From Mobula hypostoma (lineage: Eukaryota): a stretch of DNA of 64,000 bases. The notes below the pieces were generated by a model. It made no database searches. It had not been told where the DNA came from and saw only the letters and a list, made by a program, of their open reading frames with translations. Where the stretch lies: positions 56,608,001 through 56,672,000 of the forward strand of contig NC_086097.1 in NCBI RefSeq assembly GCF_963921235.1, given 5' to 3'. Of this stretch, positions 1 through 64,000 are shown one piece after another. Position 1 is the stretch's first letter. Each line of letters begins with the position of its first letter. A program made the translations under genes and the position numbers.

Positions 1-548
1 ATTGTGAGCAGTTTTGGGTCCCTTATTTAAGAAATATGTATTGACATTGGAGAGGGATCAGAGGAAGTTCACAAGAATGACTCCAGGAATGGAAGGAGTA
101 TAGTATGAGGAGCAATTGATAGCTATGGGCATTTTACTCGCTGGAATTTGGAAGTATGAGGGTTATCTCATTGAAACCTATGGAATATTGAAAGGCCTAG
201 TTAAGGTGGATGCGGAGAGGATGTTTCCTATGGTGGGAGAATCTAGGACCAGAGGGCAGAGCTACAGAATGGACAGACATCCATTTAGAACGAAGATTAG
301 GAGGAATTTTGTTAGCCAGAGGGTTGTGAATCTGTGGAATTCGTTGCCACAGGTAGCTGCGGATGTTAGGTCATCGGGTGTATTTAAGGCGGTGATTGAT
401 TAATCAGGTTACAGGAGGTTGTGAAAGGGAGAAGGCAGGAGACTGGGGTTGAGATGGAAATGGATCAGCCATGATGAAATGGCAGAGCCGACCCAATGGG
501 TGAAATGGCCTAATTCTGTTCCTCTGTCTCGTGGTGTTATGGTCTTTG
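1..548 (+). mobile_element. CR1-clade LINE, degenerate 3' fragment (ORF2 C-terminus + 3' UTR)
   Basis: ORF 116..403 has LIETY...RMFPMVGESRTRG...QRVVNLWNSLP, the CR1 ORF2 C-terminus. The 3' UTR motif 'aatggcctaattctgttcct' lies near 505-523. Confidence 0.9.
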
Positions 549-889
549 GTAATTGTTGGAGATAACAGTGGAAGGTCATTGTACATGCTGTGCAATGCAT
601 TTGGGAGGGACAAACACTGCACAGGAACGCACAATAAATGACAGAATATTGGGATAGTGGAGGAACTGAAGACATGTCCACAAATAACTGAAAATAGTAG
701 GACAGAAAGGTGAAGTAAAGTGTGCATGTAAAATATTTCCCTTTATTAGTCCTAATATAAAATAAAAGTCATGACTGAATTATATAAAATACTTACTGGG
801 CACGCATTTTTCCACATCAGATAGGCCATCTGAATTATAATAGAGGTTTTTCTAGTTACACATTCAGAAAGCTCAAGACGATGCACCAG

Positions 890-1870
890 TATCCTTCATA
901 AAACTATTGATTACAGCTCAGTGTTCTACACAATCATACCCCCAGTTCTAATCAACAAGCTCCAAAACCAGGGCTTCTATACCTGTCTCTGCAACTGGAT
1001 CCTTTACTTCCTCACCGGGAGACCACAGTCTGTGCGGATCAGAAGTAACATCTCCTCCTCGCTGACAGTCAGCACTGGCACACCTCAAGGATGTGTGCTT
1101 AGCCCTCTGCTTTTTTCTCTCGACACTCACAACTGTGTGGTGGCTAGGCAGAAGCATCCGTTAGTCTTGCGAGAACATGGATCTGCTCCTGGAAAGTCTT
1201 CACTCTCCAGGGTGCAGTCCTGGGCAAGGTTGTATGGAAGACCAGCAGTTGCCCATGCTGCAAATCTCCCCTCTCTACGACACTGATGTTGTCCAAGGGA
1301 AGGGCACTAGGACCCATACAGCTTGGCACCAGTGTCGTCGCAGAGCACCGTGTGATTAAGTGCCTAGCTCAAGGACCCAACACACTGCCTCGGCTAGGCA
1401 CAGCTAAAATGCTAACTATACATTTGCCGATAGCACAACTATTAGCAGAATTTTAGACAATAATGAGGAGGCATACAGGAGCAAGATAGATCAGCTGGTT
1501 GAGGGGTGTCACAACAACAACCTTGCACTCAACGTCGGTAAGACCACGAATTGATTGTAGATTTCAGGAAGAGGAAGTCGAGGGAGCACACATCTATCCT
1601 CACCAAGGGATCAGCAGTGGAAAAAAGGGTGAGCCGTTTCAAGAAGGCATGACTGTGGCCATATTTCATTGTGTGTTTGAGGAGACTCAGTATGTCACCA
1701 AAGACTTGAAAATTTCTACAGATATATCGTAGAGAGCATTCTGTCTGATTGCATTACCATCTGATTCAAAGGACCACTGCCCAGATTGGAAAAAGCTGCA
1801 GGACATTGCAAATTCAGCCAGCTCCATCAAGGGTACTAGCTTACCCATCATTGGGGACACCTTCAAAAGG
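890..1870 (+). mobile_element. Rex1/Babar-like LINE RT fragment, split by a SINE
   Basis: [18 protein letters not shown]...[15 protein letters not shown]...THNC (ORF 921..1286). It resumes after 1400 with FAD..., YRSKIDQLVEGCHNNNLALNVGKT and is colinear with the copy at 30748-31662. Confidence 0.85.
1151..1391 (-). mobile_element. Short retroposon (SINE-like) insertion with 9-bp TSD
   Basis: GGCTAGGCA at 1142-1150 and 1392-1400. The uninterrupted site is visible in the Rex1 copy near 30781-30810. The minus strand carries a SINE-like 'gtccttgagctaggcacttaatcac' motif. Confidence 0.75.
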
Positions 1871-3399
1871 CAATAAAAGGCAGCTGTTTTATTCTTCTTA
1901 CTACTTTTGTAATATTTGTATATCTGGGTACTTTTAATGCTACTGTGACACTGTAATTTCCTCTGTTATAAATAAAGTATCTACCTAACTCACCTTTGCC
2001 CCTTCTGCTTTCAGTAGAAATGGTTCTACAGGACTTAGTAGTTAAGCCACATGTGAAGACTTGGTTGTCAGAGGCTATTTGAGATACATGTTATTGGGAG
2101 CATTTATTAGGCAGTGGGAGCTTATCCAGACTACCTCCATCAGCTATGACAACCTTCAGGAAACTTGAAAATATACACAATAGCTCCCCAAAGAAGTCTG
2201 AAAATATAAGTCAAATTTCTTAAAAGGTATTAAGATGTGGGTTACTAGTTCATAAAATCTTCAATCAACATAATGCATAATTAATAATGTAAAATATAGT
2301 AAACTCTGTATGTAAATTAATGATAAATGTCCAGATAATTATACAATGTGTTGTGAACAGTTCTGTTGGAAGAGAAACTATCATCTACCAAATATTATTT
2401 TATTGGCTGTGTCACTAAAAGCTCAATTTTCATTTTGCTTTGTAAACAACAGTGAAATTCTGCAGACAAGGAGTGAATGTAAAATGAACATTTACAGCAG
2501 TCCTGCATTTGCACCATTTAGGTCTAATGAGTAGCCAGGCAAGATTTGCTACATTATTATCAGAATTTGTAAGAGATCTCAATTTAACTTCAATATTTGC
2601 ATCTGTTTTCTTGACAACAACCCCACCCCACCCCCAACCACCACCACCAGAAGTCGGAAGAAATTTCACTTAGTTCCTCCTTTTGCAGAATCTGATCTCC
2701 TCAGTTGAATTGCTTGGGCTGGTGAGAGGAGTATTATTCTTCTTGCTTTTCAATTCCCCTAAAGCAGGCTCCTCCACACTAATGCCTCAGTCTCTCATTG
2801 CTTATGGGATAAAAGCTGAATTCTAATCTGATTCATAGATTTATTCCTGCGAGAGAAATGCATTTTTTTGCAGTTGTGGTACATCTAATGCTGATGGGAA
2901 AAGAAAAAATATTAACCCTGGTTTAATGAATAATGTCAGGAGCAATAGTGAGCATGTCTTAATATATTCTAAGAGTTAGATAAAATCAGGTGTGAGAACA
3001 AATATTGAAGGAACAGAGGCTGTTTGCAACTCTAGGTCCTTGTGACTGTGGGAACATACAGGGCAAGATAAAAGCAAGCTGATGACAGATACCAGAAGCT
3101 CAACACCACAAGATCTGAAGTCCGTAAAAGACATAGGGATGAAAATAAAAAGGAAATTAAGAAGGCAGATGGTGTGCTTGGAAAAAAAAATATTGGTTTA
3201 TAAAACCAAGACAAACCTTAAAATGTCAATCAAAAAGCAAAAAGCCAAGAGGATAGAAAGATAAGAATGGGTTCTATTGGAATCTGTATGTGGAACAGAA
3301 ATCAGGTAGAGGACAAAACAAATACTCTGCATCTTCTAGGAATATGGGGATAAATGAGGCATTGACATTCCGGAGGAAGTATCTGAAATATCGGGAATG

Positions 3400-4350
3400 T
3401 TAAATGTAAAGGATCACCTTTAGGGATCTGTACTCTGTGGAAGAAAATAAAATATCAGGCCTGGATAAGGTATCACCCAGACTCTTAAAAAGAGGATGTG
3501 GTGCAGGCACTGACTATAATTTTTCAATACGTTTTAACTGCAAACATAGTGCCAATGGACTGGAAGTTTGTGTCCATTGTTTAACAGAGAAAGATAGAGA
3601 TCAAGTGACCACATCACTCAACCTGAAATCAGTAATGGGCAAATTGTTGGAAGAAGATTCAGAGAGACAGTATGTTTCAGCTTTTAGAGAACGGCATGAT
3701 TGTCAAGGACAGGCTGCATCGATATTTACTGAGGGATGTTCATGCTTTACTAACAAATATCTGAGGAGATAAAGTCTTGAAGAGGGGAGAATATGTGATA
3801 TATGAACTTCATTAAGAGATTTTACAAATCCCATGTAGCACACTGGTCATAAATAAAAACCTATAGATTGAAGGAAAATCCCAAGCTGATAGGAAATACT
3901 GATTCGTTGGCAGTGAGCAAAGGGAATTTTCGTAAGTTAGGTGGCTATTTATCAGTACATATAAAAGATGAGGCCTTAAGTGTAGTGTCAACAGTTAAGA
4001 AGCTTGCTGATGATACCAAAAGTGCCCTTTTGTTTGTGAGGAAGAAAATTCAATACCACAGAAAAATATAAATGATCTAGTTAGGCGGTCAAGAAAATGG
4101 CAAATGAATTCAATCCAGAGAAGGATGTGGTAACACAAGTGTGAAGGGCAATAAAAGGAAGGGAACGGAATAAATTACAAGGAACTAAAAATATAGAGGA
4201 ATCTTGAAGTGTATATCCAAAAATCTCTGAAGGCACCAAGGAAAGTATTTAAGAAAGCATTTCTTATATTATCCCTTATTGACAAGGACATAGAGTTCAA
4301 GGGCACAGTAGCATTGTACAGGATTGAAGCTACTGCTAGATTACAATGTA
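3400..4350 (+). mobile_element. Highly degenerate CR1 ORF2 (RT region)
   Basis: Remnants KISGLDKVSPRLLK, VMGKLLE, KKLADDTK and W-QM-FNPEK, with many stops and indels. Confidence 0.7.
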
Positions 4351-4354
4351 CATA

Positions 4355-4705
4355 ATAGATAGATAGATATACTTTATTGATCCCGAGGGAAATTGGGTTT
4401 TGTTACAGCCGCACCAACCAAGAATAGAGCATAAATATAGCAATACAAAAACCTCAAACAATCAAACAACAATATGCAAACTATGCCAAGTGGAAATAAG
4501 TCCAGGACCAGCCTATTGGCTCAGGGTGTCTGACCCCCCACGGGAGAAGCTGCAAAGTTCGATGGCCACAGGCAGGAACAACCTCCCGTGACACCCAATG
4601 TTGTATCTTGGTGGAATATGGCTGGAGTCCAACAGCAAAAAGTTCAAAATCTACAAACACATTCCTCGATCATAATATGACCAGGATTGCACCATCCGTT
4701 GTTAA
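4355..4705 (-). mobile_element. Rex1/Babar-like LINE 3' end with (TATC)n tail
   Basis: The minus strand ends '...ccctcgggatcaataaagtatatctatctatctat'. Upstream it translates to a FLPVAI-like C-terminal motif. Confidence 0.65.
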
Positions 4706-4875
4706 GCAGGTTTGATTTCAGCATTTAAGAGAAATTTGGATAAGTACATGGATGAGACCAGTATGGAGGGCTATGGTTTGTATGCTAATCAGCAGGACCA
4801 GGCAGAATAATAACTCAGCAAGGACTCGATGGGCCAAAGTATCTGTTTAGGTGCAGTAGTATTTCATGACTCTCT
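4706..4875 (+). mobile_element. CR1 3' end fragment
   Basis: SAFKRNLDKYMD..GMEGYG motif followed by a CR1-type 3' UTR. Confidence 0.7.
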
Positions 4876-5008
4876 GAGTATTGCACACATTACTCCAGGT
4901 GTGGCCTTATTATAGAATCATAGAAACATAAGAATCAATACACTTGTGGAAGAATGAACTCAATAATCCACAACTGAGGTAACAGATAAGGACCCTGAAG
5001 GTTTGCTG

Positions 5009-5329
5009 CATAGGTAGGAAAAGGGATGAGGTCCTGAAAGGAGAATATAGGGAGCTAGGAAGGGAGTTGAGAAAAAGGACCGCAAAGGTAGTAATCTCGG
5101 GATTACTGCCTGTGCCACGCGACAGTGAGAGTAGGAATGCAATGAGGTGGAGGATAAATGCGTGGCTGAGGGATTGGAGCAGGTGGCAGGGATTCAAGTT
5201 TTTGATCATTGGGACCTCTTTTGGCGCAGGCGTGACCTGTACAAAAAGGACGGGTTACACTTGAATCCTAGGGGGACCAATATCCTGGCAGGGAGATTAG
5301 CAGGGGCTACTGAGGTAACTTTAAACTAG
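5009..5329 (+). pseudogene. CR1 ORF1 SGNH/GDSL esterase-like domain (frameshifted near 5200)
   Basis: ORFs 5067..5264 and 5147..5329 join across a T-run and carry the DGLH (D-x-x-H) block typical of SGNH esterases. Confidence 0.85.
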
Positions 5330-5334
5330 AATGG

Positions 5335-8300
5335 TTGGGGGGTGGGAATCAAATTAAAGAGGCTAGGCGTGAGGAGGTTAGTTCACAACAGGGGGATGGG
5401 AACCAGTGCAGAGAGACAAAGGGGTGTAAAGTGAGGGTAGAAGCAAAAAGTACTAAGGAGAAAAGTAAAAGTGGCAGGCCGACAAATCCAGGGCAAGCAT
5501 TAAAAAGGGCCACTTTTCAGCATAATTGTATAAGGGCTAAGAGAGTTGTAAAAGAGCGCCTGAAGGCTTTATGTGTCAATGCAAGGAGCATTCGTAATAA
5601 GGTGGATGAATTGAAAGTGCAGATTGTTATTAATGATTATGATATAGTTGGGATCACAGAGACGTGGCTCCAGGGTGACCAGGGATGGGAGCTCAACGTT
5701 CAGGGATATTCAATATTCAGGAGGGATAGACATGAAGGAACGGGAGGTGGGGTGGCATTGCTGGTTAAAGGAGAGATTAATGCAATAGAAAGGAAGGACA
5801 TAAACCGGGAAGATGTGGAATCGATATGGGTAGAGCTGCGTAACACTAAGGGGCAGAAGACGCTGGTGGGAGTTGTGTACAGGCCACCTAACAGTAGTAG
5901 TGAGGTCGGAGATGGTATTAAACAGGAAATTAGAAATGTGTGCAATAAAGGAACAGCAGTTATAATGGGTGACTTCAATCTACATGTAGATTGGGTGAAC
6001 CAAATTGGTAAAGGTGCTGAGGAAGAGGACTTCTTGGAATGTATGCGGGATGGTTTTTTGAACCAACATGTCGAGGAACCAACTAGAGAGCAGGCTATTC
6101 TAGACTGGGTTTTGAGCAATGAGGAAGGGTTAATTAGCAATCTTGTCGTGAGAGGCCCCTTGGGTAAGAGTGACCATAATACGGTGGAATTCTTCATTAA
6201 GATGGAGAGTGACATAGTTAATTCAGAAACAAAGGTTCTGAACTTAAAGAGGGGTAACTTTGAGGTATGAGACGTGAATTAGCTAAGATAGACTGGCAAA
6301 TGACACTTAAAGGATTGACGGTGGATATGCAATGGCAAGCATTTAAAGGTTGCATGGATGAACTACAACAATTGTTCATCCCAGTTTGGCAAAAGAATAA
6401 ATCAAGGAAGGTAGTGCACCCGTGGCTGACAAGAGAAATTAGGGATAGTATCAATTCCAAAGAAGAAGCATACAAATTAGCCAGAGAAAGTGGCTCACCT
6501 GAGGACTGGGAGAAATTCAGAGTTCAGCAGAGGAGGACAAAGGGCTTAATTAGGAAGGGGAAAAAAGATTATGAGAGAAAACTGGCAGGGAACATAAAAA
6601 CGGACTGTAAAAGCTTTTATAGATATGTAAAAAGGAAAAGACTGGTAAAGACAAATGTAGGTCCCCTGCAGACAGAAACAGGTGAATTGATTATGGGGAG
6701 CAAGGACATGGCAGACCAATTGAATAATTACTTTGGTTCTGTCTTCACTAAGGAGGACATAAATAATCTTCCAGAAATAGTAGGGGACAGAGGGTCCAGT
6801 GGGATGGAGGAACTGAGCGAAATACATGTTAGTAGGGAAGTGGTGTTAGGTAAATTGAAGGGATTGAAGGCAGATAAATCCCCAGGGCCAGATGGTCTGC
6901 ATCCTAGAGTGCTTAAGGAAGTAGCCCAAGAAATAGTGGATGCATTAGTGATAATTTTTCAAAATTCATTAGATTCTGGACTAGTTCCTGAGGATTGGAG
7001 GGTGGCTAATGTAACTCCACTTTTTAAAAAAGGAGGGAGAGAGAAACCGGGGAATTATAGACTGGTTAGCCTAACGTCGCTGGTGGGGAAACTGCTGGAG
7101 TCAGTTATCAAGGATGTGATAACAGCACATTTGGAAAGCGGTGAAATGATCGGACAAAGTCAGCATGGATTTGTGAAAGGAAAATCATGTCTGACGAAAC
7201 TCACAGAATTTTTTGAGGATGTAACTAGTAGAGTGGATAGGGGAGAACCAGTGGATGTGGTATATTTGGATTTTCAAAAGGCTTTTGACAAGGTCCCACA
7301 CAGGAGATTAGTGGCAAACTTAAAGCACACAGTATTGGGGGTAAGGTATTGGTGTGGGTGGAGAATTGGTTAGCAGACAGGAAGCAAAGAGTGGGAATAA
7401 ACGGGACCTTTTCAGAATGGCAGGCGGTGACTAGTGGGGTACCGCAAGGCTCAGTGCTGGGACCCCAGTTGTCTACAATATATATTAATGACTTGGATGA
7501 GGGAATTAAATGCAGCATCTCCAAGTTTGCGGATGACACGAAGCTGGGTGGCAGTGTTAGCTGTGAGGAGGATGCTAAGAGGATGCAGGGTGACTTGGAT
7601 AGGTTGGGTGAGTGGGCAAATTCATGGCAGATGCAATTTAATGTGGATAAATGTGAAGTTATCCACTTTGGTGGCAAAAATAGGAAAACAGATTATTATC
7701 TGAATGGTGGCCGATTAGGAAAAGGGGAGGCGCAACGAGACCTGGGTGTCATTATACACCAGTCATTGAAAGTGGGCATGCAGGTACAGCAGGCTGTGAA
7801 AAAGGCAAATGGTATGCTGGCATTTATAGCGAGAGGATTCGAGTACAGGAGCAGGGAAGTACTACTGCAGTTGTACAAGGCCTTGGTGAGACCACACCTG
7901 GAGTATTGTGTGCAGTTTTGGTCCCCTAATCTGAGGAAAGACATCCTTGCCTTAGAAGGAGTACAAAGAAGGTTCACCAGATTGATTGGGTTGGCAGGAC
8001 TTTCATATGAAGAAAGACTGGATGAACTGGGCTAGTACTCGTTGGAATTTAGAAGATTGAGGGGGGATCTGATTGAAACGTATAAGATCCTAAAGGGACT
8101 GGACAGGCTAGATGCAGGAAGATTGTTCCCGATGTTGGGGAAGTCCAGAACGAGGGGCCACAGTTTGAGGATAGAAGGGAAGCCTTTTAGGACCGAGATT
8201 AGGAAAAACTTCTTCACACAGAGAGTGGTGAACCTGTGGAATTCTCTGCCACAGGAAACAGTTGAGGCCAGTTCATTGGCTATATTTAAGAGGGAGTTAG

Positions 8301-8362
8301 ATATGGCCCTTGTGGCTACGGGGGTCAGGGGGTATGGAGGGAATGCTGGGGCGGGGTTCTGA
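5335..8362 (+). pseudogene. CR1 ORF2 (APE endonuclease + reverse transcriptase), disrupted
   Basis: ORFs 5335..6270 (NARS, GITETWL, YRPP, GDFN, SDH), 6267..7373, 7349..8035 and 8042..8362. Frameshifts near 6265 and 7315, in-frame TAG at 8033-8035. Confidence 0.95.
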
Positions 8363-8662
8363 GTTGGAGGATCAGCCATGATCATAGTAAATGGCGGTGC
8401 AGGCTCGAAGGGCCGAGTGGCCTACTCCTGCACCTATTTTCTATGTTTCTATGTTTCTATCTATTTACGAGTGGTGTAAATCATGAAGCAACAAATGAGA
8501 GGAGGAAGCTCCATGAACATCCATGAATAATGTAGAGCCTGCATATAGTAAAAGAAAGAAAAGAAAGTAAAGATAAGGATTAACAAACTCCTATGTCAGA
8601 ACTTCTCAGTCTATTCTCATCATCCCAGAGGCAAAACATGCTGTCAAGAAATAGCTAAGTGC

Positions 8663-9199
8663 TACTTTAATGGCGAAAAGATGTATTTTACAACATTGGA
8701 AAGAGCTTAATGCTCCAACTACCTTTTTTTGGTTCTCTCAGATGATTTTATGTTTGAATCTGGAGAAAATTAGAAGCAACCTTTATGATTCTTCATTTAA
8801 ATTTGAACAGATTTGGGGACCTTTTATTCGATACTTTCATTTAATGTAATACATACCCTTCTTGTTTTTTTTCACTGTTTTTAATGGAGGTCGGGATTGA
8901 GGACGTGATTTTAAGTTTAACTCTGTTTGGTTTCAAGTTAGCCCATTGCTTTGCTTTGCTTTTAGTTAGTTGCACGGTGGGTTTTCTTTAGGGGTTTTTT
9001 TTTCTTTTTTTTCCATTGATATATATACAAAATTTAGTATACTGTTATGTTATCTTGGTTTTTTATGTTTAAATTACATTGTTTGTAGTATTTTTTTTGG
9101 TATTGATACCTTCTGGAATTTTATTATATTTTAACATTGTATTAATGTTTATATGGTTTACCTTTTTGTATACTTATTCAATAAAAAGATTTAAAAAGA
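8663..9199 (+). mobile_element. L1-clade LINE, 5'-truncated, 17-bp TSD
   Basis: Translates to AKRCILQHWK...PT..FW...LNLEKIR..L....FEQIWGPF* (L1 ORF2 end), then a T-rich 3' UTR and AATAAA. TSD AAGAAATAGCTAAGTGC at 8646-8662 and 9200-9216. Confidence 0.9.
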
Positions 9200-9299
9200 A
9201 AGAAATAGCTAAGTGCATTGAGTGAAATGCAAAATAATGCTTGTGTCTAACACCAACCCATTTGAAGGGCTTTGGTTACCTAATTTCTTCTGCCAACCT

Positions 9300-9480
9300 T
9301 CCTATCATAGAGCATCCCCTTTCGCTGCCTCCTAAAACATGTTTTATCTCCAATGTTTCAGAACTCTGATAAGAGGTCATAAACCTAAAACATTAGCTGT
9401 GCTTCTCTCCCCACAGATGTGCCTGACTTGCTGAGTATTTGTCTCATTTTTCTTGTCTAATTTAAGTCTCCAGCTTTCAA
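9300..9480 (+). mobile_element. Degenerate Penelope-like pseudo-LTR
   Basis: 'cacagatgtgcctgacttgctgagtatt' resembles the pLTR copies at 15030, 58430 and 59160. Confidence 0.55.
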
Positions 9481-9650
9481 AATAACTTGGTTTTGTTTGC
9501 AACACAGTTACAGTACAGGATTCAAACCCATTAAAATTGCCCTAGTGATTCTTTGACAGCACCTCAGTCGCAACCATCCTGGACATCCATTGCATGCAAA
9601 CAACCTCCCCTCCCAGGTGCACACTATTCCAAGTTGGAAATATATTCTTT

Positions 9651-10840
9651 TTTTTAAATTTTTTAATTCAATTTTCAAACTTGATTACATAGAATAATAT
9701 CTACCCTCGCCCCTCCCCTTAACCCTTCCCCCCGTAACATACCCCTACCTAAAAAAAAGTTTTTTTTTAAAGAAAGAAAGAAAGAAAGAAAGACTGCCTG
9801 GATATTGGAAGGTCTCCATATGCTCTATGGGATTCAAAATAAATTTAATATATGTATTTGTTTCTTTCCCCAGAGGACCAACATCTTTATCATCAGAGCG
9901 CCTATATGTACAATCCTATCTCTTGTAAATAAGGGTGCCAAATACTCAAAAATATATAATATTTATTGCTTAAATTATAAGTAATTTTTTCAAGTGGAAT
10001 ACAACTAAAGATTTCATTATTCCAACGATCCATACTTAAATACGAATCCGATTTCCAAGTAACCGCAATAACCTTTTTACATACTGCCAATGCAATTTTT
10101 ATAAATTCTCTCTGATATTTATTCAATTTAAGTTTCGGTTTTATCCCTGCAATGTCACCTAATAGAAATAATATTGGGTTATGTGGAAGTTGTGTTCCAA
10201 TAATATGTTCCAATAAAGCTTTTAAATTTATCCAAAAAGGTTGAATTTTGAAACAAGACCAAGTAGAATGTAGGAAAGTACCAATTTCTTGATTACACTG
10301 AAAACATTGATTAGATAAGTTTGGATTTAATCTATTTAATTTTTGCGGTGTAATATATAATTGATGTAAAAATTATATTGTACTAATCTGAGTCAAACAT
10401 TTATTGTATTTGTCATACTGTCAAGACATAGTCTTGACCAACTTGTTTCATCAATATTAATATTCAGATCCGTTTCCCATTTTTGTCTTGACTTATGGAT
10501 TCCTTGTTTAAGTGTCTGTTTTTGAATCAGGTTATACATAAAAGAAGTAAATTTTAAAATTTTTCCTTTTTGAATTAAAGTTTCAATTTCATTAGGTTTC
10601 AGCAATAACATTGTTTGACCCAGTTTATCTCTTAAATAAGCCCTTAATTGAAAATAACAAAAAAAGTGTTATTTGATATTTTATATTTATTCTTTAATTG
10701 TTCAAGTGACATCAATATCCTTCCTTCATAACAGTCTCCTATACATCTAATCCCTTTTTGATACCAATTATATAAAAGTTGATTATCCATTGTAAAAGGA
10801 ATAAGTCTATTTTGAATCAAAGGTCTCCTTGCTAATAAAG
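9651..10840 (-). mobile_element. L1-clade LINE 3' fragment with poly(A) tail, 15-bp TSD
   Basis: ORFs 10393..10611 and 9902..10213 (WETDL, IAVTWK, LEKITY, IWHPY) plus a zinc-knuckle-like CFQC...HSTWSC near 10255-10310. TSD GGAAAT(A/C)TATTCTTT at 9636-9650 and 10841-10855. Confidence 0.9.
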
Positions 10841-11311
10841 GGAAATCTATTCTTTATCTCAGATGAGTTCCAGAGCTCTCTTCTGCTAACAGATCAAAAT
10901 ATCTTCTCTGCACTACCTGGAGCAGCAGGTTACAAAAACAAATTACCTGCATTTTCTTAAGGGTAGTAAGGGATAGAGGGATGGAGAGTAAATGCTGGTT
11001 TTGCCAATGTTGCCTACATCCCGTGCATGAATACAACAATTTGTTTCTAATGATGTTTTGCTTCCAGTTTGTTTGTCGGAAGTATCCAGGGAAATTCCCT
11101 AAAGTGGCAGTTTAGACAGATGGCTAAAGTTAGATTGTATTATCAACGGAAGTATTCATCTCGCAGGTTATCTGCTACTTCCAGTACATTGTCATGTTCA
11201 ACAACACGCTTTTATTCTACCCTGTGGGACCATATACTTCGTCCATCAGCTGAACCTTTAAATGATATGCACAATATATCACGATATTGAAATGGTTTTA
11301 AGTGGCAGATT

Positions 11312-13055
11312 ATAATAGAAACATAGAAAACCTACAGCACAATACGGGCTCTTCCCACAGAGTTGTGCCGAACATGTCCTTACCTTAGAAATTACTAGGC
11401 TTACCTATAGCCCTCTATTTTACTAAGCTCCATGTACCTATCTAAAAGTCTCTTAGAAGACCCTATCGTATTCACCTCCACCACCGCCACCGTCAGCAGC
11501 CCATTCCATGCACTCACCACTCTCTGAGTAAATAACTTTCTGCTGACATCTCCTCTGTACCTACTCCCCAGCACCTTAAACCTGTGTCCTCTAGAGGCAA
11601 CCATTTCAGCCCTGGGAAAAAGCCTCTGACTATCCACGCGATCTATGCTTCTCATCATCTTATACATCTCTATCAGGTCACCTCTCATCCTCTGTCGCTC
11701 CAAGGAGAAAAAGCCAAGTTCACTCAACCTATTCTCATAAGGCATGCTCCCCAATCCAGGCAACATCCTTGTAAATCTCCTCTGCACCTTTTCTATGGTT
11801 TCCACATCCTTCCTATACTGAGGTGACCAGAACTGAGCACAGTACTCCAAGTGGGGTCTGACCAGGATCCTATATAGCTGCAACATTACCTCTCGGCTCC
11901 TAAATTCAATTCCACTATCGATGAAGGCCAATACACTGTACATCTTCTTAACCACAGAGTCAACCCACGCAGCTGCTTTGAGTGTCCTATGGACTCGGAC
12001 CCCAAGACCCCTCTGATCCTCCACACTGCCAAGAATCTTAACATTAATACTATGTTCTGCCATCATATTTGACCTACCAAAATGAACCACTTCACACTTA
12101 TCTGGGTTGAACACTATCTGCCACTTCTCAGTCCAGTTTTGCATCCTATCAATGTCCCGCTGTTACCTCTGACAGCCCTCCACACTATCCACAACACTTC
12201 CAACCTTTGTGTCATCAGCAAACTTACTAACTCATCCCTCCACTTCCTATTCCAGGTCATTTATAAAAATTACGAAGAGTAAGTGTCCTTCTCAGGATCA
12301 TCTTTATCAACTAACCAACCACTGAGGTAAGACTCACTGGTCTATAATTTCCTGGGCTATCTCTACTCCCTTTCTTGAATAAAGGAACAACATCCGCAAC
12401 CCTCGAATCCTCCAGAACCTCTCCCATCTCCACTGATGATTCAAAGATCATCGCCAGAGGCTCAGCAATCTCCTCCCTCACCTCCCACAGTAGCTTGAGG
12501 TACATCTTCTTCGGTCCCGGCGACTTATCCAACTTGATACTTTCCAAAAGTTCCAGCACATCCTCTTTCTTAATCTCTACATGCTCAAGCTTTTCAGTCT
12601 GCTGCAAGTCATCACTACAATCACCAAGATCATTTTCCATAGTGAATACTGAAGTAAAGTATTCAGTAAGTACCTCTGCTATTTCCTCCAGTTCCATACA
12701 CACTTTCCCACTGTCAACTTGATAGGTCCTTTTCTCTCACGTCTTATCCTCTTGCTCTTCACATACCTGTAGAATGCCTTGGGGTTTTCCTTAATCCTGC
12801 CCGCCATGGCCTTCTCATGGCCTCTTCTGGCTCTCCTAATTTCCTAATTAAACTGCTTCCTATTAGCCTAGTAATCTTCTAGATCTCTAACATTACCTAG
12901 CTCTCTGAACCTTTTGTAAGCTTTTCTTTTCTTCTTGACTCGATTTATTACAGTCTTTGTACAGCACGGTTCCTGTACCCTACCATAACTTCCCTATCTC
13001 ATTGGAACGTGCCTATGCAGAACTCCACACAAATATCCCCTGAATATCTGCCACA
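11312..13055 (-). mobile_element. CR1 LINE, ORF2 portion with internal deletion (~12290) and 3' tail
   Basis: ORFs 12311..12703 (KSPGP, NYRPVSLTSVVG) and 11401..12144 (LVRPHLEYCAQFWSP). Tail 'atagaaacatagaa' at about 11313. Confidence 0.95.
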
Positions 13056-13074
13056 TTATGATCATCTTCTAGAT

Positions 13075-13154
13075 CAGGGGTTCCCAACTTGGGGTCCATG
13101 GACCCCTCAGATAATGACAAGGCTCCATGGCATAAAAAAGGTTGGAAACCCTTG
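13075..13154. mobile_element. 80-bp hAT-Charlie-type MITE
   Basis: TIRs CAGGGGTTCCCAAC / GTTGGAAACCCTTG. 8-bp TSD TTCTAGAT (13067-13074) / TTCTGGAT (13155-13162), matching the Charlie NTCTAGAN target. Confidence 0.85.
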
Positions 13155-14010
13155 TTCTGGATACTGCTTGTGAAAAGTGCTAATTCTTGTTTAATAATTG
13201 CAAAAATTTTATTGTCTATCAAGCTGATCCCCAGTGCCATCAGATTTCTGAACCGCACCACTTCTGGAAAACAACAGATTTAGCAAAATATGACAGTGAT
13301 AATAAACCTGAATCGGATACTAATCAGCACCATACGGGGTAGCCTTTGTAGGCTAGATGGTCTTCTTCCGTAAGTGAATCAAAGAGAACTTCCACAGAAC
13401 CCGATGTGGATTGGCATTTTTCTCCTCTGATCATAGACCATGTTTATGGAGTAGAGGAGGACTTTTCTTTTCTCAAGGACAAGGGCTTTACAGTCAGGGG
13501 GCAGAGAAACCAAAAGTGAAATCATCAAATTAAGGCATTGTGCAGCCCATTCATGCTGTTGACTTTTTCCTCACTAGAATAAAATATTCACTTTAAGCAT
13601 CTGAAGGTGGAAACCTGATGCTCTGTGCTTAGGCCTAAAAATGATGAAGTGTAGCTTTGCTGTTATTACAATATTTGTAATCACTGATGACTTAATGTGG
13701 ATTACAGTTGTTGCATGGTGTGGTTCCAAGGTAATTACACGGCTCATTTAGTTCCTAAATCTTTGGTCTATAATGAAGCTCAAGGACATTTTCAAGAGAT
13801 AGTATATATAATTAGTAAAATTCAGTATCTGGGGAAGACTGGAAATCGTTCTTTAAACTCATCAAACAAGAGAAAGACTACTTTGAGTCATGGAAGGAAC
13901 TGTAGGAAATTTAATGATGACTAAGTTACTTCACCTTCAAGCTGAAAAATTGATAGAAAAATTAACAAATGTTGAGAGAAAACAGAGAAGTCAATGGAAC
14001 CAAAGTTACA

Positions 14011-14955
14011 GTCAATAGACAATAGGTGCAGGAGTAGGTCATTCGGCCCTTCGAGCCAGCACCGCCATTCACTGTGATCATGGCTGATCATCCACAATCA
14101 GTACCCCGTTCCTGCCTTCTCCCCATATCCCTTGACTCCACTATCTTTAAGAGCTCTATCTAACTCTTTCATGAAAGCATCCAGAGAATTGGCCTCCACT
14201 GCCTTCTGAGGCAGAGCATTCCACAGATCCACAACTCTTTGGGTGAAAAAGTGTTTCCTCAACTCCGTTCTAAATGGCCTACCCCTTATTCTTAAACTGT
14301 GGCCTCTGGTTCTGGACTCCCCCAACATCGGGAACATATTTCTTGCCTTCAGCGCGTCCAATCCCTTAATAATCTTATATGTTTCAATCAGATGCCCTCT
14401 CATCCTTCTAAATTCCAGTGTATACAACCCCAGTTGCTCCAATCTTTCAACATACGACAGTGCCGCCATCCCAGGAATTAACCTCGTAAAGCTACGCTGC
14501 ACTCCCTCAATAGCAAGAATGTCCTTCCTCAAATTTGGAGACCAAAACTGGACACAATACTCCAGGTGTGGTCTCACCAGGGCTCTATACAACTGCAGAA
14601 GGAGCTCTTTGCTCCTATACTCAACTTCCCTTGTTATGAAGGCCAACGTGCCATTTGCTTTCTTCACTGCCTGCTGTACCTGCATGCTTACTTTCAGTAG
14701 CTAATGAACAAGGACACCTAGATCTCATTGTGTTTCCCCTTTTCCTAACTTGACACCACTCAGATAGTAATCTGCCTTCCTGTTCTTGCCACCAAAGTGG
14801 ATAACCTCACATTTATCCACATTAAACTGCATCTGCCATGCATCTGCCCACTCACCTAACCTGTCCAAGTCACCCTGCATTCTCATAACATCCTCTTCAC
14901 ATTTCATACTGCCACCCAGCTTTGTGTCATCTGCAAATTTGCTAACGTTACTTTC
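14011..14955 (-). mobile_element. CR1 LINE 3' fragment
   Basis: ORFs 14725..14907 and 14098..14685 (RT end and C-terminus). The 3' UTR ends at 'aatagacaataggtgcaggagtagg'. Confidence 0.95.
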
Positions 14956-15024
14956 ACAGTGAGTGAAACCAGATGATATTCAAACACCCATGCAGAAATA
15001 ATGACCAAAGATTAATTTTTGCTC

Positions 15025-15132
15025 CTGAGCCCTGACGAAGAGTCCCGGTCTGAAACATGGACTATTCATTCATTTCCATAGGTGCTGCCTGACCTGCTGA
15101 GTTCCTCCAGCATTTTGAGTGTGTTGCTCTAG
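15025..15132 (+). mobile_element. Penelope-like pLTR fragment with degenerate hammerhead core
   Basis: CTGACGA 15032-15038 and GAAA 15052-15055, followed by 'gctgcctgacctgctgagttcctccagcattttg'. Confidence 0.8.
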
Positions 15133-15261
15133 CTTTTTCCTCACTTTCTCTTATTGGGACAAAGGCAGTTGGTGAACTAAGGGCAAATATGTTGGGTTTC
15201 TTTGGAATCAGAGAAACTGGCCAGCATTGGTTTACAAGAAGATAAAAGATGAAAAGCGGCA

Positions 15262-15573
15262 TCAAATAATGAGAGGGGACCTTATTGAAACAGACAAGCT
15301 TTTGAGGTGGGTTGACAGGTTGGATGCTGAGATGTTTTCACAAGTAGGAACGTCTTACATGAAGGGATGTAGTTATAAGATAAGGAGACGGTTGTTTAAA
15401 ATAAATGTGCATTGACATTTCTTGTTGCAAAGACTGGTGAATTTCAAGAAATCTCTACCTCAGAGCATTCTGGAAGCTAAATCACTAGAAGCAATTAAAG
15501 TGGAGGTGGATACATTTATGAAAAATTGGGAACTGAGGACTATGGGGAACTGGCATAGAAGAGGATTTGGGGC
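15262..15573 (+). mobile_element. CR1 3' fragment interrupted by a Gypsy element (continues at 19960-20035)
   Basis: MRGDLIET...RLDAEMF. The 3' UTR resumes right after the second LTR ('gaggccagcatagatca...gatcgtattgaatg'). Confidence 0.8.
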
Positions 15574-15870
15574 TGTTATGTTTTGTAACCCCAGAAATTA
15601 ATCAAAAGAATAAGACACAGGAGCCAGGAAACCGTGTCTACTTAGCTTTTTTTTTCCTAAGTGAGGTGCTCACATGTAACATAGTGGTGTAATGATGTAT
15701 GCCAATCTTACATATAACCCAAAATGAATTATGTGAATAAACAAAGAATGCTTAATCAAATAATATATTTATAATATTACTCAAATATTACTGAAATATT
15801 AAATATACTACACTCCTCCCTGCTTAGATATAAACTCCAACTCATCATAGAATGCATCTCAACTAAAATA

Positions 15871-16229
15871 CAATACTTTGTAAAAGTATTCATCCCCCAA
15901 CTCTTTGTTCACATAAGTAAGTATTGGAACCAGGGATTTTGATCAGGGGTTGTTATTGTGAGAGTTTTTATTTGTGAATCATATGCTCCATTTTTTATTG
16001 TAGAGCCCAAAAAAACAGAGAAAATTGTAAAGCATGGAAACTAAAAATTCAAAAACTGAAATGTCAGCAGTTCAAAAGTATTCACTGCCCCCCGCCACCT
16101 TTTCTTAGTATTTAGTTGAACCAGTAGCTATTACATTTTAGATATGACTCTATTAGCTTTGCACAATGTGATGCAGAAAGATTTGCCTATTCCTCCTTGC
16201 AAAATTGCTGAAGCTGTGCCAGGTTAGTT
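15871..16229 (-). mobile_element. Tc1-like transposon end inside the Gypsy element
   Basis: TA followed by 'caatactttgtaaaagtattca', with a second 'aaaagtattca' at about 16074 (IR/DR layout). The minus strand encodes QQFCKEE-like residues of the Tc1 transposase C-terminus. Confidence 0.7.
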
Positions 16230-18976
16230 AAGACCATAAGACCATAAGACATAGGAGCAGAATTAGGCCATTCAGCCCACGAAGTCTGCTCCACCATTCC
16301 ATCATGGCTGATCTCAGATCCACTCAACCACATACACCTGCTTTCTTGCCATATCCTTTGATGCCCTGACCAATCAGGAAACTATCAACTTCCGACTTAA
16401 ATGTATCCACAGACTTGGCCTCTACCACAGTCTGTGATAGAGCACTCCACAGATTCACTACACTTTGGCTAAAAAAATTCCTCCTTACCTCTGTTCTAAA
16501 AGGTCGCCCCTCAATTTTGAGACTGTGCCCTCTAGTTCTGGATACCCCCACTGTAGGAAACATTCTCTCCACATCCACCCTATCTAGTCTGTTCAACATT
16601 TGGTAGGTTTCAATGAGATCCTCCCACATTCCTCTAAATTCCAGTCAGTACAATACCAAAGCTGCCAAACACTCCTCATATGTAATCCTCTCCATTCCCA
16701 GAATCATCCTTATGAACCTCCTTTGGATTCTCTCTAATGACAACACATCCTTTCTAAGATATTGGGCCCAAAACTGTTGACAATACTCCAAGTGCGGCCT
16801 GACTAGTGTCTTATAAATGGTCAGGATTATCTCCTTGTTTTTATATTCTATTCCCCTTGAAATAAATGCCAACCTTGTATTTGCCTTCTTTACCACAGAC
16901 TCAACCTGTAAATTAACCTTCTGGGAGTCTTGCACGAGGACTCTTAAGTTCCTCTGCATCTCTAATATTTGAACCTTCTCCCCACTTGGGTAATAGTCCG
17001 CACTATTGTTCCTTTCACCAAAATGTATTATCATACATTTCCCAACACTGTATTCCATCTGCCAATTTTTTGCCCATTCATCCAATTTCTCTAAGTCCTG
17101 CTGCAATCACATTGCTTCCTCAGCACTACCTACCCCTCCACCTATCTTCGTATCATCCGCAAACTTTGCCACAAAGCCATCAATTCCATTATCTAAATCA
17201 CTGACAAACAATGTGAAAAGTAACTGCCCCAATACTGACCCCTGAGGAACACCACTAGTCACTGGCAGCCAACCAGAAAAGGGCCCTTTTATTCCCACTT
17301 GCTGCTTCCTGCCTGTCAGCCATTCCGCTAACCATGCCAGTATCTTTCCTGTAATGCCATAAGATATTATTTTGTTAAGCAGTCTCATGTGTGGCACCTT
17401 ATCAAATGCCTTCTGAAAATCCAAGTAAATGACATCCACTGCCTCTCCTTTGTCCACCCTGCTTGTTACTTCCTCAAAGAATTCTAGCAGAATTGTCAGG
17501 CAAGATATCCCTTTACGGAAACAATGCTGTCTTTGACTTATTTTATCATTAGTCTCCAAGTTCCCCGAAACCTGATCCTTAATAATAGATTCCAACACTT
17601 CCCCAACCACTGAGGTTAGGCTAACTAGCCTAAAATTTCCTTTCTTTTGCTTTCTTCTCTTAAAGAGTGGAGTGGCATCTAGAATCTTCCATTCCTCCAG
17701 GACCATGCCAATATCAAGTGATTCTTGAAAGATCAAGACCAATGCATCCGTTATCTCTTCAGTAACCTCTCTCAGGACTCTGGGATGTAATCCATCTTGT
17801 CCAGGTGACTTATCCACCTTAAGACCTTTCAGTTTGCCTAGCACTTTTTTCTTTGTAATACCAATGACACTCACTCCTGCTCCCAGGCATTCATGGATTT
17901 CCGGCACAGTGCCAGTGTCTTCCACAGTAAGGACTGATGCAAAGTACCCATTAAATTCATCTGCCATTTCTTTGTCCCCCATTACTACCTCACCAACATC
18001 ATTTTCCAGTGGTCCAATATCAACTCTCACCTCCCTTTTACTCCTTATATATAACTGAAAAAACTTTTGGTATCCTGCTTTATATTATTAGCTGGTCTGC
18101 CTTCATATTTCATAGATTTTTAGTTGCCTTTTATTGGATTTTAAAAGCTTCCCAATCATCCAACTTCCTACTCATTTTTGCTACCTTATATACCCTTTCC
18201 TTGGCTTTTATGCAGTCCTTAACTTCCTTTGTCAGCCATGGTTGCCTACCCCTGCCATTTGAGAACTTCTTCCTCTCTGGGACATATCTACCCTGCACCT
18301 TGTGAACTATTCCCAGAAACTTCAGCCATCTCTGCTCTACCATCATCCCCACCAGTATCCTCCTCCAATCCACCTGGACAAGCTCCACTCTCATGCCTCT
18401 GTAATTCCCTTTATTCCATTGCAATACTGATATATGTGACTTGTGCTTCTTCCACTCAAATTGCAGTATGACTTCAGTCATGCTATGATCACTGCCTCCT
18501 AAGCGTTCCTTTATGTGAAGCTCCCTAATAAGATCTGGGTTATAACACAACACCCATTCTAAGATAGCCTTTCCCTGAGTAGACTCAAGCACCAGCTGCT
18601 CTAAAAAGCCACCTTGTAGGCATTCAACAACTTCCTTCTCTTGCGATCTGACACTAACCTGATTTTCCCAATCCCCTTACATATGGAAGTCCCGCATCAC
18701 AATTGTGTCATTACCCTTATAACATGCCCCTTCCGGTTTCATTTGCAATCTCAACCCCACATGTTGGCTACTATTTGGAGGCCTATATATAATTCCCATA
18801 ATGTTTTTTTTTACCCCTGCATTTCCTTATCTCCACCCACAAAGATTCAGCATTCTCTGATCCTATGTCATCTCTTTCTAAAGATGTAATTCCATCTCTT
18901 ACCAACAGAGCCACACCACCACCTATGCCTTCCTGCCCGTCCTTCCGATACAAAGTATATCCTTTGCTGTTAAGTT
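16230..18976 (-). mobile_element. CR1 LINE (nearly complete ORF2, disrupted) nested in the Gypsy/Tc1 region
   Basis: ORFs 18131..18592, 17107..18030 (RT), 16645..17106 and 16324..16629. (AGACCATA)n tail at about 16230-16252. Confidence 0.95.
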
Positions 18977-19859
18977 GGGGAGGTTAGTTCAGTATCTTTG
19001 AAATATTGTTTAAACTCATTTTGTGGAATGATAGAAATAGCAGAGCCGGTGTCCAACTCCATTTTAATCAATCTGCTGTTCACTTCTGGTGTAAGCCTTA
19101 TTGCTTATCCATTGTTAGTTTTCACATTGTAACTCCTAAGGCTACTTAGTCCTCTGTCACTCTCATTATTATCGGATTTTTCATCAACAGCATGCAGATC
19201 AGTGCTCATTTTGAAACTGCATCTTGATTTTTTTAACTTTTTTTCTTCCCTGTGCAAGTCATCCATTTTAGTTTGCCTGAAATGCACTTTGTATGTGTCC
19301 CACTTTGTTGCATTTTCTGTAAGTTTTGCCTTTAAATCTGAATTGGTCTGGTGTATGTGAGCCCCTGCCGCAATGGTAACAAAATTTATTCAGCCAGGTA
19401 AGTTTCTGTTTAGACATTGCAATTTTGTTCATGCTTGCTTTCATTCCTGACTACAACTCATTTGCATCTCTGACTGCTGTTTCCAATGATACAGTGATTT
19501 CGACTGCTCTATTAAATGTGAGCTGTGCTGCAGCTGGGATCTGTTTTTGAACGCTTTCTTGTAAAATTCCACAAAGAAAAAAGTGTTGCACTTCAACAGG
19601 TAGATAATTGTCTCAGGTTTGTTTTAAAACTTCCTCATCGCCACTGTTATATTTTGTAACTCCAGGAACTAATTGAAAGAAAGAATCGCAGGAGTTGGAA
19701 AAACATGTCTACTTAGTTTTTTTTTTCTGAAGTGAGGTGCTCACATATAACATAGTGGCATAATGATGTAAGCCAATCAGTACTTCTTACATACAGCATA
19801 ACCCATAATGAATTATATGAACCAACAAAGAATGCTTAATTGAATAATATATTTACAAT

Positions 19860-19908
19860 CACAAACAAGAGAAAATCTGCAGATGCTGCAGATAGATGTG
19901 TGTGTTGC
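19860..19908 (-). mobile_element. 49-bp Penelope-like micro-insertion in a Gypsy LTR
   Basis: TSD AATATATTTACAAT at 19846-19859 and 19909-19922. The insert is absent from the other LTR and matches the pLTR terminus 'cagcatctgcagattttctcttgttt'. Confidence 0.8.
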
Positions 19909-20859
19909 AATATATTTACAATATTATGTAAATATTACTAAACTATTAAATACACTACAGAGGCCAGCATAGATCACCCTTGATCGTATTGAATGTAGGC
20001 TTCAGTGGCTGTATGGGCTACTCTGCTATTTTCCTGACTTCCAGTGTTTTTGTAAACATGGATTTTCTGTGGAACCAAACAGTGTATCTGTGTGGGTTTT
20101 CTAAGGTAGATTCTAGACCAACAACCTCATCTGTAGTTAGGTAGTTTCTGAAGTGAGAAATTCAAAAAGCTGTCAAATTAGATCTGAATTTTGCCAAATT
20201 ATTGCCACTTTTAAAAAATGGCATTCTGAACCAGTTTCATTTTAAAATACACTTTGTGCAGCTATATATTCCCCATTGTTTGTTGTCGATGTTGACAGTT
20301 TTGTTTATTGTATCATTTTCATTCCTGGGGCGTTCAGTTAGTTTATACAGCTTAAGACTCAAATGCACTTTAAAACCCAATTAATGGAAAATAAATAAAT
20401 CTTCCCAATAAGTCTGCAAAACCATGTCCAGGGGTGAATTCTAAAGTCAGCAACTTCACTGCTTCCACTGAGAATTTGTGTGATTCTATGTAGGTAACAT
20501 GACTTACAACAGATTTCTAAATCATATTGATGTATTCAAAAATGAGACCTGGTAATCTGATTCATAGTATGATGGGTGGATTAATTATGGCAAATAAATC
20601 TGACTCATGAGACTTTATGATTGCAATATCTCAAGAACATTGATCAAAGATTATGACAGCAAAGTATGTGGCAGAGGAAACTATAAATAAAATTAAGTAT
20701 TCCACCCTATTCTATAATTTCCTGAAAGAAGGTATGAAATCTCAGAATTGCTTCATACTTGTTGTCTTCTGGCAATTGAGCTCTCTAAGTGCTACAGTAT
20801 ATAGTGTAAAATCAAATAATCTGTTATTGGTATATTATTTATATATCAATTATATTATG

Positions 20860-21232
20860 CCATCTATAAATCTGGTGGCAATACAACTATCATTGGAAGA
20901 ATTTCAGATGGTGATGAGAGGGCGTACAGGAGCAAGATATATCAGCTAGTTGAGTGGTGTCACAGTAATAACCTTGCACTCAACATCAGTAAGACCAAAG
21001 AACTGATTGTGGTCTTCAGAAAGGGTAAGATGAGGGAACACATACCCATCCTCACAGAGGGATCATAAGTGGAGAGAGTGAGCAAGTTCAAGTTCCTGGG
21101 TGTCAATATCTCTGAGGATCTGTCCGAAGCTCGACATATCAATGCAGCTACAAAGAAGCCATGGCAGTGGTTATATTTCTTTAGAAGTTTGAAGAGATTT
21201 GGTATGTCACCAAAGACCCTCGCAAATTTCAA
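20860..21232 (+). mobile_element. Rex1/Babar-like LINE fragment
   Basis: YRSKIYQLVEWCHSNNLALNISKTKELIV...FKFLGVNISEDL; homologous to 30830-31170. Confidence 0.85.
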
Positions 21233-23199
21233 CTGATTTCAAAGGAAAAGGATACTTGCATAAATGTTAAAATGTTTATCCTTGAAATTTTCATGTGTCC
21301 TATTTTTGTAGTACATAGCTGTAATTATTATAGTGTAATAATTATGGGCTGGGACATAGAAACCATGTATTTATTTTCTGTCTGTTTGTACTGTATTTTG
21401 TGTTGTGCGTTTATTATGGGTTACAATAATTTGTCGTGTGAGTTGGGGCATGGTAGAAGCAAATAAGTATAGTTATGTATTCAACTAGTTAGTTTAATCT
21501 AGTTGACAGGGACTGAGCTGGGGATGATACTTTTTTGTTTACTACTAATTTGAATGCTGATTACTCTTATTTCACGATATCACTAATTTAGTTTTGTTAG
21601 TTTAATATCATTGTACAAGATCATTTGTCTTCACTGGTTTTGTAATAAAGGATTAAACATACTTTTTACGACTTGGAACTCAGCTACTTTGAAGTGCATT
21701 CATACAGTGTCATATCCCTTGCTCAGTCTCTCAGCAGTTTTGTTTTCAAGTAACTATAGAGTTTTCAAGCTACATATTGTAATCAATTTTTAATAAATAA
21801 CACAATAATACCGCTGGGCATTTTTGAAAAACAGCATTAATATTGTTTTTCCTAAGCCTCTTCAGAAATTCTTCACTCTCTGATTTTCACACCTTTTGAA
21901 GTAAATGCAATTCATTTCCCTCCAGCCCCACTCCCCCACCATTTGTTTAATCACTTTGTCTTCTATATTACAGGAACCTTGCTATTTTACACTGAGATAC
22001 ATGGAACTGATTTTACCATGGAATATTCCAGGAAAAAAAGTCATTCCCTATAACAAGAACATCTCTATGCTCTGGTTCACATGTTTAGTAAAGGCAATGT
22101 GAAAATGGAAATTAATCATTACCTCCATTTACACTTTATCATTCAACTTATTGCAGCATTGCCTCAATCCTCTCAGAGTACACTCCCACCAATGACTTCC
22201 ACCACATCTAATCACACCTCAAGTGCTGCTTGAAGTAATGTAGATACTAAAATGTCCTTGTTTCACTCCACATCTTGCTTTCAATCCATTGTGAAAACTT
22301 TGGTGTATGCTTTACTGAGGATTAAGCTGTGTTTCAGAAGTCTTAAAGCGGAATTAACTCCCTGAATTAATTTCAAGGAGCATCTGCTCTTCAATAGATG
22401 AAAGCAACCTTTAAAAATTGGTAGTCATTTCCCACGATTGAGCATTCTGCCAATTAACGTAGCGGCCATGGAAATTATAAGGCAGTATGAATTCAGTCTT
22501 CTCCTAAATTCACAAAGAACAGGTGCCAGTTAATTGCACAGACCAAGTCCCAAGCTATATAGTGGGTCTTATTCAATTGAACTTTCCTGGTGGTCAACCT
22601 AACAGTATTTGCTTAGCTCTGTGGTTAAAAATGTATTCTGTTATTTTTGTGGTGATTTTTTGAGGTGTAATCCTTTAATGCTGTTCAGTTCATAATACTA
22701 TACTTACAGTACTCAGAATGAATTATTCATGGTGTGTGCAATTCAATCTCAGTCATAATAATGCTTATGTTTATGGTTGTTGCAGCAGTTTATTAATGTG
22801 TGAACTGATAAATATTCATGTTTACCTTTAGTTGAGCTGACAAGGTTGTTATGGTGCGATGATTTATAAATTTTATTGCATTATGTGATTCCCTCGACAA
22901 AGGAGTATACAAATAATCAATCCTTCATATACCAACGATTTTTGTTGCCACTCACTCATATCAGTACAGTTTTCACTGATTGATTGTGTTCACTCAATCT
23001 TCATTCATCTGCTGAACATAAGAACATAAAAAAGGAGAGCTCTGTGAGGATTGAGGGGCTCCTGCTTCTACTTCAATGCGATCACAGTTCATTTGCCACA
23101 AAGGAGCCTTTAATTCCCAAGTCTTTCATAAATATTTTTCAGCCCTACAATGACCTAACCTTCACAAACCTCTAGGGGAGAGTGTTTCAGAGGTTTGCC

Positions 23200-23580
23200 A
23201 TCCACTGTGAATGTAGATGTTGCTCTTAGAAGGAAAGACCGGTCCATCACAGGAAAAATCTTCCCTATTATTGAGCAAATCTGCAAGGAGCACTACCAGA
23301 AGGAAGCAGCATTCATCATCAAGGTCCCCCACCATCTTCTTGCTGCTGCCATTGGGAAGATGGTACGGGAGCTCTGGGTCCCACACCTCCAGGTTCAGGA
23401 ACAGTGATTACCCTTCAACTGTCAGGCTCCTGAACCAGTGTGGGTAACCTCATTCATCTCAACACTGAATTGATTCCACAACCTTTGGACTCACTTTCAA
23501 AGACTCTACAACTCGTATTCTCAGTATTACTTATTTACTTTTTTTTTGTATTTGTACAGTTTGTCTTCTCTTGCACCATT
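23200..23580 (+). mobile_element. Rex1/Babar-like LINE 3' end
   Basis: LLPLGRWYGS...TSRFRNSDYPSTVRLLN and a 3' UTR shared with 48080-48320. Confidence 0.8.
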
Positions 23581-25357
23581 TTCCAGGAGCCAGCAATTTT
23601 CCCCATCCCCCAAAATGAGCCAGCACAGAGCATGTGCATTCACAAACAGGCACTTTTTTTAAGACACTCCACCCATCAATCGAGTCCCTTCCTGAAACTG
23701 AAAGCAACAACAAACAGGACACGTCAAAGAATGCCACTGTCCTGGTACATACAAAAGTGTGCATGCTGCATGTTAGCCTACTGTGTGCACCCAATAAGCA
23801 TACGTCAGCACTGCCAGACAGGGAAATTGAGAATTACGGGGCTACTGGGGCAGGAAGAGGGGAGGAAGAAATTACTTGTGGCAGACCCGCTCTGTCACAG
23901 CTATCAGAGCGGAACTTTAATTGACAACTCACAGGCCATGTTTGCATCCATGTAAGAGATGGCTGCCACCTTGAGAAGATTACATTACTGCATTTTATCA
24001 AGCTTGTCTACAACTTCTCTATAGGAAGTACCTGGTGAAGGAAATGATGCAAAGTTTATCATCATCATCCCCACATCCCCCAACACATCTCATCCCCAAC
24101 TCTCATACCCGGCACCAAAGTGCTGCCTTAACTAACTGCAGGTGAAGTTATTTTATGAGCTCCAAAACAAAGTTTGCAAGAAACCATTGCCAAATATTTG
24201 TCAGGGGGAACAGAAGCATGAGCTGTAATGAGGGGCTTTAATGCAGATTGCATGATCAAACACATTCAAACCCTCACCAAACTTCAGATCAATTATGGCT
24301 CTGTTACACTGGACGGTTTACCATGCCCCAACGGAACCAATATTTCAGTCAATAATTTAACCCTGTTTCAGGAGTAATTCCATGAAGTGTTAGCTAATTC
24401 TTCATCAAATTAAAATTAAGTATTTATTGTCTGTGGGTGAACAAAAGGAATAGATACATGAGGACAATAGAATGGTACACACCCAATGTGCACTGCAGAG
24501 ACCAACAGCAAGTGGGTGTAAAGTTGTTTTTGTGTCGTATTGATAGTGACAAGCTGACAGCAAAATCTTCAAGGAAATACAAATTCAGAAAAGAGGCAGG
24601 ATACATTAAAAAAATCCAGTCATGTACTGGGATTATCCGTACAACTAACGTTAAACACACTTACAAAATTCATTTCTTTAGTCAAAGGAGAGAGTGATGT
24701 TGGAATTGCCATGGAAGGTGACAACATTAAACAACACATGGAAAGTGAATTTATGCGAAAGTCTCTCTGGATCTCTGATTAATGGTGGTTAGATCACTCG
24801 AAGAGAGAATTTAACTAGGGTTAGCAATTGAAATGTGGAGATCAATCAAGCTGAGTACTATCAGAAACATCAGTACTATCCAGGTTTCTAGGATGAGATC
24901 ATCAATTTAAAGCTCCAGTCCCATGTCTTGATTTGCCTCTTGAATGGCCAATATGACTACTTTAATGCAAAAAGTATCAGGAACAAGGGTGATGAACTTA
25001 GAGCATGGATCAAGACATGAACCAATGACGTTTTGGCCATGACAGAGCCTTGGCTATCACAAGGGCAGGAATGGCTGCTGGATGTTCTAAGGATGTTTCA
25101 AAAGGGACAGGGAGGGGGTAAAAGAGGTGGTGGGATACCATTGCTAATCAGGGATAGTATCACAGCTGCATAAAGGGAGTACGTCATGGAGGAATCGGTT
25201 ACTGAGTCAGTGTGGGTGGAAGTCAGAAACAGGAAGGAATGAATCACTCTATTGGGAATATTCTATAGATCCTCAATAGCAACAGAGACACTGAGGGACA
25301 GATTGGGAGGCAGATTCTGGAAAGATGCAAAAATAACAGTTATTGGTCACGAGTGTC

Positions 25358-26032
25358 AAAATTGCTGGTGAACGCAGCAGGCCAGGCAGCATCTCTAGGA
25401 AGAGGTGCAGTCGACGATTCAAGCCGAGACCCTTCGTCAAGACTAACTGAAGGAAGAGTTAGTAAGAAATTTGAAAGTGGGAGGGGGAGGGGGAGATCCA
25501 AAATGATAGGAGAAGACAGGAGGGGGAGGGATGGAGCCAAGAGCTGGACAGGTGATTGGCAAAAGGGATATGAGAGGATCGTGGGACAGGAGGCCCAGGG
25601 AGAAAGACAAGGTGGGGGGGAACCCAGAGGATGGGCAAGGGCTATAGTCAGAGGGACAGAGGGAGAAAAAGGAGAGTAAGAGAAAGAATGTGTGTATAAA
25701 AATAAATAACGGATGGGGTACGAGAGGGAGGTGGGGCATTAACGGAAGTTAGAGAAGTCAGTGTTCGTGCCATCAGATTGGAGGCTACCCAGACGTAATA
25801 TGTGTTGTTCCTCCAACCTGAGTGTGGCTTCACCTTTACAGTAGAGGAGGCCGTGGATAGACCTGTCAGAATGGGAATGGGATGTGGAATTAAAATGTGT
25901 GGCCACTGGGAGAGAAAGCAGGATCTGTACGTCGACTGTACCTCTTCCTAGAGATGCTGCCTGGCCTGCTGCATTCACCAGCAATTTTGGTGTGTGTTGC
26001 TTGAATTTCCAGCATCTGCAGAATTCCTGTTG
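25358..26032 (-). mobile_element. Penelope-like element: GIY-YIG C-terminus + pLTR (minus) joined to an inverted pLTR end (plus)
   Basis: ORF 25739..25984(-) has PVATHFNSTSHSHSD..IHGL.....RLEEQHI.RLGSLQ.DG.N, the PLE endonuclease tail. 25358-25416 is the reverse complement of 25930-25988. Confidence 0.9.
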
Positions 26033-26039
26033 ATTGTTG

Positions 26040-26675
26040 TGGCATTTATAGCGAGAGGATTCGAGTACAGGAGCAGGGAGGTACTACTGCAGTTGTACAA
26101 GGCCTTGGTGAGACCACACCTGGAGTATTGTGTGCAGTTTTGGTCCCCTAATCTGAGGAAAGACATCCTTGCCATAGAGGGAGTACAAAGAAGGTTCACC
26201 AGATTGATTGGGTTGGCAGGACTTTCATATGAAGAAAGACTGGGCTTGTACTCGTTGGAATTTAGAAGATTGAGGGGGGATCTGATTGAAACATATAAAA
26301 TCCTAAAGGGATTGGACAGGCTAGATACAGGAAGATTGTTCCTGATGTTGGGGAAGTCCAGAACAAGGGGTCACAGTTTGAGGATAAAGGGGAAGCCTTT
26401 TAGGACCGAGATTAGGAAAAACTTCTTCACACAGAGGGTGGTGAACCTGTGGAATTCTCTGCCACAGGAAACAATTGAGGCCAGTTCATTGGCTATATTT
26501 AAGAGGGAGTTAGATATGGCCCTTGTGGCTACGGGGATCAGGGGGTATGGAGGGAAGGCTGGGGCGGGGTTCTGAGTTGGATGATCAGCCATGATCATAA
26601 TAAATGGCGGTGCAGGCTCGAAGGGCCGAATGGCCTACTCCTGCACCTATTTTCTATGTTTCTATGTTTCTATGT
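26040..26675 (+). mobile_element. Young CR1 3' fragment, same subfamily as 5009-8460
   Basis: Near-identical to 7819-8460 including the (CTATGTTT)n tail. Confidence 0.95.
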
Positions 26676-29600
26676 CATGAGTGTCTTCAATTTCCCTAAG
26701 ATTGCTTGACAGTTCTTAGTGCAAAAAATGTAGATGGAACCAAATGTGTTTGGTGTGTCCAGGAAGGATTCCTGACACAATATGTAGACAGGCCAACTGC
26801 AGGGGAGGCCGTACTGGATCTGGTGGTGGGCAATGAACCAGGTTAGATGACAGATTTCTCAGTGGGAGAGCACCTCGGTGACAGTGACCACAAGTCCCTG
26901 ACCTTTACCAAATCCTTAGACAGGGATAGAAACAGATGGTATATAATTGGGGAAGGATGAACTATGATACTATTAGGCAGGAAATTGGGAGTGTAAATTG
27001 GGATCAGATGTACTCACACAAATATGAAGACTGTTTACGGAGAACCTGAATAGGATTCCAGAGAGATTTGTTCAAATGAGGCAGGGAAAAGATGGTAGAG
27101 TGAAGGAACCATGGTTGACAAGGGATGTGAAACATCTCGGCAAGAGGAAGAAGGAAGAATACTTAAGGTTTAGGAAGCCAAGATTAGGCAGGGCTCTGGA
27201 GAGTTATAAGGCAGCCAGGATAGAGTTTAAGAAGAGAGGTAGAAGGAACATGAGAAGGCCTTGGTGAGCTGGAATAAGGAAACTGCCAAAGCATTCGACA
27301 TATACTGTATTTTAAGAACAGAAGGATGACCAGACTGAGCATAGGATCATCAGGGTTAGAAGTGGAAACATGGGCCTGGAATCGGAGGAGGTAGGGACAT
27401 CCTTAATGGATACTTTGCTTCAGTATTCACCAGTGAGAGAGACCTTGATGAAAGTGAACACAGCATTGAATCACCTAACATGTGAAATATGTCGACTTTA
27501 AGTGTATGTGCTGGAACTTCTGAACAAATTAGGATAGATAAGTTCCAGGGTCATACTAAAAGAGATTGCTGAAGCCTTTGGAGATGATCTTGGTGTATGC
27601 TCACTGGCCACAGATGCAGAACCAGAAGATTGGATGGTGGTCAGTGATATTCCTTTCTTCACAAAAGTTAAAGGGGATTGCAGACCATTGAGTCTTACAT
27701 TAGTGATAGGCAAACTATTGGAGAGGATTTATGAGGAGTTGGTGACAGGATTTATGAGCATTTAGAGAACCATAGTATGATTAAGGATAGTCAGCTTGGC
27801 TTTGTGAGGGGCAGGTCATGCCTCATGAGCCTAATTGAATTCTTTGAGGAACTGACAGAACAAACTGATGAAGGTAGAGCAATGGATGTGGTGTATATGG
27901 ATTTTATTACGCCATTTGATAAGGCTCCCCATGGTAGATCCATTCAGAAAGTTAGGATGCATGAGATCCAAGGAAATGGCTGTGTGGATTCGGAATTGGC
28001 TTGGCTACAGAAGGCACAGGGTGGCAGTAGATGACAAGCAGTGCTCTGCAGGTATCTGTTCTGGGGCCCCTGTTCTTCATGATATTTATAAGTGACTTAG
28101 ATCAGGAAGTAGAAGGGAGGGTTAGTAAGATTGCAAATAATACAAGGGTTGATGGTGTTGTAGATAGTGCAGAAGGTTGTCATAGTTCACAGCAGGACAT
28201 TGATCTCAGCCTACAAAGCTAGGCTGAGAAGTGGCAGATGGAGTTCTATCTGAAAAATGCCATGTGATACAGTTTGGAAGATCTATATTGAAGGCAGAAT
28301 ACAAGATATATGGCAGGGTCCTTAGTGGCGTGGAGTAACAGAGGGATCTTGGGTCTAGGTTCATAGATCCCTCAAAGTTATCATGCAAGTTAATAGAGTC
28401 ATTAAGAAGGTGTAGAGTGTGTTGACCTTCATGAGTTAAGGGATTGAATTCAAGAGCTCTGAGGCAATGTTACAGCTCTATAAAACTCTGGTTAGGAGTA
28501 TTGTGTTCAGTTCTGGTCATCTCAATATACGAAGGATGTGAAAGTTTTAGAGAGGATACAGAGCAGAATGACCAGGATATTGCCTAGGTTAGAGACCATG
28601 TCTTATGAGGAAGCATGTGAATAAGACTTCTCACCTGAGAATGAACAAAGATAGAGGGGACTTGATAGAGGTGACTTGATAGAGGTGTACAAGATGACTA
28701 GATGCATTGACAGGGTGAGCAGCCAGTCCCTTTTACCCTGGTATACGAGAGGACATATTTTTAAGGTGATAGGAGAAAGGTCTTGGGGGGGTGTCAAAGG
28801 TAATTTTTATTACTTACAGAATGGTGTGTGCCTGGAATGCACTGCCAGGGTGCTGGTAGAAGTAGATACTCTAGAGGCATTTTACAGACTCCTTAATAAG
28901 CAACTGCGTGAAAGAAAAATGGGATAGAAGGATTTGATTGATCTTAGAGCAGGTTAAAAGGATGGCACAACTTTGCGGCCTGAAAGGCCTGTACTGTTCT
29001 GTACATTAACTGCCAGGTCACTCTGTCACTACAAAAAGCTGATCACTCATGCAGCTTAAAGGAGGCAGTAGAACTCTCACGAACGTATGCAAGTAACACA
29101 GTGTCAGCTTTAGATGGCTGTAGGGGGGCCATCAGAAACACTGCAGAGACTTAGCAAGTTATACTCCAGAATGCCAAAACTACAATACTACCTAATTAAT
29201 TATACTCAACAGTTGACTTCACAATTTACCATTGCTAAAATCAGCACTCCATGTTTGCCGATGGGTATCGGTTCCCACAAATTTCAATTTACCCTGCTGC
29301 TGAAGTAATTTCTGCTTATTCTAGACTCCTTTTTCATCTTGAACTTCGACAAGGCAAAACTGATTTCACCATTCAACATCTCAGAAGAAATATTCCTCTA
29401 GCTGGAAGACATCGAGGTCTAGACTTGTGAATCTTGTGATGGTTATCATGCAGGTCAGTGCCACCATTTGTTGTCTGTTTTTCAGTATACACTCAGTGGC
29501 TACTTTACCGACTCAGTAATGCAAATATCTAATCAGCCAATCACGTGGCAGCATCTCAATGCATAAAAAGCATGCAGACAGAGTCAAGAGATTCGGTTGT

Positions 29601-30747
29601 TGTTCAGATCAAACATCAGAATGGGGAAGAAATATGATCTAAATGACGTTGACCGTGGAATGATTGCTGGTGCCAGATGGAATGAACTGAGTATCTCACA
29701 AACTGTTGATTTCGCACTGTTGATCTTGTGTGTGTTCACGCACAATGGTCTCTAGAGCAGGGTTTCTCAACCGGGGTTCTGCAGAAACCTAAGGTTCCGT
29801 GAGCGATCGTGATTAAAACAAAAGTAGACATCGTATTTTGAACTTAGTGCAATGCGTGATGCTAGCGCTCTCAGTGATGGGTAGTGACCGTGCAGCCCCA
29901 TCAGCAATCTCAGCCCAGTATGGCAGTGCGCAGTAGGACCAAGTTTATTTGGTTGAGTCCAGTCTCAGTTGTTGATGTGAGATAGGGGAGGCCGTTGATA
30001 ACTGGTGACCGCCGTATTGCACGGAGGGAAGGACAGTAGACTGATGAGGAGCATAAAGTGCATTTTCCGAGTACTGACTGGACTTGCCCAACCTGGGGCA
30101 GTGACGTCAGCCTCTCCCTCTCAAATTACCTCCCCAACTTTCCCTTACGGACAGCCGACTGACTTATGGGAGTGAACAAACTCTACCAGTGTAGTAGAAA
30201 ATTGGAGTGATTTTTTCATTCTAAAAACAGTCCAATGTGGCAATTTTTGAAGAGGAGGTGTGAGATGGAAGAGGAAGATTCTAGGCCTTGGCCTACAGAC
30301 AATTGTGATAAGGTTAATGATGAAGAATTACAATCATCTGAGTCATTTCACTGCACTAGTCCAACACGGACAAAAAAACAGTCCATCTTCATAATGAAAG
30401 TTACTTATCAATGGGTTTTACATGGACTGGTGATCCAAATTGTCCTACTCCATTGTGCCTAGCCTGTGACAAACAACTTACAAATGCAGCAATGGCTGCA
30501 GCAAAATTGAAAAGAAATTTAACTACAAGTCACAGCTAGATGACACGTAAAAGTCCTGATTATTTTAAATAACTATTGGAATCTTAAAACAAACAGATTA
30601 AAGCTTTTGAAAATAAAGTCACAGTCAGTAAGAAGACTCAGAAAGCAAGTTATTTAGTTGCTTTAAGACTAGTTCATCCAAGAATATTTTTTAAATTGTG
30701 TGAAAACCTGGACAAAGAGCACACCAATTTCCTGCTACATACAGAAA

Positions 30748-31662
30748 GGGGTGTGTGCTTAGCCCACTTTATATTCATGACTGTGTGGCTAGGCATAGCT
30801 CAAATACCATATATAAATTTGCTGATGATACAACCATTGTTGGTAGAATCTCAGATGGAGACGAGAGGGTGTACAGGAGTGAGATATGCCAACTAGTGGA
30901 GTGGTGTCGCAGCAATTATCTTACACTCAATGTCAGTAAGACCAAAGAGCTGATTGTGGACTTTGAAAAGGATAAGATGAAGGAACACATACCAATCCTC
31001 ATAGAAGGATCAGAAGTGGAGAGAGTGAGCAGTTTCAAGTTCCTGGGTGTTAAGATCTCTGCGGACCTAAGCTGGTCCCAACATATCAATGCAATTATAA
31101 GGAAGGCAAGGCAGCGTCTATACTTCATTAGGAGTTTGAAGAGATTTGGTATGTCAACAAATACACTCATAAACTTCTATAGATGTACCGTGGAGAGTGG
31201 GGAGACTACTACACAGGACCAAAAGAAGCTGCAGAGGGTTGTAAGTTTAATCAGCTCCATCTTGGGTACTAGCCTACAAAGTAGCAGGACATCTTCAAGG
31301 AGCAGTGTCTCAGAAAGGCAGCATCCATTATTAAGGATCTCCAACACCCAGGGCATGCCCTTTTCTCACTGTTACCATCAGGAAGGAGGTACAGAAGCCT
31401 GAAGACACACACTCAACGATTCAGGAACAGCTTCTTCCCCTCTGCCACCCGATTCCTTAATGGATATTGAACCCGTGAACCCTCACTTTTTTAATATATA
31501 TTATTTCTGTTTTTTGCACAATTTTTTAATCTATTCAATATACGTATACTGTAATTGGTTTATTTATTTTTTATTATTACTATATTATTTTTTTCTTCAT
31601 CTATATTATGTATTGCATTGAACTGCTACTGCTAAGTTAACAAATTTCACGATTCTGATTCT
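30748..31662 (+). mobile_element. Rex1/Babar-like LINE 3' portion inserted in the hAT transposase
   Basis: ORF 30755..31402 (KFADDTTIVG, LNVSKTKELIVDF, KARQRLYF) and an (ATTCTG)n tail. GAAA is duplicated at 30744-30747 and 31663-31666. Confidence 0.9.
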
Positions 31663-32209
31663 GAAATCCGGTGGCTTAGCAGAGGAAGAGTTCTCAACTG
31701 TGTTTGAGCTGAAAGGTGAATTTCAGGAGTACTCTCAAGAAAATAGTGGGCCAGATTTTGCAGAGTGCTTTGAAGGTGAAGAATGGCTGCAGAAACTAGC
31801 CTACTTAACAGTCATTTTTCATCATATAAACCAGTTGAACAAGTCTCTGCAAGGCCCTGGAGAAAATGTTTTAAGACTTCAAGTGACAGGATTCTTGGAT
31901 TTAAAAGGAAACTGAATCTGGAAAAATCATGTTGCAAAAGGAAATCCCGAAGTGTTTTCACTCTATTTGGGCTTGAGAGCGAGAATGGATATCAGGAAGT
32001 CTTGAGTTTTATTGAAAACCACCTGGAAGAACTGCAGAACAAAATTGAACAGTATTTTTCCTCCCTTTCAACACAAGTTTATGACTGGGTGAGGGACCCT
32101 TTCTCTGAATCTTCTGCTCAGCCTGACTTTGAGAAAAGAGGAAGAACTTTGTGAGCTGCACTCTGATCATGCACTCAAGATGAGATTCACTGAGCTGTCC
32201 TGGACAAGT

Positions 32210-33570
32210 CCATGGAAAGTATTCTTAGAGATGGTATATATAATTATCTGAATAGACAGGGTCTGATTAGGAACAGTCAACATGGATTTGCGCGTGGAGG
32301 GTCATGTTTGTCAAATCTTATTGAATTTTTTGGTGAGGTTACTAGGAAAGTTGTCAAGGGTAAAGCGTTGGATGTTGTCTATATGGACTTCAGTTAGGCC
32401 TTTGACATGGTTCCAAACGGAAGGCTAGTTAGGAAGGTTCAATCGTTAGGCATTAATATCGAAGTAGTAAAATGGATTCAGCAGTGGCTGGATGGGAGAT
32501 GCCAGAGAGTAGTGGTGGATAACTGTGTGTCAGATTGGAGGACAGTGACTAGTGGTGTGCCTCACAGATCTGTACTGGGTCCAATGTTGTTTGTCATATA
32601 TATTAATGATCTGGATGATGGGGTGGTAAACTGGATTAGTAAGTATGCAGATGATACTAAGATAGGTGGAGTTGTGGATAATGAAGTAGGTTTTCAAAGC
32701 TTGCAGGGAGATTTAGACCACTTAGAAGAGTGGGCTGAAAGATGGCAGATGGAGTTTAATGCTGATTAATGTGAGGTGTTACATTTTGGTAGGACTAATC
32801 AAAATAGGACATACATGGTAAATGGTAGGGCATTGAAGAATGCAGTAGAACAGCAGGATCTAGGAATAATGGTGCAGAGTTCCCTGAAGGTGGAATCTCA
32901 TGTCGATAGGGTGGTGAAGAAAGCTTTTGGTATGCTGGCCTTTATAAATCAGAGCATTTAGTATAGGAGTTGGGATGTAATGTTGAAATTGTATAAGACA
33001 TTGGTAAGGCCAAATTTGGAGTATTGTGTACAGTTCTGGTCACCGAATTATAGGAAAGATGTCAAAAAAAAATTGAGAGAGTACAGAGGAGATTTACTAA
33101 AATGTTGCCTGGGTTTCATCTCCTAAGTTATAGAGAAAGGTTGAACAAGTTAGGTCTTTTTTCTTTGGAGCATAGAAGGTTGAGGGGGAACTTGATAGAG
33201 GTATTTGAAATTATGAGGGGGATAGATAGAGTTGACGTGGATAGGCTTTTTCCATTGAGAGTGGGGGAGATTCAAACAAGAGGACATGAGTTGAGAGTTA
33301 AAGGACAAAAGTTTAGGGGTTACATGAGGGGAAACTTCTTTACTCAGAGAGTGGTAGCTGTGTGGAACGAGCTTCCAGCGGAAGTGGTTGAGGCAGGTTC
33401 GATGTTGTCATTTAAAGTTAAATTGGATAGCTATATGGACAGGAAAGGAATGGAGGGTTATGGGCTGAGTGCAGGTCGGTGGGACTAGGTGAGAGTAAGA
33501 GTTTGGCACAGACTAGAAGGGCCGAGATGGCCTGTTTCCGTGCTGTAATTGTTATATGTTTATATGGTTA
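32210..33570 (+). mobile_element. CR1 3' fragment inserted in the hAT transposase
   Basis: RT ORFs 32212..32961 and C-terminus 33102..33488. The hAT frame reads LDK|FWISVKEE across the insertion. Confidence 0.95.
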
Positions 33571-34427
33571 AATTCTGGATTTCTGTGAAAGAAGAGAATC
33601 CTGCCATTCATAGGAAAGCCATGAACATTTTGCTGGAGTTTTCAACTTCTTACATGTGTGAGCAAGCTTTTTCTTGTTTAACAAGCATCAAGATCAAGGA
33701 TAGAAATCATCTCATTTCAGCTGAAAATGAAATACGTGTGCTTATCTCAAGTTCGATCGAGAAATGAGAAATTATGTTTGCCTTATGAATTCTTAAAATT
33801 TATGAAAGGGAAAGAAAGATATTAATTTCAAGAAAGGTAAGATAAAGTTCATTGTCTACTCAAAATAGCATTGGCAATTATTTTTTGATTATCGTATCTA
33901 CAATTTACTGATCACACTAACGTACCGTGAGCTGCAGATATAATATTTTTAATGCAGGGCTTCCCTGAGACCTGAAAACTATTTCAAGGTTTCCTCCAGG
34001 TCAAAAAGAAAGAACATCCAGTGAGCAGCAGTTCTGTGGGCAAAAGGGTTTTGTTAATGAGAGCGGTCAGAGGAGAATAGCCAAACTGGTTCAAGCTGTC
34101 CAGAAGGTGACAGTAATTCAAATAACTATGACAACAGTGATGTGCAGAAAAGCATCTCTGAATGCACAGCACATCAAACCTTGAAGTGGATGGGCTACAG
34201 CAGCAGAAGACCATGGTCATACACTCAGTGGTCACCTCAATAGTTACACGGGGTACCTAATAAAGTGGCCACTGAGTGTATATTTGTTTGAGTTTTAGTG
34301 GAATTGGAATGAAAGTCACAATTTTCCTGCCACTATTTCGACCAGCTTGAAAACCTGATTAATCAGAGAAGCCAGTTCTTAACTCATATGTTCATTATCT
34401 GGTCAAAAGTATTTTTTTTCAGCCATT

Positions 34428-34852
34428 TTAGAATATAGAACAATGCTTCACAACATAGATTGTTTGGCCCAGAATGGTGTGCTGACCATTTAACCTTCTC
34501 TAAAATCAGTCTGACCCTTCCCTGCTACATAGCACTCCATTTTTTCCATATCCCATGTTCCTATCTAAGAGTTTCATAAATGGTCCTGATGTATTTGCCT
34601 CTACTACCACCCTTGGCAGGGCGTTCTATCCACTCATCATCTCCATCTAAAGAACATAACTCTGACATCCCCATCCTAAATCACCTTAAAATATGTCCCC
34701 TCATATTATCTTTTTCTGCCCTGGGAAGGTCTCTGGCTATCAACTCAATCTATGCTTCATATCATCTTGTACACCTCTATCAAGTCACCTCTCATCCTCC
34801 TTCACTCCGAAGAGAAGCCCCCTAACTCACTCAACCTATCCTCATAAGACAT
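34428..34852 (-). mobile_element. CR1 3' fragment
   Basis: The minus strand encodes RMRGDLIEVYKMI...; tail near 34430. Confidence 0.8.
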
Positions 34853-35640
34853 ACTGAGCTGTGGACACAGCTCAATCCATCACAAAAATGAGCCTCCCTC
34901 CATGAACTCTGTATATAATTCCTACTGCTTCAGGAAAGTGGCCAACATAATCAAGGCCCTTTCCTCCCCAGTCATTCTTTCCTGCCACCCCTTCCGTCAG
35001 GTGAAAGATACAAAGGCTTGAAAACTTGCCCTACCAGGCTCAAGGCTAGCTTCTATCCTGCTTTTATAAGGCTCTTGTATAATCTCTTGTGCAATGAAAA
35101 TGAACTCTTGAACTCGTAGTAATATTAAGAGGAATAGATAGAGTGGACAGCCAGCGCTTCTTCCCCAGGGCACCACTGCTCAATACAAGAGGACATGGCT
35201 TTAAGGTAAGGGGTGGGAAGTTCAAGGGGGATATTAGAGGAAGGTTTTTTACTCAGAGAGTGGTTGGTGCGTGGAATGTACTGCCTGAGTCAGTGGTGGA
35301 GGCAGATACACTAGTGAAATTTAAGAGACTACTAGACAGGTATATGGAGGAATTTAAGGTGGGGAGGTTATATGGGAGGCACAACATTGTGGGCTGAAGG
35401 GCCTGTACTGTTCTATGTTCTATGTTCTATGTTCTATGTAGTCTGCTTCAACATCGGTTTTACACATTAATGTCTATCTGCACTGCACCTTCTCTGTTAC
35501 ACAACATGCTGCTTTCGGTTATTGCTTCCCCTTGTACTCCCACAAGGTACTTATGTCTTGAAATGATCTGTATGGATAGAAGGTAAAAAAAAGGCTTTCA
35601 CTTTATCTCAGTACACAAGACAATAACAGACCAATTACTT
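34853..35640 (+). mobile_element. Rex1/Babar-like 3' end interrupted by CR1
   Basis: PLPSGERYK.LKTCPTRLKASFYPAFIRLL. The 3' UTR resumes after 35442. Confidence 0.7.
35121..35437 (+). mobile_element. CR1 3' fragment with (TTCTATG)n tail and 5-bp TSD
   Basis: ORF 35143..35397. GTAGT at 35116-35120 and 35438-35442. Confidence 0.9.
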
Positions 35641-35905
35641 TTCCTCTTTACAAAGGATTCTTTGCTGCTACTATATTAGAGAAAAGTAACAATATATAGA
35701 GAAAAAAATAAGTTAATTTGTTTTATTGGATGCTGTTCAGCATAAATCTACAAAATAAGAGCTACTACTTTCATGACATTGTCTGCTAATGCCTTTACTG
35801 GTTTAAAGAATTTCCTCCCCTGCCCCCCTCCGCTCCACCAGTGCCTTTAACCTCATCCTCTCGCTGCCCACCTCCCACCCCCCACTCCATCCCACCACTG
35901 CCATG

Positions 35906-36883
35906 TCAGGCAAATTAGCCAGCAGTCCAAAGATGCTGTTCTTTTTAAATTCTTCTTCTTCTTATAAAGTTTAATGCTGATTGGCAGACCAATATTCTTC
36001 TTAAATTAGAAGCAACTGGCCTTTAAAAAGGAGCAATCTGAATGCTGTCAGTATGGTTACAAGTTATAAACCCTTCCTATTAGCTTACAATGCAAAGAAA
36101 TTAAGCACTTTTGCTAATTGGAGACAATTTCCCCTCTGCCCTCACTCACCATGGCCACTTACCTTGTGTTTTCAGGCAAATTAACCACCACTGTCACATA
36201 TCCTCACCCTTCCTCACTATGGCCACTTTTCCTCTCCTCTCCAGCAACTTTTCCCTGCCACTGGAGCCAACTAATGTCAGTAGTTCTTGGTGTATCAGCT
36301 CCAACTTCTTAAACTGCCGGTAGAAAATCTAGGAGGTCACCAAGCATCTTGAGTCCTTGATGGGAACTCACAGGAGCGAAGCAGCAGAATAGTAGACAAC
36401 ACTCTAAAACATCCCAACACCCCACACCCAGCCATGAAGCTCCAGAATCTAAAGCTCTCATCTGGGACACAGCTACCTCTCAAATGGAGCACATCCAATT
36501 CACGTTCAGTCCACAGGGAATTGCTAATAGGATGGTGAACACCCTTTCATGGTTGAATGGACCTAGAATGTACTTCCTTCCATTAACATGATAGAAAAGG
36601 ACTGAATGTTTCCCTTTTTTTTTGCCCCGTTAAATGTACATTAGTCGTGAACCTTATTACACATTTGATTATTGGTGTCCATTTATCCACTTACAGCGGC
36701 CTACTACCCAGTAGCAAAATCACAACTGATTAGCAAAAGGGCTTAATCTCTCTCTTAAACTAATAGGAAGGGTTTACAACCTGTAAACCATAGCTAAGTA
36801 TATTCAGATAGTTCCTCCTTAAAGGCTAATTCTTTCTATGTTAATGAGAATAGCACCTTTGAGCTGCTGGCAAATTAGCCTGA
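35906..36883. repeat. Diverged long inverted repeat (arms 35906-36118 and 36729-36883)
   Basis: Matching blocks include TAAACCCTTCCTATTAG / CTAATAGGAAGGGTTTA (17 nt exact), ATTAAGCACTTTTGCTAAT / ATTAGCAAAAGGGCTTAAT and TCAGGCAAATTAGCCAGCAG / CTGCTGGCAAATTAGCCTGA. Confidence 0.9.
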
Positions 36884-37104
36884 TTACAGAGTGCAGTCGG
36901 AGCACAGCTAAGGTGATACAGCACTGCGTGTGTCTGGCATCATGGAGAAGTGGCCTGCACTTGTTAAAGAGTTGTATTAGAGCTACAAATAACATTCACA
37001 GCACCTGCCATCAGTGTCAGCACATGCTGCCCTGGGGGGGGGGGGGCGTTAAGATAATTAGCAGTATAAGTGGCAAGTGAAATATATCACAGTTGCCAAT
37101 AAGT

Positions 37105-39960
37105 AGAGTCATAAAATCATAGAACACTCCAGCACAGACACAGGCCCTTCACTCTGCTGAACCATTAATCTGCCTACTCCCATCCACTTGCAACCAGACC
37201 ACAGCCCTCCATACCCTGTCCTTCCATGTACTTGTCCAAATTTCTCTTAAATTTTCAAATCCACCACTTGTCCTGGCAGATCATTCCTCACTCTCAGCAC
37301 CCTCTGAGTGAAGAATTTCCCCCTCACGTTCCCCTTAAACATTTCATCTTTCACCCTTAAGTCATGACCTCTACTTCTAGTCCCACCCACCTCAGTGGGA
37401 AAAGTCTACTTGCACTTACCTTATCCATACCCTTCATAATTTTGTATATCTCTATCAAATCTCTCCTCATTCTCCTACATGCTACGGAATGAAGTCCTAA
37501 CCTCTTCAACCTTTCCCTATAAGTCAGATCCTCAAGTCCCGGCAACATCCTTGTAAATTTTCTCTGTACTCTTTCAATCTTCTTTCCATCTTTCCTGTAG
37601 GTAGGTGACCAAAACTAGAAGCAATACACCAAATTAGGCTTCACTGACATCTTATGCAATTTCAATGTAACATCCTAACCCCTGTACTCAATACATTGAT
37701 TTATGAAGGCCAATGTGCTAATAGCTTCCTTTACAACCCTATCTACCCATGATGCCGTTTTCAAGGAATTATGACCCTGTATCCCCTGATCCCTTTCTTC
37801 TACCGGACACCTTTTTTTCCTTAACCAGTGGCTCAATATCTCTTGAAAACCTCCTCCCTAAACCTGTTATCCTTGCCTTTTATTCTGACAGGAACCTTTG
37901 AACTCTATTCTCAAAATGTAATTTTAGAGGCCTCCCAAGTACACCTTTGTCCTGATCCACACTTGCCAGATCCTTTCTGATACCATCAAAATTGGCCTTT
38001 CTCCAATTTAGAATCTCAACCTGAGGTCCAGACCTCTCCTTTTCCATAATTACCTTGAAACTATTGGCACTAGATGTATCAGATATGATCACTAGCTGCA
38101 AAGTTCTCCCCTACAAATGTCTGTCACCTGCCCTGTATCATTTCCTAGTAGGGGATCAAGTATCACACTCTCTCTACTTGGGACTTCTGTGTACTGAGTA
38201 AGGAAACTTTTCTGAACACATTTGACAAACTCTTTGTCATTCAGCCCTTTTACAGTGTGGGAGTCCCAGTCAATATAACCATATAACAATTACAGCACGG
38301 AACCAGGCCATCTCGGCCCTTATAGTCCATGCCAAACTCTTACTCTCACCTAGTCCCACCGACCTGCACTCAGCCCATAACCCTCCATTCCTATCCTGTC
38401 CATATAGCTGTCCAGTTTAACTTTAAATGACAACATCAAACCTGCCTCAACCACTTCTGCTGGAAGCTCGTTCCACACAGCCACCACTCTCTGAGTAAAG
38501 AAGTTCCCCCTCATGTTACCCCTAAACTTTTGCCCTTTAACTCTCAAATCATGTCCTCTTGTTTGAATCTCCCCCACCCTCAATGGAAAAAGCCTATCCA
38601 TGTCAACTCTATCTATCCTTCTCATAATTTTAAATACCTCTATCAAGTCCCCCCTCAACCTTCTACACTCCAAAGAATAAAGACCCAACTTGTTCAACCT
38701 TTCTCTGTAACTTAGGTGATGAAACCCAGGTAACATTCTAGTAAACCTTCTCCGTACTCTCTCTATTTTGTTGAAATCTTTCCTATAATTTGGTGACCAA
38801 AACTGTACACAATACTTCAAGTTTGGCCTCACCAATGCCTTGTACAATTTCAACATTACATCCTAATATTTGGAAAGCTAAAATCACCTACTGTCACAGC
38901 CTTATGTTTCTTGCATCAGTCTGCGATCCCGCTCCAAATTTGCTCCTCTAAATCCTGCAGACTGTTGAGTGGTTATATAACAGAATTATTATATAATCTT
39001 AGTAACATGGTCATACCATTTTTATTCCTCATTTACCCATAAAGCCTCACTAGACAAGTTCTCCTGTCTGTCCTGACTGAACACTACCATGACATTTTCC
39101 CTTACTAGTAATGCCACCCCTCCCCCTTTATTCCCCATCCCTCCCCACCACTTCTCTATTACATCTAAAGTATTGAGCTGCTAGTCCTGCCCCTTCTGCA
39201 ACCAAGCCTCACTAATGGCTACAACGTCACTCCACGTGCTGATCCATGCCCTAAGCAGCTCAGAACATTAGTCCCACCATGCTTAACCTTTTGGTTCTTG
39301 ACTCTGTATATATGCTTAACAACATCTTTCTCCACAATCAGTCCACTATCTGGTCTGGCACTCCAGTGTAAACCCCGTCTCTACCCCCCCCCCCACCCCA
39401 TGTAGCACTAGCAAACTTCCCACTAGGATATTAGACCCCCTCCACCCCTCCAGTTCAGGTGCAAACCATCCCACCTTCCCTGGAAGAGAGCCCAATGATC
39501 CAAAAATCTGAAACCCTCCCTCCTACGCAGACTCCTTAGCCACATGTTAAACTGTATAATCTTCATATTTCTGTCCTCACTAGCATATGGTACAGGTTGT
39601 AATCCTGAGAACACAACCCTGGAGGTTGAGTCCTTTAACTTAGCACCTAACTCCCTGAACACACTTTGCATGACCTCATCACCCATCCTACATATGTCAT
39701 TGGTACCAATGTGGACCATGATCTCTGGCTATTCACCCTCCCACTTAAGAATGCTGTGGACTTGATCTGAGCTGTACTAAACCCTGGCACCCAGGAGGCA
39801 ACAAACCATCCAAGAATCTTGTTTTCATCCACTGAACCGCCTTTCTGTTCCCTGAACCAATCTGTATCACTACAGCTCGGCTCTTCGCCCCCCCCCCCCG
39901 CTTCCCTTCTAAGCCAAGTAGCAGCAATCTGCTTGCCAAAGAGTGAGGTTGCTTTTCCCA
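37105..39960 (-). mobile_element. Older CR1 with ORF1 esterase, endonuclease, large internal deletion (~37810) and 3' end
   Basis: ORF 39423..39719 (VHIGTNDI, VVFSGL, DHW, DGLHLN), endonuclease remnants at 37880-38289 and C-terminus 37357..37548. Confidence 0.9.
38277..38864 (-). mobile_element. Younger CR1 3' fragment nested in the older CR1
   Basis: ORF 38350..38856 is nearly identical to the protein encoded at about 32980-33488. AATAT occurs at 38272-38276 and 38865-38869. Confidence 0.92.
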
Positions 39961-40251
39961 TGAGCCCAGAGCCCTAGTTTAGCAAGGTAGAGCAGAAGGA
40001 AAATACTGTAGTGAGGAAGTGATTGAGAGAGTGAAATAGGGATAAAGTGACCCAGTGGTTGTAAACAGGCAGTAGAAACTATGGGAAGCTGTACAGGGCC
40101 AAAGAATTACTGAGGTGTGGTGAGATTTAAAAATATCACAAGAATTTTAATTCTGCTGGAACTGTAAAGTGAGAAAAGCAGGTTTTAGTGATAAAAGGGG
40201 AAAGGTAACGGAGGAGACTGTCCGTGTTTAACAGCAATGTTCTCTCTAAGG

Positions 40252-40254
<3 letters not shown>

Positions 40255-40297
<43 letters not shown>

Positions 40298-40312
40298 CGC
40301 GCGTGTGCGCAC
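40255..40312. repeat. Compound (GT)n(GC)n microsatellite
   Basis: Uninterrupted alternating purine-pyrimidine run gtgt...gtgcgcgc...gcgtgtgcgcac. Confidence 0.95.
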
Positions 40313-41254
40313 TCATGTGCACACACGTCTTTTGCAACGAGTGTACAAATGAATTTAAACTGCACACAAAAGGTTGTCACCCTCTACCTCATTAGTAATT
40401 TGTAAGTGGGAAGAAGTGGAGTGATATTCGGAAACTTGCCTTTTTAAAGCGTCATTTAGCAAGCAAATCGCTTATGGTGGTATGCAGAAGTACTTAAGTT
40501 CCTATTAACAACATTTTGCCAGCTGTTAAAATGAATACCTCTGTATATAAAATTCAGTGCACACATGTTGTTGTCACTGGGCAAAAAAATTGCACAACAC
40601 AAGATTTTTGCACTCACTGGTCATTACAAATTAGCAGGAGCATTGTCTAACAGGGAGAAGTGTCCACTCTAAGTGATTGGTCAACTGTGTGTGAGAAACC
40701 TAAACTCATGATCGCCACAATCTACACCAGCATCTTTAGGTTTATGTTGAGATGGCGAACTGGAGCTCAATGGAGATAGATGGAGGAGCATCTGAGTGGA
40801 CGTACGTACTTATACAAGTGCAAAATACCTTCTCCAACTTTATACGAGCTGAAAGTAGTTCTTCTAGCATTGTACTAGCTGTAGAGATAAGGGACCTATG
40901 TTGACTCTTCGGGTTCCTTAAATGGAATAAGCAGGCTGAGGAGTGGCAAAAGATGTTGATTGATGGAAGAGGCAGAGTAAGATGTACCTGTTAAAATTGT
41001 TTCTGTTTCCCAGAAGATGTTGATATTGAAATGAGCTGCTTTGTGCCAATAGCACCTTGACTTGGAAATACATCATTGGTTAAAATCATGGTTACTCCTT
41101 CCCATCAGTTTTCAGTAACTTTACACGAAGAACTCCAGCAGTTCAAAAAGACAGCTATCCACAGCTAGTGATGCACATAAAGTGTCAGCCTTGCCAATGA
41201 TGCTCAAATCCTAAAAAGGAACCTTTAAAAATGTAAAGATGTTTAAATTTTTGA

Positions 41255-41775
41255 AATATATTCAGATACAGAGCGTTCATGATCCTCTTAGAAAGAGAAT
41301 TGCAACAATTCACTTCTCTCTGGATGAAGAAATTCCTTTTTGTCTCTGTCTTGAATGTTTAACCCTTTATATTGAAAATATTTTCCTTGGTTCTGCACAC
41401 TCTAGTTAGCAGAAAGAACAATTCCTCATCTGCTACTGCCAAATACCCCTTAACCCTGTAATAATTTTGTGCATTTACTGACATCATCTCAAATTCGTCT
41501 GTCCAAGAAAGTATAGACACAGTCTTCTCCTGTAACAAAAAAACCTTCCAGAAACCAATCAGTTGAGCCTTCACTGCGTCCCCTTGATGACAAGAATATT
41601 CATTAGTGGGGGAGAGTAAGCAAGTACACAATGTTCTGCATGCACTCTTGTCTGAGCTATATATAATTGGAACAAGATGTCTCTTTTATTCAAATAATCT
41701 TGTTATGAAAGCCAATGTATCATTTGCTTTCTTAATTGCTTGCATGTTAAATTGAGGGATTTGTGTAGAACTTCC
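41255..41775 (-). mobile_element. Highly degenerate CR1 3' portion
   Basis: Minus-strand remnants of 'aagaaagcaaatgatacattggctttcataacaag' (KKAN..LAFITR) and FNIKG...RNFF. Confidence 0.65.
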
Positions 41776-43130
41776 AGGAAATGATAATGATTTATTCTGG
41801 AGTAACAATCATTTTGTTCTCTTTTACGCTCATGTACTTGTGGAACCGCAGTAAACAATCTTGAATTTTAAACGTTTCTTCTATCTACCTTTCTTGATAG
41901 TACAATGATCCTTTCTCAAGGTTTCGCAATTTATTAAGTGGGACAGATGACCTACCTATTGAAATTTGATGGATTTGATCACTGCCCTGGCAGCAAAGCT
42001 GACAGCTACTCACTGCATTTGCCCAAATAATGATAACAATGCCTTTTCATTCTTTCAATCCACATTATTTTTTCTGAAGAATCTCTCTCAGTTTTCATTT
42101 TGCAATCCACCAGTTCAGGGCTCGCATTCATATTTCCGTAATAATCAATATTGAAAAGTAAATCTTGAAAACAGAACATAACCACGTTTTTAAAATATAT
42201 AACTGACATGAATATTAGTTTATCATAAGACAGGGAAAAAAATCAGATCATTGCTTATTTGATCTTTGCCATTTCATTTAAAGCTGATTGAATCTTATAC
42301 AATGCAATCATGCTTGCTATCCACAGCAATTCTCCGAATGATGTGAAGAAGATGCTTTTTCCTTTAGTGCCAGTGGGTTTCGGGCTTCAGGCAATTCAGC
42401 AGGCAGAATTGACATTAGATACTATGAGATAAATGGGGCTACACAATGCAATGAAAGGTGCAGGGGAGACTACAACAGATAATGTTGTTTCATTTAATTT
42501 TGCCAGTCTATTGCTGTCTTCATTCCTGCAGAAAAGCAAAGCTGCAGGCATTTCTTGCAAAGGGGTTCTATAAAAACACTGAGGTTTAGTTTTATGCTAC
42601 ATTACCCAAAGAATTGATTGAATAAATTTGTAGTCTTAATAGAGAGTTAGGCTTTTGGCATTTTTTTAATGGAAGTACTAAATATAATTCTGTAGCTGGC
42701 AATAAATGTGTCTGCTTGGCTCACCTCATTGCATTTTCTCTTACTTCCTTGATTATGTAGTCTAGGAGCAACACCGAGAGAGAGAGGTTAGAGATGAATA
42801 TCCAGAAATGTGCATTATTTCCTGGCACAGAATCCTACAAAGCCATTTAGACATAGTGTCCATACAAGGCCTGCGATAGTGATGGTTCAGGAATTAATTA
42901 GCTAGATGAGTGATTGTCATAGACAATCCAGAGACCTGAGTTCAAATTCCTCATCAGTAGCTGTGGAATTATAACATTGAAAATTCCAAATAGTTTCCCT
43001 AATAGTTTTGAACATAGCTCCCCTTATTGTCTATTTTTCCTGAGCAATTGTACAAGTCTGCAAACCCTCTGTTGAAATAAATTGTTTAATCTCAACAAGA
43101 GAGAATTACTCTGTATTTACATATAACTCG

Positions 43131-46100
43131 TGTTATACTTGTCCTCAATATATATAAATTTGGCAGTGGGTTTACATTAGAACATTTTATTACCGACCTG
43201 CTCTTCAATCTTGTGTACGTGCAACCAAATCACCATTGTAACTTCTCGGTCCAGGTGAACATCTCGCATTGCCCGCTGAGAACTGAAGTTCTTTATTATG
43301 CACACATGATAATCTCTGGGTATTAGAAAAGAGGTCTGTTACCACAGACCATTACAATTAAACAAATCCACTCCAACTTTGAAGTATGGCCTGCCTTTTA
43401 TAGGGTGTTGTCATGGTCCAGTCCGTGAAATCTGCATTCCAGTTCACGGTCCGGTGCATGTTCCTTATTCCAGGTTTTCTGGTTTTCCCCAGTTTCTGTT
43501 GAGGCAGCTGATTCTTGTTTGGGCTGGCTTCATAAATACCTTCAGGATTCAGCCTTTGGCTGCTGGATTGTACCCCCCGTCCCTCCCGTCGTCCCGTCAT
43601 CCCGTCGTCCCGTCGTCCCGTCGTCCCCCCCGTCCCGTCCTCCCATCCTCCCGTCCTCCCGTCGTCCCCCCACCGCTGTCAAGTTCCATTGCCAGAGCAA
43701 GATAAGGAACTGTCTATTGTTGTTTTGAACTGTGTTTGCTGCTACCTAGTGTTGGGATCTGTCTTTGCGTCCACACCTTTTCTAGGTAGGTCTGGCTGTT
43801 TGCTACTACCTAGTGTTGGGAACTGTCTGTGTTCACACCTTCGCTAGGTAGGTCCGGCTGTCTGCCGCTGGCTTGTGTTGGGAACTGTCTCATCATATTC
43901 TGCATTCTGTGTATGAGTCCTGGCCTTACGTCCTGTTTCCAAGGAGGAGTTCTGGCTCTGTGTTCCATGTTCCTGTCTCTCCCTTGACCAAGGCTCTGTG
44001 TTCCTGTCTCTCCCTTGACCAAGGCAAGGCTTCGGGGTCTTGTCCAGTCCTAGCCACAATCCAAGAACCTTGTCCTGTCCAAGCCATGGCTTTGTGCTCT
44101 TGTCTTGTCCATGTGTCTTGCCCAGCCCAGGAGTACCTTGCCCAGGCCGGTGCTGGGGTTCCCTTGTCCTGTCCAGGAGTCTCACGTTCAGTCCTGTTAC
44201 CTCTCCTCGTCCTGTAGCCACGTCTTGTTCTTGCCTAGTTCTGGAGTCTGAGCCTGAGTCAAGTCCCAAGTTCTGGGTCCTTGCCCAGTCTCTGGCTCGG
44301 AGTCCGTACCCAAGCTTTGAAGAACCCAAGCCTCGTCATGTCTTCGCCTAGATCCGGGGTCCGAGCCCGAGTCAAGACCCAGGTTTCGGGTCCTTGTCCA
44401 GTCTCTGGCTCAGAGTCCAAGCCCAGGCTCCTAGTTCCCAGTTCCATGGCCTGGTTCCACTATCCTAGTCAAGTCCTAGCCCAGGCCCTGTATCCTTGTC
44501 TCATCCAGGCCCTGTGTCATATCCAGCGTCCTTTCTTCCCCATTTCCCTTTCTTCCTTGTCACGCCTAGTCCTGTTCCTAGTGTTTTAGTGTCTGTGTCT
44601 TGCATTTGGTTCGGCCTCTCAGCGCACCCCCCCCCCCCTTATGACAGGTGTGGTGTAAGCAGTTCTCTTGCTGCTTTGGTCTGTAGATGAGATATATTTC
44701 ATATGAAGCAATGGTCTGGCTGATGTCTTGGTCAGTACATCACTTCATGAATTCCACATCTACATTTTCCTCACCATCATGCTCTTTGTGTATCTTCTGG
44801 AGCATTTTCTTGCGTAGCCACACTGGAATCACAAAACTGTTCCCTTTGAAGACCATATCTTCCACTACTGACAGTTCAGCTCTGCATGCCCAATAATCCC
44901 AAACACACATTTGACAGTCATTCTTAGTTGCTGACCATCCTTTCTGTATTTCTCTATGAGTACTTTCATTGTTTCATTTGTCCATGCTGCTCTCCTGATC
45001 TTCTCTGTTCTATCAGGAGATACTGGAAAGGAGGTGACAATCCTGTCGGCTTAGGCCTGTATATCTATATTAATCTCATGGTCACTCTTTTCTTTCTTGT
45101 CGATGCTCAAGACAACACATCAGCAGCAAACCTATTTTCCTGGAGTGCAGATCATCTTCACATCCTATTTCTACAACCTTATCAAGGTGCACTGTATCCT
45201 CATGGGACAGTCATTCAGTGGTTTGGACAGAATTGAGACCAGTGGTTTATGGTCTGTCTCCACTTCAAACGCTTGTCCACAGAGGTACTGATGGAACTTT
45301 CACATGCATATGTACTGGCAAGAAGCTTTTTCTCTATCTGTGCATAGTTGGCTTCCACACATGTTAATGCCCTTGATGCATAGGCCACAGGTTGCCATGT
45401 GTCATCATGCTGCTGCAGTAGTACTGCTCCAAGACCGTGCCGGGGCATATCAGCCGAGATCCTCGTACATCTTTCTGGATCATAAGACCTCAGCAGGGGC
45501 TCTTCAGTTATGACTCTCCTCAGCATCTGGAAATACTCTTCTTGCTCGTGAGACCAAATCCACTCATTTCACTGCTCAAGGAGTGACCAAATTGGTGCTG
45601 ACACAGTTGACAGTCAAGGGATGAACTAAACCAGGAAAGTCACTTTCCTCACCTCCTCTGTGTTTTGGGGCCTCTCCATGTTTTCAATGGCTGATATCTT
45701 TCTTGGGTCAGGCTGCACTCCTTCTTCAGGAATGACATCTCCTATGAAGATCAGTGTCTTAACACCAAACTCACGGTTCTCTTTATTTAATTTCAAAACT
45801 GACATTCCATGCCACGTCAAGCACTTGTCTCAGTCGTGTATCATGTTCATCCTTGGTAGACCCCAGATGATCCATCGTGGTTTCGACACCAGGTATGCCC
45901 TCAAAGATCATGTGGATGATTTTATGGTCAACCTGGTGCGGAGAGGGTCCCATATGGTAGCCGAAGAAAGTGCTATCTTCCTTGTGGTGTATTAAAAGTA
46001 CACAGTATCAAGCAACTGGTGAGCTAACCCAATCTATTGGTTCTTCAGTTTTCTGTATGACATTCATCAGTTCCATGTGTGCTAGTTCTTGTTTAAGTTT

Positions 46101-47645
46101 GTCTCTAAATGGAAATAGAACTTTCCTGCGTGCATAGACAACAGGAGTCACTGTCTCATCTACATGAATTTTGTGTACACCAGGTAAGCATCAGAGCCCC
46201 TAAAGACATCTGTGTATTCTGCCATGAGTGCTGTGTGGTTACCTTTGGTCTGTGAAGCACTGTGAGAACTCTATTCACCAGGTTGAGCTTTTCATATGTA
46301 CTCAGATCTAATCATGGTTGTACTCTTTATTTTTACAATCAGTACCTGTGTCTTTAAATGCTGTCCCTTATGGTTGAAGGTCACTATACAGCCCGCTTTT
46401 ACTGGAACATTCTCTGCAGTGTAGCCTGTCACTTTAACTTCACTGGGTAAATCTTGCTCTTTACCGTGAGATTCTTGTAATCATTCATGGACAGCAGATA
46501 CACCGGTGTCAAGCTTAAATGGAATTACTGTCTCATTTACGGTCACTGGAACAAAACATTCTGTTTTAACAGCACCAGCAGTCTGTAGAGAATCCACAAA
46601 AAAAACCCTTCTCATTTCCTCAGCAACCATGTGCACCTTTCTCTTGGTAGCCTCAGCTTTGCAGGATTTTGCAAAATAATTCTTCTTTCCACAATTATTG
46701 CAGGATTTTCCATAAGCGGGACATATCATTGGGATATGCCGATCTCCACATTTGCTACATTTGCTGTTTGAGCCTTCCTCTTTGCTGTTGCTTTGGGAAA
46801 TGCCTTGTGCACTGCTCCTCTGTTTTCACAGCAGCACCATTGTGTTGCCCAATGGGGTTCCTTAGCTTGTACACATGTGGTCTCTGCTGCCCTCCACATA
46901 TCCACAGCCTTTTCCAGCATCAAATCTTTTTCATGCAGTGGTCTTTCTCTGAGTCCATTACCTGGAATTCTGCAAATTATTCTCTTTTCTAACTAGTGAG
47001 TCTCTCAAATCTCCAGACTCTCAGGACTTACTCAGTGTGTGAAGCTCAGGTAAGTATTGTCAAATCTAACACCTTGTTTCTGCTCACAGGAAAAAAAACT
47101 ACATCTATCAAACATGATGCTTTTACCTGGGACAAAATACTCCCCAAATTTGTCATCAGAGTGTTACCGTAAAAGTTGTCTCACCAAAAGTTGTCTCGTT
47201 AGAGTTGTTATGGATCTCCAAAGCAACTTTGCCAGTTGCATGCGGGAGAATACTGCTGAAGTTCGGGAACTCCGTGCTCTCTCACCTCGCTGGCCAGCTC
47301 CTACCCATCATAACTAATGTCCAACCTCATTTGCTGCTCGCACCTTTCATACTTGCCTGGCCTCTTTCTCAGATGTACAGGTTTCATTCACTCTCCACGT
47401 TTAGGCCCCATGCTGTCTTCTGGCACCATGTTATGTTTGTTCTTAATAAAGGCAAGCTTGCTGTGGGTTTATGTTAAAATATTTTATTACTGGACTGATA
47501 GTCAACCCTCTCCACATGCAACCAGGTCACCATCGTAGCTTCTGGTTCCAACTGAACCCCTCGCTTTGCTCATTAGGAACTGAAGTTCTTTATTATGCAA
47601 ATATCATACCACAACCTGAACCTTTAATCCTGGTCTCTGATTACA
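43131..47645 (-). mobile_element. Gypsy LTR retrotransposon relic (gag, protease, RT, RNase H; integrase largely deleted)
   Basis: Diverged LTRs at about 43131-43346 and 47429-47645 share 'gaactgaagttctttattatgca'. PBS TGGTGCCAGAAG (minus, 47417-47428). Motifs CPAYGKSCNNCGKKNYFAKSC, FKLDTG and RNase H GLGAVLLQ...PVAYASRALT..E.NYAQIEK. Confidence 0.9.
43409..44646 (+). mobile_element. Solo LTR-like element rich in internal tandem repeats, 5-bp TSD
   Basis: TGTCAT...ATGACA termini. GGTGT at 43404-43408 and 44647-44651. (CCCGTCGT)n at about 43575-43670, plus repeated units such as 'gctacctagtgttggga' and 'ccagtctctggctc'. Confidence 0.85.
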
Positions 47646-47704
47646 CCTACTCAATAATGACCCCACAGAAGAACTCACCTACTTACATTCTGTCCTTCAG
47701 CCAG

Positions 47705-48460
47705 TCCTCATGAGGGAATCAGAGGTGGAGAGGGTCAGTAACTTTAAATTCCTTGGCATTATCGTAACAGAGGATCTGCCCTGGGATCTGCATGTATAGT
47801 GAGTGACATTACAAAGAAGGCACAGCAGTCCCTCTACTTAGAAGATTGTTTAGATTCAGCATGTCATCTAAAACTTTGGCAAAATGGAGCGTATCCTAGC
47901 TGGTTACGTCGTGCCCTGGCATGGAAACACCAATGCCCAGGATAGAAAAGTCTACAGAAAGTGATGGATGCAGTCCAGTCCACCACAGGCAAGGCCCTCC
48001 CACCACTGAGCATTTTCAAAGCACTGCCAGAAGAAAGCAGTATCCATCAACAAGGACCCCCACCATCCAGGCCATGCACTTCTCTTGCTACAACCACTGG
48101 CAGTGTGGGACCTAAGGTACAAGAACCTTGGGCTGCACACCACCAGGTTTAGAAACAAATGTTAACCAGCAATCTGCAGGCCCCTGACCCCTGAACCAGT
48201 GTTTAATTTCACTCGCCTCAACTCTGAACTAATTCAGAGACTCACTTTCAAGGACTCTACAACTCAGGTTTACCGTATTTTATTTTAATTTGCAGTTTGT
48301 CTTTTGTACCTTGGTTGTTTGTCAGTCTTTGTTTATGTGTATTTTTTTCCAAAAATTATATTGTATTTCTTTATTTTCCTGTTGGGTGCCTGCAAGAAAA
48401 TGAATCTCAGGGTGGCATATAGTGACATGTACGTACTTTGACAATACATTTATTTATTTT
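47705..48460 (+). mobile_element. Rex1/Babar-like LINE 3' portion
   Basis: SEVERVSNFKFLGI...DLPW, then a 3' UTR with 'caagaaaatgaatctcagggt'. Confidence 0.85.
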
Positions 48461-48534
48461 CATCCTATGTACATAGCTAACATTCCCTTGGCTGTAGCAC
48501 CAACAATTAGTGCTGAAAGTGTCAAAGTAAGGTT

Positions 48535-48790
48535 AGGCTATTTAGTATTGACATTGGGAAAACTTCTCTCATAAGGTGATGAATCCATGGAATTCCCTAT
48601 TCCTGAGTGCTGTGGTGTCTCACTCACTGATTACATTCAAAATTGAGAGTAATCGATCTCTGAATATTAAAGGAATCAAGATTATGGGGAAAGGGCAGGA
48701 AAATAATATTGAGGTCAAAAATCAGCCATGATTTTATTGAATGGTGAGTAGATCTTATGGGCTGAATTGTCTCCTATTTTTACTTTTTCT
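48535..48790 (+). mobile_element. Degenerate CR1 3' end
   Basis: NFS..VMNPWNSL..., GIKDYGERAG and a CR1 3' UTR. Confidence 0.7.
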
Positions 48791-48867
48791 TTTTTTCTAT
48801 GTATTTTCTATGTACAACAACCATCACCAAATGGAAAAGATGCCCTGTATTCTTGTATTATTTCATT

Positions 48868-49719
48868 TGTTACGTACCCCGTAACTGGGTCGCCAAACCA
48901 GTAGAAATGGATCACTCAGTTGGAGTCTGGATTACTAGAACTAAGAAAGTTTTATTAAAGAAACAGACAACACAGTACTCTAATCAAAAGGATAATGAAT
49001 GCAACAGTTCAGCAATGATAAACATACATGTACACAGCATTAAGATAATAGGATCAATCAAGCTCTATCGTTGTCTAGGGGTAAATGACCAGTTTCAAAG
49101 TGACGCAAAGTTCAGTTCAATTTAGTTCAGTTCAGTTCGCAGACAGTGGGGGGAAGGAGAGAGAGAGCAAAACGAATGAATATTCAAAACGGCTTCCACA
49201 CACAGACCTTCGCAGTCAGCTTTCGGGCGAGCCCTTTGTGATGTCATCTGAGGTCACCGACCGTGACCCCTCCGTTTCCAGATACGATCGTTACTCTGCG
49301 GTGAACCTGGCACCCAGGCAAGGGTGGACACACACCAGGTTCCCGCTGATCGTGCCTTTCCACCCTCAGCGTCTATGGCTTGATCCCGCGATCAGCCGTC
49401 CAAAAACTTCCCACCGACTTGTGAGAGACGCACGCTTCCAGGGTCTCGTTACCTCGGGGTGTCGTATGTGTCTTGCCTTAGCGAACCTGTCCCTTTTTAT
49501 CCCCCTGCTGGGGTATCGCCTGTCCATCACTTCAAGCAGTTCAGGGTTCAAAGGGGGAGCCGATCTTGACAGCTCTCCTTCCTTCATTAACATCTCCAAA
49601 TGCTGCTCCATTGTTTTCCTTATCTCTCTCTCCCGAAGACAGGTGGCAGACCAACTGCTGATCCCACTGGTGCCAGCCCAGGCCAGCTAACATCTTAATT
49701 TATGTGTATTCTCGTCACA
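48868..49719 (-). mobile_element. Solo LTR (852 bp), CpG-rich, 4-bp TSD
   Basis: TGTTACG...CGTCACA termini. CATT at 48864-48867 and 49720-49723. On the minus strand a TATA-like ATAAAAAGG (~49500) lies upstream of AATAAA (~48955). Confidence 0.9.
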
Positions 49720-50817
49720 CATTCAAGAAAGAACAGGAGAATCCTTCCATAGTTTGAAAAACAAACACATTGGAAATGAATATAATAAATCTAGCAACTG
49801 AAGAGAAAGTGATTAGTCCCATCTATTAAAGAAATGGTTCTAAGATAACAGAGTTTAAAAACTAAGTTTTTTTTGCAAATCTCCATTTATCAATATAAGA
49901 CTTGAAAAGGCTTGAATTTCAACATATTATTTGTATGGAAAAAAAGTTTTACAAAGAATCCAACACCTACAAGGATACTTTTATTGATGACAGATTCTTA
50001 TTTCTAGATTTAAAATATATATTTTATTTATTCTGCCACTATACGGTTAGAGCTTACATTCTCTAGATTAATGCTCCTGTAACTGTACCAAGACACCCCA
50101 TAGTGGGCTATATTTACTGCTTTGGGAGATTTCCTAAACTTTTGTTTATGATGGATGGAGCATCTCTTAATCTATTCACTTCAAACACAAGTGGAAGAAA
50201 TTCAATAACAGTTGAAGTTAGTTGCTGGCTTCCAGCCACTGAAAGGAAAATTTCAAACACTACTCAGAAAGTAGATATGATTCGGTCTGTTTCCTGAGAG
50301 TTTTCAGGTTAAGATGATCTTTTTTAGCAGGTCCCAATCTAACACAAAAAATAAACTTAGTATATTTTGGAAATTCTAAATATTTGGGGCAATAGAATAG
50401 GTGAGAAATTTCGATAGGGACTGTACAAATTAAGTCCAAAAGGGTGGCCTAAATGTTGAGTTTATAGATTGCATTCAAGATAGTTGAACCAAGCACAAAA
50501 AGATAAAATGCTGGAGGCACTCGGGAGATCAAGAGGCATCAGTGAAAAGAGAAACAGACTTGACATTTCAGGCCAAGGACCCTTTGTTGTAAATAGAAAA
50601 ATATGAGGAAACAAGCATGTTATGTTGCAGAGGGTGATCAAAGAGATCCAAGGAGATGGCTGGATGCAGGGCAGGTTAAAATTATCAAGGTAATAATTAC
50701 TTTGAAAACTGACAAGTGGAGACTTAAATATAAAAAGAAACAATTTGAAACAGAAAGGTACAGCCACATATGTGGAGAAAGGAGAAAAAATGCCTGCCTG
50801 GTATGGTTAAATTCTAT

Positions 50818-51061
50818 GTGAACGCAGCAGGCCAGGCAGCATCTATAGGAAGAGGTACAGTCAATGTATCGGGCCGGGACCCTTCATCAAGGCTAACTCT
50901 TCTTACTATCTCTTCTTTCAGCTAGTCCTGACGAAGGGTTCCAGCCTGAAACATCAATTGTACCTCTTCTTATAGATGCCGCCTGGCCTGCTGCGTTCAC
51001 CAGCAATTTTTTGTGTGGGTTGCTTGAATTTCCAGCATCTGCAGATTTCCTTGTGTCTGCG
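50818..51061 (+). mobile_element. Younger fold-back Penelope-like pLTR insertion with 14-bp TSD
   Basis: 50818-50897 is an imperfect reverse complement of 50921-51000. TGGTTAAA(T/C)TCTAT at 50804-50817 and 51062-51075. Confidence 0.9.
50923..50960 (+). ncRNA. Minimal type I hammerhead ribozyme-like motif (core intact, stem I eroded)
   Basis: TAGTC-CTGACGA-A-GGGT-TCCA-GCCT-GAAA-C-ATC-AATTG. Confidence 0.6.
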
Positions 51062-51728
51062 TGGTTAAACTCTATCCTGAGTTTTGAGGGCTTCAACATA
51101 CCCAGACGGAATGCTGATTCTACAGCTTACATTGGTCATTGTTGGAACAACTTAGAGCGCTAAAGCTGGAGTGGTCGGTGTGTGTGCAGTGGAGAATTCA
51201 AGCGACAGAAGCTCAGGACTGTCCTTGCAGTCTGAATGGAGGTATTCTGCAAAGCAATCCCCTTTTCAATCTCCATTTGGTTTCTCCAGTGTCGTGAGCA
51301 TCAGATACAGCTGTCTAAACTAGACAAAGTGCTTATGAGTTTCTGCTTCACGGGAAGGAGTGCTTAGGTTCCTGGATGGTGTGAATGCAAAACATCTCCC
51401 TCAGGTGCATGAGAGAGGATGTTATTTATTGTGACAAAAATCCCCTCTGCAAAATAATTACTTCTATCGTGATCATAGAATTATAAACCTAAACATTTAA
51501 TTTCAGGCTGAACATAGTGTGCATTACATGACAGCTCTCAAACACCAGTGGACTGGATTTGATGCAGTGGAATATATGATCTAAATTATTTTCTCAATTT
51601 CTTTTCTATTTCAGTGTGATTTCCACCAAAGGATTAGATTTCTGTTCCTTGAAGATGGAACTTAGTTGCAAAATGTCTTTGGTGACTAAGTAAAACTGAC
51701 AACACTGCAGTAATCTATTTTTCCTATT

Positions 51729-53796
51729 CACTGGACAACAAAGATTTTGCTTCCTAAGTACTTTTGGGTGTATCATATGGATTTTGGACTGTTAATCATG
51801 AAAATCACCTTGAAATTTCCCCATCACACACCATTTTTTTCTTAAAAATCGCCTGTATTTGTTATTTCAATTCATAATTCAAGTCAATTAAAATGTTGCA
51901 CACAATGTAAACTGAGAAGTTTTCTATCTTATCCAGGCATGAAAGTCTATAAAAGCATTACACACACACCATGCTATGCATTGCGTTTACATGTGTATCG
52001 GTTTGCGATCACATTGATGCGCCTGCTCTACACGCATAGCCTACTGTGTGTACTCATTATAATAAAGTAATTGTATTTTCAGGAGTATGCATGCGAGCCA
52101 TGGACTTTGACGGCAGAACTGCAGAAGAATATGCAGGCTGTAGAAATGTGATGCTTCTGACGGCTCCTCGGCATCTCCTGTACAGACCACGTCTCAAGCA
52201 TTGAAGTATGAACAACCATTACCCAGCAAATAAGACTTTACAGTCCACGGTAAAGAAGAGGGAACTGAGATAGGACAGCCACATAACACGATCAAGTGGA
52301 CCCCCAAAGACCATTCTTCAGGGGACGGTGCAAGGGAAAAGGAAAATGGGCAGACAACGTTGCAGACTGGACCAGAGAGATCTCTGTCACAACCCTGGCA
52401 CTCACCCACAACTGTAAAAGATGGAGGCAACTGATACAGCGCTCATCTGTACAGCCACCCTATGACACAGGCGGGTTGCAGGATTCCTAGCCGTAACCAT
52501 AACTCTACCCATATTTTCAGGAGTATTTGTGATAGCGAAATGTCTCGCCAATGTTGCAATAGCCGTGATACTTTCTGTTATACTTGTGGCGAGTCTTAAA
52601 TCTCAAAGACGGAGCACGACTCCTCTTATTAAGAGAGCCTATGGGTTTAAATTAGACGACCAAGACAAAGCCTGGGCTCCTCACATTTGTTGTGCAACAT
52701 GGGCTGTCAATCCTAGAGCTTAGAACTCGGAAGTCAATTTCTCGATGATATGGCAAGAGCAGAAGGATCACGTGACAGTCTGCTACTTCTGTCTGACCAA
52801 TACATCTGGTTTCTCTGCTAAAAACCAGAAATTTATTGAATACCCCAATGTCTCTTCTGCCATGAGATGTGTGCCGCATGACAGTAGGCTTCCAGTCTCA
52901 AAGCCAGCAGAGACACGGTGCACGAGCCAGGAATGGAAAACAACACTGATACTGATACAGACTTTGAACCCTTTATGTCGGGAGTGAGCCTCATCTGATA
53001 ACTCAGAGTGAGTAAATGACCTGGTCAGAGACGTTGGTTTGTCAAAGGCAAAAGCAAAATTACTGAGTTCAAGACTGCAAGGATGGAATCTGCTGTCACC
53101 TGGCACGAATATTTCGTGAAGCATTTCAATATTTGAGACAGATGTTTCCCAGAATAACTGATGCCAAGATTAAGGAATGCATTTGGTCCACAAATCAAAG
53201 ATGGTCATCAATGGCAGGCAATTCAAAGAACTTTTTGTGTGACCAGAGAAAATCACATGGAAAGCATTCAAGGATGTTGTTGAAAATTTTCTTGGCAATT
53301 ACAGAGCACCGAACTATGTACATCTGGTTGACAACACACTTCAAGCATACAAAACCATGAAGTGTAACATGTCACTAAAGACTCATTTTCTGCATTCCCA
53401 TTTAGATTTCTTTCTTGAAAATCTTGGCCCTATCAGTGATGAGCATGTTGAAAGGTTTCACCAGGACATTGCAATCATGGAGAAATGGTATCAGGGCAAC
53501 TGGAATCCATCAATGCTGACTGATTATTGTTGGACACCTAAGTGAGAAGCTTCAGATACTGAGTACAAATGAAAATCATCAAGAAAACATTTATAGGTTA
53601 GTCGAACTATTGCAAAACATGAGCACCAATATGCAATTAAATGCCAAATATTCAATAAAAGTTTTCTTGTTTCTCCAAATTCCTACATGGTACAAGTAGT
53701 CTGAAATTATATTTGGTGTTCAGCTTGAAGCAGTCTATCCTCAACACAAAAATATTCTGAGGAAGCAACCAGTTTGAAAAACATTGCTGTCCAGTG
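51729..53796 (+). mobile_element. Chapaev3-like (CMC) DNA transposon, internally deleted
   Basis: TIRs CACTGGACAACAA / TTGCTGTCCAGTG. Transposase remnants FCYTCGE, DQDKAWAPHICC, W.EQKDH...CYFC and MSLK.HFLHSHLDFF.ENLG.ISDEH.ERFHQDI..ME..YQG.W....L.DYCW. Confidence 0.8.
52089..52511 (+). mobile_element. RTE-clade LINE 3' fragment with 15-bp TSD
   Basis: TATTTTCAGGAGTAT at 52074-52088 and 52512-52526. Motifs ACEPWTLTAEL, RLLGIS..DHVS and WADNVADWT, with a TAACC-like tail. Confidence 0.85.
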
Positions 53797-54389
53797 TTAT
53801 TAGTAGATAGGACAATGAATTTGTGTGGTTAGAAACTTTATAATCCAAAATAAGTTATAAGTAAAAGGTAAAAACACAATAAAATGCTGTTAAGATTAAG
53901 GCTAATAATGTCAATAATCTGATGCTGACTAAAATTATATCCAATATGCTTAGGATGGAGAGCCTTTTTTCTTGATCTACTTGAAAAATAGGGTTAAATC
54001 GGTGGGTTGCCAGGTGGTGGGGGTCATTAGGCCAGAAGAGCCTGTTCCACACTGTATCTCTAAGTAAAATAAAAATACAATAAGCTTTACAACAACCAAA
54101 ATTGATTTTGTTTGAATTATATCACCAAATGATCTTCAAAATGGGACTAAGTTACTATGCTTACTACAAATCAAAAATAACATCTAAGAAGAATTCAGAA
54201 TTTTTGTATTTGAATAAATCCTACTGACACTGGAAATCTGAATAAAAACAGGAAGATACCTTACTTACCTAACAAAGAAACTTAAAAATTAGCTGAACAC
54301 AGGTCATGCTCAAACTTGATTGAGCTTGATGAGGGTAAAGCAGTGGACATTATCTGGACTTCAGTAAGGCATTTGATAAATCCCTCATA

Positions 54390-54850
54390 AGGTCATAAGA
54401 CCAGCAGATATAAGAGCAGAGTCAGGCCATTCGGCCCATTGAGTCTGCTCCATCATTCCATCATGGCTGATTTATTATCCCTCTCAACCCCATTCTCCTG
54501 CCTTCTCCCCATAACCTTTGATGCCCTGATTAATCAAGAGCTTATCATCCTCTCCCTTAAATATACTCAATGACTTGACCTGCACAACTATCTTTGGCAA
54601 TGAATTCCACAGATTCACCACCTTCTGGCAAAAGAAATTCTTCCTCATCTCTGTTCTAAAGTAACGTCCTTCTATTCTGAGGCTGTGGTCTCTGGTCCTA
54701 GACTCACTCACGATAGAAAACATCCTCTCCACATCAGCTTTATTTAGACCTCTAAACATTTGCTAAGCTTCAATAGTATTCCCCCTTCATGTTTCTAAAC
54801 ACTAGCAAATACAGGCCCACAGCCATCAAACTCTCCTCATCCGTTAAGCC
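54390..54850 (-). mobile_element. CR1 3' fragment lying within a degenerate plus-strand CR1 piece (~54300-55040)
   Basis: ORF 54484..54759. The flanks read GKAVDI..DFSKAFDK on the left and IQKIKIH.IQG...WI.N on the right. Confidence 0.85.
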
Positions 54851-55654
54851 AGTGGGGAGTCTTGCACTCACTGCTGCATCAAAACAACAATTTTACAACA
54901 TACACATACTCGTGGTAGGTTCATTCAGAAGATAAAGATTCATATGATCCAGGGTGAATTGCAAGTTTGGATTGAAAATTAGCTTGCCAATAGAATACAC
55001 AGAGTAGGGGTGGAAGGTTGTTATTCCAGCTGGAGGTAAACACTGTAAACAAATTGAAAGGATTTTGTTGTATTAATTACTCATTTCCAAATCTGAAGAT
55101 GCTGTTATAGTTCTTGTAAGAGGCGTGTATTTTTGAAGATAATTCAAAAGATTTTGCTGATCATTACAAAATGCTAGTACTTTGGTAAGTCTATTTTAGA
55201 CAATCCCTTTTCCTCAAAAAAATATAAATCAATAGCTGAATAAACCTTGCCCTGAAACCATAATCTATCAGTATTCAGCACACTAAACAGGAAAGGGAAT
55301 AATCAGAGAAGATGAATATCATTTATTTCTCTAAATTTCTGCCGAATCTTGAAAACATCTGTTTTGCCATAACAGCCCAAAGATTTCATTCATGTTCTCC
55401 AGGAAAAGGAATTTGCCACCTTACTTTCCTACCACATCCTTAAAATTGGTTTTGTGGGTTGGTCAGTCAAAGGTCAGTAAATATTACTCATAATGCCTTG
55501 GTGGATGGCAGATTCTGGGAAGAATTGATGGGAATGAGACCAGTGCAAAATGAGTGCCTGATGGCTGGCATGGGCTTGGCAGGCTTAAGGGTCTCATTCT
55601 GTACTGTCTGTGATTCCTATCTGATTTCTCATGTGTTTGATCAGCTGGATGGCT

Positions 55655-56266
55655 TTGACCGACATATTAGCAACAATAGCTCCACCACAATCACCATCAG
55701 CACAGGTACACTACAAGGCTGTGTGCTTAGCCCCCTGCTATACTCACTTTATATAACGTTGAGGCGAAGTACAGCTCCAATGCCTTATTTAAGTTTGCTG
55801 ACGACATTACTGTTGTCGGCCAAATCAAAGTTGATGATGAATTGGCATAGAGGAGGGAGATTGAAAATCTGCCTGAATGGGCCACAACAACAACCTCTCA
55901 CTCAATGTCAGCAAGACCAAGGAGCTGGTTATTGACTGCAGAGGGAAGAAACAGAGTTCCATGATCTAGTCCTCATTAGAAGATCAGAGGTGGGGAGAGT
56001 CTGTAACTTCAAATTCCTTGGCATTATCATATCAGAGGATCTGACCTGGACCAGCGTGTATAATTAATAATTAATTGTTATTTTTTTGTATTTGCAGAGT
56101 TTGTCTTTTTTTGCACATTGATTGTTTGTCAGTCTTTATTGGTGTGTAGGTTTTAATTGATTCTGTTGTATTTCTTTGTTCTATTGTGAATGTCCAGAAG
56201 AAAATGGATCTCAGGGTAGTATATTGTGACGTATACATAGTTTGATAAATTTACTTTGAACTTTGA
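55655..56266 (+). mobile_element. Rex1/Babar-like LINE fragment with internal deletion
   Basis: [20 protein letters not shown] and KFADD, with a tail 'tttactttgaactttga'. Confidence 0.85.
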
Positions 56267-58189
56267 CGTCAGGGACAGCAGCTTTTGTCAATAAATCATA
56301 TTTTACCACCATTGCCCACAAGTCAAGAATAAAACAAAATTGGTTTTTTTAGAAGTTTTATGGGGCACCAAAATATAACGGACATTGAATAAAGGGGAAA
56401 ATTAGAGAGCATTGTTATTTTATTACATTTTAATAAAATAAGATGTCACGTTCCACAATTACATCAATAACTGTTCTGGTTATAACTCAAACAGTTTAAA
56501 TACACAGGGAATTTCATTCCACAATCATTGTTCATAAGAAGTGATATGGTTTGCAAAGGCAGGGCATGGGCATTTATTACATCAGCTGCATAATATGCCC
56601 CAACTTTATGCTGGAATTCACTGCAACTACTCATTCATTCACTCATTGACGGAAAGCAATAGCTTTTCCCAACCAGGGCACGTGATACTGAACCAAATTA
56701 AGTACTTCTCAAAATTCTTTGCATGTAAACTATGAATGAATAGTGATCTCTTTTCTTCAAAACAGTCCTTATCCAGTGGCTATCTAGCAGGCATGTAAAA
56801 AAAAGCCCCACAATTAAATTCCCAATTAAAAGGAAAAATAATGAAGCTCCCTTCAACATCTTCACACCTTTGTCCTCTCCTGTCATACTTGAAGTTACAA
56901 TAAAACAATGACTACAATTTTCCTTGTATCTGTTCTTAATAGGACCTTAATTTATAAGATATGCCAGGTAAACTCCATTTTCATGCATGAACTATTTTTT
57001 CTGTGAAACATCTGTGAAAGTATATATAAAAGTGAAAATAATTTGCTTTTGTGTCTGGAGAAGAAAGTGTTCTCTCTGACAGCTCTGCAGACACTGTTAT
57101 CAAATCCAGCAGTTTCATGATATATATGTGATAATCCAAATGTTGCCCTCAACCCCTATGATCCCAATCTATTCATCTATCTGTCTGTAATATCTGGCTT
57201 TTTAATCCTTCCGAAAATCCATCTGCCTTTACCAATGACCCTTCCAACCTCTCAGTCTGCTTTATCAGACAGACTGACAACCTGGAGGGATTGCTCTTGG
57301 AAAAAAATCTTAGATCAAGTGCTGCATATCCCTGAGGGTTCCTTATAACTGCAGAGAGTAGTGAGGTTCTGCAACTCACTAACTGAAAGAGTGGCAGTGA
57401 TCAAGAAGAGCTGTAAACTGCAATGTTATAAGCTAAGAATGAAATGTCCATATCATTATGACTGAAATATAATTCTGTATTTTATTTCCTTCCCACTGAT
57501 TAGGTTGAGGCCTTAAGCCAGCACTATGATCAGTAAGGCTACTGGAAAGGCTACTGAGCTGTGTTCGAGCACATTGGACTTCTGTTAAATTCCTCTTTCA
57601 TTTCTAATTTAATTAAATTTCAGAAGAAAAGGTGAATGTGAGCTGCCACATCTGATGCACCAGATAATGCATTTAGCAGCACTGTTTGCACAACTACCAT
57701 CAACCACCCTCCCACCCTCTTCTTACATATAATGAGAAAAATACTCAGCTGGAATGACTCCTCCTGGTGGAACTTGGAGAAGAAGAGAAATAGGAATCTT
57801 TGTGAAGGAGGCCCAGCAAGTGACTAAGGATGGGGGAAAAAAAACACATTACTTTGGGTGCCTGAACCCAGATACCTTACTGAAGAGGAGAAAATCTCAC
57901 AGCAAAAGGCCATGCTCTCCCTCTTAATTATACATTACTACCAACTTACTATTAATCAAAACATCTGAATTGAAACCGTTGAATAATCAGGCTTCTGAAA
58001 AATTGTATTTCTTTCAAATTCTTTTATCTGTTGATTGGAGAACAGTGAACCACTTGAAATTGAAATTACAGTCAATCACAAATGAGCTCCCTCTGTATGA
58101 AGTTCAACTGCCAATCACGAATGACTTTATTAAAATATAACATTGACTCTCAAGCCTTACTCATGGAAAGTGAATAGTAAATATTTTAT

Positions 58190-58568
58190 AACTACCCCCC
58201 CCGCCTCTTCCTCCAATCTATACTCTGACCTTTTACCTCTTCTCACCCGCCTATCACTTCCACTCAGTCCCCTCCTCCTTCCCTTTCTCCTATGGCCCAC
58301 TCTCCTCTCCTATCAGTTTCCTTCTTATCCGGTCCTTGACCTTTCCCACTCACCTGGCTTCACCTATCACCTTCCGGCTGGCTTTTTTCTCATGTCCCCA
58401 CCTTTTATTCTGGTTGTCCCCCTCCCTTCTCAGTTCTGAAGAAGGGTCTCAGCCCAAAATGTCAACTGCCTATTCATTTCCGTAGATGTTACCTGACCTG
58501 CTGAGTTCCTCCAGCAGTTTGTGTGTGTTGCTATGGATTTCCAGCATCTGCATGCTTTCTCATATTTA
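58190..58568 (+). mobile_element. Penelope-like pLTR with hammerhead-like motif
   Basis: Pyrimidine-rich pLTR related to 25450-25620(-). CAGTT-CTGAAGA-A-GGGT-CTCA-GCCC-AAAA-T-GTC-AACTG at 58431-58468, then the 'cctgacctgctgagttcctccagc' terminus. Confidence 0.85.
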
Positions 58569-58924
58569 TAAATATAACATTGCCTCGCATGCCTCAAATA
58601 CTACCGGAAAGTGAATAGTAAATATAGTGAAAGTTTTCTAAATTTAGGGTTCACATAGAGATGTGTAATTCAGGAGAGCATTTGCAACGCCTGCTTTGTA
58701 AGATAAATGAGCTGAGATGGCATTTGACAACTAAGCATTTTCAGCAAGAAAAATATCTCTTGCTTTTTTTTTCAAAGAACCAAACTGCAAACTTCAGTAA
58801 GCAGTACTTCAACAGCTGAGAGGTATGTTCAAATGAAATTTAATGTTTTATTTTAAGCATATGTTCTGGTGTTCAAGTACACTTTTGATTTTACTAGTGG
58901 GTGTGAAACAAAAAAATCAAAGTT

Positions 58925-60430
58925 AAAAAGCTGAAATGATAGCTGGAAATTCTCAGTAGGTTAGGCAATGTCTGTGGAAACAGGGCTAAACTTTCAGGTT
59001 GAAGACTCTTCGTTAGAATTGGGAAAAGCTGAAAGTGAGTTCATTTTAACTATCAGACAGGGTGGAAGATGGATCAATGGAAAAGGAGAATATTTTTGTT
59101 ACGGTGTGGACATGAATGAAGAATCAATGTTTCGAGCCAGGACCCATATTCAGGTCCGGTCTCGGCCCGAAACGTTGACTGTTTATTCATTTCCACAGAT
59201 GCTGCCTGACCTCCTGAGTTCCTCCAGTATTTTGTGTGTGTCACTCTGGACTTGCAGCATTTGCAGATTTTCTCATGTTTGTAATTAAGTTAATGGGATG
59301 GTTAGAGAAAAAGAGAGAACTTGAACAAAGGAACATGACAGGTATGAAATGAAAAGAGGTAGAAAGGAAGAACAGAAACAAAGCAATGTAGGAGTTGTGA
59401 AATGCAGAGCTGAAGAACATGCTCAGCAGGTCGGCTCTACAATTGGAGAAAGGGCGACCGAGTGAATGTCACGGATTGACTGGCAAGTTCTGAAAGCAAA
59501 TTATATGAAGTAGAATCTGGACCACAGTTTGCATATGGTTCTCCAGTATCAAAGAGACCACATTGTGAACGTGGAATGTAGCACATAAGATTGGACAAGG
59601 TGCAGGAGAGTTACTGCTTCACCAGGAAAGACTGTTTGGGTGTCTGTATGGAGGAAAGGAAGAGGTGAAAGGACAGGTGTGGAAGCTGTGTGGGAGCATG
59701 TCATGATTGAGGAGTTGCTGTTGGGACCAGAATAACAGAGCAGAAAGTAGTTAACTGTCTCGTCAAAATGTTGCCGGGGAGGAGGTGGGGAGATATGTTC
59801 AGTGATGGAATCTTGAAGCTAGCAGAAATTGTGAAGGATGATTTGTTGAATGTTGAGATTGTAGGCTGGAAACTGAAGACCAGGGGAGTGATCCTAACTC
59901 TGTCCAGAAGAGATGGTCAGGTCAGAGGTATGGGAGGTGGATGAGATGTAACTAGGATCTCTTTCAACTCTGGTAGGGGAAAAGCAGTGGTTTATCAAAG
60001 AGGAAAAGATGTAATCATCAGAGCAAATATAGCAGTGAGGAGAGAACAGAGAGAATGGAATGAAGCCCTACTAGAGGAGGGGTGAGAAGAAGAATAGTCT
60101 AGTTAGCTGAGAGTATGTAGGCTGGTGTTTATCATTGGCCTGTCCCTGATATGATGACAGAGAAATCAGAAAGGGAAGGAAAGCATCATACGTATCATGT
60201 TAAAATGAAATCACGGTGAAAAACGGCAGAAAAAGTGATGAAATTTGAGTTCTACCTGAATACAGGAAATCACACCAGTGCCTTTTAATGCTCCAGTTGT
60301 GTGTAAGAGAACTCAAAAGGAATAAAACAAAAATCTGTCCCACATAAAGTCTAGCTGAGCTTGGGTCCATCACAGTCTCCAAAACCACACCTTACATTTG
60401 GAAGAATTGGGCAGAGTTGATAGAACAGCT
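58925..60430 (-). mobile_element. Old Penelope-like element (RT relic + pLTR)
   Basis: ORF 60200..60388(-) VMDPSSARLYVG resembles the PLE RT motif MGPSYA.LFVG. Degenerate pLTR at 58935-59020. Confidence 0.6.
59124..59281 (+). mobile_element. Small fold-back PLE pLTR insertion
   Basis: 'ggtctcggcccgaaacgttgactg' (59158-59181) is preceded by an inverted copy 'tcaatgtttcgagccaggaccc' (59124-59145). Confidence 0.75.
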
Positions 60431-61559
60431 GTTCAACAAGTGTGAAACAAAATACTAACACAATGCCAGATGGAAAATGACAATCTAGGCCTATGGTTTA
60501 AATATAAAACTCATTTTTCTAATAAGCCAAGTTATATGTGGTAAGTATTATATAACTTATATTTAATAATTAAGTAACTTGTTATTTCTGATATTTCCAC
60601 TAAATAGGGCTGTTAGTTATGCAATGAATCACACTGAAACTTAGTTCTCCTAAATTTGAGAATATTGTAGTCTGAAAAATACGAACAGTGAGACATAGCC
60701 TTATTTACAACAACTCCTGGAATCCGTGGCCTTTTTCATAGATTTAACGGTTCAGAGAAACAAAAGGAGAAGGATAAACAATAATTAAATGTGTTACTAA
60801 TTCATGAACTACTTGACAATGGCTGTTTAAAGTCATCATTTTACTAGAAATCTGCCCTGTTCAGTAACTTCAATACACCAATGCTCCAGCATGTTGTTGT
60901 TCTGCCTTCCAAATTCGTTCCATTGACTTCAATGGAACTAGTTCTGGATGCAAAATACAGTGTATTTGTCCAACCTCATAGTTCCCTACCAGCCAAGGTT
61001 GAAATACCAGGCACATGCCGCTCAGTAGCGTCATCTCCAAAAGCATGTACAGAATTTAAGTAACAAAATATAAAAACTGCAGTTTTGAAATTACAGCAAC
61101 CAAGCAATTATTAGATATAACAACATCAACACGTAACATTTGGTTATGTCAGTTCTTCAGAATAAATTTATAGTGAACTCCAGGGGAGGCTGTTGCTGTG
61201 AAACAAGTATCTAATAAACAAGGCTTTACAGTATATCACAAATAATTTCAGCAATCTTAATTATTTTTCAACATTTAAAAGAAAACAGAAAGCTAGTAGC
61301 ATGTAGTAGTGACATCCTGCACCTCCAATTCCAGTGCAGTTTCATGTAGTTGTATAACATCGAAGATTCATTTCATACTTAAAATTCATCTTCCGAACTA
61401 TCAGCTAGTAGCATCACATGATCTTGCATGCTGGTGAAATCTCTCGGCTGCAATTTCAAACAAAGACAATTATAGTACTTTGAGTTACTATATCTGTATA
61501 ATATTTGCATCTTACAAGAACTTATAGTTAACACAGCATTTATGTCTACAGTACTGGGA

Positions 61560-61706
61560 GAGGCACACGATACAGCTATTAGACCTGCTGCCTCACAGTC
61601 CCAGTAACCCAAGTTCAATACTGACCTCCGTTGCTGTCTGCGTGGAGACTGCATGCTCTCCGTGTGACTGCATGTGTTCCCGTTTCTTCTCACATCGCAA
61701 ACACAC
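61560..61706 (+). mobile_element. V-SINE (tRNA-derived, HE1-like), 3'-truncated
   Basis: 'gctgcctcacag...ccaagttcaatac' (B-box-like) followed by a V-domain-like 'gtctgcgtggagactgcatgctctccgtgtgactgc...gtttcttctcaca'. Confidence 0.75.
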
Positions 61707-61719
61707 CTCATAATACCAA

Positions 61720-64000
61720 TAATGCGGAGCAGGGGATCACAGAGTGAGATGAAGATGATTTCTCGTGGACTTTACGGGCCAGGTTTAAAAAGCAACCAGC
61801 ACTTTTGGGACTTGTCTGTGGAGTGGGAGATCGCAGAATGGGTTTGCAGGGCACCTAATGGTGTCCCCGATGAGTCAATCAGCAGGAAGTGCACCCAATT
61901 TCAATTCCTTAGTGACAAAATCAAGGAACCAGATCTGGAGCTGGAGGTACTCAGGGCCATCCAGAAGGGTGAAAACCTCAGAGATGAGACTTTTACTGAG
62001 GTGGTCACACCTAGAGTGCAGGCTTCAGGTAGTAGATGGGTGACCACCAGGAGAAGTAAGGGGTGTAGGCAGTCGGTGTAGGGTTTCCCTGTGGCCATAC
62101 CCCTCATCAACAAATATACCCCTTTGGATACCACTGGTGGGGGATGACCTACCAGGTACAGCAGCAGCCAGGCCAGCGGCACTTTGGCCGGATGTAAGGC
62201 TCAGTAGAGAAGGTTAAAATCAGGTAGAGCGATAGTAATGGGAGTCTTAATAGTTGGGGGGGGGGGGCGGAAGCGAACAGGAGATTCTGTGACCGAGAAA
62301 GGGAAGCCAGGATGTTGTGTTGCCTCCTAGGTGTTAAGGTCAAGGATGTCTCAGAGCGATTGTGAAATATTCTCAATTAGGGAGGGTGAGCAAACAGAGG
62401 TCATGGTGCACATTGGCACCAATGATATAGGTAGAAAGATGGAAGAGATCCCACTCAGTGAGTATAGGGAGTTAGGGAAGAGGGTGAAGAGCAGGATCTT
62501 CAAGGTGGTAATCTCTGGTTTACACCAAGAGTCACGTGTTAGTCAGGGCAGGAGTAGGATGATAATACAGATGAATGAGTGGCTGAGGAACAGATGTAGG
62601 AAGCAGGGTTTCAAATTCTTGGATAACTTTAACTTTTTCTGGGGCAGTGGTAACCTGTACAAGAGGGACAAGTTGCGTTAACCTGGAGGGGAACCAATAT
62701 CCTGGCTGAGATGTTCACTAATGCTACTCGGGGGGCGGGGGGGGTGTCTAAATTAGTTTGGCAGCGGGATGGGAACCAGAATACAAGGTCAGAAAGTGGA
62801 GAGGTGGAGAGAAAGGTAGTTATCAGAACCATTTAAAAAAGTATACAGGAGCAAAGCAGTAGTGCTAAGAGTAGTATGGGTAAAGGTGATAAACATGGAA
62901 CTATGATGTTGTGGCTATTGTGGAGACTTGGTTGAAAGAGGGATAGAAATGGATGCTTAATGACCCAGCATTTCAATGTTTTAGAAAATATAGAGAGGGA
63001 GGTAAGAGTGATGTCGTACGGCTAATCAGAAACACTATCACAGAGAGGACGTAATGGAAGGTCCATCCACATGGGTAGAATTTAAAAATAGGAAGAGTGC
63101 AATCACTCTAATGGGATTGTACTACAGACCCCTCCCCTCCCCCTCCAAAAGCCACCAGGACATTGTAGAATAAATATGCAGGCAGATTAAGAAAAGATGT
63201 AAAAACAAAAGATTGTTGTCATGGGGGACTTCAACGTCCCCAGTATAAACCGGTGCCTTCTTAGTGCAAGAGGTCTAGATGGGGCATCCAGGAAGGTTTT
63301 TTTAAATTAATATGTAGATAGTCCAACAAGAGGAGGAGCTGTACTGGAGTTGGTGTTGGGTAAGGAGCTTGGGCAGGTGACTGACCTTTCAGTGGATGAA
63401 CAGTTAGGGAACAGTGACCACAACTCCTTAAGTTTTAAGATAGCTATAGATGAGGATAAATATGGATCTTGCAGGAGAGCATTAAATTGGAGCTGGGCAA
63501 ATTATGAGAGCATTAGGCAGGAACTAGGGAGAGATCACTGGGAACAGCTGTTTTTGGGCAAGTCCACATCCAACATGTGGTGGGTGTTTAAAGACATACA
63601 GTACAAAATGGGTATGTCCTAGTAAGAAGGAAGAACAAGGATGGCAAGGTAAGAGAATCTTGGATGTCGAGGGAGATAATGAAATTAGTCAAGAAGAAAA
63701 AGGAGAAGTATGCGAATCTTAGGAAGCTGGAAGAGGATTATGAAGAAGCCAGAAAAGAACTCAAGAAGGGGAATTAGGAAAGCCAGGAGGGGGCTGTGAA
63801 AAGTCTTTGGCAAGTAGGATGAAAGACATCCCCAAGGCATTCCATATACACATCAAAAGCAAGAGGATAACTAGGGAGAGGGTAGAACCATTCATGAATA
63901 AAGGGGTGAACATTTGCTTGCATGCGGACGACGTGGGTGAGGTCCTTAATAAGAAACTTACATCATTATTTAACAAGGAGGGGGACGTGGCGGACAAGGA
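61720..64000 (+). mobile_element. Degenerate CR1 5' half (ORF1 + ORF2 endonuclease), running off the window
   Basis: ORF1 remnants (ETFTEVVTP, WVTTRRSKG, VMVHIGTNDIG, VVISGL) and endonuclease remnants (VAIVETWL, YYRPL, VMGDFN, SDHNSL). Confidence 0.9.

What the first reader, a model, noticed from the sequence alone, without database searches (positions are those of the whole stretch)
50923..50960. Penelope pLTRs carry a minimal type I hammerhead ribozyme; most core-intact copy
Seen: TAGTC-CTGACGA-A-GGGT-TCCA-GCCT-GAAA-C-ATC. Related copies lie at 15027-15064, 25408-25445(-), 50858-50895(-), 58431-58468 and 59158-59181. Their consensus, YAGTC CTGANGA A GGGT CTCG GCCC GAAA C GTC|GACTG, contains stem I (YAGTC/GACTG), the CUGANGA box, a 4-bp stem II with a tetraloop, GAAA, a vestigial palindromic stem III (ACGT) and an NUH cleavage triplet. 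Established: PLE pLTRs are known to carry minimal hammerheads thought to cleave as dimers. An extra A between A9 and G10.1 has precedent in the CChMVd viroid hammerhead. Inference: this is a dispersed ribozyme family in this genome. Every copy here has at least one lesion, many of them CpG-decay type.
Basis: partly seen in the sequence, partly recalled or inferred. Interest (0 to 1): 0.7.

Follow-up and report, generated by a model that had tools for sequence, protein, structure and literature searches.

The report
Decayed Penelope hammerhead ribozyme copy
This is a worn copy of the tiny, predicted self-cutting RNA motif that Penelope-type jumping genes are already known to carry; it sits in one arm of a 244-base fold-back insertion, its catalytic letters survive but two of its supporting helices are damaged, so this copy likely no longer cuts and the finding is ordinary.

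Summary
Observation confirmed. 50923-50960 is the only site in the window with all hammerhead core letters intact in a minimal type I layout (1 hit, 0 in 20 shuffles), and the five listed sister copies exist. The link to Penelope-like elements (PLEs) is shown: one copy lies about 295 nt behind the end of a PLE ORF (84% to a ray protein with RT, zinc-linker and GIY-YIG motifs), and 2 of 2 unrelated metagenome contigs found by the motif alone carry a PLE-type RT. The layout matches the published PLE minimal-hammerhead consensus (PMC4209133), extra nucleotide included. The focal copy, however, is one arm of a head-to-head insertion (50818-51061, 14-bp target duplication). It has lost the ACGT palindrome and the closing pair of helix I, and is predicted to be buried in a -140 kcal/mol hairpin, so it is likely dead. 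Cleavage was not tested. The scan has noted this motif many times before (4005 findings in at least 83 genomes; 1838 in this genome). I found no paper describing this ray family itself. New member of a known kind; low interest.

The parts
50804..50817 (.). left copy of a 14-bp target-site duplication (1 mismatch to the right copy)
   Evidence: 1 of 2000 random window pairs gives a match as long
50818..50898 (-). inverted arm of the insertion (81 nt); begins at the A of the TCAGT word 3 nt before helix I and ends 61 nt short of the other arm
   Evidence: (I20)
50858..50895 (-). hammerhead motif of the inverted arm: C3U, A14U, G16.2A, U17; core broken
50900..51061 (+). forward arm: 5'-truncated pLTR piece with hammerhead and one-sided tail (51001-51061)
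   Evidence: (loose ends at 50901)
50923..50960 (+). focal minimal type I hammerhead motif: helix I 50923-27 with 50956-60, C3-A9 50928-34, extra A 50935, helix II 50936-39 with 50944-47, G12-A15.1 50948-51, 15.2/16.2 = C/A 50952-53, U16.1 50954, C17 50955; predicted cut 50955|50956. Core intact; C15.2-A16.2 and C2.1-A1.1 mismatched; G10.1-U11.1 wobble
51062..51075 (.). right copy of the target-site duplication
25742..25912 (-). last 57 codons of a PLE ORF (end of the GIY-YIG endonuclease), stop at 25741-25739; same family as the focal copy
25446..25738 (-). pyrimidine-rich spacer (79% C+T) between ORF stop and hammerhead; its last 22 nt match the start of the focal forward arm
25408..25445 (-). 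hammerhead motif behind the ORF (C3U, A15.1U, C11.2U); palindrome positions C15.2-G16.2 kept
25929..26028 (+). inverted arm at the 5' end of the ORF-bearing copy; starts at A15.1 and carries the longer tail
15027..15064 (+). hammerhead copy, second subfamily; G at 17 (not NUH), inserted in a LINE-like stretch
58431..58468 (+). hammerhead copy, second subfamily; G12A; U2.1-A1.1 closing pair
59158..59290 (+). 5'-truncated pLTR copy starting in helix II; forward arm of a third head-to-head pair
9359..9401 (+). old, divergent hammerhead copy (G8A, G12A; helix II with A10.1-U11.1 and U-A pairs, 5-nt loop)
50555..50597 (-). old copy with the CUGANGA box lost
   Evidence: E=0.019

Best explanation
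The stretch is a decayed copy of the minimal type I hammerhead motif in the terminal repeat (pLTR) of an abundant Penelope-like retrotransposon, likely of the Neptune type and likely in a ray genome; in the source element the motif is predicted to cut its own RNA after C17, likely only as a pair or with help from the element's protein, while this copy likely no longer cuts. Shown: the motif lies about 295 nt behind the ORF stop of a PLE; the focal copy is one arm of a 244-bp head-to-head insertion with a 14-bp target duplication and a one-sided tail; its core is intact and helices I and III are broken. From the literature: such motifs do not cut as monomers, cut weakly as dimers (helix III formed between two copies through the palindrome), and in the anole PLE cut only with the PLE protein. 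Inferred: the element's endonuclease and reverse transcriptase made both arms from one kind of pLTR RNA in one event; the arms then decayed without selection, mostly at CpG; read-through RNA would fold arm on arm and hide the motif.
For: PLE link: P0001 (25742-25912, minus) is 84% identical to P0002 and 67-84% to all 9 hits, all from rays by their source names; the longer hits show an RT-like YIDD/YVDN motif, a CxxxxCxxC linker and a YIGET endonuclease, with Pfam GIY-YIG in 4 of 6 scanned, E 0.0005-0.002, below the curated cut-off. A 27-letter motif pattern found 2 metagenome loci; 2 of 2 carry RT similar to the ray proteins (tblastn E 3e-86 and 9e-16) with no DNA similarity to the window, and in L002 an 840-codon frame with the DKG motif starts inside the motif; 0 of 23 viral-contig loci found with a looser pattern have such an RT. 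Family sequence: in run X1 depth-weighted letters are A14 99%, C17 73%, G16.2 68%, C1.3 92%, G8A 4.8%. In two other organisms the laid depth peaks on the motif and falls 11- to 169-fold within about 10 nt on either side, against 2- to 3-fold in X1. Helix II is paired in 97% of cells over 9 rows, and the helix I closing pair is C-G 4, U-A 3, G-C 1, unpaired 1. Dead copy: hammerhead fold -1.5 against -7.0 kcal/mol for the window majority, double hammerhead +8.8 against -11.5 with 4 pairs broken; helix II probability 0.000 in the whole insertion and 0.007 in the forward arm alone; the two arms differ at 13 of 81 aligned bases.
Against: No cleavage test and no RNA-end data: only contigs were available, none on record as RNA. 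Rfam has no hammerhead hit. Among window copies the core is not clearly better kept than the rest (11 of 84 core positions changed against 51 of 216 other motif positions, p=0.056, and 58 of 332 in the downstream block, p=0.41); this fits neutral decay but gives no proof of selection. Covariation is thin: pairs changed on both sides 4, shuffles 3.6 (276 of 500 as high), helix I paired in only 69% of cells, and L002 has 1 helix I pair. L001 and L002 hold the core by construction of the search. The fall of depth at the 3' edge partly reflects a variable-length linker, since a block further on is also conserved. Neptune is assigned from the linker motif only; no tree was built. Nearest-neighbour energies do not score the tertiary core.
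Confidence: 0.9

Rival explanations
1. The motif is a PLE hammerhead relic that is no longer a ribozyme even in the source elements of this lineage; it is kept as a promoter or protein-binding element, or merely carried along.
For: The window majority folds best as a rod in which the core box pairs with the cleavage strand (-11.0 against -7.0 kcal/mol). Both arms of the focal insertion share A16.2, so a template with a broken palindrome may have been mobilised. U11.1 is frequent in this species. In the anole PLE, cleavage was not needed for insertion and no RNA-seq reads ended at the cut site (PMC11167929); 8 of 9 Xenopus retrozyme dimers did not cut (bioRxiv 10.64898/2026.07.22.740005).
Against: The depth-weighted family letters keep the catalytic core and the motif is the part shared with other organisms; published PLE hammerheads do cut weakly or with protein. 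The shared A16.2 can be two independent CpG decays or gene conversion.
Confidence: 0.25
2. The focal copy is itself an active or host-recruited ribozyme, kept intact in its core by selection, cutting a host transcript.
For: All 11 fixed core letters and an NUH triplet are intact; AUC can be an efficient triplet when helix III is paired (PMC1636495); a contig of run X9 (RNA is only a guess) covers the unique left flank 50523-50843 without differences.
Against: Helix III palindrome and helix I closing pair are lost, the other arm would pair over the motif, and the nearest same-strand copy is 7.5 kb away with G12A. With about 13% change per core position, about 1 in 5 neutral copies would keep all 11 letters.
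Confidence: 0.03
3. The copies are a stand-alone non-LTR retrozyme or SINE family, or a chance look-alike, not PLE ends.
For: Most copies in the window are short and have no ORF beside them; animal retrozymes carry type I hammerheads and derive from pLTRs.
Against: No tandem monomers among these copies; one copy is contiguous with a PLE ORF end; head-to-head arms with a one-sided tail and a target duplication are described PLE insertion forms (PMC8557442, PMC3846280); chance is excluded by the descriptor test and the repeat family.
Confidence: 0.04

Closest known systems
Minimal hammerheads (min-HHR) in pLTRs of animal Penelope-like elements (Cervera and de la Pena 2014, PMC4209133; seen: parts 1-2 of 4 of the text, parts 1-2 of 3 of the supplement)
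   Same: Type I; core box followed by one extra nucleotide; G10.1 helix II; GAAA; no helix III beyond palindromic 15.2-16.2; short helix I; pyrimidine-rich 5' flank; thousands of mostly single, truncated copies; close pairs on opposite strands. The Acropora digitifera Neptune motif has the same 4-bp helix II, 4-nt loop and C-G-U-C segment.
   Different: No cartilaginous fish among the 56 listed motifs; helix II here is short (4 bp) compared with the 7 bp of the listed teleost and Xenopus(1) motifs; U11.1 is common here; this copy is decayed.
Poseidon PAc of the green anole (Frangieh et al. 2024, PMC11167929; seen: parts 1-2 of 4)
   Same: Hammerhead at the pLTR; genomic one-sided tail; AT-rich target.
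   Different: PAc is Poseidon; the ray proteins have the zinc-finger-like linker of Neptune/Nematis. PAc cleavage was measured (protein-assisted); here nothing was measured. No 5' ORF start was seen behind the ray motif.
Complex EN+ PLE insertions with inverted 5'-truncated copy and one-sided 30-40 bp tail (PMC8557442, PMC3846280; passages)
   Same: Head-to-head arms, tail on one arm only, target duplication.
   Different: Here both arms are under 170 bp and hold no ORF; the tail difference is 61 nt in the focal insertion and about 40 nt in the one at 25358-26028.
Animal non-LTR retrozymes (Li, Clavereau and Pollet 2026, 10.64898/2026.07.22.740005; seen: parts 1 and 3 of 5 and passages; supplements not seen)
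   Same: Type I hammerhead, pLTR origin, present in one chondrichthyan genome.
   Different: Retrozymes are head-to-tail tandem units; the window copies are dispersed or inverted.
CChMVd (+) hammerhead with extra A10 (passage in PMC1636495)
   Same: Extra A between A9 and G10.1.
   Different: Viroid motif with a 7-bp helix III and loop-loop contacts; unrelated origin.

Membership tests
PLE minimal type I hammerhead (family level) | Core C3-U4-G5-A6-N7-G8-A9, G12-A13-A14-A15.1, U16.1-H17 | tested here: met
   Focal copy 0 mismatches; window majority intact; A14 99%, C17 73% of depth in X1
PLE minimal type I hammerhead (family level) | One extra nucleotide between A9 and 10.1 | tested here: met
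   Present in 9 of 9 rows of A2
PLE minimal type I hammerhead (family level) | Helix II with G10.1-C11.1 | tested here: inconclusive
   Helix II paired in 97% of cells; pair 10.1-11.1 is G-C 5, G-U 3, A-U 1 of 9; focal copy G-U; U11.1 frequent in X1, C 74% and 53% in X10 and X13
PLE minimal type I hammerhead (family level) | Palindromic 15.1-16.1 segment in place of helix III | tested here: met
   G16.2 in 68% of depth in X1; C-G kept in 3 of 9 window rows, CA 4, TG 2
PLE minimal type I hammerhead (focal copy) | Palindromic 15.1-16.1 segment and closed helix I | tested here: not met
   ACAT is not self-complementary; C2.1-A1.1 mismatch; double hammerhead +8.8 kcal/mol
PLE minimal type I hammerhead (family level) | Helix I open-ended, closing the core | tested here: met
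   5 pairs in the majority and in 25408-25445 and 58431-58468; closing pair covaries C-G/U-A/G-C, but only 69% of cells paired over 9 rows
PLE minimal type I hammerhead (family level) | Located in the pLTR of a PLE | tested here: met
   About 295 nt behind a PLE ORF stop
PLE minimal type I hammerhead (family level) | Self-cleavage after H17 (dimer or protein-assisted) | not testable with these tools
   Needs in vitro assay or raw RNA reads; only contigs were served
EN+ Penelope-like element | Single ORF with RT and C-terminal GIY-YIG endonuclease | tested here: met
   Window holds the last 57 codons; homologues show RT and GIY-YIG (Pfam scores below cut-off)
EN+ Penelope-like element | Inverted 5'-truncated copy, one-sided tail, target duplication | tested here: met
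   Focal insertion has all three; no clear duplication found for the four other insertions searched
Neptune clade | CX2-5CxxC linker between RT and endonuclease | tested here: met
   Present in P0002-P0005 and P0008; shared with Nematis (PMC8557442); not in the window's own intact fragment
Neptune clade | RT phylogeny with Neptune references | not tested
   No labelled reference sequences were at hand
Non-LTR retrozyme | Head-to-tail tandem units each with a hammerhead | tested here: not met
   Copies are single or inverted
Rfam hammerhead families | Covariance-model score | tested here: not met
   No hammerhead family at E<=10

The most novel reading that the evidence does not exclude
In this ray PLE the roughly 295-nt pyrimidine-rich spacer between ORF stop and hammerhead is a spliceosomal intron whose acceptor lies at or inside helix I (TACTAAC at 25464-25458, polypyrimidine run, CAG and then TAG) and whose donor lies at the ORF's last codon. 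Splicing would rebuild helix I and so switch the ribozyme, as described for Drosophila virilis Penelope, making a splicing-gated hammerhead common to flies and rays. Hints: two of nine ray gene models run from the PLE's final NFR into other sequence, one of them into a VKOR domain. Against: the window copy has no GT directly after the CG of the last codon, the second subfamily lacks TACTAAC, AG is not depleted beyond composition (3 seen, 3.1 expected), no protein with the joined frame was found, and a copy that begins at the A of TCAGT fits a transcription start better than an exon start.
Probability: 0.08. Interest if true: 0.45.

Novelty: new member of a known kind. Interest (0 to 1): 0.12.

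Why it matters
Little on its own: minimal hammerheads in PLE terminal repeats have been published since 2014 for many animals, fish included, and this copy is likely inert. The family adds cartilaginous fish to the listed hosts of the minimal motif (none among the 56 motifs of PMC4209133; my searches 'penelope+shark+ribozyme' and 'penelope+elasmobranch+genome+repeat' returned no paper that describes it by title or abstract; Repbase, Dfam and Lunse et al. could not be checked). Its very high copy number makes it a good statistical substrate for the open question of what the PLE hammerhead is for (do copies begin at the cut site or before the motif; were templates with a broken palindrome mobilised), but that needs the whole genome, not this copy.

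Tried and rejected
Rfam scans of the window, of 50880-51000 and of L001/L002: no hammerhead family. Plain two-box pattern: not above chance. Whole genome: none held, so no genome-wide count. Pfam on the 57-aa window fragment: 0 families. PLE protein and strict motif in viral contigs: nothing; motif in prokaryote genomes: nothing. Consensus structure for the conserved block 3' of the cut site: 0 pairs over 8 rows, so no second structured RNA is claimed. Protein search with the frame that runs through the motif (P0011): no hit among 37 candidates. Target duplications for the insertions at 15 kb, 25 kb, 58 kb and 59 kb: only 7-10 bp matches off the boundaries. A test of tolerated against lethal CpG changes could not be made: one search listed 4 positions only. 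No RNA holder listed for the locus. Age from other species: contigs of organism B reach 23 and 29 bases into the two arms, under the tool's 31-base rule, and contigs of organism C stop at 50815 and 51062; a hint that the insertion is shared, not counted as evidence. The covariance model R1 finds 7 strong hits, all training rows, so it adds only weak extras. mis-registered two copies (25917, 50597) and its majority was wrong at 16.2; one search replaces those lines, with the 16.2 letter G (5 of 9 rows). Lunse et al. (PMC5785218) was not held; I know it only by title and through the review PMC6765202 (passages). PMC2632901 and PMC6155905 (passages) added nothing specific; PMC2377424 (passages) gave the D. 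virilis intron and promoter.

Full report
Observation. Profile and covariance searches add copies at 25929-26028(+), 59121-59158(-), 9359-9401(+), 50555-50597(-) and a tail-only piece at 19858-19894(-). The two core boxes alone are not above chance (5 hits; 11 of 100 shuffles as high). A full minimal-hammerhead descriptor finds exactly one site without a core mismatch, the focal one, and none in 20 shuffles. Rfam has no matching hammerhead model. The stretch is a high-copy repeat: 40,562 contigs of DNA run X1 were laid on 50400-51400 at 80% or more, with summed depth in the millions on the repeat and about 10 on the flanks (the tool warns that this is no copy number).

What the repeat is. The copy at 25408-25445(-) is preceded by a pyrimidine-rich spacer and, about 295 nt further up, by 57 open codons that end in a stop. 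That peptide is 67-84% identical to 9 of 27 candidate proteins, all named from rays (Mobula, Hypanus, Hemitrygon). The longer ones show an RT catalytic motif, a CxxxxCxxC linker and a YIGET endonuclease motif; 4 of 6 scanned match Pfam GIY-YIG below the curated cut-off. RT plus C-terminal GIY-YIG defines endonuclease-bearing Penelope-like elements, and the linker marks Neptune or Nematis (PMC8557442, passages). The host is therefore likely a ray and the element likely Neptune; both are inferences, and no tree was made. An older, broken PLE ORF lies at 59513-60436(-).

Independent link between motif and PLE. A motif-only scan of metagenome contigs gave 2 loci. Both carry an RT similar to the ray proteins (E 3e-86 and 9e-16) and neither has DNA similarity to the window. 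In L002 an 840-codon frame with the DKG motif starts inside the hammerhead on the same strand; in L001 the motif is on the strand opposite to the RT, 1.7 kb before it. Of 23 viral-contig loci found with a looser pattern, none has such an RT. The core is conserved in L001 and L002 by construction; the RT next to it is the non-circular result.

Anatomy of the focal locus. The motif lies in the forward arm (50900-51061) of a head-to-head pair; the other arm is 50818-50898(-). The unit is flanked by a 14-bp duplication with one mismatch (50804-50817, 51062-51075), which 1 of 2000 random window pairs matches. The forward arm is 61 nt longer at its 3' end. The ORF-bearing copy has the same build, with an inverted arm at 25929-26028 that is about 40 nt longer, and a third pair meets at 59158. 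Inverted 5'-truncated copies, a one-sided tail and target duplications are described for PLEs (PMC8557442, PMC3846280; passages). I found the duplication before reading the scan's earlier notes on it.

Family versus copy. Depth-weighted letters in run X1 restore the textbook motif where the window copies differ: A14 99%, C17 73%, G16.2 68%, C1.3 92%; G8A is 4.8%. These figures lean towards the reference used. U11.1 is common in this species (C in 33% and 12% of depth on two T-bearing references; 74% and 53% in organisms C and F). In organisms C and F the depth peaks on the motif and falls 11- to 169-fold within about 10 nt, against 2- to 3-fold in X1, so the motif is the part shared across subfamilies; a variable linker explains part of the 3' drop. 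Over 9 aligned motifs helix II is paired in 97% of cells and helix I in 69%; the closing pair of helix I is C-G, U-A or G-C in 8 of 9; the count of doubly changed pairs is not above shuffles (276 of 500). Within the window the core decays about like its surroundings (11 of 84 against 51 of 216, p=0.056; against 58 of 332 downstream, p=0.41) and CpG sites decay faster (24 of 66 against 38 of 234, p=0.0009; 9 rows, tail-only row left out, 59121-59158 not in that alignment).

The focal copy keeps all core letters but has A16.2 (ACAT, not self-complementary), A1.1 (helix I closing pair lost), U1.3, U11.1 and three loop changes. The hammerhead fold is worth -1.5 kcal/mol against -7.0 for the window majority; the double hammerhead +8.8 against -11.5. 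In the whole insertion the arms pair with each other (-140.6 kcal/mol) and helix II has probability 0.000. The arms differ at 13 of 81 bases, which points to an old insertion if they were alike at birth (inference). Both arms share A16.2 and a loop change, which may mean that the template already lacked the palindrome, or may be independent CpG decay or conversion. The majority motif itself folds best as a rod that pairs the core box with the cleavage strand (-11.0), in line with low activity of naked RNA; these energies ignore tertiary contacts.

Mechanism. Shown: position in the pLTR, insertion form, sequence lesions. From papers: animal PLE minimal hammerheads show no monomer activity and low dimer activity (PMC4209133); the anole PLE motif cuts only with the PLE protein, and cutting is not needed for insertion in vitro (PMC11167929). 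Inferred: in source elements the motif cuts after C17 when paired with a second copy in a tandem transcript or when folded by the element's protein; short two-armed insertions are by-products of the element's endonuclease and RT acting on pLTR RNA; this copy is inert. Confidence 0.9 for identity and inertness; about 0.25 that even source elements no longer cut.

Comparison and novelty. The published consensus for animal PLEs has the same core, extra nucleotide, G10.1, palindromic 15.2-16.2 and pyrimidine-rich flank, names fish Xena, Poseidon and Neptune, and notes thousands of single copies and close pairs on opposite strands. The coral Neptune motif has nearly the same dimensions. None of the 56 listed motifs is from a cartilaginous fish; a 2026 preprint covers one chondrichthyan for retrozymes and PLEs (its supplements were not seen and may list this family). 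Two searches for shark or elasmobranch Penelope ribozymes returned no relevant paper by title or abstract. The scan itself has 4005 notes with these words in at least 83 genomes and 1838 in this genome. Verdict: real, a new member of a known kind, interest 0.12.

Lead left open. Upstream of helix I the ORF-bearing copy has TACTAAC, a pyrimidine run and two AG words; D. virilis has an intron end at helix I, and P0004 and P0010 continue past the PLE's last residues into other sequence. That the P0010 joint falls on a host exon border is recalled, not checked. The inverted arm of the focal insertion starts at the A of TCAGT, and L001 has a TATA-like word about 30 nt before the same TCAGT, which fits the start-site reading in earlier scan notes better than an acceptor. 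I rate the intron idea at 0.08.

Noticed in passing
window 25464-25443 (-): Branch-point-like TACTAAC, pyrimidine run, CAG and TAG directly before and inside helix I; TCAGT also reads as an initiator. Acceptor or start site unresolved.
   Followed up: partly
proteins P0004, P0006, P0007, P0009, P0010: Ray gene models in which the PLE endonuclease end is fused to host sequence (kinase-like, ATP synthase c, VKOR by their source names); two continue past the PLE's last residues, which hints at a splice donor at the stop codon.
   Followed up: partly
window 59513-60436 (-): Old, frameshifted PLE ORF remnant (RT to start of GIY-YIG), about 30-39% identical to the ray proteins.
   Followed up: partly
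window 50972-51050 and sister copies: Block 3' of the cut site is conserved between subfamilies as well as the motif; contains short inverted words but gave no consensus structure.
   Followed up: partly
L002:10-2536: Near full-length PLE with the hammerhead at its 5' end and an 840-codon frame starting inside the motif; helix I has only one pair.
   Followed up: partly
L001:549-610 (-): TATA-like word about 30 nt upstream of TCAGT and the hammerhead; RT on the opposite strand from 2312.
   Followed up: partly
L003-L025 (viral contigs): 23 hammerhead-like motifs with the same extra nucleotide and a 4-bp helix II; many seem to continue into a longer helix III; no PLE RT nearby.
   Followed up: no
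window 58981-59023 (-): Weak extra hit of model R1 (E=0.009), possibly another old copy.
   Followed up: no
window 33066-33565 and 38273-38772: 500-nt inverted arms, 93% complementary, 4.7 kb apart, among many LINE-like repeats.
   Followed up: no
window 34217-34283: Near-perfect 67-nt hairpin that scores weakly to mir-9256 on both strands (below the gathering score); may be a MITE-like palindrome.
   Followed up: no
window 49085-49690 (+): 201-codon open frame with no assignment.
   Followed up: no
window 43568-43676: 8-bp-unit C-rich tandem repeat.
   Followed up: no
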